A DNA stretch of 64,000 bases from Epithemia pelagica (taxonomy: Eukaryota; Protista; Bacillariophyta). The position numbers and the translations under genes are program-made. The stretch covers positions 682,001-746,000 of the forward strand of contig OX337242.1 of assembly GCA_946965045.2 (NCBI GenBank), in the 5' to 3' direction. Shown here piece by piece: positions 1 through 64,000 of the stretch. How positions within the stretch are numbered: the first letter of the stretch is position 1; each line of letters opens with the position of its first letter. The notes below the pieces were generated by a model. It was given only the letters and a program-made list of their open reading frames with translations, did no database searches and was not told where the DNA came from.

Positions 1-3000
1 CTTGGCGATAGTTGTACTGGTCGGGATCCACATCAGTATCTTTCAAACACCCTCCTTTCACCCCAGCCGTCCATTTGGTTTGAAGATTATCCAATTTTGT
101 TTGCATGGATTCCCATGCATCTTTCATGACTTTGACCAGTTCCGCTTGCGACAGGGCCTTGCCACCGACAGAAGATTCGAGTGGCACCGGTGTGGCATCT
201 TCAAAGACATTGAGAAGAGGAGGTGGTGCATTGTGCTTAGCTCCAGGATAATCTGATGGGTCATACAACAAGTGAACAAAGTTGGCGTAGGCGGTGGCCA
301 TGGCCACATAGGCCAAGGACCGCCATTCGTCCACGGCCGGAGGGCCCCCATCCTTGCATGTCTGCGTACTTCCCAACCGTGGGTCCATGGCGGAGGCAAT
401 GGCTGTGGTCCCGTAAAACTGATGACGAATAACCAAATGGTTGATTGAATCGGCGGCAAAGGTAATGAGACCCTTCAACGTTTCGAATTTTTCATAGCGT
501 GCTGGTAGTTTGTGGAAAATACCCTCCAATGCTTGGTAATAATCCTGCAATGCCTTGTCGTTCTTCACATTCAGATCATTGTTCTGATAGACCTTTTTCA
601 AGATATCACTAGCATAGGATTCGAAAATCTCATAGTAGTCCAATTCCCATTCCAACTGATTGGCTACTGGTGGCTTCATTCTGGAGGCATAGTCGGGGGT
701 TCCCTTGATCATGCCATTCACCTTCTTGCGCTCGTCAAAGTCCTCATCCGATGCGTAGGTAAAGCGATCGTAAATTCCCGTCAAGTAGTCGGTTAGGGCT
801 CCGTATTTGAGGGCAAACACTTGGGAAAAGACGGCATTCTCCTGAACCAGATGTGCCGTAGTGAGCTCTTGGGCCAGACCGTGGGAAAACAAGTGAATGT
901 ACAACATGACACGGAGTGGGTGGCCATTGAAATCGTTTAGTCCACCGTTCTCATTGGTGCCGTTACCCACGTTCAGGGCATAATCAAACATGTTGATGTT
1001 GGCTACTTCCAGCAAGTTGTAACTGTCATGAAAGTGGAAAAGACGAGCAGCGAGTGAGTTTCAGGATTGTTTGAGAACTTGTCCATGTGGAATCAGAATT
1101 CAACGTACGTCATGTGAATTCCCGCCAAATGCTTTCCGGCAACAACAGAAAAGTACAGAGAGGACACGACCATGGCTTCGGCCCGGCGAAAGATGGCTGA
1201 CTTCTTTTGGACCAATGTCTTGTATTCGGTACGGGGAGCCACAACCCATTTGAGTTTAAGGTTCTTGCTCCCATTGACACCAAAATAGGCAATACCGCCA
1301 TAGGGTTCATAGTCGTTCTTTTCTTCGTATTGTTCCAAGTGACGAAAGTCAATCACCAATCCGATCTCATCATTCCCATGATTAAAGATGCCGTTGTTGT
1401 CATTGGTGACAAGTTCAAAGAAGGGGAAGGAGGTGGTTTCTTTGGCACGTTGCAAAAACGTATTACCAATACCATACTGGGCCAGGTAGGCGAGGTATTG
1501 ACCGTCCTTGAAACTATCCACAGCTGGTTGGGGTGCATACTGCAATGTCTTACCCATAGCTGGGAAGTCAAATAAGGGAAGGGAGAACAAGTTGGAAGGG
1601 TACCGTTGTTGTCCATCTTCAGTTACACCCAAACGGACCTTATATTGAAGGGGCGTCTCAATATTTGCTTGAGGCAGAAAACGGTCGAGTTTGGCAATCA
1701 AACCAAATAGTTTTGTGACCCGCTGCACGAGACTTCCAGCATTTTCCAATGCTGTCTGTGGAAGACCATCGGATATGGCCGGAACGGCCATGTTGGATGC
1801 CACTTGGTAGGGATGCGATTCGGAATAGGGTTGCATGCTGACTTTCTTTGGAGCTTTGCTTTTGTAGACTTCACGTAGTGCCTGAGGTGCTGGTGGAGAA
1901 GGATTTCCCACCAAGACAAAATAAAAGACAGACCAGACAATGTAACTGATTTCGGAACGAAAGGATTGGTACAAGAGTGGAAAGGTCTTGAATACGGTGA
2001 ACACGGCGACGGCAATGGTGCCCAACACATAGGGCCATTGACGTTCGTAAGATTCCTTGGAGAGGATGGCAGCTTCCACTGCAGATCCGACCGTCTCTTC
2101 TTGACCTCTTCCTTTCGCCAGCAAACGAGAGAGCCAGGAACCGGTAAGTTCTTCCTTGCTGTTGCCAGCCAACATGAGAGCCATGTACAGACAAACGGCT
2201 CCCATGATACTTAAAACGTGAAAATAAAAACTCTTGATTGGCGTGGCAATTGTTTGCAAAAAGGCCAACAATTGAAAGACTGGAGCCATGGCCAAAGTAT
2301 ACTTGACGGCATTTCCACCGGCCACAGCATCGCGAGTCATCTAATATAAAAATCACATCAACGAACATACAAGCAAACGTGAGACATTGCATGTCTCTTG
2401 TTCTCACCAAAACAAACGAACACGTACCACAAAGAAAAATTCAGTCACTTGAATTCCCATCATAACGAGGGGAAGCATATCAGTTCCACCCAATACACGG
2501 TATCCACCCCAGAATAATCCAATGGATAAGGCCACCACCATAAAAATGGAAATGTACATCAAGGTCTTGAGAAAAGGAACGTCCTTCGAAGGAACCATGA
2601 GAGCCGTGGCAAAAAAGAAGAGCGTCGCCACAACAGGTCCACCGTTGAGCTCTCGCAAGCGACTGATAAAGGTGGTGAAACGATTGAAGGATTTATCAAA
2701 CGGATGTCCCATCAACAACATGACGCTTTCAAAGACCCATCCCAAGGTGGAACCGTAGATGGTAAAGTAAAAGGGAAGCAAGGTCCAAAGAGCACCGTCT
2801 TGTTTTCCATCCGATGGCTTGGACAAAACATCCTTCTTACAATACTGGAAGAATTCAACCGAAGTGTTTTCTGTGTACAAGATGTTGGGAAAGAAACACA
2901 CAACATTTTCGATGTAACACATAAAGGAAGGATAGCCTTGGTCATCGGTTTTGCACGTCGGACCATTATCTTTGATCAAGTGAAAGGCAACGGACGGCTG

Positions 3001-3162
3001 GTTCAAGAGTCTGACCATATAGATGGCGATTGCACTCATAGAGATCAAACTGGCAATGGACAAAAGAGAACCGACGATACTGAACTTAGCTTCATCAGGA
3101 GGCTTACTGGGAAAGCGCTGGTCGGCATAACCCTTGAGAAATTCATGACGATATTCGCTCAT
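1..3162 (-). CDS. Multi-transmembrane domain fused to a divergent lipoxygenase-like domain (3' end runs off window)
   Basis: Exons 3162-2428, 2340-1109 and 1022-<1 join in frame through GT-AG introns at 2427-2341 (87 bp) and 1108-1023 (86 bp). Exon 3 has no stop to the window edge. LOX-type motifs: KHLAGIH (H-x4-H), HPLRVMLYIH (H-x8-H), VYQNNDLNVKNDKALQDY, RHQFYG. About 8 hydrophobic segments lie in the first ~390 aa. Confidence 0.75.
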
Positions 3163-4826
3163 GGTCGTGTGCTGTTGAATGTGTTCTTTTGGGTTGTATC
3201 TTTTTGGATCAACAACTTACGATAGTTTTGTGAGAGGGCTCCGAATCTGGACTGTGCTTGTCGGCCGACCGACGTGTTGGTTTCAGCTGGTACCTCATGG
3301 GCAAGGGGCATAATTATGATCGATGACGACTGCGTTTCAGGAGGGTCATTATTCCTATATACGAGCTCCATCAATCGATATGTTGGCGCTCAGTTGCCCG
3401 TGCTTCACCTCGGTGAAACTTCCGGCCCTACGAGATTCACTTCACCATACATTTTCCTGAAGTAAAATGAATTGCCCCACATCGACAAGATGTTCTCGTA
3501 AGGTTACCACACTCCTACCGATGAACCTTTCACCATGACGTGGAGGCGCTTCCCCTTTCTGTACGAGAAGTAAAAGTACTAGGACTACGAGTAGATCAAA
3601 CTGCACGGCTTCCTTATGATAAGTCTATTACGTTGCCACCATCACTGCTGCTTGTTGTCGTTGTTATAGGGGATTGTTTCACTCGGCCGAAACGAGGTTG
3701 CGTTTGGTGTCGTGTCGCGGCACAGGATTGTCTCGTTCGGCCAAAACAAATTGATAAGTGTTGAGTTTGTTGTAGAACCGTAGAAATGAAAGAAATGGAG
3801 AGCAGTTGATTGTTGCGTTTGGTGTCATTGTCGTGGTCCCAAATTGTTGAAACGACGAGTTGATTGTAATGATTGGGACAAGAACTGCAATGCGAGGCCA
3901 AAACCAGTTGATTGTGTAATTCCTGGTATCTGTGATCATGGTTGTGGGTATTGTATCATCATCACCATCCGATGGATTGGTCATTGAGGTTCCCTGTCGT
4001 CCAGTTGTAGCGTCGTAGGTCGTTGTTGTTCCGTTTGTCAACGTGCCAAACAGTTTTCCGCTTACATGGCTCTTCGACCACTGCCACCACAGCTCCACTT
4101 TGTCCACTCCTTCTTCCACTCGAACTATGTTGTCGGAAGGAGCCGCACCACCGGCACCAGCATCGGCGGCGGCGGCAGTAGAAGCAGTCCTTCCACATGT
4201 GGTTGCGTGTTTGTTGTTTCGTCAAACCAAACTTTTGTTGCGTAAGAACCACCAATCCGATGAGGCTTTGATTTGGTGGGTTCGGGCCAAGGAAAGATGA
4301 GAAGTTGATTGTTGCATGCGGATGGAAGATAAGTGAATTGCTGTATTCATTCCATCCAGTCTCGTCGTCTTCTCACGGTCACTTCCTTCGTTGCGGTTGC
4401 CGAGATTCTTGTCATGTTTGTGCTTCGGAATCCTCCAGTTGATTGCCATGTGTCCTTGCTGCTGCTCTCCTTCGCCTCATCCATCCATTTTGGAGCTTCC
4501 ATTGTCGTCCCTCCTTGCAATCATGGTTCATTCCATCTTTATCCGACTCCAATCTTGATCCTCTCGTTGCTTCCTTCCAACCTCAAAATGGAAGGTCTTC
4601 TAAATCTTGCCGTAGGTCGATGAAACTAGCCAACTCATCCCTTCCCGTCCATTCCCTCACGGTACACATAAAGATCAATAGGGTCCATTCGTCCGCTTCC
4701 AATTGCATCAAATCTGTGTGTGTTCATGCCAATTCTCTACTATATAATATGGTGTGCTTATGGCGCTGAGTTGTTTCGGAGTAGTGTAGCGTTTCTCGGT
4801 TCTAGTAGTGGAATCGTCGATCATGG

Positions 4827-5819
4827 CTACTGCCAACAGCTATCGCTCGTGCCAATTTCCTGTTGTCGGTCCAAGGTCTCTTGTTCGGCCTTTTCCCATT
4901 GATCGGACGCCAAGGTCAATGCTCGATCGACCCAGGCAATCCGTCTCCTTTGATTGGCCACACTGTGGGGTCGATACGAGGGCAACCCTTGTCGCGCCCA
5001 ATACAGTGCTTCCCCCATGTCTTGATTTCTCAAGGCAATCATAATGAGCACGGGAAAGACATCAAAATGCCACGGCTTGAGCTGCAGCGCTTGGAGGGCC
5101 AGTTCTTCGGATTCCTCCGACTGACCCTTCATGAACAAGAGAATGGACAAGCGGGCTCGTGGTTCGGCCCAGGTCGGATACTGGTCCATCATGTCTCGAA
5201 GCTCTTGTTCTTCTACGGCCATGCCAGGTGTACATTCGCGTTGCATGGCTTCGAGTTTGGAGGCGGGTTCCGGTCCATGCTCGTACATCCACAAGTGCAT
5301 GAGTTCGTCCACGACCGATGGTTCCAGCGTGCTAATGTCTTGTTCATACGACGACGAGTCGTCTTCGTCGACATGTTCCGTTTCCAGGACGGTATTGACC
5401 GCAAGCTGACGCAAGAGATCCATTTCAAGTTGCCGACGACGACGTCCAGCACTCGTCATGAGAGTCACAGGAACAGTGTGGTGGTCGTCGTCGTCGAGTC
5501 GGTTCTTATGGACGTCATGGGTGGAAGCGACAAGATTTTCCAGGGTATTCCGGGCCTGATCCAAATCTTGAATCTGAATATCACGATTCTTCTTGTTTCT
5601 CTGACCATCACCGAGGTTGGTTTGTCCCTGTTTGTCAATGGTGGAGAAGAGTCTCGATGTCGTCGTCGTTGCGACCCCTGGTTGTCTTGTCGTCGTCGTC
5701 TTGGACGTTCCGAACGATTGCACCCATGCAGCTTCGCATACAGAACCTGATGTCCCCAACAGCACGAGAAGAAGAAGAAGAGAAGTAATAGAAGACAAGG
5801 TCAAGGGAAGAAGGAACAT
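4827..5819 (-). CDS. TPR-like alpha-helical protein with signal peptide, probably plastid-targeted (intact copy 1)
   Basis: Open frame (track ORF 4827..5831; ATG MFLLPL at 5819). Hydrophobic leader ending VCEAA|W; a W at +1 fits the diatom ASAFAP-type rule. TPR-like helices WAEPRARLSILLFMKG...ALQLKPWHF. Confidence 0.7.
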   Translation of the reverse strand: MFLLPLTLSSITSLLLLLVLLGTSGSVCEAAWVQSFGTSKTTTTRQPGVATTTTSRLFSTIDKQGQTNLGDGQRNKKNRDIQIQDLDQARNTLENLVASTHDVHKNRLDDDDHHTVPVTLMTSAGRRRRQLEMDLLRQLAVNTVLETEHVDEDDSSSYEQDISTLEPSVVDELMHLWMYEHGPEPASKLEAMQRECTPGMAVEEQELRDMMDQYPTWAEPRARLSILLFMKGQSEESEELALQALQLKPWHFDVFPVLIMIALRNQDMGEALYWARQGLPSYRPHSVANQRRRIAWVDRALTLASDQWEKAEQETLDRQQEIGTSDSCWQ

Positions 5820-6227
5820 GATCAGGCACACACTCTTGTTGTTTGGCAGGTAAGGTATTCGTATTTCGTATCTCGCTTCCCTCGTTTTATATGTTTGGTT
5901 TGTGAGATGGATTTGTTCCTTGGCATGGATTCAATCACCGAAGACGCACGAAAGACCATGGAACCAGATTGCTGCAGATGTTGTTGTCGACAGACACGGA
6001 AGGAAATCTGTCCGAAATCTTCCGCGACTGGGTTGTACCAAACACGACCGAAAAGAGACTCGATCGCGCCCATCCGGGCATACCGGCTGGCGCGATTGGG
6101 AGAACCGGAAACGGCCACATTTTGGTGCATTGTCTGCTGCATCACACCACAACAACGAGACACAGGGAGCCACTGGAAATGAAATGCTTGGGTGGTCTTG
6201 CTGGGATCCTCAAGCAGTAATAATAGT

Positions 6228-9200
6228 ATGGGAATATCCGGACTCTTGCAAGGGTTAAAGCCTTTTACAGAAACTCGAAATGTTCGAGACTTTTCCAATC
6301 AAGCTCTCGCCATTGACGCGTCTTCCTGGTTGCACAAGTCGGTCTATTCCATTGCCGATGTGTACGTGGAGGCCATGGAAGATAATGGACGACATTGTCG
6401 TGACTCGAAATGCATTGAAACTTCGGCAAAATATGTGGTCAAGCGATGTCAGGAATTACTCTTATACGCCCACATATCCGCCCTCTATCTCGTTTTAGAT
6501 GGCACACGGTGTCCCCTCAAGGCCGTGACCAATCACGAACGAGAGCAGAAACGACAACAATCGTTGGATGAAGCTCGAGCATGTCAACGTGCGGGAGCCA
6601 TGCATTACAAAGTCTTTGAAAAGTACAAGACATGCATTAAAATTACAGCAGACTTTACTCAAGTTGTCATGGAACGAGTTGCCAAACTGCTCCGAAACAA
6701 CCACCACAACAAGAAGAAGGATGCGGTCCATATCATTCAATCTCCCTACGAAGCCGATGCTCAATTGGTTGAGCTGTGTGTCAGCGGTAAAGCTCAAGCC
6801 ATTATTACCGAAGATTCCGATGTACTCGTGTATTCGGCGGCCTGTCGTTGTGTCTTTCCGGTCTTATTCAAGCTGGACCGCAACTCGGGGTCCTGTCAAG
6901 TCTTGTCCATGTCCTGGTTACTCGATCCACAACACAACCAACAACTTTCGACTCACTACCAACGTAGCGCCACGACTGTCACGGCCTTGGAACTCATTTT
7001 GGTCCAGTGGATGCGGGAAGAGCAACGAGAGGCTGGACGGGGCGCTCGTCTCTTTGTCCAAGCCTGTGTCCTGGCCGGCTGTGATTATGCACCTAGCCAA
7101 TTGTCGGGCGTGGGTCTGGTCAATGCCTTTAAGCTCCTTGATCGACAACGACACCGCAATCCCAATCGACGCTTTTCCTACGCCTTGCAGCAGCACCACC
7201 AGAATACCAAACAAAAATCCTCCTCCTCACGTCGCAATCATCCCACGACCAGCCATTCCAGGGATCACCACCACACGTATGAACGTGTCTTGTCGCAGGC
7301 CGAAGCAGTCTTTTATCATCATCCCGTGTACAAAGACAAGCTCCGCCACGTAGCGTACCTCAACAGTATCGACCAGGATGGTACTGGAGAGAGACCTTGT
7401 CTCGATCGGTTCGACCACCAATTGGAATTTCTCGGTCAAGTGGGGCATGATGGTACTGCTGCTGCCATGGGACCCACACGTCGTCCTACAATGACTACTG
7501 CTAATGTTGCTGCGGTATCCAAACCAAAAAATCCCCATTCCTTTTTTGTCTTAGCAGCACCGACTGCCACCTCACACAACCAGAACACCCACAAGAAGCC
7601 CCGTCCACCGGTTGAGGAGGTTGTCGTCGTTGTCTCAGAAAGTCGGAAACGCAAACGCACCACCAAACAGCAAGCTCCCGCAGTCCAGCGACCAGTCCTC
7701 CAAACCAAAAATCCCTATCGAAAGAACCAACGAGATTGCGAACTTGTATCAGACTCACCGAGACGACAAGAGTCGTTGATTCGGCCCAGATCGTTTCACA
7801 AGCATGCGAACAATCCTTTTGAACAACATCGCCATTCGTACAACAATAATGACGATGACAATAAGGAAAATCGACCACCCTTGGGCAGTGCTATGGAATC
7901 CAGACCAAAGGCCCAACCCAGCAAGAATCCCCAGAAGAATGCTCGCCATTTTGGGGATGTTCGATTTGTCAAACCCAAGTTTGACCGAGACGGAAAGTTG
8001 ATGTATCCACCCAAAGTCTTGGAGGCGAAGCGTGCCTTTGAGGCAGCACGAAGGCAGCCACGAGAAATGACTGCTGGTGGCACCCTTTCAGGTTCACAAC
8101 TGGATACACGACTTTTGACACGTGTCCAAAACGCTCACATTTCGGCAGGCTTCATAGTTGGGGAAACAACCCACGGGTACGAACCAAACGCCCTTGGCAA
8201 TAATTGCTCCAACTTCGTGACAGAGTCGCGAAATGATCAGGATTGTTTCCAAAATGAAATGGAACGAACGAATGAAACGCCCGTCGATCGTTTTGTCGCC
8301 GATGGCGACCCGTACCCTCCACCACATGATGAAGAGGATCCAAACGGCATTCTCCATGATACAGAACAGAATGTCGTCGTGGAAGTTCTTCCGCCTCCCC
8401 TTGCTTCCCATGGCGGCTCGCCAACCATGAATCTACCTCCAGAGTGGATGGAACACAATGAGCAATCCGTTATGATACCAACAACCATGGCTTCCCCTTC
8501 CCGTGGCGGCTCGCCCACCATGAATCTACCTCCTGGGTTAATGGAACCCAATGAGCAATCCATTGCACCAACCACGGCTTCCCTTTCCCGTGATTGCTCA
8601 CCCACCATGAATCTACCCCCAGAGTTGATGGAACCAAACGAGCAATCCGTTGTGATACAACTACCAACAACCATGGCTTCCCCTTCCCGTGGTGGCTCAC
8701 CAACCATGAATCTACCTCCGGGGTTAATGGAACCCAATGATGAGCCGTTTCAAGAAAATCCGGGTTGCGATCATGGATCGCCACTTTCTGAAGTTGCAGA
8801 AGACGTACATGTACATGAACATGATGTGTCCACGTTGAGCAAGTATTTCTCCACGGGCCGAAACGAAAAAAGAGTAATGGCTCGGAGGGTCACGCTCGAA
8901 GAGTCACCCAAGCCGTACCATGAGTCGCAACGGCTCGACGAACTTGGCGGTATTCAACGCGACCAACCTTTTGATATGTATGATGATTTCTTTTCACCCA
9001 GAAAGAAAGACGGTGGTGAATGTTTTAATCACCTGGAGAAGCAAATTAGTGTGGAGGAAATCGAAGATGATAGTCCTGAGCGGACCGCATTACAGGTTCC
9101 TCCGTCCTCCTTTGATATTGAGCCTCCAAAGCCCCAGAGTCGTATAGGGCCGGCAAAGACGACACGAGTTCGATTTGAAGCTGGGGGCGCTCGATCTCGT

Positions 9201-9344
9201 GGTGGTAGACCTCTTTCCCGACAAACAAGAACTACTGTATCATCCTCATTGCTTCCAAAGAACGCACTTTCGCTTTCACGACAACGCAAGTCGGCACCAA
9301 AACAACTCAACACGCTCTTTTCATACTTTACTCCCGCCAAATAA
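6228..9344 (+). CDS. EXO1: Exonuclease 1 (XPG/Rad2-family 5' nuclease), intact
   Basis: MGISGLL start; DASSWLHK, LVLDG, SPYEADAQL, ITEDSDVLVY, CVLAGCDY and SGVGLVNAFKL (XPG-N, XPG-I and H3TH motifs). Long disordered C-terminus ending in a PIP-box-like QLNTLFSYF. Confidence 0.95.
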   Translation: MGISGLLQGLKPFTETRNVRDFSNQALAIDASSWLHKSVYSIADVYVEAMEDNGRHCRDSKCIETSAKYVVKRCQELLLYAHISALYLVLDGTRCPLKAVTNHEREQKRQQSLDEARACQRAGAMHYKVFEKYKTCIKITADFTQVVMERVAKLLRNNHHNKKKDAVHIIQSPYEADAQLVELCVSGKAQAIITEDSDVLVYSAACRCVFPVLFKLDRNSGSCQVLSMSWLLDPQHNQQLSTHYQRSATTVTALELILVQWMREEQREAGRGARLFVQACVLAGCDYAPSQLSGVGLVNAFKLLDRQRHRNPNRRFSYALQQHHQNTKQKSSSSRRNHPTTSHSRDHHHTYERVLSQAEAVFYHHPVYKDKLRHVAYLNSIDQDGTGERPCLDRFDHQLEFLGQVGHDGTAAAMGPTRRPTMTTANVAAVSKPKNPHSFFVLAAPTATSHNQNTHKKPRPPVEEVVVVVSESRKRKRTTKQQAPAVQRPVLQTKNPYRKNQRDCELVSDSPRRQESLIRPRSFHKHANNPFEQHRHSYNNNDDDNKENRPPLGSAMESRPKAQPSKNPQKNARHFGDVRFVKPKFDRDGKLMYPPKVLEAKRAFEAARRQPREMTAGGTLSGSQLDTRLLTRVQNAHISAGFIVGETTHGYEPNALGNNCSNFVTESRNDQDCFQNEMERTNETPVDRFVADGDPYPPPHDEEDPNGILHDTEQNVVVEVLPPPLASHGGSPTMNLPPEWMEHNEQSVMIPTTMASPSRGGSPTMNLPPGLMEPNEQSIAPTTASLSRDCSPTMNLPPELMEPNEQSVVIQLPTTMASPSRGGSPTMNLPPGLMEPNDEPFQENPGCDHGSPLSEVAEDVHVHEHDVSTLSKYFSTGRNEKRVMARRVTLEESPKPYHESQRLDELGGIQRDQPFDMYDDFFSPRKKDGGECFNHLEKQISVEEIEDDSPERTALQVPPSSFDIEPPKPQSRIGPAKTTRVRFEAGGARSRGGRPLSRQTRTTVSSSLLPKNALSLSRQRKSAPKQLNTLFSYFTPAK
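8412..8740 (+). repeat. In-frame coding tandem repeat in EXO1 (4 modules of 29-33 aa, last one partial)
   Basis: Modules start at 8412, 8505, 8592 and 8691 (periods 93, 87 and 99 bp). Consensus xxSPTMNLPP(E/G)xMEPNEQS...TTxASxSR. Confidence 0.9.
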
Positions 9345-10243
9345 GATTTTGAAACGATATCGAGTACTGGATTTGATATTTTTATTGCATTATCCTCCGG
9401 AGGAGGTAGCACATTAATTTATGAAAGCGGAATGCCATGGCAACAGGGCACCAAGTACTCATACCGACCTGTATAGGTGAGTAAAAGGAACCCAGGGAAG
9501 CGGAGATGAACTGACGTGTTGTCTTTCAAGATTCTCCAGGATGTTGGATAGAGAGTGGACTTACTCTCGACTGGGTATGAGTGTCCCCATCCCATCTACT
9601 CATTGCCTAGAGGTATTAGGTAGGTAGATTCGCGTTAGGGTCAAACATCTGCTCTAGAACGACTGATGTTGTGTTGTAGCAAGATTCTCCATGAGGTTTG
9701 ATGACAGTGTAGCTGTAGAATGTAGATAGATAATGGATTGGACAGAATTAGAAATGCTAAATAGTCGTATTGCAATGTCATATACTTAGCCGTGAACCAA
9801 GACTAAAATGTAAATAATCTCTACATTTACGTTTACGAGTAGCGGGTAAGTAGTATTGTGCCCACAATTCGTTGCTGGTTGGGTTCATTATATAGTAGTG
9901 TACGGGGATCAAAAGTTTTCCCGAAAGTCTCTCAAAAAGCTTCCCTATAACTCCGAACGTCTCTCAAAAAGCTATCCGAAAGTCTTTCATTTGACTTTTT
10001 CAGGCCTTCATAGCCAAATGAGAGACATTCGGGGAGACTTTTGTTTTTAGGGATAGGGTTAAACTTGGGAATGCGGCTGAAGTGGCACTGACAAGACAAC
10101 TAGGGTCATTTTCTTTAAGAAGAGTCAATATGGAAGAGTAATGGAGACATCGACGGTCACTGGATGGTCTGTCCGAATGTCAGTCTAATTTTTGAAAGTT
10201 TCTCCGAACGTCTGTCATGAAAGTCCCTCATTTCACTCCTCTC

Positions 10244-10453
10244 CAAACCTTGCATCCAGTTTCTAATCAACCCTGAAGTCGCTTCAACAAATGGGTCAAG
10301 AAGGAAGAGTAGAGGGGCAAACGCTAACCATGCAAACCTAGCATCCAGTTTCTAGTCAACCGTGAAGTCGCTTCAACAAATGGGTCAAGAAGGAATAGTA
10401 GAGGGGCAAACGCTAATCATGCAAACTCAGCATCCAGTTCCTAGTCAACCGTG
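10244..10453. repeat. 89-bp tandem repeat, ~2.4 copies
   Basis: The unit CAAACC(T/A)GCATCCAGTTTCTA...GGGGCAAACGCTAA(C/T)CATG starts at 10244, 10333 and 10422. Confidence 0.9.
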
Positions 10454-10618
10454 GAGCGCCAGTTTTGGCATTGTGCTGGCTTCTACCAAGAACATTGCTT
10501 GGTTGACTGCATAGAGCATAGAACAAACAAAGATGCAACTTTATGTTCTCATTTCTTTTCAATCTTTTCAACAGAGCCTCTCGGCATTCACATTCAACGG
10601 ATGTAATACGGTTCGACC

Positions 10619-12040
10619 ATGCAACAATTTCAAGTCATTTGGTGGTTCATCAAGAATCTCAAGTGCTGCTGGTCGACACGCTTTCCTTTACTACATTCAA
10701 TTCTGGCTGTTACCCTGTGGATGACACCAAGCAAGGCCTTTTTGGCATCTGATCGACGACCCCCAACCTCTCGTGCCTTTATTCGAGGACATGTTCGGTC
10801 CTACACCTCTGCACTGGTGCTGGTGACCCAGCACCCTCATCCAAACGAGTGGACTCACACGCCAAGACATGAACAAAGTGCCTGCACGTTCCCCTTTTCA
10901 AGAGACTTCTTCATGGCTCGATCCATGAATGGCTTTACCATGCCTCATCCTCGACAGGTTGTGTCCCATTTGAGCCACCCCTTGGCCGCTGGAGCCGTTG
11001 CTGTCCAAACACTCTTTGCCCAGTCTGTCATGGATAAGCTAGGCGATGCCTGGAGCTGTGCCATGGATATTTTGTGTATGGTACCTCCTGATGCCGCCAT
11101 GTTTCCTCCTGGAGTCCCCGTGAATGAAGTCATGATGGAATCCAAACTGCTCAATGATTTGAGTCACTTTGCCTTGGATGTTGTGGCTCCGTTTTGTATG
11201 GCGCTGTCCGAGTCTGCCACGATGGAATTTCGAGGATGGACCGTCGTGGGTCAATTGTTCGCCACGGGGGCCTTTCAAGTGCAAAATGTCGCTGTCACAG
11301 CACCCGAACAATGGGTCATTCAACTCGTGGCGCTCTACGTGGCATATTCAAGCCTCTTCAAACACGTATCGCACATGGCGGCCAGTCACTTCTTTTCTCA
11401 GGGTTGCACCGTGTCCACTTCGGCCAAGAATTATCGAGCCTTTACATTACTGTTTGAACCCTGTGGCATGAGTATGCACCAGTACAATACGCTCTCCTCC
11501 TTTGCAATGGATTGGGTTTCTTTGGAAGAAGGCCAAGTCATTGAAACATCGCCCGAGTCACTCTTTTGGTTGTACAAGGGAAGTGTCCAAGTACACAATC
11601 AACTGTCCAAGTCGTCGTACAATGTGAAATCCAACGCCATTACACGAAAGTGGACGGGCAATGATTTGCACGCTGGACTGTTGGGTGATTTGGACATGTT
11701 GCGAGAATTGGACTTGCCCTCCTCATCGTCCTCTCCTTCCCCGCTCGATGGAACCATGACGGAGTTGGTCGTGTCAGGAATTTTGAATCGATTGAGTTTT
11801 CTGGGATGTATACAGTCGGAGGATCAAGAATGTATGTTGTTTCATGACGACAGTAATGCCTCCATGGGTGAAACGTGGACTGTGGGTCCGGGTGGGGCCA
11901 CGGTTCTACGGCTCGACACACAAGCGGCTCTTTCCTTACTAAAGGACTATGACGAGTCTCTAGAAAAGCCTCTTCGCAGTATCCTCATGAAAGGAATTCA
12001 GTCCAAGCTGGGACGTGCCTTTGCCCAAGCTTCTTTGTAA
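10619..12040 (+). CDS. Popeye-like/cNMP-binding-fold protein with plastid-type presequence, copy 1
   Basis: 473-aa ORF with leader ...LAVTLWMTPSKA|F. A hydrophobic segment WVIQLVALYVAYSSL is followed by YRAFTLLFEPCGMSMHQY and LFWLYKGSVQV, which resemble the Popeye domain. Domain call is by eye. Confidence 0.65.
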   Translation: MQQFQVIWWFIKNLKCCWSTRFPLLHSILAVTLWMTPSKAFLASDRRPPTSRAFIRGHVRSYTSALVLVTQHPHPNEWTHTPRHEQSACTFPFSRDFFMARSMNGFTMPHPRQVVSHLSHPLAAGAVAVQTLFAQSVMDKLGDAWSCAMDILCMVPPDAAMFPPGVPVNEVMMESKLLNDLSHFALDVVAPFCMALSESATMEFRGWTVVGQLFATGAFQVQNVAVTAPEQWVIQLVALYVAYSSLFKHVSHMAASHFFSQGCTVSTSAKNYRAFTLLFEPCGMSMHQYNTLSSFAMDWVSLEEGQVIETSPESLFWLYKGSVQVHNQLSKSSYNVKSNAITRKWTGNDLHAGLLGDLDMLRELDLPSSSSSPSPLDGTMTELVVSGILNRLSFLGCIQSEDQECMLFHDDSNASMGETWTVGPGGATVLRLDTQAALSLLKDYDESLEKPLRSILMKGIQSKLGRAFAQASL

Positions 12041-12180
12041 ATTGTCCATCGTTTGTGTGTTTCCTTTTTTGGGTTTTGTTTTCGTATGTTTGCAAATTAT
12101 AGAAAATAAAAATACTCTGAATAGATCCTACTCTACCGAAAATTACATGTACATCTCCTTTCCAATCTCATTTTTGCGCA

Positions 12181-12810
12181 ATACTGGGCCATCATGTCCC
12201 GAAGCTCTTGTTCTTCTACGGCCATGCCGGGTGTACATTTGCGTTGCAGGTCCAGGCTCGTACATCCACAAGTGCATGAGTTCGTCCACGACCGATGGTT
12301 CCATCATGCTACTACTACCACTGTCTTGTTCATACGACGACAAGTCGTCTTCGTCCTCGTCGACATGATCGGTTTCCAGGACGGTATCGACCGCAAGCTG
12401 ACGCAAGAGATCCATTTCGAGTTGCCGACGACGACGTCCAGCACTTGTCATGAGAGTCACGGGGACAGTTTGGTGGTCGTCGTCGAGTCGGTTTTTGTGG
12501 ACGTCATGGGTGGAAGCGACAAGATTTTCCAGTGTATTCCGGGCCTGATCCATATCTGGATTCGGAATATCACGGTTTTTCTTGTTTCTCTGACTATCAC
12601 CGAGGTTGGTTTGTCCGGGCTTGTCAATGGTCGAGAAAAGTCTCGATGTTGTTGTCCTCGTCGTCGCGACCCCTTGTTGTCTTGTCGTCGTCGTCTTGGA
12701 CGTTCCGAACGATTGCACCCATGCTGCTTCGCAAACAGAACCGGATGTCCCTAACAACACAACAAGAAAGAGACAAGTAGAAGAAGACAAGGTCAAAGGA
12801 AGAGGAACAT
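12181..12810 (-). pseudogene. TPR-like pseudogene, copy 2
   Basis: ATG at 12810 reads MFLFL-stop (frameshift relative to copy 1). There is an internal deletion near 12250, and the 3' half is lost at the duplication junction. Confidence 0.9.
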
Positions 12811-13208
12811 GGTCAGGCACACACTCTTGTTGTTTGGCAGGTAAGGTATTCGTATTTCGAATCTCGTTTCCCTCGTCTCTCGTCATTTTGTGTTTGGTTT
12901 GTGAGATGGATTTGTTCTTTGGCAGTGATTCAATCACCGAAGACGCACGAAAGACCATGGAGCATGGAGACAGATTGCATGGAAGTCGTTGCAGATGTTG
13001 TTGTCGACAGACACGGAATCTTCTGAAATGAAGCAAACGCTAACGGAGAGAGACCCCATCGCGCCCATCCGGGCATGCCGGCTGGCGCGATTGGGAGAAC
13101 AGGAAACGGCCACATTTTGGTGCATTATCTGCTGCATCACCACAAACAACGAGCCGGAAATGGAATGCTTGGGTGGTCTTGCTGGAATCCTCAAACAGTA
13201 CTAATAGT

Positions 13209-15353
13209 ATGGGAATATCCGGACTCTTGCAAGGGTTAAGCCCTTTTTCAGGAACTCGAAATAATGTTCGAGACTTTTCCAATCAAGCTCTCGCCTCTGA
13301 CGCGTCTTTCTGGCTCGTCTCTTTGTCCAAGCCTGTGTCCTGTCCAACTAGCGGGCGTCGGTCTGGTCAATGCCTTTAAGCTCTTCGATCGAAAAAGACA
13401 CCGCAATCCCAATCGACGCTTTTCCTACGCCTTGCAGCAGCACCACCAGAATACCAAACAAAAATCCTCCTCCTCACGTCGCAATCATCCCACGACCAAC
13501 CATTCCAGGGACCACCTCCTCACGTATGAACGTGTCTTGTCGCAGGCCGAAGCGGTCTTTTATCATCATCCCGTGTACAAAGACGAGCTCCGCCACGTAG
13601 CGTACCTCAACAGTATCGACCAAGATGGTACTGGTGGTACGGCTGCCATGGGACCTACACGTCGTCCTACGACTTCTGCTGCTGTTGCATCCAAACCAAA
13701 AAATCCCCATTCCTTTTTTGTCTTAGCAGCACCGACTGCCACATTACACAACCACAGCGACAAGAACAACACGCACAAGAAGCCCCGTCCCCCGGTTGAG
13801 GAGGTTGTCGTCGTTGTCACAGAAGTCGGAAACGCAAACGCACCATCAAACAGCAAGCTCCCACAGTCCAGCGACCACTCGTCCAAACCAAAAATCCCTA
13901 TCGAAAGAACCAACGAGATTGCGAACTTGTATCAGACTCACCGAGGCGACAAGAGTCGTTAATTCGGCCCAGATCGTTTCACAACCATTCGAACAATCCT
14001 TTTGAACAACATCGTCATCCGTACAACGATAACGACGATGACGAGAAGGAAAATCGACCACCCGTGGGCATTGTGATGGAATCCAAACCAAAAGACCAAC
14101 CCGGCAAGAATCCCCAAAAGATTGCTCGCCATTTCGGGGATGTTCGATTTGTCAAACCCAAGTTTGACCGAGACGGAAAGTTGATGTATCCACCAAAAGT
14201 CTTGGAGGCGAAGCGTGCCTTTGAGGCAGCACGAAGGCAGCCACGAGAAATGACTGCTGGTGGCACCCTTTCAGGTTCACAACTGGATACACGACTTTTG
14301 ACACGTGTCCAAAACGCTCCCATTTCGGCAGGCTCCATAGTTGGGGAACCAAACCACGGGTACAAGCCAAACGCTCTTGGCAATGATTGCTCCAACGACG
14401 TGCCAGAGTTGCGAAATGATCAGGATTGTTTTCAAAATGAATTTGAACGAACGAGTGATACGGTCGTCAATAGTTTCGTCGCCGGTAGCGACCCGTACAC
14501 TGGTTGGAACGCTGCACCACAGGACGGGGAGGATCCAAGCGACATGCTCCATGATGCAGAACAGAATGTCGTCGTTGAAGTCCTTCCATTTCCCCCTGTT
14601 TCCAGTGGCGGCGGCTCGCCAACCATGAATCAACCTCCAGAGTGGATGGAACCGAATGAGCAATCCGCTGTAATACCAACAACAGGCATGACTTGCCCTT
14701 CCCGTGGTGGCTCCCCCATCATGAATCTACCTCCTGGGTTAATGGAACCCAATGATGAGCCGTTTCAAGAAAATCCGGGTTGCGATCATGGATCGCCACT
14801 TTCTGAAGTTGCAGAAGGCCTACATGAACATGATGTGTCCACGTTGAGCAAGTATTTCTCCACGGGCCGAAACGAAAACAGAGTAGTGGCTCGGAGGGTC
14901 ACGCTCGAAGAGTCACACAAGCCGTACCATGAGTCGCAACGGCTCGACGAACTTGGCGGTATTCAACGCGACCAACCTTTTGATATGTATGATGATTTCT
15001 TTTCACCCAGAAAGAAAGACGGTGGTGAATGTTTCAATCACCTGGAGAAGCAAATTAGTGTGGAGGAAATCGAAGATGATAGTCCTGAGCGGACCGCATT
15101 ACAGGTTCCTCCGTCCTCCTTTGATATTGAGCCTCCAAAGCCCCAGAGTCGTATAGGGCCGGCAAAGACGGCTCGAGTTCGATTTGAAGCTGGGGGCGCT
15201 CGATCTCGTGGTGGTAGACCTCTTTCCCGACAAACAAGAACTACTGTATCATCCTCATTGCTTCCAAAGAACGCACTTTCGCTTTCACGACAACGCAAGT
15301 CGGCACCAAAACAACTCAACACGCTCTTTTTATATTTAACTCCCGCCAAATAA
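13209..15353 (+). pseudogene. EXO1: EXO1 pseudogene, copy 2 (nuclease core deleted)
   Basis: A ~715-bp deletion (copy-1 ~6330-7045) removes most catalytic motifs, a further small deletion removes GCDY, and there are frameshifts. Only the C-terminal ORF 14064..15353 is open. Confidence 0.92.
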
Positions 15354-15680
15354 GATTTTGAAACGATATCGAGTACTGGATTTCATATTTTTATTGCATT
15401 ATCCTCCGGAGGAGGTAGCACATTAATTTATGAAAGCGGAATGCCATGGCAACATGGCACCAAGTACTCATACCGACCTGTATAGGTGAGTAAAAGGAAC
15501 CCAGGGAAGCGGAGATGAACTGACGTGTTGTCTTTCAAGATTCTCCAGGATGTTGGATAGAGAGTGGACTTACTCTCGACTGGGTATGAGTGTCCCCATC
15601 CCATCTACTCATTGCCTAGGTAGAGGTAGTAGGTAGGTAGATTCGCGTTAGGGTCAAACATCTGCTCTAGAACGACTGAT

Positions 15681-17504
15681 TACCCCCAAGCAGGGGTGAG
15701 TCCAGTCCCGCGTGTCTGAAAGCACGATGTGCATTCTCCTTCTCACCCCCTTGGCTCGACCTGGCCGCTCTCGACATTGATACAAATTTCATTCTACCTC
15801 CACACATCCATCACGGTGGTGGAGGTGCAGTGGTATCCAAATGACCAACAGCATGTCTTCTTCTTCCCACAAACGTTGCAAGCTTTCTCAGAAGCAAGTC
15901 CGAGCAGCCTATGAACCTCAAGTTGCATCAAGACAGTCCGTGGCATCTGCAAGAGAAGGTTCTGATGCAGGCATCGCCAAAACAAACAACACTCCTGCAT
16001 CCAAGGCCCGTTCCTCCTCAACCTCTGGCATTGCATCCTTTCGTCCTCCTCCCTCCGTTACTGTTGGTGGTATTGAGGCCATAAGTGCCAACGTCCCATA
16101 TGAAACTCCTTTGGCAAACCGACAGGCACAAAAACAACAATCAAGCACTCTTGTCACGTCAGAAGCATCAACTCTTCCATCCGATCGAAGCCCCCTCGTC
16201 GCCAGTGACGACGACCAAGACAAACCAACCGAGTACGCCCGTGACTTGTCGTCGTCCTCACCTCAAAGTGTCTTGTGTCGTGGATTGTACCGATTCGTCG
16301 TGCGAGAAATCAAGCAAACTGTCCCTTTTGTCATTGCAGTGGTAGAGGAGTTGCCAGAGGAATTGCCAGACTCTTTGGATAGCACTGATGACAAGGATGG
16401 AAGCCTTGTCCGAGTATGTCGATCAACAATAAGCCGTGGTCAACGAGCGACAACAAACCATGTCCCCTTGGGAACGATCGCTCACGGAAGGAGGCAACGG
16501 GCAGCAACAATGTCAATATTCAACAAGAAGGGGCTGAAGAAACGGCTGCCCTCCTTCAAGTCTTTCAGGGCTATGTGGTGGATGAATTTTCCATGGTACC
16601 AGCAAATGAACGATTGTTTGCCTTGGCCTATTTTGACCGATCAAACAGATGAAATGCAACGCGATGTGCAAGTGGGACGACCGCATCTGCCACCGAAATC
16701 TGTCTTTGGGAAGGGAACGGAGGTCGAATACTTTTGGAACGAAGAGAAGAGTATGAATAGTGTCAAGGCGTGGTGGTGGAAGATCCCGAATTGGTGGTGG
16801 GCGATCGAAACGGAGAAGAATTTTTGCGTATGACAGTGACCTTTGAGGATGATGGTTTGACGCACAAAATACTCTTTCGACCGGAAGAAAAGGCACAATG
16901 GAGACCCACTCGAGGGCGTTCGTACGAATCATAGAAAGCTAATGGTATACCATCAAAATTATCATTGATTCATTGTTTCGCACAATGCCATTCGTATACG
17001 ACGAGAGATTCATTTCGAACAAACACATCTTCTGGACTGGCCATGGCTCCTACAGTTTTGAATCATTGCCTTGGGAACAACAACACTTACTATATTACTA
17101 ACTCATTCCGATTGGTGGCGAGAAGGATACGACGGAAAGGATGTAAGATTGCCGTTTACGGAAGAGGGCGATGGATCTTCACTTTCGTTGTTGTTGCGAA
17201 ATGGGGTGTTTTCCTGGTTGTCCATGCTTGTGGATGGACAATTGAATGCAACACCAAGTATGCAGAAGTGTCGTTGGTAGTATGGTAAAGCTTAGAGGGG
17301 CTTGGGTGTGGTTGGAAAACCTTCAAGGCGGATGAAATCGACCTCACTTGTTTGGCACCGTGGTGGATGCGTTGAGGTGAAATGCAATTTGTATCAATGT
17401 CGTAAAATCGCCAATTTTGGGTGGTCGAGCCAAGGGGGTGAGTAAGAGAATGTACCTTTAGGTACGACTTATGTGCGACCTGGACTCACCCCTGCTTGGG
17501 GGTA
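15681..17504. mobile_element. Non-autonomous DNA transposon, 1824 bp, perfect 25-bp TIRs, 10-bp TSD (8-bp alternative)
   Basis: TIR TACCCCCAAGCAGGGGTGAGTCCAG at 15681-15705 and its reverse complement at 17480-17504. AACGACTGAT is duplicated at 15671-15680 and 17505-17514. The empty site is present once in copy 1 at 9658-9667. Confidence 0.95.
15841..16934 (+). pseudogene. Decayed ORF inside the TIR element, with a possible Tudor/SH3-like beta-barrel C-terminus; no DDE transposase recognised
   Basis: 330-aa track ORF 15841..16833. The C-terminus reads better after a frame change: GTEVEYFWNE / EYE*CQGVVVEDPELVVGD...MTVTFEDDG, with TAG at 16758-16760 and the end at 16934. Confidence 0.5.
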
Positions 17505-17601
17505 AACGACTGATGTTGTGTTGTAGCAAGATTCTCCATGAGGTTTGATGACAGTGTAGCTGTAGAATGTAGATAGATAATGGATTGGACAGAATTAGAA
17601 A

Positions 17602-18763
17602 CCCTCCGACTAGGTGTCCGCTTCTTAGCCCCCCAGCCGCTCTCCGCGACCAACCATTTTAATTTTGGTTTTTTTGCGTTTTTGAAGAAAATTTCGGGTC
17701 AAAATGAAAATGATCACGCCGGCCTTCTGGATCACCGTTTTGAAATTTTGTGAGCAGGCGTGCGCACTTTGACCGTTGGTCTTCCCCATTCTTGATTGTC
17801 GTCCCAAGTTGCGACCCACATTATTTTCACTACGCACCTTTTGACATGGATAATGGACATGCACCATCACAATGCATTCTCTATCATCTGCACACCATGG
17901 ACATTTGACATATAGACCATAGATAGTGTTTTGCTCTACCCCATCCTTTCTTTGTTTTTTCTAGGAGAAGTGTGGTTGTTTCTAGTGTTTGTGTCCGTTT
18001 AAAAGTGGACCCTCCTCCACAACACCGTGCCGTTGCCGTAGGCTTGTCTCTTTGCAACCACATACAGTCCTATTTTAGAATACGTCTCTTTCTAGTTGCG
18101 TTATGGAGCATATAGAGTGTAGAGTCCCCTGCACTGCTGGGAAAGACAAGTCATGCTCATGGTAACAAAAGAAGAACAACAGGAGCAGGTCGACATCACA
18201 ATCCACTAAAGACCCAAACTGAGCGACAGCAGAGGAAAAATGGATGGCTTCCTCCACTTATCCTACCTACTCCTAATTGAGGTCTATAGCTCTATTTTGT
18301 CCTATAAGAATCCTACAAATGATGCCAGCAGCCCCACATGGCATCGACCAAAATGGATGTTACATGGCACAAACAAATGACACACTATGGCAACTGGCAA
18401 CGTAGTGAGAGCCTACAACTAAACATTGTCCATTCCAATGCAAGTATTAGCCATTCCAGAACTTACCATGATGGATGTGCAGTGACAAAGATGAGATGAG
18501 ATGGCCAGGGACGAAGCATGCCGTTTTTGATGTTGGTTTGGTCATTGCCTCGTTTTGTTGCCTGCATCGATTTTGTGACCCGTGATCTCACTGAGAACAC
18601 TATTTTGAGTCTTGTTGAGCAGAACGCCTGCCATCTTCCAGCTGTCACATCACGCCAGCCTTTCCACCGATGGATGTGAAATTTCCATTCATTTTTTTGT
18701 CTGTGAGATTGGGTTTGTCTTGCCCGAACAGACGAGCTAAGAAGCGGACATCTAGTCGGAGGG
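17602..18763. mobile_element. Non-autonomous TIR element, 1162 bp, 28-bp TIRs starting CCCT, no TSD
   Basis: CCCTCCGACTAGGTGTCCGCTTCTTAGC at 17602-17629 and its inverted copy at 18736-18763 (1 mismatch). Absent from copy 1, where TGCTAA (9755-9760) occupies the site. No long ORF. Confidence 0.88.
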
Positions 18764-19246
18764 ATAGTCGTATTGCAATGTCATATACTTTGCCGTGAAC
18801 CAAGACTAAAATGAAAATAATCTCTACATTTACGTTTACGAGTAGCGGGTAAGTAGTATTGTGCCCACAATTCGTTGCTGGTTGGGTTCATTAAGTAGTA
18901 GTGTACTGGGATCAAAAGTTTTCCCGAAAGTCTCTCAAATAGCTTCCCTATAACTCCGAACGTCTCTCAAAAAGCTATCCGAAAGTCTTTCATTTGACTT
19001 TTTCAGGCCTTCATAGCCAAATGAGAGACATTCGGGGAGACTTTTGTTTTTAGGGATAGGGTTAAACTTGGGAATGCGGCTGAAGTGGCACTGACAAGAC
19101 AACTAGGGTCATTTTCCTTAAGAAGAGTCAATATGGAAGAGAAATGGAGACATCGACGGTCAATGGATGGTCTGTCCGAATGTCAGTCTAATTTTTGAAA
19201 GTTTCTCCGAACGTCTGTCATGAAAGTCCCTCATTTCACTCCTCTC

Positions 19247-19456
19247 CAAACCTAGCATCCAGTTTCTAGTCAACCGTGAAGTCGCTTCAACAAATGGGTC
19301 AAGAAGGAAGAGTAGAGGGGCAAACGCTAATCATGCAAACCTAGCATCCAGTTTCTAGTCAAGCGTGAAGTCGCTTCAACAAATGGGTCAAGAAGGAATA
19401 GTAGAGGGGCAAACGCTAATCATGCAAACTCAGCATCCAGTTCCTAGTCAACCGTG
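19247..19456. repeat. 89-bp tandem repeat, ~2.4 copies (paralog of 10244-10453)
   Basis: Same unit as in copy 1, offset 9003 bp. Confidence 0.9.
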
Positions 19457-19621
19457 GAGCGCCAGTTTTGGCATTGTGCTGGCTTCTACCAAGAACATTG
19501 CTTGGTTGACTGCATAGAGCATAGAACAAACAAAGATGCAACTTTATGTTCTCATTTCTTTTCAATCTTTTCAACAGAGCCTCTCGGCATTCACATTCAA
19601 CGGATGTAATACGGTTCGACC

Positions 19622-21037
19622 ATGCAACAATTTCAAGTCATTTGGTGGTTCATCAAGAATCTCAAGTGCTGCTGGTCGACACGCTTTCCTTTACTACATT
19701 CAATTCTGGCTGTTACCCTGTGGATGACACCAAGCAAGGCCTTTTTGGCATCTGATCGACGACACCCAACCTTTCGTGCCTTTATTCCAGGACATGTACG
19801 GTCCTACACCTCTGCACTGGTGACCCAGCACCCTCATCCAAACGAGTGGACTCACACGCCAAGACATGAGGACAGTGCTTGGACGGTACCCTTTTCAAGA
19901 GACTTCTTCATGGCTCGATCCATGAATGGCCTTACCATGCCTCATCCTCGACAGGTTGTGTCCCATTTGAGCCACCCCTTGGCCGCTGGAGCCGTTGCTG
20001 TCCAAACACTCTTTGCCCAGTCTGTCATGGATAAGCTAGGCGATGCCTGGAGCTGTGCCATGGATATTTTGTGTATGGTACCTCCTGATGCCGCCATGTT
20101 TCCTCCTGGAGTCCCCGTGAATGAAGTCATGATGGAATCCAAACTGCTCAATGATTTGAGTCACTTTGCCTTGGATGTTGTGGCTCCGTTTTGTATGGCG
20201 CTGTCCGAGTCTGCAACGATGGAATTTCGAGGATGGATCGTCGTGGGTCAATTGTTCGCCACGGGGGCCTTTCAAGTGCAAAATGTCGCTGCCACAGCAC
20301 CTGAACAATGGGTCATTCAACTCGTGGCGCTCTACGTGGCATATTCAAGCCTCTTCAAACACGTATCGCACATGGCGGCCAGTCACTTCTTTTCTCAGGG
20401 TTGCACCGTGTCCACTTCGGCCAAGAATTATCGAGCTTTTAAATTACTGTTTGAACCCTGTGGCATGAGTATGCACCAGTACAATACGCTCTCCTCCTTT
20501 GCAATGGATTGGGTTTCTTTGGAAGAAGGCCAAGTCATTGAAACATCGCCCGAGTCGCTCTTCTGGTTGTACAAGGGAAGTGTCCAAGTACACAATCAAC
20601 TGTCCAAGTCGTCGTACAATGTGAAATCCAACGCCATTACACGAAAGTGGACGGGCAATGATTTGCACGCTGGACTGTTGGGAGATTTGGACATGTTGCG
20701 AGAATTGGACTTGCCCTCCTCATCGTCCTCTCATTCCCTGCTCGATGGAACCATGACGGAGTCGCTCGTGTCAGGAATTTTGAATCGATTGAGTTTTCTG
20801 GGATGTATACAGTCGGAGGATCAAGAATGTATGTTGTTTCATGACGACAGTAATGCCTCCATGGGTGAAACGTGGACTGTGGGTCCGGGTGGGGCCACGG
20901 TTCTACGGCTCGACACACAAGCGGCTCTTTCCTTACTAAAGGACTATGACGAGTCTCTAGAAAAGCCTCTTCGCAGTATCCTCATGAAAGGAATTCAGTC
21001 CAAGCTGGGACGTGCCTTTGCCCAAGCTTCTTTGTAA
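19622..21037 (+). CDS. Popeye-like/cNMP-binding-fold protein, copy 2 (mosaic)
   Basis: Intact 471-aa ORF, near-identical to copies 1 and 3. Confidence 0.65.
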   Translation: MQQFQVIWWFIKNLKCCWSTRFPLLHSILAVTLWMTPSKAFLASDRRHPTFRAFIPGHVRSYTSALVTQHPHPNEWTHTPRHEDSAWTVPFSRDFFMARSMNGLTMPHPRQVVSHLSHPLAAGAVAVQTLFAQSVMDKLGDAWSCAMDILCMVPPDAAMFPPGVPVNEVMMESKLLNDLSHFALDVVAPFCMALSESATMEFRGWIVVGQLFATGAFQVQNVAATAPEQWVIQLVALYVAYSSLFKHVSHMAASHFFSQGCTVSTSAKNYRAFKLLFEPCGMSMHQYNTLSSFAMDWVSLEEGQVIETSPESLFWLYKGSVQVHNQLSKSSYNVKSNAITRKWTGNDLHAGLLGDLDMLRELDLPSSSSSHSLLDGTMTESLVSGILNRLSFLGCIQSEDQECMLFHDDSNASMGETWTVGPGGATVLRLDTQAALSLLKDYDESLEKPLRSILMKGIQSKLGRAFAQASL

Positions 21038-21177
21038 ATTGTCCATCGTTTGTGTGTTTCCTTTTTTGGGTTTTGTTTTCGTATGTTTGCAAATTATAGA
21101 AAATAAAAATACTCTGAATAGATCCTACTCTACCGAAAATTACATGTACATCTCCTTTCCAATCTCATTTTTGCGCA

Positions 21178-21807
21178 ATACTGGGCCATCATGTCCCGAA
21201 GCTCTTGTTCTTCTACGGCCATGCCGGGTGTACATTTGCGTTGCAGGTCCAGGCTCGTACATCCACAAGTGCATGAGTTCGTCCACGACCGATGGTTCCA
21301 TCATGCTACTACTACCACTGTCTTGTTCATACGACGACAAGTCGTCTTCGTCCTCGTCGACATGATCGGTTTCCAGGACGGTATCGACCGCAAGCTGACG
21401 CAAGAGATCCATTTCGAGTTGCCGACGACGACGTCCAGCACTTGTCATGAGAGTCACGGGGACAGTTTGGTGGTCGTCGTCGAGTCGGTTTTTGTGGACG
21501 TCATGGGTGGAAGCGACAAGATTTTCCAGTGTATTCCGGGCCTGATCCATATCTGGATTCGGAATATCACGGTTTTTCTTGTTTCTCTGACTATCACCGA
21601 GGTTGGTTTGTCCGGGCTTGTCAATGGTCGAGAAAAGTCTCGATGTTGTTGTCCTCGTCGTCGCGACCCCTTGTTGTCTTGTCGTCGTCGTCTTGGACGT
21701 TCCGAACGATTGCACCCATGCTGCTTCGCAAACAGAACCGGATGTCCCTAACAACACAACAAGAAAGAGACAAGTAGAAGAAGACAAGGTCAAAGGAAGA
21801 GGAACAT
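21178..21807 (-). pseudogene. TPR-like pseudogene, copy 3
   Basis: Same lesions as copy 2. Track ORF 21140..22033 is identical to 12143..13036. Confidence 0.9.
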
Positions 21808-22208
21808 GGTCAGGCACACACTCTTGTTGTTTGGCAGGTAAGGTATTCGTATTTCGAATCTCGTTTCCCTCGTCTCTCGTCATTTTGTGTTTGGTTTGTG
21901 AGATGGATTTGTTCTTTGGCAGTGATTCAATCACCGAAGACGCACGAAAGACCATGGAGCATGGAGACAGATTGCATGGAAGTCGTTGCAGATGTTGTTG
22001 TCGACAGACACGGAATCTTCTGAAATGAAGCAAACGCTAACGGAGAGAGACCCCATCGCGCCCATCCGGGCATGCCGGCTGGCGCGATTGGGAGAACGGG
22101 AAACGGCCACATTTTGGTGCATTATCTGCTGCATCACCACAAACAACGAGCCACTGGAAATGGAATGCTTGGGTGGTCTTGCTGGAATCCTCAAACAGTA
22201 CTAATAGT

Positions 22209-24326
22209 ATGGGAAATGGGAATATCCGGACTCTTGCAAGGGTTAAGCCCTTTTTCAGGAATTCGAAATGTTCGAGACTTTTCCAATCAAGCTCTCGCCT
22301 CTGACGCGTCTTTCTGGCTCGTCTCTTTGTCCAAGCCTGTGTCCTGTCAGGCTGTGATTATGCACCCAGCCAACTAGCGGGCGTCGGTCTGGTCAATGCC
22401 TTTAAGCTCCTCGATCGAAAACGACACCGCAATCCCAATCGGCGCTTTTCCTACGCCTTGCAGCAGCACCACAAGACCACCAAACAGAAATCGTCATCCT
22501 CACGTCGCACTACTGCCACGACCAACCATTCCAGGGACCACCTCCTCACGTATGAACGTGTCTTGTCGCAGGCCGAAGCAGTCTTTTATCATCATCCCGT
22601 GTACAAAGACAAGCTCCGCCACGTAGCGTACCTCAACAGTATCGACCAAGATGGTACTGGTGGTACGGCTGCCATGGGACCCACACGTCGTCCTACGACT
22701 TCTACTGCTGTTGCATCCAAACCAAAAAATCCCCATTCCTTTTTTGTCTTAGCAGCACCGACTGTCACCTCACACAACCACAACGACAAGAACAACACGC
22801 ACAAGAAGCCCCGTCCCCCGGTTGAGGAGGTTGTCGTCATTGTCACAGAAGTCGGAAACGCAAACGCACCATCAAACAGCAAGCTCCCACAGTCCAGCGA
22901 CCAGTCCTCCAAACCAAAAATCCCTATCGAAAGAACCAACGAGATTGCGAACTTGTATCAGACTCACCGAGACGACAAGAGTCGTTAGTTCGGCCCAGAT
23001 CGTTTCACAAGCATGCGAACAATCCTTTTGAACAACATCGCCATTCGTACAACAATAATGACGATGACAATAAGGAAAATCGACCACCCTTGGGCAGTGC
23101 TATGGAATCCAGACCAAAGGCCCAACCCAGCAAGAATCCCCAGAAGAATGCTCGCCATTTTGGGGATGTTCGATTTGTCAAACCCAAGTTTGACCGAGAC
23201 GGAAAGTTGATGTATCCACCAAAAGTCTTGGAGGCGAAGCGTGCCTTTGAGGCAGCACGAAGGCAGCCACGAGAAACGACTGCTGGTACCACACTTTCAG
23301 GGCCACAACTGGATACACGACTTGTCCAAAAAGCTCCCATTTCGGCAGGCTCCACAGTTGGGGAACCAGACCACGGGTACAAGCCAAACGCTCTTGGCAA
23401 TGATTGCTCCAACGACGTGCCAGAGTTGCGAAATGATCAGGATTGTTTTCAAAATGAATTTGAACGAACGAGTGATACGGTCGTCAATAGTTTCGTCGCC
23501 GGTAGCGACCCGTACACTGGTTGGAACGCTGCACCACAGGACGGGGAGGATCCAAGCGACATGCTCCATGATGCAGAACAGAATGTCGTCGTTGAAGTCC
23601 TTCCATTTCCCCCTGTTCCCCGTGGCGGCGGCTCGCCAACCATGAATCAACCTCCAGAGTGGATGGAACCGAATGAGCAATCCGCTGTAATACCAACAAC
23701 AAGCATGACTTGCCCTTCCCGTGGTGGCTCCCCCATCATGAATCTACCTCCTGGGTTAATGGAACCCAATGATGAGCCGTTTCAAGAAAATCCGGGTTGC
23801 GATCATGGATCGCCACTTTCTGAAGTTGCAGAAGGCCTACATGAACATGATGTGTCCACGTTGAGCAAGTATTTCTCCACGGGCCGAAACGAAAACAGAG
23901 TAATGGCTCGGAGGGTAACGCTCGCAGAATCACCAAAGCCGTACCATGAGTCGCAACTGCTCGACGAACATGACGGTATTCAACGCGACCAACTTTGATA
24001 TGTACGATGATTTCTTTTCACCCAGAAAGAAACATGGTGAATGTTTCAATCGCCTGGAGAAGCAAATTAGTGTGGAGGAAATCGAAGATGATAGTCCTGA
24101 GCGGACCGCATTACAGGTTCCTCCGTCTTGCTTTGATATTGAGCCTCCAAAGTCCCAGAGTCGTATTGGGCCGGCAAAGACGGCTCGAGTTCGATTTGAA
24201 GCTGGGGGCGCTCGATCTCGTGGTGGTAGGGTTAGTAGACCTCTTTCACGACAACGCAAGTCGGCACCGAAGCAACCACCGAAGCAACTCAACACGCTCT
24301 TTTCATACTTTACTCCCGCCAAATAA
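22209..24326 (+). pseudogene. EXO1: EXO1 pseudogene, copy 3
   Basis: Same ~715-bp nuclease deletion as copy 2. Several frameshifts split it into ORFs 22458..22988, 23090..23998 and 23946..24326. Confidence 0.92.
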
Positions 24327-24765
24327 ATATAGATAACTGCATTTCATAATGTTATATTCTAGTCCTGCGGAGAAGGTATCACATTATTTATGAAAGGAAT
24401 GCCATGACAACAGGGCACCAAGTACCAACCTGTGAAGATGAGTAAAAGGAATCCAGGGAAGTGGAGAAGAACTGACGTGTTGTCTTTCAAGATTCCCCAG
24501 GATGTTGGATAGAGAGAGGACTTACTCTCGACTGGGTATGAGTGTCCCCATCCCATCTACTCATTGCCTACCTAGGTAGATTCGCGTTTAGGGTCAAACA
24601 TCTGCTCTTGCAAAGCGACTGAGGTGTTGTAGCAAGATTCTCCATGAGGTTGGATGACAGTGGATGTGGATAGAAAGTGGATTTACTCAAATGGGTATCA
24701 ATATCATCGTTGAGTCGTCCATCTACCCATTGCTTAGAGGCATCAACCGGTAGTTTCCAGTTCTA

Positions 24766-25196
24766 GTGTCTATTCTCCCGACGGTCCTCAGCTGAGGACA
24801 CGTATACCCCAGTACATTTTCCTACGCAACGGAAAATCACTCAATTTTCAAAGAGGTTTTCAAGCCTTGGGGTAAAAATTCTCTACAGGAAATCGAATAT
24901 GAGGAATTTTTTATATATTCAGTGTTCCAATCGGACAAACTTTTTAAAGAAAAATTTACCACCGATGTAGTTGATAACGGCGACCGGGTGCGAGTGGATG
25001 TAGATTAGTCCATCCGAAGTGGCTTGCTGGCGCGTGAGTTAGCGAGCGGGAAGTAGAACACTCCAAAATCTTTGGATAGAAAAACCTAAACTAGCCTCCA
25101 CACTCTTTGCTGTTTATCCAATTTGAAAAATTTATGTTCGAGATATGAATTTCTGGTAGACTTTCTACGTAGGAGACCCGGAGGTAGAATAGACAC
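24766..25196. mobile_element. Possible old MITE-like element (431 bp)
   Basis: 11-bp perfect inverted repeat GTGTCTATTCT (24766-24776) / AGAATAGACAC (25186-25196) with partial extension inward. AT-rich interior, in the unit-3-specific spacer. No TSD seen. Confidence 0.25.
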
Positions 25197-25788
25197 AGAG
25201 CCCAATAGTTTTGAGGGCACGTGCCACGGACGTGTTGCCACGCCACATCAGCATAATTTCACCGCGTCTTCCTCACATTTTCACATCTTTCGGACTTTCG
25301 GAATATTCGGAACAATGGGAATGGGGTAATCGAGAGAGCCATCACCATGCATCGACCTCCGGTTGCTCGCTCCAACAAATGGGTTAAGGACGAGGAAGAG
25401 TAGACGGGCAAATGCGAACCATGCAAACCCAGCATCCATTGAATTGAATGACTGGTGCGCGTCATGGTCCATTGATGGTTCGTGGATCCACTTTCGCACC
25501 TCTACATCATAACACGGACAATAACTGGTTTCCAGTCAACCGTGGAGCGCCAGTTATGGCATTGTGCTGGCTTCTACCTAGAACATGGCTCGGTTTCGCC
25601 ATTGAACCGAGCTCCGACTGATTGACACAGTTGGAGGATTCAAAGATTGAATGCAAAGAACAAACAAGGAAGCAACTTTATGTTCACATTACTTTTCAAC
25701 AGTGCCTCTCTGCATTCACATTCAACGGATGAAATACAGTTCTATCATGAAACATCCCCAAGTCTATCACTCGAGGCCACGGTGGTTC

Positions 25789-27180
25789 ATGAAGAATCTC
25801 AAGAGCTTCTGGTTGACACGCTTTCCTCTACTACATTCAATTCTGGCTGTTACCCTGTGGATGACACCAAGCAAGGCCTTTTTGGCATCTGATCGACGAC
25901 ACCCAACCTTTCGTGCCTTTATTCCAGGACATGTACGGTCCTACACCTCCGCACTGGTGACCCAGCACCCTCATCCAAACGAGTGGACTCACACGCCAAG
26001 ACATGAGGACAGTGCTTGGACGGTACCCTTTTCAAGAGACTTCTTCATGGCCCGATCCATGAATGGCTTTACCATGCCTCATCCTCGAGAGGTAGTGTCC
26101 CATGTGAGCCATCCCTTGGCCGCTGGAGCCGTGGCTGTTCAAACACTCTTTGCCCAGTCTGTTGTGGATAAGCTAGGCGATGCCTGGAGCTGTGCCATGG
26201 ATAGTTTTATTATGGTACCTCCTGATGCCGCCATGTTTCCTGCTGGAGTCCCCGTGAATGAAGTCATGATGGAATCCAAACTGCTCAATGATTTGAGTCA
26301 CTTTGCCTTGGATGTTGTGGCTCCGTTTTGTATGGCGCTCTCCGAGTCTGCCACGATGGAATTTCGAGGATGGACCGTCGTGGGTCAATTGTTCGCCACG
26401 GGGGCCTTTCAAGTGCAAAATGTCGCTGCCACAGCACCTGAACAATGGGTCATTCAACTCGTGGCGCTCTACGTGGCATATTCAAGCCTCTTCAAACACG
26501 TATCGCACATGGCGGCCAGTCACTTCTTTTCTCAGGGTTGCACCGTGTCCACTTCGGCCAAGAATTATCGAGCTTTTAAATTACTGTTTGAACCCTGTGG
26601 CATGAGTATGCACCAGTACAATACGCTCTCCTCCTTTGCAATGGATTGGGTTTCTTTGGAAGAAGGCCAAGTCATTGAAACATCGCCCGAGTCGCTCTTT
26701 TGGTTGTACAAGGGAAGTGTCCAAGTACACAATCAACTGTCCAAGTCGTCGTACAATGTGAAATCCAACGCCATTACACGAAAGTGGACGGGCAATGATC
26801 TGCACGCTGGACTATTGGGAGATTTGGACATGTTGCGAGAATTGGACTTGTCCTCCTCATCGTCCTCTCATTCCCTGCTCGATGGAACCATGACGGAGTC
26901 GCTCGTGTCAGGAATTTTGAATCGATTGAGTTTTCTGGGATGTATGCAGTCGGAGGATGAGGATCAAGAATGTATCTTGTTTCACGATGACAGTGATGCC
27001 TCCATGGGTGAAACGTGGACTGTGGGTCCGGGTGGGGCCACGGTTCTACGGCTCGACACACAAGCGGCTCTTTCCTTACTAAAGGACTATGACGAGTCTC
27101 TAGAAAAGCCTCTTCGCAGTATCCTCATGAAAGGAATTCAGTCCAAGCTGGGACGTGCCTTTGCCCAAGCTTCTTTGTAA
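25789..27180 (+). CDS. Popeye-like/cNMP-binding-fold protein, copy 3
   Basis: Intact ORF (track 25651..27180). The ATG at 25789 (MKNLKSFW...PSKA|F) gives a normal-length signal peptide with +1 Phe. Confidence 0.7.
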   Translation: MKNLKSFWLTRFPLLHSILAVTLWMTPSKAFLASDRRHPTFRAFIPGHVRSYTSALVTQHPHPNEWTHTPRHEDSAWTVPFSRDFFMARSMNGFTMPHPREVVSHVSHPLAAGAVAVQTLFAQSVVDKLGDAWSCAMDSFIMVPPDAAMFPAGVPVNEVMMESKLLNDLSHFALDVVAPFCMALSESATMEFRGWTVVGQLFATGAFQVQNVAATAPEQWVIQLVALYVAYSSLFKHVSHMAASHFFSQGCTVSTSAKNYRAFKLLFEPCGMSMHQYNTLSSFAMDWVSLEEGQVIETSPESLFWLYKGSVQVHNQLSKSSYNVKSNAITRKWTGNDLHAGLLGDLDMLRELDLSSSSSSHSLLDGTMTESLVSGILNRLSFLGCMQSEDEDQECILFHDDSDASMGETWTVGPGGATVLRLDTQAALSLLKDYDESLEKPLRSILMKGIQSKLGRAFAQASL

Positions 27181-27798
27181 ATTGTCCATCGTTTGTGTGT
27201 TTCCTTTTTTGAGTTTTGTTTTCGTATGTTTGCAAATTATAGAAAATAAAAATACTCTGATTAGATCTAGAAAATCAAATGTGCATCTCCTTTTCCATTT
27301 ATCTCGTCACGAGAGCTGGGACTAACAAGACAGGCCTCTATAGGATCTAGGTTGCAAATCTCTGCTGGGAGAGGAAAGGGTATGGGATTGGTGCTTGCTA
27401 TAAAACGTTATCACGAAACCCTGTGTGCAGTTCTCGAGTGACATGATCACAGCAGCAGAAGGCTCCGAAAGAGAGGCATTGCCCTGGGTCACGAGACATG
27501 ACGACGACTACTAAGGCTCGGCTGCGGCTGCAACACGAATGCACACAACGGCGAAGAAGGAGACGGACCTTCTGTCACATGCTGCTGCATGAGAATACGA
27601 TAGCAGCTCGGGTCCAAACACGTTCGATGTATGTTCTACATCCTTTCTCCACCACTGTCCACATATAGTGGCTCTATTGTTCTTCCTGGGCCAAAGGTTC
27701 AGTTCAAGGTTTGGCCATCTGTGTCCTTGTTTCGATCCTCATGGTTGGTAGTCCCTAGTGACATGTTCGGCACTGCCATGAGGGGAAGTGCGTTCTTT

Positions 27799-28951
27799 CT
27801 AGGCTGCCGGTGCAGCGGTGGGATTGGCATCCACGGAAAATACCAATTGTTCATAAAAGAATGCATAATCATCCCCTCGAATCTTACTCAAATCGGTATT
27901 GAGAAGGACCAACAAGAGCTTTTCTCGACACAGTGCTGTAGGAATGGAAAAAAGGAAATTGTCCATGGGGTATGTGTGTGAGTAAACAAGCGACGGCGGT
28001 TCTTGTACAATTTCAAAAAAGAAACAAACAAAGGGATGGAAACGTACCAAATTGGTCCCGTTGATAAAAGGAGCCATTCAATTCTCCCAAATTGTTAAAG
28101 AGTGCCATCAACAAGGTATCGTATTCTTGATTGTAAAAGCCATGAATGGTGTTTTCTTCCGTGAGAAAGAGAGAAAAACGGTACAATTCATGGGCCAAAA
28201 AGCAATCCGCGGCCGTCACGGCTCGACGATGAATCAACAAACCCAGGTTGTAGAGTAACACGGGGGCAATGTGTTTGTATGCCACCTCCCTTTCATGTTG
28301 ACTGTTCCGTTGTGGATTGTGTTGTCCAGTTCCAAAGACAAAGGCGCGTTCATAGGCTGTAAAGCCAGTGAATGGAATACGACGATCTGAGAGCAGTGTT
28401 TCACTGCTTGTCCTTTGTTCAGAATGATCCTCTCGCTCTTCAACAGGATCAATGGAATGGAGCGCTCCCGTTTCATCATCGCAAGAGTAAGCTACGGAGG
28501 ATGGAAGGAACCACCAATTCCATGGTTCCTTGTTGCTGCATGCAAAACTTCCATGTGTTGCTAGTTTGGACTTGAGGCGAGTGGCGATTTCTGGATTTTG
28601 AGCAAACAAAGTGTGAACATGGACTCCGCACACGGACAGTCCTTGCTGAAACAATACGAGTGCTTCATCTTCTCGTTCGTCCAACATGCAAGCTACACCG
28701 ACCGCATTCATATGGACAAGGGCTGCCGAGAGTGTTGCGAGAACACTACTAGAACTAGTAGTACTCAAAGGACAACCCGAGGAACAGCTAGTGTTCAAGA
28801 CACTCTCGTGACTACTATTCGTAGTCAGAGATGGAGTCGAGGGGGGTGGTGAAGAATCGGCGTACGATGCCGATGAAATGAGATGAATAGAGCGTTTCTC
28901 TCCGGTAGTCGTAGATTGGATTGGAAAATCTATAGGTTGCTGCTTCACCAT
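27799..28951 (-). CDS. Diatom-type TPR-like hypothetical protein
   Basis: ATG at 28951; intron 28047-27936 (GTACGT...TACAG, 112 bp). Motifs MNAVGV, LLYNLGLLIH, LMALFNNLG and the C-terminal APAA*, typical of an expanded diatom family. Confidence 0.75.
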
Positions 28952-29005
28952 TGTGGGGGCGATGAAATCTATTGGCTCAGTACGATTGCGCCGTGTTGGT
29001 GATCT

Positions 29006-29007
<2 letters not shown>

Positions 29008-29075
<68 letters not shown>
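29008..29075. repeat. (AG)34 microsatellite
   Basis: Uninterrupted dinucleotide run 57 bp upstream of the 28951 ATG. Confidence 0.98.
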
Positions 29076-29077
<2 letters not shown>

Positions 29078-30261
29078 GCAGCTGAAAGAACAAGCTGTTC
29101 TTGTTGGATGTTTAGTTCTTTTGATAAAAACTATGACCGCTGTCAATGTGTTGCTCTCAATCCGGGATCCAGGCCAGTCGATAACTTCTCCTTTTGTTTG
29201 GGAGGTCAAAAGTCATCTCTCGCTTGTTTTCGAGCAGAGAGATCCAAAAGATTGACATGAATCATCCTCCTTCTTGCGGTAGGGCACTCGTTGCTTCTCT
29301 TTCTGATCGATGAATGTTCTTTTCCACACCATTGATATTCAAGCGACTGTTCTCCGCAACTTCCATGGAACAACCGGGACGTGATAGTGAGTCGGAAGGA
29401 AGTTTTCCTTTCGCAAGGGGTTCCGTAGAAGAGAATCCGATGGATACTAAACTGCTGGAGAGTGAGGATAGCTCCCAACTTTATTACGGATATCTTTTAC
29501 AACCGATCTCTCTGTATCAAGGAAAGCCCCTTCCAGTTTGGAATCGGACCTTTCCGCAAGGCCTGCCTACCTCATCCGTGTTCGCACAATGTTTCCCTAG
29601 TTCCTAACTTGGGTCCTTCTCAAGGCCATTGCCGCTTGCCACTATTAGGAACCTAGGAGTAGGACTAAGCCTTTTGTGATACTCCATCGCCATTTGCAAT
29701 CGTGGTTGCGATTTCGTGTGCACCTTTTGTGTTCGATAAAGCGATGATCTCTACCAAGGTACTCGTAGAGTCTGTGAACTATGGTTTGTTATCATGCGTC
29801 CACCCGTACAGCCTTGGCAATAAGGCTTGTTATTATCATGCTCTGTTCCTCCACCAGTTCATTACCGTCAAAATATGCAATCACACCATTCACCAAAGTT
29901 GTCTCCAGAGACGCCTTCCTCCATAGAAATTCCTTGGCGAGTCGTCCATGGGGATGCACTCTTCTCGCCATCGCTCACTCGTGGAACAACAAGTAAATTT
30001 GGTCACTGCATATACATAGAGTCCACAAGTTTCTAGGGTCGTGGCTGCGGTAGGAGTACTTGTCATTGACACGCTTGTCCCAAACATGTTGAAAACCAAA
30101 TTGTCAACACCAATGAACTCGTGCGGGCGGATAAGTCTCCTTCAACTCTGTAGATCCTATCGAAAGCTCCGATTCTGTTCAGAGACACACGCTCTTTGCT
30201 TTTCGTTATCGAAAACCGCCGCTCATCATAGTTAGTCTGATCTCTCCCGACAACCAAAGTC

Positions 30262-31476
30262 CTAGGAACTCTTGTCTGTTTCCGTTTGGTACAGTCGTTG
30301 GACATGGGTTTGAAATTCATTGACAGCCGTGTCCAAATCATGATTGATAATGACAGCATCCCACTTGTTGTCCTCTGGGTTATTGGTATTGAGACCATAG
30401 TCTAGCTCGGCTGCCGCATTTTGCAATCGTTGTCGTACTTGGGCTTCCTCTTCGGTTCCTCGATTCCGCAATCGTGCTTCCAAGACTTGCATGGAGGGCG
30501 GAGCAATAAAAATAAACTTGGGTTGCAAGAGAATCTTGTCCTCATTATCATCATCATCATTCGTAGAAGAAGAAGAGGATGGAATGGTGAGAATCCCATC
30601 GTTTTCTTGTTGTTGCTGTTCTCGCAACGCGTGGAGTCGCTTGACACCCTGAACGTCAATGTCCAACAAACACTTTTGCCCCTTGGCTTGGACTTGCAAA
30701 ATCGCTTGCCAACTGGTACCGTAGTAATTCCCATGAACCTTGGCCCATTCTAGAAAATAACCCGTGGTATCGGTTTCTTCCCGTTGTGTGGATGCTTCGT
30801 CAGTCGACGACGACGATCCAAAGAGGAGATGTTCCATTTCGGAAACCGAAAGGAAATGATACTGGACACCATGAACTTCTCCAGGTCGAGGTTTTCGAGT
30901 CGTGTGCGAAACACTAAAGCCAAACGACGGTGTTGTTGGTGTCTCGTCCTGCTCTTGCAAAAATCGTTGAATAATGGTGCCCTTGCCAACACCCGAAGGT
31001 CCACAGACTACCAAAGGATCCAAGACGATGGCTGCGTCCTTGGTGTTGCGCTCCTGTGTTGTATGCATCGGCCGTGTCGACCCTGTTGTATGGTTCCTCA
31101 AGAATGACGTGGACGACGACGACGACAAGGCTGTGGCTTTTCGGAAACTGGTCTGCGCCCGACGCTCAAGGCCCATATTGGTGTTTCTTGTAGTTCTCAT
31201 CCACGTCGTTGTAGGTGCCATTGTGGTTCTCCCTTGTCCAACAAAAGGACGGTTTCCGACTGCAGTAGTGGACTGTGTCACCCACGACGTCATGGCTCTA
31301 CCAAACGCATGAGGATGTGGTAGCAGTCGTCCATAATAGTTCTGCTTCTGGATCATGTGCTGAAACGCAACGGCGCCATCCAACGACAAGGAACACACCA
31401 TGATGATGAGGATGGTCAATAGTAGACGATGATGAAACTGGAACAAGAATGGTACCACAGCATCCACGTTGGACAT
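30262..31476 (-). CDS. GMK: Guanylate kinase, probably plastid-targeted
   Basis: GPSGVGKGT P-loop, SVSHTTRKPRPGE, VHGNYYGT, LDIDVQG, FIAPPS. Signal peptide ...DGAVA|F followed by a Thr/Arg-rich transit peptide. Confidence 0.95.
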   Translation of the reverse strand: MSNVDAVVPFLFQFHHRLLLTILIIMVCSLSLDGAVAFQHMIQKQNYYGRLLPHPHAFGRAMTSWVTQSTTAVGNRPFVGQGRTTMAPTTTWMRTTRNTNMGLERRAQTSFRKATALSSSSSTSFLRNHTTGSTRPMHTTQERNTKDAAIVLDPLVVCGPSGVGKGTIIQRFLQEQDETPTTPSFGFSVSHTTRKPRPGEVHGVQYHFLSVSEMEHLLFGSSSSTDEASTQREETDTTGYFLEWAKVHGNYYGTSWQAILQVQAKGQKCLLDIDVQGVKRLHALREQQQQENDGILTIPSSSSSTNDDDDNEDKILLQPKFIFIAPPSMQVLEARLRNRGTEEEAQVRQRLQNAAAELDYGLNTNNPEDNKWDAVIINHDLDTAVNEFQTHVQRLYQTETDKSS

Positions 31477-31740
31477 AGTTGCAACCCTCTATTTCTATTT
31501 TGTGTGGTCAGGGTAAAAACTGCCAACACAGAAAAAAGGCTTCGGCAATTTTCTCCATGTCGCACACATCACGAAAAGCTATGTGTGCCGTTGATAGCAG
31601 TATGGGTAGCCAACGTCTCTAGCTGTAGAAACCTCTATTCTAGAAAACAAAATATGGTAAAGGTAAGGGAACATCGAGGACGACCAACAACCTTTGTCAC
31701 TGCATACAAAATCTTTAGAAACGGCTAAAACATAACTTTT

Positions 31741-32950
31741 CTACGGATCCGATGGCTTATTGGTGGTGGGTGACCGCCGCCGATCGGGTCCTACATTGGA
31801 ATCGTGGTTTCCCATTTCCAAGGATCGACGATAACAGGCCCACATGGCATCTTTAATGACAGTCCGAAACTTGCCATTTTCCAATTCGTACAAGGCCGAC
31901 GCTGTGGTCCCCGAAGGACTGGTCACACGGTTACGCAAAATGGCGGGATGCTCCTTGCTTTCAATGGCATACAAGGTCGAGCCAAGCATGGTATGGTACA
32001 CCAAAGTCGTGGCTTGATTCCGTGGAAAGCCCATGTGTACCCCTTTACGGTCAAGAAACAACAGGTAGGCAAAGTCAGTGAGCTATCAGGCTTCGCATCG
32101 CCTGCTTGTTGAGAGAAATCACGTTACCTGCGTCGATCATGGCTTCCATGAGCATAAAAATATATGCAGGGCCAGATCCTGAGATGCTTGTTGACATGTC
32201 AATAAAGGCTTCATCGTCTACATACATCTAGAGGTAGTTGAATCCATTGACAATATTGAGAAACGAGAACATTCATCATGTGGGTTGTCGTTGCTCACGA
32301 TCAGAGCGGGTACTCACTGTTTCGCCAAAACTCCCCAAAAGTTCCCCTGCCATGTGACGATCTTCTGTGGAGAGATTCGATGTACAACTCCACACCGTCA
32401 TTCCACTGCCAATTGTGGCAGGAGTATTTGGCATGCTGCGAACCACCTTGCCGATTCCTCCTTCTTCCAATACTGATATGGGGGTACCAGCAATCACCGA
32501 CAGTACAATCGCATCCGACTTTGGACGAGCTTGTTTCATTTGTTCAAAAAAGCTGGACGTCAAGTTCTGCGGTTTCACGGCCAGTAACACTAAGTTTGAA
32601 TCCTCCATACAGTCTGGAATGGATTGAGAAATGGGTATTCCATAGCTCTCATGCATTCGTTCCATGGCAGTTTCCGACACATCAAAGACGGACATTTGGT
32701 TGGCTGGTTGCATACCAGACGCTACCAACGGTTCCACCATGGCACTTGCCATGGTCCCTGCTCCAATGACCGACATTTTGTTCACAAGTGGACTTGTCGT
32801 TTTCGTTTCAGTTGCTTGGATGGTGCTGGTGTGAGAGTAGAGACGGTACGCCCGTGTCATGCGCACAGGTTGTCCTGGAAGGCCACAGCGACGGACCAAC
32901 GAGACCCATCCTCTTCTTGAAATTGCGAAGGATGATGGGGACCTAATCAT
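31741..32950 (-). CDS. proC: Pyrroline-5-carboxylate reductase, Arg-rich mitochondrial-type presequence
   Basis: IGAGTMA, LAVKPQ, RSMPNTP, SGSGPAY, VTSPSGTT. Introns 32317-32228 (90 bp) and 32127-32043 (85 bp) restore the frame. Confidence 0.95.
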
Positions 32951-33342
32951 GGTCGATCACGTATCACACAGACGCTCTTCTCACGTCTATCTAGTGGCTC
33001 GTTCTCTGTCGTCTTGATACCCCGAATGAGAAGACAACGGACGATCTTGAGATCCTTTTTGATGTCTCTGACTGCGGGAACCGCGACCCAAAAATGTCCC
33101 TGACGCGAGCATTGCCCACCAGAAAGCATGGCATGCTCTGATACTTAACAGGGTAGAATCTATACAAAGTGACGGCGCGCCCGACGGTCTTCATGCGCTC
33201 ACCAAATCTCCTCGTGTTAGGAAGGATTCTGGTGTTGCACAAATGAATGGGACAATTGTGATCGTTTCTCGTTGTGAGAAGCTATTTGTTGAGGTGTCCT
33301 GCACTCTACCGAGTTTTCTGCACCATTCTGAATCAGGATACC

Positions 33343-34189
33343 ATGCCTGCACAATACGAACGAATTCGAGAAGCCTCAAAGAGACAGATCATGGGAGACC
33401 TTTCGCCCAACAAAACTTCCAGTGGCATGTCTACCGATCCGCAGTCATCCGTCGCTGACCATGAGGAATGGCTGAAGTCCATTTACGATGAAATGGAGAA
33501 GAGGATTAATGATTTGAAGGATCAATGTGATTGCGAGAAGAACAAGCAACAGCAAGTTTTTGCCTCGGCCATGGTCAAACTATCACGGAATGTCAAGAAC
33601 ATGACAGTATCGGAATTCAACGCAGTGTACAAGGTTGATTTGCTTCAAACCCTGCAGAGATCACAAAATATGCATTTCACTGGAACATCGGCATTGATGC
33701 CTCTAGACGCTAATCTACAAACACCTGGTGGGGTACCAAAGTATGCCATGCCGAAAAAGAAGAACATCACAACGCCATTCCGCACTGTGAGAAAGGGGGA
33801 ACAACTATTGTAAGAAAAGACAAGGAAATCGCATCGTGAAAAATGTCAGACGGTATATATCTCACATTTCATTTTGTGCTTACAGCTCCAAGAACGGCTC
33901 TCCAGTAGAGGGAGTCGGTGAAGTCACCAACCATGTTGGTGGTGGAGAAGGAATGCCTCGATTGGTGGCCACCGTAACGAAAGCACCTGTTGGAGGATCC
34001 CGCCTAAAGGCTACTTCGGCAACAACGTCCCTGGAAATTGATGTTGGCAACGGGCAGCTAATTTCTTTGAACGATCCCAAAGCGGTGGCAATAAAGCAAT
34101 TGGCTCCGGAACAACTCACCGCAACAATGATGCAACTCCAAATGCTCAAGGACCAGGTCGATTCGGCCATGCAACAACTAACGAAGTGA
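33343..34189 (+). CDS. CDCA8: Borealin-like chromosomal passenger complex subunit
   Basis: N-terminal coiled coil EMEKRINDLK...KLSRNVKNMTVSEF. C-terminal TPFRTVRKGEQLF-SKNGSP is created by splicing intron 33810-33885 (76 bp). Confidence 0.65.
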
Positions 34190-34471
34190 TCATCCACACG
34201 AACTTCTCGACAATTGAGAATTGGTGCTCGAGTATTAAATGATACTTTCACTGAAAGTGACAATGCCTTTTTATTTTCCTTGGATTAGTCGACCTCAATC
34301 GTTCCGCATGAACGAAGAAGAGCCGCTGTATTAGAAGCTGTACAATAATGGTCTAAGACACTTCCTTGCACTCACAATAAGATGCCTCTGTCTATATAGT
34401 GAGCGGGTTGTATCATGGACCCTCCTCACCAACAAACCTACGACCACGATGATGTTTGCACATCTGGTGCT

Positions 34472-35438
34472 TCATATCCATCCTCGTAGCTGGCAGTGTA
34501 CCTGAGAGATAAAGAAGACAGAACCCGCATCAGATCATTATTACGGGGGAAAGCAAACTAAAAGAAAGTATCATCAATGTTACTTACCTTTGCCACAGCT
34601 GTCATGTAGTCAGCCCGACCCACCGATTGAGCGTACTGTGTTTCTATGGATTGTCTCATGTAATGCGCTGCCTTGGTGGGTTCTTGTCGAACTTCAGCAA
34701 ACAAAGCCAAGTAAAACAGACTATAAAACTCGTCCGATAAGGTTGCTTTGCGAGAACCCAAAAGGGCCAGTTCTTCTTCCGTGGTGGTACCCCGAAACAG
34801 TTTGTAGACAACGGCCATGATAGGCCGTCGATCTCGTTGGTTGGGTGGTAACGACATGGCATCTGGAACTGGAAAGGTGTTTGGATCCTTGCGCAAGGCA
34901 CTGGCAATGTCCCTGTCAAACGAGAGAAGAAGTGTTTTGACCGCAATCTGTGAGGAGTTCTGGTTCACACACACACGTCGTGGATCTCCATGATCCATGG
35001 CGTTACAGGTTGGTGCGTGTCCCCATTTATTACGCACCAGACAATTTCTTCCACATCCAATGGATTGACTTTGACATCGAGTTGAAACTGTTGGCGAGCT
35101 TTGGTAAACTCATTGGCATAATAATAGGACAAGCCACGTTGCCACAAAAACGGGGCATATCGTGGTTCTTCCTGTTCGGCCTGATCAAACAATTCAATGG
35201 ATTTGGGGACTTGACTTTGCCGAAAGGCTAGCATGCCTTCGGAAACTCGCTGACGTGCCTCGTTGACGCCAAACAGACGAGTTGGAAGAGAGGAGATCCT
35301 GCTGCTTCCAGGTCGTCGTGAGACGGCCGCCATGCCTGGACTCAAGCAAAAGGAGCACACGGGCTGATGGAGCCATATGCCAAGTCCGATGCAAATCAGC
35401 AACACTACATTTGGGAGTATGCGCCCATTACCCATCAT
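34472..35438 (-). CDS. NlpI-like TPR protein, probably plastid-targeted
   Basis: LWQRGLSYYYA, DVKVNPLDVEEIVW, FYSLFYLALF, DYMTAVAKVHCQLRGW. Introns 35037-34913 and 34587-34502. Leader ...QPVCS|F. Confidence 0.8.
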
Positions 35439-35768
35439 GATTGCACAACGACTTCCATTCTAGATTCCAAAAGACTTTTGTACCGTCGCCTACGCCATGG
35501 TCAGAATTGCTTCCGAGAGATGGGTGTGAGTCAGTGTGCCGTCCGTCTGTCTGTCATTCTATTAGGAGTTATTTTCATTTTCTGTTTTACTAGAGGAGTA
35601 GTTTAACATATTTTGAAGAATAAGAAGAAGCAACCATCGTTCCAAGTTTGCAACAGAACGTCCGAACAAAACACAATGGGACCGGTGTGCTTCTCGTCGT
35701 ATCTCGTCCACACATGCGCAGACTCTCCGAATTACCTACACCTACCTAGACCAGCAGCATGGCATTGT

Positions 35769-38700
35769 TTACGGAGCGGCTCCACCCGTGACGGTAAAGA
35801 GACTGTTGCTGGCCGACGCCAAGGACAGAATCAGATCCCTACCGCCACCCAGCAACAGGACCAAGAGGAGTGTGAGGGCCACTCCCACCAAGATGAGTTT
35901 TGTTTGGGACGATAGACCGACACGGGACGACGTAACAGAGGTGGTGGACGACCATGACGATGGCAAGGTCCAGGATGCTGGGAGTGGGGACAAGACTTTG
36001 GGACGGGTATGATTGCGCACCAATTCCATTTCATGGACGCGCGTCGGGGCGTCGGGTGTCAAGGGGGGCCGACCATCGTGGGCCCTTAAGCGGTGGGCCA
36101 ACTTGTGCGACAACATGTGGGCGCAGGCGGCCACGGTCACGAGGGGTGTCACGAGAGTCGCCGTGGGAAACAAACTGCCATCCATGACATACAAGTGAGT
36201 GCAGTCCCAAACTTCGCCATACATGTCCACCACACCTTGATCCGGCAAGGCACTCATGCGACAGGATCCAAATTGGGCGTCGGAATACAAGAAACAAGAT
36301 TCGGCCAGGTTCAACTCGTGAATGCGACGCTGCAACACGTGGTCCCCCGGAAACGGCGGAGTGGGTTCGGTACCCGTACTGTTGTTGCCGTCACTGTTGG
36401 GGGGACGTGCCAATTCCTCGACCAGGCCCGGGAGGGTGGCAATGTCCTTGGCTCCCGCGGCCAACAAGAGTCGCGAGGCTGCCAACATGCCCTGACGCAA
36501 TCGTTCTTGATCCAACAGGTCCAAGGTATAACTCACTTGCACGGCGGAAGGCGACGACGACACGGACGACCGTGCGTGTCCCAAACGACCACCACCATGA
36601 TGCCGATGACGACGATTCCACCGGATACTTCCCTGACTGGCCTCACTTTCTTTCAAGGAACAAAGGACCGGCATGCAGTCACGGAATCGTCTCATCCAAC
36701 TCTTGAATTGGAGTGGTGTCGTATAGGGAAGTTGTGTGGCCATCCAACCCGGATGCAAATTCGCGGCCTGAATGGCAATGGATGCTTCGTCGTGGTTCGT
36801 GTCACTGGCGGGGGCGGGTGAACCGGTGCTGGAAATGGGAGGCAGACAACAAATGGATTGAGCCGGTCCGGTAAAGGCATTCATTCGGGGTTGTTCCGGG
36901 TGGGAATCTTCCACCGCCATCAGTTCCGGTGGGGGCGTGGCAAAGCCCAGGACGGCGACTTTAGGTTGCAATTGCAAATGCTGTCCGACATGAGGATTTT
37001 GCGAGGCAATCCCCGATTGTTGCAACAAGACGGGAGTCGACAAGGCGCCACCAGCCAAAATGACACTTTTGCGCGCTCGAATGACAATGGGTCGTCGTCG
37101 TCTTGTTCGTCGTCGACCTTGTGGTTGTGGTGGTTGCCGAGTGGTGGTGCTGGTCACAAACGACGAGTGTGGGTCCGCTTCGTCCTCTTCTTCCCATTCC
37201 ACATGACCGGAAACACCGGTGGCGCGGGGAATGGGAGGCATGACACTGCCACTGGCGTGATGATTGGTAGTACTACTATTGGCCGTGGTCGTGGGGGTCG
37301 TTTCAATGTGGGTAATCTGACACTGATCCAACAACCAACACCGATTGGTTTGGGCGGCATCGTGCAAAAAGGTGCGAGAGATGGACGTTCGTTGTCCATA
37401 GCGATCGCCCAAGGTGACAAAGCCACTGGTATCGGGGGACTGTTCGTCCAAAGCAGCACTACTAGCGTAGAGTCGTCTTCCTGGTCGTTGTTGGTATTGA
37501 TCGGGTCGAGGATGAATATTTTGCGGCATGGTGTGCCAGGGATATCCCAATTGCAAACAGGCATTGCGAAAGGCTTGATTCAAGGGCGACAGAGTCGTCG
37601 TAGTAGTGGATGCTGTGGTTGCCGATGCCAGGCCCAATCGGTGGTGCAGGGTGGCGAGACTGGCATCAAAGGGTCCTTGGGGTTGAAAATCCAACAGCCC
37701 AAAGCGGTGGACCCAGTCGTGACGGATGGCCGTGGACAACGGGGGACACGCTCCGGCATGGCGGGCCCAGGCACTGCCTCCCACCACCCGGGCTTGCACC
37801 ACGGCAATGCGAGGCGGAGCACTGGGAGTTGTCGTTGGTGTGGTCGTTGGTGTCGTTGTCGTCGTTGGTGGCGTTGGTGTCGTGTATTGGACTCGACGGT
37901 GCCACTGCCACGTGGCCTCTTGTTCCGTTGTGACCGCCGTCGCCGCGGCTCCTCGGCCCCCTCCTTGCTCGACGACCACGACGTGATATCCCGCTTGCGA
38001 CAAGACGGCCGCAGCCACACTGCCCGATGCTCCCGATCCCACAATGACGACATCGCAGTCGACTTGCAACACTTCGGGAGACGACGACAAAGTGTCATTG
38101 GTTGTGGTGGTAGGGAGCGGAGGACGGGGCGGCAAGACGGTTTGCGACTGTTTCTTGTGAGCCGTCACGACGGCTTGGGCATCGCGCATACGTCCCAAGG
38201 CGTGGGCGGCCGTCCCCGGATATCCCAAGGGCTTCCAAAAGGGATTTTGGGCTTGCAATTTGGGTGTTGTTGTTGTGGGAGTGTTTTGGTTGTGGTTGTC
38301 GGGAGTGCCCGCGACAATGACGGCCGTGGTGGTGGACATGGCGGGATGATAGGTATAGGCCGTGTGACAAATGGCTTGTTGCAACTGACGGAGCAGGAAT
38401 CGAACCATGTGACTGTTGTGATTGTGCTGCTGCTGCAAGACGGATTGAATCCCTTGCGTTTGTTCCGGCCGTGTCCAGTCGACAAAAGCCTTGTTGTTAT
38501 TGTTGTTGTTGTCCCCAAACACTTGGTGGGTCCCCTCGACCGTCGTGAACAGATCCAACAAGGTTCGAGTGGAGTGCGACACTTCATCCTCTTCTTCGTC
38601 GTCGTTGTTGTCATTTTCATGATCATTGTTGCTTCCCAACAAGTGCCGTTCCAAGGCGTAGAGGTATCCCGGATCGTACGACAGACCAAAGGTCCAAAAT

Positions 38701-38867
38701 CGTTCCATCCCCGTCACCTTGGCTATATTTGTATGAGTATGGGTGGATTCCCATGCCGGTACGGAATGGGGTGGTAACACGGCATCCACGACACGTTTCA
38801 AGGTTTCCTGTTGGACCACCGTCAAACGAGACGACGACGATGGCGACGACGAGGATGGGATTGTCAT
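35769..38867 (-). CDS. GMC oxidoreductase, long-chain-alcohol-oxidase-like, with C-terminal TM anchor and substituted catalytic residues
   Basis: DVVIVGSGASG FAD motif, AGGALSTPVLLQQSG, GSCRM, LYVMDGSLFPT. First in-frame ATG at 38867. C-terminal LILVGVALTLLLVLLLGG. Confidence 0.88.
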   Translation of the reverse strand: MTIPSSSSPSSSSRLTVVQQETLKRVVDAVLPPHSVPAWESTHTHTNIAKVTGMERFWTFGLSYDPGYLYALERHLLGSNNDHENDNNDDEEEDEVSHSTRTLLDLFTTVEGTHQVFGDNNNNNNKAFVDWTRPEQTQGIQSVLQQQHNHNSHMVRFLLRQLQQAICHTAYTYHPAMSTTTAVIVAGTPDNHNQNTPTTTTPKLQAQNPFWKPLGYPGTAAHALGRMRDAQAVVTAHKKQSQTVLPPRPPLPTTTTNDTLSSSPEVLQVDCDVVIVGSGASGSVAAAVLSQAGYHVVVVEQGGGRGAAATAVTTEQEATWQWHRRVQYTTPTPPTTTTTPTTTPTTTPSAPPRIAVVQARVVGGSAWARHAGACPPLSTAIRHDWVHRFGLLDFQPQGPFDASLATLHHRLGLASATTASTTTTTLSPLNQAFRNACLQLGYPWHTMPQNIHPRPDQYQQRPGRRLYASSAALDEQSPDTSGFVTLGDRYGQRTSISRTFLHDAAQTNRCWLLDQCQITHIETTPTTTANSSTTNHHASGSVMPPIPRATGVSGHVEWEEEDEADPHSSFVTSTTTRQPPQPQGRRRTRRRRPIVIRARKSVILAGGALSTPVLLQQSGIASQNPHVGQHLQLQPKVAVLGFATPPPELMAVEDSHPEQPRMNAFTGPAQSICCLPPISSTGSPAPASDTNHDEASIAIQAANLHPGWMATQLPYTTPLQFKSWMRRFRDCMPVLCSLKESEASQGSIRWNRRHRHHGGGRLGHARSSVSSSPSAVQVSYTLDLLDQERLRQGMLAASRLLLAAGAKDIATLPGLVEELARPPNSDGNNSTGTEPTPPFPGDHVLQRRIHELNLAESCFLYSDAQFGSCRMSALPDQGVVDMYGEVWDCTHLYVMDGSLFPTATLVTPLVTVAACAHMLSHKLAHRLRAHDGRPPLTPDAPTRVHEMELVRNHTRPKVLSPLPASWTLPSSWSSTTSVTSSRVGLSSQTKLILVGVALTLLLVLLLGGGRDLILSLASASNSLFTVTGGAAP

Positions 38868-39026
38868 GGTGGTACAAGTACAACGACGAGAGTGGTGGTG
38901 GAGTTGTGGTCTGTTGTTGTTCCGATGAATGGTGGAGATGAAGAAAAAAAGATACGATCTTTCCACCGAAAGGCCCCCTCTTTAAATAAGGGGCTTTTTG
39001 AGATCTATAAAGGGGCGTCATGAAAC

Positions 39027-41153
39027 ATGCCCCCCTTTTCGTTCCCACCACCGACCGCGCTGTCTCTCACTCACCACCATGACACGACAATAAGCATACC
39101 GCAAAACGCAAAACGCAACACCGACAACGACAACGACCAATCCGACTACTCCTCGGAGGAGAACCAACCAAGGAGGAGAATCATGAAGAAAGAGGAACAA
39201 GAGGATACCCACCACCCAACAAACAACAACAACAACCACAACAAGACGACGAAGAAGAAGGAACCACCCGAACCAGAGTTCCTCGTGGATGATTTTGGTC
39301 GTCGTCGACCCGCACAAACCTGGAACCAGGACCGGCAGACTCCTGACGACAACGACATTCACAAGAAGGAAGAGGAACTGCGTCGTCGTCTCCAGAGACG
39401 AAAAGATGAGCAGCAACAACAACGACAAGGACAAGGACGCCCACCCAACAACCACAACAACAATAACAATAACAACCATTCGCACGACGACTCGAGGGGT
39501 CATCGTCCCCGCAATCGTTGGAACCAAGAGGACAAACGGTCCTTTTCTCGAACAAGAATCCACGACCGGGAGGAGGAAGAGGATGAGGATCGATTCGTGG
39601 CTCGAATCACCAAGCATGGTCGAGACAACGACCAACAGGGTCCAAAAAATCGTGAGCACCACAGGAACCGACGAGACTACGAGTCACGTCACCACCCACC
39701 ATCACCACTTCCACCCGTGGGAACCATTGTATCCGGAACCATTGTTCGAATCGAACCCTATGGAGCCTTTGTGGAATGGAAGGACGATACAAATAATCAT
39801 CATGGACCCGTATATCATCGCGGATTGATTCACATTCGAGACTTGTCGTCGTCGTCCAATGGTGCCCGCATCGAATCGGTCGAGGATGTGGTAAAACTCA
39901 ACGATCGTGTGTTTGCGCGGCTGGTGCGAATTGAGGAACCTCCACAATCGAATGGACGAGGACGACTCCAATTCAGTCTGTCGCTGCGAGGACTCAATCC
40001 ACAAACCGGAGAAGTGTTCGAAGACTACGAACCACAACAACACCAACAACGGCCCCGAGGACGACATGCCAATCCACACCACCAACAACAACACTATCGA
40101 CGACGACGAGCCCAAGACCGTGCCCAACTCATGCATCGATTGGGTCGAGACGTGTCGTGGAAGCAACACGACTTTCCCCCCACGGTGGATCCCTCTGTCT
40201 TGCGGTTGCTCTATTCCACCAGTCCCTCCCAGGACACGAACAAGAACAACCAGACGAAACCACCAGAAAAGGAATCGACCGTGCCAAAAAAGTCCAACAC
40301 TAGGGAACGGTCGAAACGACAACGATCCGAGGAGAGCCGTACCGACCAAGATTCTTCATCATCATCATCGTCGTCGTCGAGCGACGACTCGTCCTCGTCG
40401 TCGAGCGACGACTCGTCCTCCACATCGTCCCACCGCCCTCGCTCGTCGAGACGCCGGAATCCCCAAAAGCGGTCACGACCGTCCCGACGACCACGACACT
40501 CTTCCTCATACTCTTCAGCGGGAGAGGACCAACCAAAGAAAACTACGAAACATGCCAACACAGAACACTCTTCTTCACCAGTGCCGGAAAACAAGGTGAC
40601 ATTTGCTCAGGAGGAGGATCATGATGCATTGAAATCACAGGCATTGGCAAACGCTTCCCAGACCACGGCTGCGCCCGAGAATAGTGATGATGATGATAGC
40701 GTCGGTCCTCAGCCACCTCCCCTGGGAGACGGCGCCATGGACGATTGGCAGGGCACAGCGGCCGCTGCTGCGGCGGGAGGCGCCGGTCAGTACGGCAAGG
40801 CCTTGCTGCCCGGAGAAGGCCAAGCCATGGCCAGCTTTGTCCAACAAAATTTACGAGTCCCTCGTCGGGGAGAAATTGGGTACAATGCCGACGAAATTGA
40901 AAAGTACGAACAATCGGGCTATGTCATGTCCGGTTCGCGGCATGCCCGCATGAATGCCGTCCGCATCCGCAAGGAAAATCAAGTCTACAGTGCCGAAGAA
41001 CAACGGGCCTTGGCCTTGATTACCCTGCAAGAAAATCAACGCAAGGAAGCCGAACTTGTGGAGGATTGGAAAGAATTGTTGCAAGCCAAAAAAGACCAAA
41101 CCAAACAAAAAGCACAGCAGCAACAACAAGCAACACAGCAGTCTCTGGCCTAG
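39027..41153 (+). CDS. NKAP: NKAP-like spliceosomal protein with an internal S1 RNA-binding domain
   Basis: C-terminal YGKALLPGEGQAMA...RVPRRGEIG...GYVMSGSRHARMNAVRIRKENQVYSAEE. S1 domain GTIVSGTIVRIEPYGAFV...GLIHI...SLSLRGLNPQTGE. Start is uncertain (alternative ATG at 39183). Confidence 0.88.
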   Translation: MPPFSFPPPTALSLTHHHDTTISIPQNAKRNTDNDNDQSDYSSEENQPRRRIMKKEEQEDTHHPTNNNNNHNKTTKKKEPPEPEFLVDDFGRRRPAQTWNQDRQTPDDNDIHKKEEELRRRLQRRKDEQQQQRQGQGRPPNNHNNNNNNNHSHDDSRGHRPRNRWNQEDKRSFSRTRIHDREEEEDEDRFVARITKHGRDNDQQGPKNREHHRNRRDYESRHHPPSPLPPVGTIVSGTIVRIEPYGAFVEWKDDTNNHHGPVYHRGLIHIRDLSSSSNGARIESVEDVVKLNDRVFARLVRIEEPPQSNGRGRLQFSLSLRGLNPQTGEVFEDYEPQQHQQRPRGRHANPHHQQQHYRRRRAQDRAQLMHRLGRDVSWKQHDFPPTVDPSVLRLLYSTSPSQDTNKNNQTKPPEKESTVPKKSNTRERSKRQRSEESRTDQDSSSSSSSSSSDDSSSSSSDDSSSTSSHRPRSSRRRNPQKRSRPSRRPRHSSSYSSAGEDQPKKTTKHANTEHSSSPVPENKVTFAQEEDHDALKSQALANASQTTAAPENSDDDDSVGPQPPPLGDGAMDDWQGTAAAAAAGGAGQYGKALLPGEGQAMASFVQQNLRVPRRGEIGYNADEIEKYEQSGYVMSGSRHARMNAVRIRKENQVYSAEEQRALALITLQENQRKEAELVEDWKELLQAKKDQTKQKAQQQQQATQQSLA

Positions 41154-41488
41154 CATCCACGTCCAAACGGGAAACAGAGGAGATGGCAGTCGTTGTTGTG
41201 TCACACATCCAGGGACCTACAGACAGTACATGATACAACCAGCTCGTTTCCGAGTAGCTAGGTAGCACAAGGTAAAAACGACGTTGCGGTGTTATACTTT
41301 CTCTAGAGGGAGGGACGGATGATACAACCCGCTAGTAGTGAGCACCCCAAGGGAAAAGACCCACCGTGGTGAAATTCTTTGGCGTGTTTGGCGATGGCAT
41401 CATTGTCGCAAAATCTGTCTGTGATTCTCTCATGTGCACCTGGATCCCTACCACCGCGATTCACGTTCACACACGACATCACGTCTTG

Positions 41489-43220
41489 TCATGGTCTCGA
41501 AAAGGGATTGTTTCGTGACTGTTCCGATTCAATCAATTCCAACAGAATGATTTCCCACATGTCTTGAGAAGAGTGTTGCAAGAGACGGGGGAGTGTCAAG
41601 GTCGATTCGAGCTTGAGGGAGAGCAAGGTTTGTCGATGCGCATGTTGGACTTGGAGAATGTGACTCTTGACCTGCTGGAACTGCTCCACATCCTCCTCAT
41701 CATTATTATTATTCTTGTTCTTCTTGTGGTTGGAGGGACGACGCTCGAGTTGCATGACTTGGGCGGCTAATTTGAGTTCGAGTTGGAGCAATCGTTCTTG
41801 CAACCCCGAACACCACAGTCGGACAAATCCCCAAATCCCTTGCACTTGCAAGGCATGCAAGGCCTTGGCCGCCAATCCATGCGGACTACGGGTGGTTTGA
41901 ATCATGGATTCCAATGCTTGCACGACCTGGGGAAAATCATCTTTGTGCGTCGTCTTGGTTTGGTTGAATGGTTCGGTTGTGACGAGACTCGAGGAATCCT
42001 GCGAGGCGGATTGTACTTGTAAATACGTTTCCTTGGAATGATACGCATCTGGATTGACAATGCTCGAGAGATGGATCGGTTGCGCCTGAATCGAATGGTG
42101 ACAGACAAATTGAAATTCCCCCAAGGTTTGATCGGCCACTTCTTGCACATCTGTAACTTGATAGAGCAAGGCGACCGACGCATATTGCGCCGGTACGCAG
42201 GGATGGGCAAAGGGGACGACCACGTGCCGCTCTTGTTGATTCGTCGATTGCAACAACAAGTCTTGATACAAGCTCCGATACCGGGGTTCAAAAATTTGGA
42301 GCCTCACATTCGTATCTCCCGGCAGGGGGGATTCCACATAGGTTTGGGACGAAAAGAGCTCCAAATACCGACCGGGTTGAAATAAGGTGCCACTCAATGG
42401 AAACAAGGGCAATGTCACCAAGCTAGACGACGACTCGGGTTTGTCGGCAACTGGTGGGTCCTCCTCTTCCTCCTCCTCGTCGGGGGTGTCGTTGACGTTA
42501 TCGTCGTTATCGTTTTTGGTTGCTGTTGGATCCACTGGAGGCGGAATGGGAGGCAACCAGTCAATTCCCGACTTGGCAATCCATTCCAAGGCCCATTGAT
42601 CAGCACGTTCCATGGATTCTTCCAATTCGTCCATGGAAATGCTCGTCACCTCCTCCTCCTCCACCTTTGTTGTTGGAAGCGTTTGGGGGGCGATCCGTGA
42701 TGGCGCATTATCCGTGCTGCTGTTGGTTTCGGCTGGGTTGTGGTTCGGTTGTTGTTTGACTTGCTCGACCATCTGATCCAGACGGTTCACGGCGTCCATG
42801 GCTTTGGCAACGGCATTGGCGGTTGGTATTCGAGCGTCGTCATGGTCGTTGTTGTCATTTGTTGGTGCCCGGCGAAAGCACGTTTGGACAAACGCCCTGG
42901 CATTGGCCACCGTCACCTGGTCTGCACGTTTGAATCCATGTCGACCCCTCGTCCCAGTCCGAAACCGAGGACAGGACATGAGCGGGAAGAAGGGTGGTGG
43001 TTTTCGACGATCCACCACCCAAACTTTGTTCCAAATCTCGTGTCAAACGAAGAGAGGTTCGATACAGGGAGATCAAGGCACGACGACGACGTTTGGAGGA
43101 AGAGGAATCTGCCGTCGTCGTCGTTGTTGTTGCGGTGGAAGCGACAGAGGAGGAGCTTCTCCTGGTCAAAGCACAAGACGCTGCTCGCAACGAACTCCGG
43201 TTCATCATGAAGAATCTCAT
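41489..43220 (-). CDS. Lon N-terminal (PUA-like) domain protein, with an apparent 1-nt frameshift near 42945-42948
   Basis: TLPLFPL...LQIFEPRYRSLY motif in ORF 41489..43018. The upstream frame (ATG 43220, presequence then LYRTSLRL) joins it if one G of GGGG is removed. Confidence 0.7.
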
Positions 43221-43412
43221 GGCAATGGCACCGACTCTTCCTGACTCGGATGATATGCTTCGGTCGACCAAAATGATCCAAGATCCAACGAGGAGGGGAA
43301 ATTTCCCTCATTGGAAAAGATCGGGATTTCTAAGAAATCTCCATCGTCTTAGAAGATTATGCTTGTTAAGAAAATTATTGCGATATGATCATTAAAACGC
43401 TAGAGCGTCAAC

Positions 43413-43430
43413 GTGGACACACGTGTCCAC
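43413..43430. promoter_or_regulatory. 18-bp quasi-palindrome containing a CACGTG G/E-box in a divergent promoter
   Basis: GTGGACAC-AC-GTGTCCAC, with CACGTG at 43420-43425, between the Lon-N gene (-) and the kinase (+). Function is inferred only. Confidence 0.3.
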
Positions 43431-43709
43431 CGGTCAATGCCTAGCGGGGTTGTTTCCACCGTACAATATTATTTTTCTTAAAATTCCTAAAATATCCCCG
43501 CTAGGGCGTGATTGCCCGGTGTCAAACTTCGAAGAAAAGAAGCAACACTAAACAGAGGAGGAACAATGGCGCACTGGTTCCATAACATGGAAACGACGTT
43601 CGAGTTCGAGTACCATGGACAACGAGCAATGGATGAGCCACTGTTGTTCTCCTCGTCTCGGTTTGGTCTTCTTCTTCTTCTTCTTCTTCGTTGTCTTTTG
43701 TCATTGATC

Positions 43710-45071
43710 ATGGTGTCCTTCCAGAGACTTTGTCAACGGATCCGTGCCTTGGGTTGCAAAACCGTGTTGGAACCGCCCGTCTTGTCGTCATCGTCCGAGG
43801 AACAAATAATGGTGGACGGTGGCCCATTGGAATTTGAGGCCTTGTTTGATACTCAACGAAAACCAATTCTCTTGGGTCAAGGTCAGTTTGGTACCGTGAC
43901 GGAAATTCATGCCCGTCCGGGAGTGTCCATCGTCCCGACGATGAACCAGCCATTGGAACCCAACCAGAAGGAAAACGCATCTCCGAATAACAACGTTGTC
44001 CATGAGTTGGACGACGAAGAAACGCATTCCACAATTGCAAACTCGGTCGAACAAGACCGATTCCTCCATGTGGAGACTCCCATGGTTGGACAACAACAAG
44101 AACAAAGTGGCAGTCACACGAACACCATGACACCTCGTCGCTTTGCTTGCAAACGGTTGGCCAAAGGAGTCGTGTTTCAAAACAATGTCTTGTATGCACC
44201 CCTTTCTCGGACGCAAATTCAAACCGAAATCACTTGTCTCCGGGTCTTGCAGGGACGCCACCAGTGTCTGGGCTTGCATCGCGTCTTTGAAACTCGGACC
44301 GAAATTCTCTTGGTGACGGACCTGTGTCCCCAAGGTCACTTGCTGCAGTTTCTAAAACGATATAGTAGTGGAAGTGGAGGTGGTAGTACCATCCATGCTC
44401 CTTCCAATCGTTGCTCGGAGACGTCGTTGATCCTTCCTGTTTCAATGCTTTTGGCCCTGGCCCATCAACTCTTGGATGCGATTCGTCATTGTGCCAAACA
44501 TGGGATTATTCATCGGGACATTAAACCACAAAATTGTCTCATATCCTCATCTTCTTCTCCGCAAGACCACCAACCACCACCCGTGGACTATCCAGTCATC
44601 TTGACCTTGGCCGATTTTGGGTCCAGTGCCTTGCATCCTCCAACCCACTCGTCCTCGACAACAACACAACAACCACAACCACAGCAAGTGGACCTGCCCT
44701 TTCATTCCACCTTTGTCGGATCCTCCTTGTACCGGTCCCCCGAAATGTCCCATCGACCACGATGCTACAATCAAAAGACGGATGTGTGGTCGGCCGGTGT
44801 CGTCTTGTCAGTGGCCGCCATGGGATATCCACATACCCACGACGTGCTGCGCGCCTCATCCTCCGGGAAGAATCATCCTCCTCCTGTCTCGCCGTTTCGG
44901 GACCAAGCACGGTTCTCGGGCTTGTTGTTGGGGGACGTGGTGAATGCCTGCCTCACTCGGGACATGGAACAGCGTCCCAATGCCCAGGAGATTCTCGACA
45001 CGTACCAGGTTTGGCCATGGCAAGACAAACAACAACAACAACAACAAGACGAAAGGACAACCGAGCCATGA
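43710..45071 (+). CDS. Ser/Thr protein kinase (CAMK-like, divergent)
   Basis: LGQGQFGTV, FACKRL, HRDIKPQN, DFG, YRSPE, DVWSAG. Start is uncertain (the track starts at TTG 43512, with further in-frame ATGs upstream of 43710). Confidence 0.9.
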   Translation: MVSFQRLCQRIRALGCKTVLEPPVLSSSSEEQIMVDGGPLEFEALFDTQRKPILLGQGQFGTVTEIHARPGVSIVPTMNQPLEPNQKENASPNNNVVHELDDEETHSTIANSVEQDRFLHVETPMVGQQQEQSGSHTNTMTPRRFACKRLAKGVVFQNNVLYAPLSRTQIQTEITCLRVLQGRHQCLGLHRVFETRTEILLVTDLCPQGHLLQFLKRYSSGSGGGSTIHAPSNRCSETSLILPVSMLLALAHQLLDAIRHCAKHGIIHRDIKPQNCLISSSSSPQDHQPPPVDYPVILTLADFGSSALHPPTHSSSTTTQQPQPQQVDLPFHSTFVGSSLYRSPEMSHRPRCYNQKTDVWSAGVVLSVAAMGYPHTHDVLRASSSGKNHPPPVSPFRDQARFSGLLLGDVVNACLTRDMEQRPNAQEILDTYQVWPWQDKQQQQQQDERTTEP

Positions 45072-45443
45072 TGAGTCACGCAATCGGGAGAGGGACACGA
45101 AAAGGTGCACGAGAAAAGAAAGCATGGGAGACTGTGGTGTGTCGTCGTCGTGTTGTCAAACAGCACCACCAGAGCATTACACTCTGTACCGGCATTGCCT
45201 GCCTTGTGGACGCGGATACTCGGTTCACTCGTGACAAGATTTTAGGCCCTTCCTACCCAGACATTGCTTTACCTGGAACGAGCGCCACGTTCCTAGTAGA
45301 CAATCTACAACAAAAGAGTCTAATAAAGCAAGACACGCTAAAAGAAAAACACTGGTTTTACAGTTAGGCAGGAAGAAAACCTGCATTCCTTTTGTGTCAC
45401 TGCGATAATAACAAGAGCGACCGTACACGCGAGAATAACCAAA

Positions 45444-48249
45444 TTACATTTGCACCATGTGTTCAAGACTGACTTTTCCTTTGCGCTCGGCATCGGCGGG
45501 TAGATTGAATCCTCGGTCAATGGTGAGACTTTTGGAGCGTTGGGTGGCGGTATTGCCCACTTGTCGCAAAAAGGCGGCCCGTTGGTATTTGGTCGACACG
45601 GTTTGCAATCGTCGGGCACCCTCCACGTCCAGGGGATTCAATTCCTTCATGGCATCACCACCCAATCCACTCTTGATGAGCATGGCACGAAGTAAGAAAT
45701 AATACTTGGCATATTCGGATGCAGGAACCTTGACCTTGTAGCCCAAGGCTTCCAAAACGGCCAATTCAAGCTCATTGATGCGTTGCAAGGAAAACTTGAC
45801 ACCCGTAGGACAGGTTTGTGAAAAGTCGCCATTCCACATGGACAAATCATCCCATACTTTACTAGCCAGGACCATGGAGGAGAAGAGTACCGATCTCCAA
45901 TTGTTGGCATGGGGTCGTAACTTTCCGTCTGTGGATTTGATGAGGCGTTCCACATAGATAAGCGACATGATGATGCAATCGGATTCCATTTGTGCCTTTT
46001 GAAAGACATCTCGATAAAAGGCAGATACTTGATCGAGGGTCGGCCGTTCGTTCCGAGGGAGGGAGAACTGTGAGCTGCTCCCTCTCCCTTGATGCGATTC
46101 TTGATCATTGAACAAGGCATAGTCGGGACGAGAACACGAGTCTTCCATTTCGGATTGAAGAATGTGAGCACGAAAGACACCGCAAACACACTGGGAAAGA
46201 AAAACAGAATTCATTTGAGTGATACTCTGTCCAAACGATACAGCCAAACAAACTACACGGAGAGCAACTTACTTTGATGGTGGCATCCACATCTGGTTGC
46301 GACAAGGTGGAACCCACATAGAGCGTACCACATGTGTTTCGTCGTGACATTTTGGCCGGTTTGGGTGGGAGTGCCGTTTCTCCGGATAACACACGATGAG
46401 AGCCAACGCCGCGAGCAATACTTCTCTTGACCGGTTCTTGGTCCATGTGTTGCAAAGGATCCTTTGGATTGCACGGAGGAGGAGTATCTTCTTCCTCTTG
46501 CACTTCAGGTTCCTCCAGAGTCAGACCCCCAAGACTCTGATCCATTTCTCCCACAAACGATTCGTCTCCCAAGAGAGCCATTTGACTCGACGCTTGCGCG
46601 TAATTGATCAATGCCTGCGACTCGAGTTCGGTCAATCCCATATCGTGCATGGACAAATCACCAAAGGATTCCATACTGGACACCGACTCTTCGGGCAAGG
46701 CCGCCAAAACGGTTCCCAAACTTGGCTGTCTCGCTTTCGAATTCCGCAACGCATTCGGCCGAGGAGGAAATACAGAGGAATCGCTTTCCATCATGGACAG
46801 TACCTCCATATCCTCCATACTATCGTCGCTTTCGAGTCGCTGTGCTGCTGTATGATTGGGACTTTTTGTGGTTGTGACATCGGTCGGAGAGTCATCTCCA
46901 GCGGATCCCACATTTCGATGAGATGGAACCCGAAGCACCAAATCTTTGAGTATTCGTTCATCCATGGAACTAATGGTTCTCACCAGGTCCGGACGTTTGA
47001 CGGATTTGCCACCTTTCTCCTTGGTGTTCTTGTTCTTGTCGTCGTCCTCATTTGTCGTGTCCTGATCGGCCAGGTTGAGTTCATTTTTCAACATGCCGCA
47101 ACTATTCTTTGGCGAAGAGGACGATGACGATGCAAAGGTTCCTGCTTGCAAATTGCGCAAGATGTTGGCTTCCATGGCCGAAAAAAAGTCTCGTTGTTTT
47201 CGTTCCTTTTCTTGCATGGCCTCTCGTTCTGCATCCGAAGCCAATTCAATTGGCTTTCTCCATTGTGTTTCTCGTGTTTCGACATGATAAAAGTAGGTCT
47301 TGCCCGATTTGGGGTCCACGGCTGTTTTCCATTTGCAGTCTGCACCAGTCATCCTTCCACCCTGTTGCTTGTACTTTCCATCCAATGACTTGAGAGTTTG
47401 TTGTTGTAGATTGAATCGAGTAGTATCGCAAGAGGCAGGAGAAGACGATGACACGAAGATTGGCTGTTGTTGCTCGGGCGGGGAATCAAACAGAGATGCA
47501 ACCACCACTCTTGTTCCGGCTTTGACGCGATTACCGTTTCTCAAAGGTTGCGTACTTTTTGAGGCTTGGGGGACCTTTGTGTTTCTGGCAGCACGGAATG
47601 TGGTTGGGGAAGAACCCAAAAGACTCTGTCCCGTCGCGTTTCTTCTTCCAACTTCCGGGTGGCGCGTACGACTCCGACCGCGGGACTCATCAGTCGCACG
47701 TCGACCCTTGGTGCGCCACCAAAAGGGGGCACAGGAGGTGGATTTGTGGGTGGAATGGACGATGGTGGTCGTTGTCACGGAGTGATCTTCCGTGGCTTCC
47801 ATCAAACTCGCATTGTGCAGACAAGGAGCCGTCCACCAGTGCGAGGTTCGGCGAAAAATGCTTTGCGATGGCACAGAGTTCGTCTTAGTAGTTGTAGTAG
47901 CAGACGAAGGTAGAACTGAGTTGGATGCCTTCGATCCAAAGGTACTGCTGTCTCCCATTCGAAGCCAGGCATCCGCTACTGCCTCATTCGCCACAATGGG
48001 TCCAACCTGGCGTGTTTCAGGCTTTGGACTAAACAAGTCGTCCGATAGAATGGTCCGCTTGGAGCTTTCCACCACGACCTTGTCCGGGGACGATAGGTTA
48101 AAACTGGTTTGGATTTCAAAAGATGGGAAGACTTCCTCCTCCTCCATGTCTCCACTCGAGGCATACGTCTCGGGTGTTGCCAGAATGCGGTAGGCTTCAT
48201 GTCGCCGAATGCGTGGTTCGGATTGTTTTCGAAGGGGAAAGTATGGCAT
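45444..48249 (-). CDS. CCNY: Cyclin Y-like protein with a WW domain and a long disordered N-terminus
   Basis: WW domain: WKTAVDPKSGKTYFYHVETRETQWRKP. Cyclin box: AQMESDCIIMSLIYVERL...LASKVWDDLSMWN...INELE...YAKYYFLLR. Intron 46272-46191 (82 bp). First in-frame ATG at 48249; the start is uncertain. Confidence 0.88.
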
Positions 48250-49243
48250 GGCTGCTCGGTTTTCTTTTTCGTCGTCACGAGAAATGGACAAGAGAATGGG
48301 ATGGGTAGGTCCTTGGAAAATGGTTTCCACACTTTCCTCGTTGTATCCTTGAGAATGAGGAGCAGTCACCACCACCAAGTTGTGCTCCTCCACGACGGGT
48401 CGATGGATTAAAGAAGAAGAAGAAGAAATGATGATGATGATGATAGTATGGAGTTACCACAAACAAGCCACTGTCGAAGGAGAGAATAACAACTCAATGG
48501 CAAGGACTCTCTGGTGTATCCAAAATACTACGTTCATTGCCAAGAAGCGTAGAACATCGTATACTGGAGTTGCAGTGCTCTCGACAAAAAACGAAATGTG
48601 ATTCCAATCCAGGTCCATTGCATACACCAGATCCATGTGAGGTACAAAAAGTCCCACAGGAAAGCGAGCCGATTCGATCGTAAATCTCGCTGTCACAAAC
48701 TCATACCGAGACGGCACCTCAAACATGAATGAGACCATGGCTAAATCTGAAACTTGAAAACGGTTGAAACTGTCTTTGTGAAGGACATGCGTTGAATACT
48801 TATTGCATGATGTATGTTGGTCTTGCTTTGACAAGACTACTTGCGGCTTCTCCAATCCCATTCGCCGAGGAGGGCTTTTGTGAAAGTGAGAAGGCACATG
48901 GGACTTGACTGGGACGAGGATACATTAAAATCTCACATTCAATCTATACTCTTTGGCACAAAGTAGTGTCACAGTCCCACAAGCGGAAAGGAAACGCACG
49001 AGCCCGTCGGCAACTCCGAAGCACCAAGCACACAACATACACACACATGTGCCCAACATCGACGAGCGGATAGCTCTGGTAGCTAGCTCTCTAGCTACGA
49101 GAGCAAAAGATACCGTCAGCAAGCTGGATGATATCAAAGCTCTGAGCCCGGGGAGGTCGGAGTTGAAGGACAGCAACTAGCTTTCTCACCGAAGGAAGTG
49201 CAAGGGGAAAGGAGAACAGAATACAAGGGCGTCAGATTGTCCA

Positions 49244-50521
49244 ATGCACTTTGCAGAAGTTCCCCGAGGGATTCAAGCCACGAGTTTGACGGATGGAGTT
49301 CGGCTTGTGCCCCACGTGCTCAAGCCTGAGTGTGAACATGCCGTGCAAGCCCTGACTGTATCCAATCGTCCCCTGATTCTCCCTTGGGTTGGTTTTGGAA
49401 CGTACAAATTGGCCAAGAAAGCGAAGGAAGCAACGTATGACGCCATCCAGGCAGGATACCGTCACATTGATACCGCCTTTTGTTACAGCAATGAAAAGAC
49501 TGAAGGTATGGTAGGTGAGGCGATCCAACAGGCCCTGATGGATGGAACTTTGGAATCTCGAGATCAAGTGTTTGTTACGACCAAGCATTGGCGCAGTTAT
49601 CATGGCTACGATCGAGCTCTGGAATGTCTGGAACTCTCTCTGGACCGACTCAAACTCGACCATGTTGATTTGTGGCTCATGCACTGGCCTGGACCCGCCT
49701 GGAAGGGAAAGCGTAGACAAGAATCAGATTCAGGAACAGTGGTTTCGGACGATGTCTGGTGCATGGCATCAGACGCTTCGAGTTCGGAGGATATGGTCCA
49801 TCTTCGTTCTGAGACATGGCGTGCCATGGAAGATGCCTATTTCCAAGGCAAAACTCGGGCGATTGGAGTATCTAATTTTGCCATTCATCATTTACAAACC
49901 TTGCAAAATACGTGCCGCATTGTACCCATGGTCAACCAAGTGGAAATTCACCCACTCCATCCTCAACAAGAGCTGCGTCAGTATTGTGCCAGTCAGGGAA
50001 TTGTCGTCGAAGCCTATGCGTCCTTGGGAGGTCAAGATACGAGTCCTGAAGCATGGGACGGTCTACTCGGAACTCCTAGTGGATCCAATACTGGATCCAA
50101 AACCAACATTGCCTCCAAAGGAAAAGAAAACAAGAAGAACCACATCAAGTCATCAACTGTTTCAAACTTGCTCCACGCTCCACCGGTGATAGAGTTGGCA
50201 GCCCTGCTGGACAAAACACCTGCACAAGTCTTGCTGAAATGGGCCTTGCAGCAAGATTGTATTGTGATTCCCAAAACCTCCAATCCACAACGAATGGCCG
50301 AAAACGCGCAATTGTTTGATTTTCAGTTAACCGTAAAGCAAGTGGAGGCATTGTCACAGAGCTTGCTGGAGACAGTGCGACAGAATAATCCATTCATTGT
50401 CCCAAGTAAGGAACACGACAACCCTCAAGAACCAGATGAGGACGAACAGAACGCGATGCTGCAACAATTGACGCGTCTGTGTTGGCGAAGGGATCGGTTC
50501 CGCTATCTCGATTTTGACTAG
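49244..50521 (+). CDS. Aldo-keto reductase
   Basis: GFGTY, YRHIDTAFCY, FVTTK, LMHWP (D-Y-K-H tetrad), AIGVSNF, NQVEIHP, VIPKT. Confidence 0.95.
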   Translation: MHFAEVPRGIQATSLTDGVRLVPHVLKPECEHAVQALTVSNRPLILPWVGFGTYKLAKKAKEATYDAIQAGYRHIDTAFCYSNEKTEGMVGEAIQQALMDGTLESRDQVFVTTKHWRSYHGYDRALECLELSLDRLKLDHVDLWLMHWPGPAWKGKRRQESDSGTVVSDDVWCMASDASSSEDMVHLRSETWRAMEDAYFQGKTRAIGVSNFAIHHLQTLQNTCRIVPMVNQVEIHPLHPQQELRQYCASQGIVVEAYASLGGQDTSPEAWDGLLGTPSGSNTGSKTNIASKGKENKKNHIKSSTVSNLLHAPPVIELAALLDKTPAQVLLKWALQQDCIVIPKTSNPQRMAENAQLFDFQLTVKQVEALSQSLLETVRQNNPFIVPSKEHDNPQEPDEDEQNAMLQQLTRLCWRRDRFRYLDFD

Positions 50522-52074
50522 GTAGCAACCCAAATTTGTGGACCTTGGACGTGGAACATGTTTCTCTCATTTGCAATCATTCGCATTCGTCCATTGGACC
50601 AGTTGCAATCGCGCCCAGTCATCGAATGGACAATCACCCTGGTTGCAAACCCATGAAGTCATTGTCAGACTTGGAGTCACGAATCTACGGATACGCCCAA
50701 ATAAATGGGGGTACGATGTCGGGCCATCTGTTGTGCCGAGAAGGATGGAATACAGGCACTGCACGTGAGTTGGATGCGGTGCCATTGCCAATCTCATGTT
50801 TCTGTCCACCAACGACGCGGCTTAATACGACTGCTCCGAATCGCACCATGGTTCGGCCAATCCACGATATTCCATCAGCGAACTCGGGCAGATCGGAAAG
50901 GTATGGTCGTATGAATTTTGCTAAAAGGGCAGGAGCACTGGCACTCGGTCAGGAACGAGATTGAAAGGGCAACTAAAATCTTAGTCTATCTTGAAGCTCA
51001 TCTTGCCTCTCTTCCCTTTGTTTTGTCGTCACATGCAGAGCTGCAATCTCTTCGTCCTCGTTCCTGTACGCTACAGGCGTATCTTGACGAAACAATAGTT
51101 TGACAATCGGTTGTTTGCCGTCTGTTCTGTGTCGAGTAGACGTGTATAGCACACCACCAACGGGTCGACTTTGAGTATTTGACTTGGCCATGATTTTGTC
51201 GATAGGATGAGACTGAATTGGACAATTTGTTGCGGATGAGATTTTATGGGACAAGAGTGATATGACAAAAGAGAGTTCGCGGAAGTTCGTCGGAAGGAGA
51301 AGGAGCTGGGGGATGAGGTGGCAGTCGCATGACCTGTGTCATGGGGGAAGTCAGTCGTACATGGTACGCGCGGTTTTGGGAAGCAGAAAGGGAGAGGGGG
51401 CATCCCCTCCTTCCCCCAGATTATTTTCACTTGGAATGGGGGTGACGTAGTACTCCATGGATTTGGTCATGGTCCCGCCTCAACGCCACCAAGCTTGTAC
51501 ATATACTTGTACATTTCGTACAGTATACTAACTAGCGTCTTCATGACGATCTACTCCAAACTGTACTCTATTTAAGTGTACGAGTGTCTTTGCGGTCTTG
51601 GTCAATAGGGCGGACGTCCATGCCAACGCGCACTGCCCCACCAATTCTTAGCGGCTCCAGAAAGAAAAATATAGCTGTTATCCGTTTCAATGACCGTTTC
51701 TCCCGCTGCCAGTCCTTCTTGCATGCGGAAATAAACAGCATGCAAAGAACCATCCGGTATCGGCAACTCCTCTTTCCATCAGCGATGCCGCCGTAGTAAC
51801 ACAGTCGACACCAACAACAGACAACACACGCTTGTCGTCTCCTCGTCTTGGTTTCAACTGCTGCATCCGGTATTGTGACTGCTGATAAGAAAAGACATTG
51901 CGCGATACCGCGATAGTAAAAAACAGGAGACGGATAACACGCAAGGGTCAACGCTTCCATCTAACGCCATCCTTTCATCTTCCAACTCCTCTCTCTCGCT
52001 CTCTCCATCGTCAACATCATAGCAGCAGTCCTACGTCCAACCCCTCTTGTCGAGTCTAAACAAGGATCCATAGC

Positions 52075-53202
52075 ATGACCACCCAGGGAGTGATTTCGGA
52101 GGTTGACACTCGCAGTGCCAAATTCAAGACGGCTGTCAGCGCCATAACAGAATCAGCCGATGACGACCTTGCTGAGGCAATGGAGGATCTCCATGCTGTG
52201 GATGAAACGGAGGAAGATTCTCATATTGGACAGCATCCAGACTTGATGAAAATGTGCGCCATGGACTGTGCGACCAAGAAACGAATTATTCCCAATGGGG
52301 ACCCGGTACCAATTGACAATGAATGCTTTTATGGACACGTCATGTTAATGATCCGTACTCCGGATGCGGATCGAAAGAAGGAAGACCCAAACAATAAGCT
52401 GGGAGATGATCCCTCTCGCATTTCCAAGTATTTCAAAGACAAGAAGAGACGTTTCGAATTTCAGTTTCAGATTAAATTGAAGCGGATTCCAGAGGGTCCT
52501 ACATTTTTGGGTTGTGAATTGGAACACCCGATCAAAGTTGGAACTATCACGAAAGGACTCGTCAATATTTTGCTGGCAATGGTTCGGCGCATCAATCCTG
52601 GTTTCCACTACTCTTGGGGACCTGACGAGAAACTTTCCATGACCGACTATGAGTCTGGAAATTACGAAAAGACTCATCTTTCGTTTCCGTTGGAAGCTTC
52701 CATGGATCGAATTGTGATATCGAAACCAGGCGAAACCCCTCCGAAACTGGGTTATGAGTTGCTTGAGAGCAACGAATCGGTGAAGCGACGAAGAAAGACA
52801 GGTTTTGGCGCCGTCCAATGGAATCTGGAAGACACTTACACCATGTGCTTATGGTCCCAGTACGCTGATTGGATCAAGTGGAAATCCATGAATGTTCCTG
52901 GTGTATCTCCCTTTCTCATGTCCCGTGTCACAGGCAAGCAGCCCATTTATTTGTGCGTCTACGAAATTAGCAATTGCACACCGAACGAGTATCGGAAAAA
53001 CCGTCCAGGACACTTGCGCAAGAATCTCATGATCTTTAATCGAATGGAATTCTCCAATGTCGAACACACGGCCGGTGGATTGGCCGATTCCCTCATCCCT
53101 GGACGAAACAAGCGAAGCACACTGACGGCCTCGGAACATTCCTTTGGGGATACGGAAACGTCGTCGGATTTGGAAACTCGATCCCGAGTTACCGTTACCT
53201 AA
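52075..53202 (+). CDS. DUF1769-like protein
   Basis: 375-aa ORF with PVPIDNECFYGHVMLMIR, YFKDKKRRFEFQFQ, FLGCELEHP and PGETPPKLG, which resemble DUF1769. Call is by eye. Confidence 0.7.
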   Translation: MTTQGVISEVDTRSAKFKTAVSAITESADDDLAEAMEDLHAVDETEEDSHIGQHPDLMKMCAMDCATKKRIIPNGDPVPIDNECFYGHVMLMIRTPDADRKKEDPNNKLGDDPSRISKYFKDKKRRFEFQFQIKLKRIPEGPTFLGCELEHPIKVGTITKGLVNILLAMVRRINPGFHYSWGPDEKLSMTDYESGNYEKTHLSFPLEASMDRIVISKPGETPPKLGYELLESNESVKRRRKTGFGAVQWNLEDTYTMCLWSQYADWIKWKSMNVPGVSPFLMSRVTGKQPIYLCVYEISNCTPNEYRKNRPGHLRKNLMIFNRMEFSNVEHTAGGLADSLIPGRNKRSTLTASEHSFGDTETSSDLETRSRVTVT

Positions 53203-54540
53203 ATTAGGAAGGGTAGCGTCATTCCCATGTTGTCGAAAACTTATAAAATGAAAACGAGAGAGAGAAAGCTCATTGGTGCACTGGATACAACAAACCATTG
53301 GAAAATCTCTGTCCAGGGATGAATCTCGATTCTCTCATGTTACAAATTAATGAAATTCACATGTCTTGTCCAAGACGACTATTGTAAGCCACTGCCTCTC
53401 CATCTCCTGAATCGTACGTTTTGAAAATGGCTCAAACAGATTTTTTGGGTGTAGGAGAGAGAAAGGCCGGTCCCATCCTCCAACCTTAAAGAATAACTTC
53501 ATAAAAAAGAATCCAACTCGATTGAAATTCTCTCCAGACAGGACGTGCCGAGATGGATCCTATGCCACTACGACTACGGATACCTGTGTTCTAGTAGAGA
53601 GGTCGGGGGATCTGCCTCTTTCTATTCTACATGCATTTCGTTGTCCTTGTGTGAGGAGCTTTATCCAATATCCTCTAGAGCGGATGATTTCAATGCATGT
53701 TCGAAGCTCGAATCTTCTCATCCATGGTTGGACATCGGACTATCGACAATACATACTCCTAATAGGAGTAGGAGTAGCAACCAATACGCATGTGTCTGGC
53801 AACAACCGACACCAACGAATTGTCTGGACCGACGTCACCTTGACTGACATCAAGACGGACTGCAGAACACAGTGCAACAATAGTGTACAATACATCATTG
53901 GGCGGGACGGCTCGCTTTTATGTATGTAGTGTACACACACCAACTTTCTGGACGTGCGTCATCTTTACCAGAAAATTTCCAACCCCAGCAAGCTGTCAAC
54001 GTTCATTTAACGTTGAGATCATTTCTTTCTATTGCCCCCACCACTTCGAGCTTCGCAAGACTTCTTCCAGATAAGGTGCGCAAGAGCCGGATGCCAGATT
54101 CCGTCGGTCAGCCAATTAAAACTTAAAAGTAGATCCTGTTCCATTTTCAAAGTATAGAGTTAACTGTACAAGTGTACTCTATACTCGTAGCAAACTTTGG
54201 AATGGACAAAAATGGCCCCGCGCTTTTCCGATGGACACTTTCCAGCGTTTGGGACAAAGAAAGTTTCTAAGAGTTTTGCCATTTCTACCATCAGATTCTT
54301 CTAAAGGGAGTACGGACCAGAGCGACTTTCACTTTTTCTCGCCGCCGGCGACTGCATGAACTGTGTTTTCTGTGTAGATTGTTGATAGATCTCTATTGAA
54401 AGCTCGACTTTGTTCTTCCGACGACGGAAATCGAATCTGTATTCTCGAAAACTGGTACAGGAAAGAGCAGCACACAACCAAACAAACTTGAGAGAGAGAA
54501 AAGGCCGTCAACGACTATTCGCAGGGTTCCATCTGCAAGC

Positions 54541-57500
54541 ATGGCGAAGAAAAAGGAAAAGGAGCCCGATCGGATCTTGTTGCCTGGAAAGCCCGATTAT
54601 GAGCAGGTTGACAATAAGGTCGTATCGGCCCGATACACCTTGATTACTTTCTTCCCTATGGTAAGTCTTGCCATAACACGAGGTCCAATAGTGGCTCTAC
54701 GCAGTGGTTGTGAGAGAACAGTCAGTGTGTCACTGGTTGAGCCGTTGAGGTGCGAGTGCCCCCCACTGTCGGTGGATGCAAGTCTCACGTGTTTCGCGTT
54801 CGAATTATTTCCGATAGGCGATCATTCAACAATTCCGTCGATTTGCCAATCTGTACTTTTTGATTGTGGGAGTGATCATGGCGATTGGTTGGTATACCGA
54901 GGCGTTTGAGTCGGCCTTGACACCGTGGACCACGTTGGGACCTTTGGCCTTGGTGATTACCTTTAGTTTGCTCGTCGAAGGGAGTGCCGATTACAAACGA
55001 CATGTCAATGATTCCGTCACCAACAACACGCCCTGTGTGGTCTTGAGACGATCGGATGAAATGGATGATGATGAAACGGCAATTCGCGACGATAAAGTTT
55101 TGAATGGAAGAGATGTTGTCGTCAATATTAACAAAGCGTATTACGAAACAACCTCCGGGCCCAAGGGTCGCAAACCGGCACACAAGTCGGCCACGGATGA
55201 AGACGCGGTCAATGTCAGTGTAGGTTTTGAACGTGTCCGTCGAATGGACATTCGACAGGGCCATTTTGTGTTGGTCAAGAATCGGGAAATGGCACCGGCC
55301 GATATGGTCCTTTTTGCCAGCAGCAACGATCAAGGCAGTGCGTACATTGAAACAAGTTCCATTGACGGTGAGACCAATTTAAAACTCCGCACCATGCCCA
55401 GGGTGCCAGATGATATTATGCGAAAACTCAAAGCCGGTGGCGAAGCCAAAATTGCCGATGGCGCCGACACGGATTTGGCGCCCATTTTGGAAGAAAATGG
55501 AGCATCCGAAGAGGGAATGAACTGTGAAACGATTGAAGAAGCTGTCAAGCGAGTCACACGCTTTTCGTATTTGGGTCGACCCAAGGGTGAATCGGCCTTG
55601 AATCATCCTACTCATGGCGACATTTGTCCAGCGGGGGAGACAGAACGCCCTCATGGTCAATCCAATCGAATCCGTCGTGCGTCGACAGCCTTTGCCAAGA
55701 GCGTCAAAACCTTTGGACAGGATACGCAACGAAGGCTTCGTGTCAGTGTGGCGCTCCCCAAATTCGCACCCCGAAAGCTTTCGGCCGTGGATGATGGCCG
55801 GTACATTTGTGCTCTTACCACGGAACCACCCAATCCCAGTGTTCACACCTTTCAAGGAAAGCTCACCTTACCACCCTTTGATATGGGAGGAGAGACCATG
55901 GATATTCCCCTGGGAGCCGAAAATGTGATTTTGCGGGGAGCCGTTATTCGAAACACAGAATGGGTCATTGGTGTCGCCTTTTTTACGGGTACCGACACGA
56001 AATTGGTTCAAAATTCCTTTGAAACACCTTCCAAATTTAGTCAATTGGATATTTTGATGAACTACACAGTTGCGGCCATTTTGGTGGTCATGATCCTCTG
56101 TGCGTCCTTCCTTTCCACGGCTGCTACCATGGCAACCACGGACAAGTTTGATGATTTGTTCTATGTGGGCTTCAATAAGGACAAGACCGAAGCCTGGCCT
56201 TATCTCGACAAGCTGGATCCACCGGAATGGACCACCAGTCAACCCAACTGGATTCAGTACTTTTTCCTTTATTTGACCTTGTTGAACCAGTTTATTCCTC
56301 TCAGTCTGTATATCACTGTCGAAATTGTAACCTTTGTCATGCTTTGGTTCATTTATGCGGACTTGGAGATGTATGATGACACAACCAACACAAGGGCCGT
56401 GGCTAGAAGTACGACGGTCACGGATCTGGGACGAATTCAGTACGTCTTTAGTGACAAGACTGGTACACTGACGCAGAATGTAATGACCTTCCGCCGATGC
56501 TCAGTCGACGGTCTAGCCTTTGGTGCTCCGATTCAAAAATCCCGACCGGGAGCCGAACAAGAGACGGAAACCAGTCCGTTCCTTCCGATTCGACACCTTT
56601 TGGTGGGTCAGTTTTTGAGTTCACCAAAAAACCACGGTGGATCCCGAGACGAGATTGAACTCGAGACATCCGAGACGCTGACCTTCAATGCGGAAATGTT
56701 CCTTCGCATCATGTGTTTGTGTCACACAGTGGTTGTTGAGAAGGATATCGATAAGAAAGACTACATTAGCAGTACGTCCTCAGTGGCCACGACTGCTTCA
56801 TCGACCCACAGGTTGTTTCGTCGTCATAGACAATTGAAAGATTCCAAAAATGGAAGTTATCATGCCCTTAAAGAGTCTGGGAAAGAGGAAGGTCCGGTTG
56901 TTGCATCGACCAAAAATATTGTAGACAATGAAGCTGGCATAACTGTCCATTCCTTGGGCTCGGGCGATATTCGTGACCCCGCCCTCAATAAGTCTGCCGA
57001 CGGAGCACCCGTGGGATATGCCTATCAGGCAGAGTCACCAGATGAAGGAGCTCTTGTCTCGGCGGCAAGTTTGACTTTTGGATACCAGGTCGTTAGTAGA
57101 AACGCACAGGGAATCAATGTTCGTGTTTCCAAACCTTCCCATTTCCAGAATAGTCGAATCGTCGAGGGGTTACGGTCTGGTAACTTGTCGCTCAAGAAAG
57201 TGGCCGCAGAAACGGCGAGCGAAAAGACAATAGATGAGCCCCATCGCGACAGCTATCCTGACCCGTCAATGGTTGGAGAACAGCGCACCGAAAGTTGGGC
57301 TATCCTCGCTGTTAATAAGTTTGATTCAACCAGAAAGAGAATGTCAATATTACTTCGATCTCCGGAAGAACTTGGGTCGCTCCCTGTGCTGTTTTGTAAG
57401 GGCGCTGATTCTGCAATGCTCGACCCTGAGGTTTGTAAGAGTTCTACACTTCTCCCTCCCAAGGGCTCCGCTGACGACAGGCCGTCTCACAGTGGTCGTG

Positions 57501-60070
57501 AAGTGTCAGCATTGACTACGGTGTCGGAAGACGAAGATGATGATGACCACGATATTGATGCTGATGAATGGGAAGTTTCACAGATGCTCGGAATCCAAGC
57601 ACACTTGGGTGATTTTGCTTCGGAAGGTTTGAGAACATTGGTTTTGGGTCTTCGTGTATTGACCGAGGACGAATGTGAAGAATGGATGGAGCAATACAAT
57701 GCGGCAACAACCGCAATGCAAGACAGAGAAAAGCTAATGACTGAAGCGGCGCTTGCCATTGAAAAGGATCTTCACATCGCAGGAGCCACTGCCATTGAAG
57801 ATAGGCTTCAAGTCGGGGTCCCCCGGACAATCTCAACTCTGGGGAAAGCAGGCATCAAGCTGTGGGTCTTGACTGGAGACAAGCGCGAGACAGCCGTCGA
57901 GATTGGCTACTCAACTGCAGTCCTGACACCCAAAATGTCCGTGATGGAGGTTAGTGATCTAGGAAAGCACTATGTGCGGACGCAGATGTCAATGGAATTC
58001 ATCCGATTGGTGAAAAAGGGGAAACTTTCCGATTATCAAAAAGCACAAGTTGAACCATCTTCCGGATTATCGAAAGAACAATGGTTCTTTGCAATGGGCA
58101 AATGCATGAGAGCCTTCGGCCGAGTTCTCTCCCGTCTCCTTGCTTTGTTCCTCTACATTTTTGGTGGCAAGAGAAGATCATTGCTTGTAAGGGAGAGTGT
58201 TGCAGAAAGAGCGGCGAAAGAAGAACAAATTGTAATGGACTCAGAGCGCCGTCGCCGAGTCAGAGAACGTGCTGATAAAATGATAGAACTGTGGCTTGAA
58301 TCGGACGAGGGTAAGAAATTCCGGCGTCCGAAACCCTCAAAACCAGACCAGAAAGACGGACAAGACTTCACATTGATCAGTGACGAGACGCCGAAAGTTT
58401 TTAACAGAGCTGCATCTGCACGTCTTCTATTGAGTGACATTCGCATGTCAACAAGCCTGACACAAGCTGACTTGCGCCGGATCTCTCTGCAACACAAAAC
58501 TGCGCAAGAAGTTTCCGAACGCGAGGAGGATGCGATTGTAGATGAAGATACACTCTCTTTGGAGAGCTTTCTTCCAGGTATTGACAAGGAAGATCTCGCG
58601 GGAAACTTCGACAAGAGAAAGAGGACAGCTTTGGAACGCATGTTCGCCGTCGACAGACAGGTGAGGAAAGGTCATCTGAGAAAACATGTCCATGCGGACA
58701 AGCTGGCAGCTTTAGAGAGAGACAACATGACAGCGAGAAAAAGCTTGTTCAATCCCAACATGGGTGATGGACCACGCGCATTGGTTATCGAAGGTGCAGC
58801 CCTGAAGCACTTGCTCGGTGACAAAGAATTAGAAGAAATCCTGTTTGCTGTTGCCAGCGTCTGCGATTCAGTGATTGCTTGCCGTGTCAGCCCTAAGCAA
58901 AAGGCGGAACTTGTTAACCTTGTTCGACACAACGTCACGCCGACTCCCATCACTCTTGCTATTGGAGATGGTGCCAATGACGTGGGAATGATCCAGGAAG
59001 CTCACGTTGGAGTTGGTATTTCTGGAAAGGAGGGAACACAGGCGGTTAATGCGTCCGATTTTGCAATCTCTCAATTCCGATTTCTGGAGTCGCTGATTCT
59101 TATCCATGGCCGTTGGGACTTCTTCCGCCTGAGTACTGTCGTGCTTTACTCTTTCTACAAAAATGCGGTACAAGCTGGTATTATGATCGTATTCAACTTC
59201 CGGACAGTCTATAGTGGGCAACCTTATTTTGATCAATGGTTGATTGCCTCTCTGAACTTTGTGTGCGGTGCTCCGATCATTGTTACTGGTCTCTTTGATC
59301 GTTGTCTCAGTAAGGAATACGTGAGAGCCAACCCAGAAGTTTACAAAGCCACTCGTGTCAATGAAATGATCACTGTTCGAACTCTCTTCCGTTGGGTAGT
59401 TCTTACGATTGCCCATATCAGCATTCTTTACTTTTTCACCGCTCCAGCTTCTACCAATGGTGGTGGAATGACAAGTGCGTTCTCTGGTCTCATGTCCAAC
59501 GAGCCTGATTCTACACCTGGTGACGGAGAAGGAGGTGACTGGCGAAGCGTTGGTACTGTCACGTTTACCTGCTTGGTTATCACATTGGCCTACAAAGTGT
59601 TGTATGAATCGAAATCCCTCGTTCATGGCCGCTGGCCATCGATCCGATGTTCCAAGAACTATGACAGCTTTTTGAATCGATTTGCGTACACATGGCACGG
59701 CATTACGTGGACCTCGATTGGATTCTACTTTGTGTTTATCAGTGCCTACCAACTGGCTGGTCGAATTGGACCGAACAACAGTTTGTCGGGGTTTGTCGAC
59801 ATGGCGAACCACGTTCTTGGGACCCGTTCCATCAATTGGATGTTGATCGCCTTTGTACCAATTTTTGCCGCCGCCTTTGATGTGACCTTCAAGTTGTTTT
59901 CCAACTTGTTTTATCCGACGCAAACACAGATTCACATGGAAATTGAAGCCATGGGCAAGCGCGATCGCAAACGAGCACTCCGCGCCGAGGCGAAACTGGC
60001 GAAAGCCGAACAACAGGGTGACGAAGCAGCTGTGGAGGTTGACGAGGTGGAAAATGGCGTGGCCAAATGA
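54541..60070 (+). CDS. P4-ATPase (phospholipid flippase)
   Basis: Exon 1 54541-54660 and intron 54661-54817 give KVVSARYTLITFFPM-AIIQQFRRFANLYFL. Also DGET, DKTGTLT, TGDK, CRVSPKQK, AIGDGAND and the C-terminal TM helices. Confidence 0.97.
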
Positions 60071-60392
60071 ACGAGTCAAGTCTCCTTGGGTGCGCTCTAT
60101 TCAGCACCCTGTCTAACCAGTTGTACTACCACAGCACCCCCAAGCATTTCACGTTTGTGTCATAATTTCTTGTGAACTGGATCATCAGAGTTTCATTTAT
60201 ATATAGTTTTCGTGTTTATGAGTAGAACGATTGACTTGATTTTTAACATGGCAAGATGAAATCATGCATAACGCCAAACAAGTCGTGCCTTTTCGGTTGT
60301 TGAAAAGAGGACCTTTCGTATCTCAAACTGGACCCCCAACACTGAATGTATAGCATTGTGGTGTCGGCACTCTGCAAGATCCCAAAACAGTT

Positions 60393-61901
60393 TTAGAGCT
60401 GCAAAGCATCTCTGGCATCTTTTAATTCCTCGTCGTCTTTTGGAGGAGACGGTTTCGTTGTCTTTAGTGTTGTTGTGGTCGGAGCAGTGGCTGTTGACTC
60501 TTCCATTTCTTGCGATCCATCACTAGTCGTTGCTGTGGTTGTGGCAGTTGTGCGTTCCTCCACAACCAAATCTGGTTCCTCTTCTTCTTGTTGTTGTTCA
60601 GTGGCAGTTGCGTCGTCACTGGTGCTGCTGCTGCTGCTGCTTTGTCGTTCCGTGGCCAAAAATTGGGGTTCTCCTTCCAATTCTCCTTGATTGGTCAAGA
60701 CATCGCACCGATAACTGGCCAAGGAAGGAGGCAAAAAGACATTCCACTCCTCCTCCATGTCAGCGGGTTGAAAGGCGGTGATACCGGCTTCCAATCGAAT
60801 CAGGGTATCGTCATTGGGCAACCACGCCACTCGACACAGGCCGATTGAGGCACTGTTCATGATGCGAGGGGTTTGGACAAAAATGCCGCCCATGGGCAAC
60901 CGCAAATTCCATACTTCCACGGGGGCCATACCATGCCAGGCATCGCCCTCCTCGACACTTTGGACTTGCCACCCTCGATTGCCGGTACTGGGACCCCAGG
61001 TCCACGAGGTTCCGGCCCAGTCCTTGTGCCACTTAAAGGGGGAGACGGGTCGAGAAAAGATGGGATTCGGACTGTCCGGGTCGTCGTCCCGACCGGCTTC
61101 GGATTCCGCCGTGGGAGGTGTCGGTCGAAGGGCTTCTTTGGAAATCATGGTACGAAACAATTTGAGACCATCGGGAGGTGCTCCACTCTTGGGATCGGTT
61201 CCTTGTTCCCATACGGGGGCATGTTGAAAAATACATCGAACGCGTCCATCGCCATGTGACAGGACGAGTTCGGTCGCCATGGCACCACTCCTTAAGACGG
61301 TAGGACCAATCACCATGCCACAGGCCCCCAATCGTACGGGACGGCGAACTTGTTGTCCCAAGGTATCGAGTGTATACGTGGCGACGGGCAAGGTTTTAAT
61401 GTCCATGGCATCAAAGCAAGTGGCACAATCCGATTGTTTGGCACCGACCACAATTTGATGTTCATGCGTCACGACCGTCATATCTTGGACTTGAGAGGGT
61501 GTCAGATCCACACTGGCAATGGTTTCATCCTGAACATCACCCATGTAATTGTACGTCGTCCAAATACCCTTCCAAGAACCTTTGGCATGATGTTTCAAAA
61601 AAAGCTGCCATTGAATTTCGCGATCGTCTTCCAATTCAGCAGGTTGCTCTTCTCCACCTTGATTGGCAAAGGAAACTCCAAAGAGACGTACTGTCCTTGT
61701 TGGTTGCTGTGGATGCAGTTGCCATCCTATATGTCGTCGAACCAGAGTGCCAACCGGAGCCAAGGCAACGACACTGGCCGACTCGAAGGACCACAGAGCT
61801 ACTAATGGAAGGAAGAAGACTTGATAGGCACAAGACACTGTCCCTTGCACTCTGTTTCGACTTGTTGTTGTTGTTGTTGTTGTATGGTCTGAGAATCTCA
61901 T
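60393..61901 (-). CDS. Hypothetical protein, DUF3598-like N-terminal motif, probable organellar presequence, acidic tail
   Basis: 502-aa ORF. QWQLFLKHHAKGSWKGIWT resembles the DUF3598 start motif. Hydrophobic leader. Confidence 0.6.
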   Translation of the reverse strand: MRFSDHTTTTTTTSRNRVQGTVSCAYQVFFLPLVALWSFESASVVALAPVGTLVRRHIGWQLHPQQPTRTVRLFGVSFANQGGEEQPAELEDDREIQWQLFLKHHAKGSWKGIWTTYNYMGDVQDETIASVDLTPSQVQDMTVVTHEHQIVVGAKQSDCATCFDAMDIKTLPVATYTLDTLGQQVRRPVRLGACGMVIGPTVLRSGAMATELVLSHGDGRVRCIFQHAPVWEQGTDPKSGAPPDGLKLFRTMISKEALRPTPPTAESEAGRDDDPDSPNPIFSRPVSPFKWHKDWAGTSWTWGPSTGNRGWQVQSVEEGDAWHGMAPVEVWNLRLPMGGIFVQTPRIMNSASIGLCRVAWLPNDDTLIRLEAGITAFQPADMEEEWNVFLPPSLASYRCDVLTNQGELEGEPQFLATERQSSSSSSTSDDATATEQQQEEEEPDLVVEERTTATTTATTSDGSQEMEESTATAPTTTTLKTTKPSPPKDDEELKDARDALQL

Positions 61902-62504
61902 GGTGAGATGTATAGGAGTGTTGTTCCAATTCCCCTCTTGGACGATCTTTTGGATGGTCGAATGGTTGATGTTCTTCCACTTGCTACGTCATCCTTGGAT
62001 CTTTTTCATCGGTGGGGTTGACGTGGGCAGTGATTTACAAGAGCCATTCATAAAAATTATTGTCACACATATTTTCACGGACCACATCCACTTTTTCCTT
62101 TGGATGCGTGATGCGTGACTGCATACACGGATCACGACTACAATACTGGACAGCAGTTCGGAAGAATTTTTTGTGTGTGTCGGCCATTTTGCGTTTGTGG
62201 TGTGGTGTGTCGTCGACCGCAAGAGGAGGAGGAACACGGCTGTTATTGCTTGGCCAGATACAACGACCTACCTATCCCATCCATTTGTTTGCGAAGGTCC
62301 TGGTGGGTCCATTGGCACTTCCAAGAGTTCGTACGGTGGAGTCGCTGCGTTGCACTAGGAGGAGTCCAAACTTTCCGACTCCCTACCTAGTAGGAAAAGA
62401 GCTGCTGGTGCTGCTGGCTGCTGTTGTGACAAGGAACAGTGTGGCGGTGATTGGTCTCGAGTTTACTCGTCGTCCTTCTCCTCCTCCTCCTCATCATCAT
62501 CATC

Positions 62505-64000
62505 ATGACGGATTTGACGGTTTTTGCCGAAGGGTTAATTTCGACCGTGGCACGAGCCTTTTACGAAGACGAGGTGGTGTGTTTGATTGATGTATTGATT
62601 CGCGACAAGTTTTTGCGCGACGATGACATGGCGCCTCGATTGCAATTGCCCGTCAAAAAGTTGCGGGCCACGCTCCAATTTTTGCAATCCGAACACATTG
62701 TCAAGGAAGAAAATGTGGATGATTTGCATGAAGGAGGGAGTCAAGCGACCAAATTCTTTTACATTGATTACTGTACTGCCGTTCATTCCATTCGATTGCG
62801 GTTGCATTTGCTGCGACAAAAATTGGAAAAGGCGGAATTGCAGGCGCGATCGAGTTCCTTTTATTTGTGTCCAGGCTACAAGGATCAACGATGCAATGGG
62901 CGATATACCGAAGAAGAAGCGCAACGAGTCTTGGATTACGAATCGGGACTCTTTTTGTGTCAAGAATGTGCCCGCAATTACGAAAATGATCCGAATGCAC
63001 CCCCCAAAAGTTCCTATACCTTGCAATTGGTGGACAATGAAAAGGATTTAAAGTTGGCCATGGACAATCTACGACGTCTCAATGTTCAATTGTCGGCCAA
63101 AACCATTGGCAACCATCAATTGCGACCCGGAATTTACGATTGGTTGCAAAAGGTACGAGGAGGCACGGGCAAACCAGGAGCCACGGGCACCGCAGTGACG
63201 CATGCCAAACTGGCGGTTGCACCCATTACCAGTAATTTGCCGTCGGAAAATTTTGCCTTGGGCATTGGATCGACCCGATTGGCGGGGACTGGTCGTACGG
63301 CTGGAATCAAGGCTCTCAAAATGCAAAAACAGGGTCTGGCCGAATCCTCGGCGGAAGCACGACAATACTTGGTGGGAGGATCCCGAGGAGGAAGTAACCC
63401 CAATGGTGGAGGCAGCCACAGCCACAATAGCAACACCCACAGTGGCCACAACAGCAACACTACCACTGAACTCATGTTTTTGAAAAGTGCGCATGGACAC
63501 GAAATTCAATTCACGGTCGAAAAGGGGGGTGGTGCGCGTGCTCAAGTCTTGGCCGGAGCTCATCGTGGACAAGGAGGCGGAGGAGGAGCCCAATCCGGAC
63601 CACACGCCTCTGTTTCTTCTTCTCAGCAACCCCTTCTTTCGCAACGAAATCATATTCGAGGACATCGAAGACGCAAATTAATGGATACAGCCGCCAGTCG
63701 TGTCGGTGTGGCCTTGCCCTTGCCAGTGCGAGTTGCCCTCTGGGCCCATCAAAAACGAAAACGCCAAGCGCAAGCCGAACATGAATCCAAACGGCACAAA
63801 CAATCCTCGTCCAATAACAACAACAACAACAAGGCATTGTCGTCAATCCCCGATTTTTTGGTAGACAATATTGGTTTGGCCCGTCACGAAGGACGGCGTC
63901 GGACCAAAGACGACGACGACGAACAGGACGATGATGAGAACGATGATACAGGCCTTGGAGGTGAACCCGAATTGGTCTTGGATCCCGAATTGGCCGAATT
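62505..64000 (+). CDS. GTF2E1: Transcription initiation factor TFIIE alpha subunit (3' truncated by window; absent from the ORF track)
   Basis: My translation from ATG 62505 is open to the window edge: LISTVARAFY, LIRDKFLRDDDM, FFYIDYCTAVHSIRLRL and a zinc ribbon YLCP...C...FLCQEC. Confidence 0.92.
   Translation, partial: MTDLTVFAEGLISTVARAFYEDEVVCLIDVLIRDKFLRDDDMAPRLQLPVKKLRATLQFLQSEHIVKEENVDDLHEGGSQATKFFYIDYCTAVHSIRLRLHLLRQKLEKAELQARSSSFYLCPGYKDQRCNGRYTEEEAQRVLDYESGLFLCQECARNYENDPNAPPKSSYTLQLVDNEKDLKLAMDNLRRLNVQLSAKTIGNHQLRPGIYDWLQKVRGGTGKPGATGTAVTHAKLAVAPITSNLPSENFALGIGSTRLAGTGRTAGIKALKMQKQGLAESSAEARQYLVGGSRGGSNPNGGGSHSHNSNTHSGHNSNTTTELMFLKSAHGHEIQFTVEKGGGARAQVLAGAHRGQGGGGGAQSGPHASVSSSQQPLLSQRNHIRGHRRRKLMDTAASRVGVALPLPVRVALWAHQKRKRQAQAEHESKRHKQSSSNNNNNNKALSSIPDFLVDNIGLARHEGRRRTKDDDDEQDDDENDDTGLGGEPELVLDPELAE

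Follow-up and report, generated by a model that had tools for sequence, protein, structure and literature searches.

A spliced gene for a predicted polytopic membrane domain fused to a far-diverged lipoxygenase fold, with relatives in marine bacteria

Lipoxygenases (LOXs) are soluble or peripheral enzymes, and the oxylipins of diatoms influence grazer reproduction and bloom dynamics. Databases held only two correctly annotated diatom LOX proteins, and further candidates were gathered by similarity to those (Giordano et al. 2024, PMC10968607); because they were gathered in this way, a family unseen by such searches is directly relevant. Among the groups recognized, Fragilariopsis-type diatom LOXs have already been described as having one residue inserted into their second ligand couple (H-x4-N/Q/S/H), and modelling indicated that Ser, Gln, or Ala is tolerated at the fourth-ligand position (PMC10968607). 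No transmembrane LOX, or LOX fused to an integral membrane domain, was found in the literature searched. The gene analyzed here lies at the start of a 64,000-nucleotide stretch of an Epithemia pelagica contig (the window; all coordinates refer to it) and was compared with homologous loci in eukaryotes and bacteria.

Gene structure and splicing

One spliced gene on the minus strand encodes a protein of ~1016 amino acids (aa). Inside the window are 996 codons, and the 63 nt of exon 3 past the window edge, which hold 20 codons and the stop, were contributed by P0001, the genome's own open reading frame (ORF) call on a 1.59-Mb contig, from which the C terminus (..HTGPGY) was read. The ATG at 3162 lines up with the N termini of homologues in the alignment. 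Exons and introns were placed as follows.

2428..3162, minus strand: exon 1, 245 codons from the ATG at 3162; N-terminal tail, TM1, Cys-containing loop, and TM2 to TM5
2341..2427, minus strand: intron 1, 87 nt, GT..AG, with an in-frame TGA inside
1109..2340, minus strand: exon 2, 410 codons plus 2 nt; TM6 to TM8, helix 9, linker, and N-terminal half of the LOX-fold domain with the first His couple
1023..1108, minus strand: intron 2, 86 nt, GT..AG, phase 2, splitting a Thr codon
1..1022, minus strand: exon 3, 340 codons within the window; C-terminal half of the LOX-fold domain, for which P0001 gives the end ..NYMYFRPMPRDIHTGPGY

These boundaries are exactly those of the original prediction, which had joined two ORFs and an unlisted exon into one protein of more than 990 aa, as is borne out by the length of ~1016 aa, by homologues that are continuous across both junctions, and by the single ORF of bacteria. 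Both introns had been called in-frame; the GT..AG borders stand for both, and the description fails for intron 2, whose 86 nt are not a multiple of 3.

RNA evidence across an intron was obtained for intron 2. A contig from X6 (likely an RNA run) joined position 1022 to 1109, skipping 86 nt with CT..AC ends on the plus strand, and the unspliced intron was present in the DNA-like run X3. At the same junction, HMTYNLLEV was uninterrupted in homologues P0005, P0025, and P0007. No read contig bridged intron 1, where the X6 pieces ended at 2284 and restarted at 2485; support came instead from eight homologues (P0026 to P0033) that were colinear, gapless, single ORFs across the junction (..FFFV / MTRDAVAGG) and from L001, a second copy with an intron at the same site, conserved exon flanks, and a diverged intron sequence. 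Assignment of L001 to a sister species was dropped, since it belongs to the same assembly as the window contig and is therefore a paralogue or homeologue. The dN/dS ratios between the two copies were 0.20 (exon 1), 0.15 (exon 2), and 0.11 (exon 3). Spliced X6 contigs covered the exons, and metatranscriptome contigs that were 95 to 99% identical mapped to exons 2 and 3.

The unbridged intron 1, together with prokaryote-style gene calling, which splits the locus into three ORFs, would be expected if two separate genes, for a membrane protein and a LOX-like protein, had been wrongly joined. The chance of this is vanishingly small, and it is already contradicted: exon 2 is a single ORF in which four membrane helices are followed by 220 aa of LOX-fold sequence (with P0023 78% identical along the entire exon), both junctions are read through in homologues, and the whole architecture is a single ORF in bacteria.

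The lipoxygenase-fold domain and its metal site

The last ~600 residues form the fold of a LOX catalytic domain. The fold was tested on homologue P0005, which lacks introns and shares 55% identity with the window protein; its AF2 model had a pTM of 0.74. In a Foldseek search of the PDB, the top 50 matches were all LOXs (E values from 2e-10 to 8e-8), with 132 matches at an E value of ≤0.001, and VIA-align against LOXs gave a Z score of 24.4 and an rmsd of 3.6 Å with 387 to 440 residues aligned. LOXs also accounted for 27 of the 30 nearest clusters by ESM features. Comparison of the family with 13 PF00305-positive LOXs by hhalign gave a probability of 99.95% (E = 1.4e-38; 386 columns). A family profile with bacterial sequences added matched only LOXs in the PDB (13 of 13; E = 1.8e-4), where LOX matches of an earlier 20-sequence profile had been subthreshold (E = 0.27 to 1.1), and all 10 matches scanned in the weak tail of a search of 1.84 billion proteins were PF00305 positive. 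The proposal of a LOX-like C-terminal half thus agreed with the Foldseek, VIA, and hhalign results.

The domain had been called divergent, and the Pfam LOX model is indeed blind to the family even at an E value of 10. PF00305 gave no match at E ≤10 with the three exons or 20 family members and none at E ≤0.01 with a full-length bacterial protein, and no Pfam model of any kind matched any of the exons at E ≤10. Single-sequence searches of the PDB returned nothing for exon 3 and one chance match for exon 2 (thioredoxin reductase, E = 1.7), and NCBIfam and PADLOC contained no family for the fused protein. The branch to the nearest Pfam-positive LOXs measured 4.2 changes per column. The family is a small, unannotated, far outlier of the LOX superfamily.

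Model residues 10 to 578 correspond to LOX residues from ~165 through the final residues, and because the structural match begins at residue ~165, there is no equivalent of the PLAT domain. A PLAT/C2-like beta-barrel is likewise absent by Pfam (no PLAT match), and the N-terminal half is helical and hydrophobic. Where classical LOXs have a PLAT/C2-like domain, this family has the membrane domain. Motifs of the LOX-fold domain were located at the following positions.

1114..1134, minus strand: KHLAGIH, putative first metal-ligand couple (H-x4-H), ~H649 and H654 after splicing; unchanged across 26 sequences from bacteria and eukaryotes, and aligned to LOX HL...H
893..922, minus strand: HPLRVMLYIH, counterpart of LOX HP[IL]x[KR]LLxPH, aligned to 5-LOX VHPIFKLLVAH and to HPlRrlL.pH
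536..562, minus strand: NDKALQDYY, counterpart of the LOX D.eLQ.W element by HMM alignments to ALOX12 and ALOX5
407..439, minus strand: HLVIRHQFYGT, whose second His corresponds to the third LOX ligand, with Thr at the Asn/His fourth-ligand position

The first three of these motifs had been picked out from the sequence and are real, being matched to their LOX counterparts by alignment. A Y-N-Y (QYNYRQ) had also been taken for a LOX element; the conserved NYxY instead sits just past the window edge. The H-x4-H of HLVIRH was considered as the second ligand couple and rejected, as the hhalign register (H428 with H, G432 with G, and T433 with N) makes its second His the third ligand and places Thr at the fourth position; alignments set this second His against ALOX12 ..TAQH and against the H of HExVGN. 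The first His of HLVIRHQFYGT is an extra residue that is invariant in the core clade and absent in deep branches. Across the 26 sequences, H227, H232, H428, G432, and T433 were invariant and Y579 was nearly so. The end ..GPGY was kept in every complete core diatom and bacterial member, and deep-branching members retained the terminal Tyr. This end coincides with the LOX C terminus both in structure (model residues 576 to 578 against LOX residues 660 to 662 of 663) and in the hhalign register, with Tyr in place of the usual Ile/Val.

By alignment, therefore, three His ligands and the position of the C-terminal carboxylate appear to be kept in register with LOXs. The fourth ligand, Asn/His (Ser/Gln in some diatom groups), was not found, the aligned position being an invariant Thr. 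Given the replacements of Asn/His by Thr and of the terminal Ile/Val by Tyr, the metal site may differ or may bind another metal.

These replacements bear on whether the LOX-fold domain, if catalytic, is a primary dioxygenase. It could instead act as an isomerase, epoxyalcohol synthase, or lyase-type enzyme on lipid hydroperoxides or other lipids (as eLOX3), or act on membrane-esterified lipids through an altered metal centre. The invariant Thr, the extra His of the core clade, the terminal Tyr, and the long branch are in keeping with such an activity, and the genome may have classical-type LOXs for the first step, several diatom groups having been given by Giordano et al. However, the three His and the position of the C-terminal carboxylate keep the register seen in active LOXs, the residues modelled at the fourth position in recognized diatom groups include Ser, Gln, and Ala, and the lipases adjacent to the bacterial genes (see below) would suit the provision of free fatty acid, on which LOXs usually act. 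Such an alternative activity is considered unlikely.

The membrane domain

The first ~390 residues make up a polytopic membrane domain, with eight helices that are hydrophobic and a ninth that is weakly so. Helices were mapped onto the window from an AF2 model of homologue P0026, which is of low confidence (pLDDT 57), giving the following predicted features.

3004..3078, minus strand: TM1, hydropathy 2.16, from AF2 helix 33-57 of P0026
2839..2955, minus strand: loop that follows TM1; in eukaryotic members only, it contains four Cys and an N-x-S/T sequon, and the bacterial loop is short and Cys-free
2713..2790, minus strand: TM2, with W, P, G, G, and E invariant in bacteria and eukaryotes
2596..2682, minus strand: K/R-rich amphipathic stretch (RLRxLN) and TM3
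2509..2580, minus strand: TM4
2428..2475, minus strand: TM5, terminating at the border of exon 1 and intron 1
2251..2313, minus strand: TM6
2158..2238, minus strand: TM7, with an invariant TP.KS..FH motif before it
1984..2037, minus strand: TM8
1909..1980, minus strand: helix 9, with a FRSE.SY..WS motif; weakly hydrophobic and aromatic-rich

About eight hydrophobic helices had been expected from the sequence; eight were recovered, and the P0026 model adds the ninth. The Cys-containing loop after the first helix, also part of the original prediction, holds for eukaryotic members and fails for bacterial ones. Segments rich in K and R were the N-terminal flank, loops 2, 6, and 8, and the flank following helix 9. 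This charge distribution suggests a cytoplasmic location for the N terminus and the LOX domain, with the Cys-containing loop, probably extracytoplasmic, facing outside or the lumen. Helix 9 could be a ninth transmembrane helix or an interfacial helix, of which the charge distribution favors the interfacial one. Counted as nine membrane crossings, the modelled helices would put the LOX domain opposite the N terminus, which clashes with the charge-based topology. Many polar residues within the helices are invariant, and this pattern of conservation suggests that the domain is more than a passive anchor.

The domain had been reported as unrecognizable, and it remained so in Pfam, NCBIfam, ESM Atlas, and Foldseek. 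Pfam and NCBIfam gave no sequence relative outside the family, the ESM Atlas feature search gave no usable match, the Atlas structure search gave TM scores of ≤0.28, and Foldseek against the PDB gave nothing better than E = 0.07, with mostly G-protein-coupled receptors (GPCRs) listed. MAPEG/FLAP proteins had no Pfam match to the domain and were not among the listed structural matches, and they have 4 helices, versus 8 to 9 here. In the VIA wide search with the low-confidence model, TM helices 1 to 7 superposed on GPCRs, microbial rhodopsins, and other seven-transmembrane (7TM) proteins over ~200 residues, with Z scores of 11.3 to 14.9 (values common among helical bundles) and rmsds of 3.2 to 4.5 Å, and all of the top 50 matches were 7TM proteins.

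Together with the predominance of GPCRs in the Foldseek listing, this superposition would suit a lipid sensor or receptor, a 7TM-like domain coupled to a lipid-binding LOX fold, rather than an enzyme. That reading is improbable: the model is of low confidence, such Z scores are reached by any helical bundle, and no Foldseek E value fell below 0.07, whereas the ligand His, the HPxR motif, and the exact C terminus are strictly invariant, as a working metal site predicts, and the lipase neighbors fit metabolism.

Family distribution, proposed function, and comparison with known systems

Family members were carried by eukaryotic (reportedly diatom) genomes and by marine bacteria of several phyla, including Moritella, Oleispira, and Aureispira, in which, as in others, the whole architecture lies in a single ORF of 840 to 912 aa. 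At all six eukaryotic loci examined (the window and L001 to L005), the membrane ORF was directly upstream of the LOX-like ORF. Bacterial loci, found by a locus search with the trimmed alignment A3, encoded the protein as one ORF in 23 of 27 cases (803 to 912 aa, with 6 to 10 hydrophobic segments in the N-terminal part and a ..G[PA]GY end), a count that left out two loci of Polyangiales (L006 and L009), for which wrong reading frames had been called in high-GC DNA, and the short ORFs of L012 and L029. Cultured carriers were Moritella sp. PE36 and JT01, Litoribrevibacter euphylliae, Litoribacillus peritrichatus, and Marinicella marina. Carriers also include genera with known polyunsaturated fatty acid (PUFA) synthases (Moritella, Aureispira, and myxobacteria; PMC5067506), an anecdotal correlation.

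A patatin or class-3 lipase gene adjoined the gene in 17 of the 27 bacterial loci. The neighbor was a patatin (PF01734) in nine confirmed loci and in one more inferred from an identical layout, and a Lipase_3 protein (PF01764) in seven; among the 24 loci with flanks examined, 7 had no adjacent lipase. In Moritella sp. PE36, for example, the membrane-LOX ORF (L015:4165-6843) is adjoined by a Lipase_3 gene (L015:6922-7935), and in Aureispira the partner is a patatin. That this position is filled by two acyl-hydrolase families unrelated to each other points to a lipid pathway in common. In the tree, the eukaryotic clade and the sampled bacterial clade were sisters; simple gene transfer from bacteria to diatoms is not demonstrated. 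The bacterial clade had short branches with phyla intermixed, which suggests a mobile cassette, and the Moritella and Oleispira lipases were 95% identical. Both observations, with a weak similarity of the patatin neighbor to CBASS and other anti-phage phospholipase effectors, could be explained if the bacterial pair were a membrane-damage or defense module that hydrolyzes and peroxidizes the host's own or a competitor's lipid, the eukaryotic copies being a derived use. Little credence is given to such a module, since the patatin similarities were far under curated cutoffs (31.8 bits versus 200 and 19.2 versus 400), the membrane-LOX protein had no PADLOC match, and the remaining neighbors were ordinary housekeeping genes.

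On balance, an integral-membrane, non-haem-metal fatty-acid oxygenase is the most likely identity of the protein, a reading of its activity that is strengthened by the lipase and patatin neighbors in bacteria. In this enzyme, the His pair of KHLxxIH would hold the metal together with the second HLVxRH His and the C-terminal Tyr carboxylate; the invariant Thr at the Asn/His position would be a weak ligand or none, and the extra upstream His could replace it. The substrate would be a PUFA drawn directly from the bilayer, which the patatin-like or class-3 lipase neighboring most of the bacterial genes could free. The membrane domain would take over, in cis, the parts played for 5-LOX by PLAT docking and FLAP, namely anchoring and lipid hand-over. 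More tentatively, the protein could serve marine oxylipin biosynthesis as an integral-membrane LOX that takes PUFAs or PUFA-lipids from the bilayer, with the 7TM-like domain serving as its own gate for substrate, so that a single protein would have the roles of both FLAP and LOX, and with a chemistry of its own arising from the unusual metal site (three His, Tyr carboxylate, and Thr for Asn/His).

The family may have been overlooked as an enzyme in the chemistry of marine oxylipins. An integral-membrane LOX conserved from marine bacteria to eukaryotes (reportedly diatoms) and missed by Pfam and NCBIfam would add a new class of architecture, and it could explain LOX-type products in diatoms and PUFA-producing bacteria that have no recognized conventional LOX gene. 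Because the bacterial versions are intron-less, occur in cultured strains, and lie next to a candidate partner lipase, the hypothesis is testable by ordinary expression and liquid chromatography-mass spectrometry (LC-MS). The enzymes, if active, would be of interest for biocatalysis of EPA- and DHA-derived mediators.

The nearest detectable sequence relatives (hhalign, E = 1.4e-38) are the Fragilariopsis cylindrus-type diatom LOXs (groups IV/V; Giordano et al. 2024, PMC10968607) and the soluble PF00305 proteins P0116 to P0159, which are 540 to 650 aa long and have no obvious PLAT domain. These relatives have in common with the family the HL...H of the first couple, HPxRxLxxxH, and a second couple lengthened by one residue (H-[EQ]-x-x-G-X). 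They differ from the family in being soluble, with no hydrophobic segments, and in scoring above the Pfam LOX threshold, and they have N/Q/S/H at position X and the end ..SVxx, versus Thr and ..GPGY here. The family pattern HLAEIH plus HLVVRHQ.YGT was not in Table S2 of PMC10968607. Classical iron LOXs (soybean LOX-1, human ALOX5/12/15, coral 8R-LOX, Pseudomonas aeruginosa LoxA, and Cyanothece CspLOX2) share the catalytic fold (Z scores of 19 to 24), with three His and the position of the C-terminal carboxylate in register. Identity to them is 10 to 14%; they have Asn/His and a terminal Ile/Val where Thr and Tyr are found here, and, unlike them, the family has no Pfam match and has a polytopic membrane domain in exchange for the PLAT/helical N-terminal extension.

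By analogy, the system resembles cPLA2/FLAP/5-LOX and the plant DAD1-type lipase with 13-LOX, in which a phospholipase or lipase frees PUFA at the membrane and a membrane protein presents it to the LOX. Here, the lipase is the product of a neighboring gene in bacteria, a putative coupling suggested by gene order, and the LOX domain itself carries the membrane part, which has 8 to 9 helices and no similarity to FLAP, a four-helix MAPEG protein. LOXs have repeatedly been fused to partners of the same pathway, as in the coral AOS-LOX (3dy5) and a haem peroxidase-LOX (P0151, An_peroxidase plus LOX); those partners are soluble haem enzymes, whereas the partner in this family is a predicted integral membrane domain.

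Gene structure and transcription

Three minus-strand exons at the window's left edge make up the gene, which encodes an N-terminal polytopic membrane (TM) domain followed by a C-terminal divergent lipoxygenase (LOX)-fold domain (TM-LOX).

Features of the TM-LOX gene in window coordinates (exons from ORF listing and translation)
Exon 1, 3162-2428, minus strand: 245 codons from the ATG
Intron 1, 2427-2341, minus strand: 87 nt, GTACG..AG, contains a TGA
Exon 2, 2340-1109, minus strand: 410 codons plus two bases
Intron 2, 1108-1023, minus strand: 86 nt, GTACG..AG, splits a Thr codon
Exon 3, 1022-1, minus strand: one base plus 340 codons, extends off the window

Because the ORF called in the genome itself (P0001; 1.59-Mb contig) extends 20 residues beyond the window, ending ..NYMYFRPMPRDIHTGPGY, the spliced protein is ~1,016 aa long. 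All searches took single exons or intron-less homologues as queries; spliced-protein residue numbers were obtained by arithmetic alone.

The original prediction joined these exons into one gene, and this was borne out: homologues are continuous across both junctions, and exon 2 by itself covers four membrane helices plus ~220 residues of soluble domain, so the fusion is independent of either splice. Of the two proposed splices, that of intron 2 is supported by a contig from sequencing run X6 that skips exactly 1023-1108, and homologues P0005, P0025, and P0007 read through as ..IHMTYNLLEV..; in the DNA-like run X3 the locus is unspliced, with an even depth of ~128. X6 behaves like an RNA run, a reading based on its depth pattern at the gene, which is low over exons, almost zero over introns, and uneven. 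Support for intron 1 is comparative. A bridging contig was sought and none was found (X6 pieces stop at 2284 and resume at 2485), and eight homologous ORFs (P0026 to P0033, 56 to 59% identical among themselves) are colinear and gap-free across the junction ..EFFFV / MTRDAVAGG...

A second full copy (L001) lies on ctg1301l and the window gene on ctg1353l, both of assembly ERZ21939226; its place on a separate contig of that assembly makes L001 an old duplicate or homeologue. Its intron positions match those of the window gene, with conserved exon flanks and an unrelated intron sequence of different length at intron 1. Amino acid identity is 66 to 83% and dS is 0.7 to 1.1, with dN/dS of 0.20, 0.15, and 0.11 for exons 1, 2, and 3, respectively. 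A loose end of X6 at position 1106 is intron 2 sequence of this copy.

Window positions 1-602 are covered by an X6 contig of 3,120 nt (depth, ~129) reaching 2.5 kb past the window start, whereas depth elsewhere in the gene is 2 to 7. The 3' end of exon 3 may therefore be overlapped by an abundant transcript, possibly antisense, or by a long UTR of a neighboring gene. Just upstream of the gene, at 3361-3600, X3 depth rises from ~130 to 1,200 to 6,900, and short variant contigs and loose ends are numerous; the stretch is a high-copy repeat, present some tens of times. At 3205-3210, ~45 nt upstream of the ATG, an X3 contig has 35 other letters in place of 4 nt, an indel polymorphism between reads and assembly.

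Lipoxygenase fold and predicted metal site

Single-sequence Pfam and PDB searches with the C-terminal half found no significant match. By language-model features, 27 of the 30 matches of exon 3 were LOX clusters (score, 0.97). In fold tests, P0005, which is 55% identical to the window protein, served as a stand-in, and its whole soluble domain was modeled with AF2 (pLDDT, 68; pTM, 0.74). The best 50 Foldseek matches of this model were all LOXs (132 matches at E ≤ 0.001; best E, 2e-10), and VIA-align superposed 387 to 440 residues on LOX (Z, 24.4; rmsd, 3.6 Å). As the match runs from about LOX residue 165 through the last residues, an equivalent of PLAT, the N-terminal domain of classical LOXs, is absent and the chain ends coincide. 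A profile search of 1.84 billion representatives recovered only 125 proteins at E ≤ 1e-3, and the family is therefore small. All 10 proteins scanned from the weak tail of that search passed the Pfam LOX threshold, and profile-profile alignment of 26 family members with 13 tail LOXs gave a probability of 99.95% (E, 1.4e-38; 386 columns). With bacterial members included, the profile of the family matched ALOX12 at E 1.8e-4 in a PDB search, where 13 of 13 matches were LOXs. Fold and profile homology thus confirm the proposed LOX-like yet divergent character of this half. TM-LOX shares with the LOX superfamily the fold, profile homology, three His ligand positions, and a C-terminus aligned with the LOX chain end, and lacks the Asn/His ligand and a match to the Pfam LOX model; it is a new architectural variant inside the superfamily. 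Another natural LOX fusion was present in the tail: P0151, by domain scan, joins an animal-heme-peroxidase domain to a LOX domain, and P0153 is similar in length (1,115 to 1,143 aa for the two) and match position.

Residues of the predicted metal site (P0005 numbering; invariance over 26 sequences; columns mapped by family profile against the PDB and by profile-profile alignment)
H227 and H232, in KHLAGIH, 1134-1114, minus strand: map to the first LOX H-x4-H couple; invariant
H265-H274, HPLRVMLYIH: maps to the LOX motif HP[IL]x[KR]LLxPH; motif residues invariant
H423, first His of HLVIRH: no LOX counterpart; core clade only, absent in deep branches
H428, second His of HLVIRH: maps to the third LOX ligand; invariant
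G432: maps to the conserved LOX Gly; invariant
T433: maps to the fourth LOX ligand, Asn/His; invariant Thr
Y579, last residue: maps to the LOX C-terminal carboxylate position; nearly invariant

Two of the motifs first read as LOX-like, KHLAGIH and HPLRVMLYIH, are accordingly in register with their LOX counterparts. The second predicted ligand couple is H-Q-x-Y-G-T, as read from the alignment; Thr, the extra His (H423), or water may complete the coordination.

Membrane domain

An AF2 model of the intron-less homologue P0026 (pLDDT, 57), mapped onto window coordinates, contains nine long helices. Together with hydropathy, it agrees with the ~8 hydrophobic helices predicted: helices 1 to 8 are clearly hydrophobic, and helix 9 (FRSE.SY..WS) is aromatic and weakly hydrophobic. 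In bacterial members, the K+R-rich segments are the N-flank, loops 2, 6, and 8, and the 30-residue stretch following helix 9. This pattern agrees with a topology in which eight helices span the membrane and helix 9 is interfacial; the N-terminus and LOX domain would be cytoplasmic, and loop 1 would face outside. The Cys-containing loop noted after the first helix is real: in eukaryotic members, and only there, loop 1 is long, with four Cys plus a sequon for glycosylation.

Across bacteria and eukaryotes, 57 positions of the TM domain are conserved at ≥92%. Because these include polar residues inside helices (E, R, N, three Q, H, S, W, and Y), a role beyond anchoring is suggested. In line with the original prediction, which did not recognize the TM domain, sequence, feature, and structure searches with this domain gave no recognizable family. 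A Foldseek-independent structure search placed helices 1 to 7 on 7TM proteins (Z, 11 to 15), a resemblance that is only a lead, given a helical bundle and a model pLDDT of 57.

Distribution, gene neighbors, and proposed function

The architecture was also present at L001 to L005 and in 23 of 27 bacterial loci. At every eukaryotic locus examined (the window and L001 to L005), a TM ORF lies directly upstream of a LOX-like ORF, and intron places differ. A conserved intron after ..IPAI.G, at the membrane-domain/linker border, marks one eukaryotic subclade (L002 2780-2900 and the C-termini of P0027, P0029, and P0030); the window gene is continuous there, so intron positions vary between subclades. 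A third, more divergent paralogue, L003 (ctg1353l:399165-410490; P0009, 53% identity), lies on the window gene's 1.59-Mb contig and has the same layout split over three ORFs. In a tree, the eukaryotic sequences group together as a clade (support, 98) whose sister is the sampled bacterial clade (support, 95); deeper TM-bearing members fall outside both.

The 27 loci came from a prokaryotic scan of one genome per species. Carriers included Moritella, Oleispira, Litoribrevibacter, Litoribacillus, Marinicella, Saccharospirillaceae, Aureispira, Saprospiraceae, Chitinophagales, Polyangiales, and Chloroflexota and Acidobacteriota MAGs. The 23 loci contain a single uninterrupted ORF of 803 to 912 aa with 6 to 10 N-terminal hydrophobic segments, ending ..G[PA]GY. 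The adjoining gene encodes a patatin-like phospholipase in 9 loci by Pfam and 1 more judged from its identical layout, and a class-3 lipase in 7; the remaining neighbors are unrelated among themselves. The strongest functional clue is that two unrelated acyl hydrolases were recruited to one position. Several of the genera that carry TM-LOX are known to produce PUFAs (PMC5067506), a match noted informally rather than by systematic count. Moritella (L015/L031) and Oleispira (L023/L027), of two different families of Gammaproteobacteria, have nearly identical TM-LOX and class-3 lipase genes (lipase, 95% aa identity), and this cassette looks recently transferred; the Oleispira loci carry a second lipase (34% identical) upstream on the opposite strand.

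The LOX fold, three His positions, and bacterial acyl-hydrolase neighbors support the proposed reading of TM-LOX as a putative membrane-embedded PUFA oxygenase, to which the lipase would supply PUFA. Literature searches for a polytopic-membrane LOX found no description. Giordano et al. 2024 (PMC10968607) report H-E-x-V-G-[N/Q/S/H/A] as the second couple of Fragilariopsis-type diatom LOXs and do not mention membranes; the TM-LOX pattern is absent from their list but shares the six-residue frame. Unlike classical LOXs, TM-LOX has Thr at the Asn/His fourth-ligand position, Tyr as its last residue, and an N-terminal membrane domain instead of a PLAT equivalent; by analogy, this domain may take over the work of PLAT and of FLAP, the separate membrane protein needed by mammalian 5-LOX.
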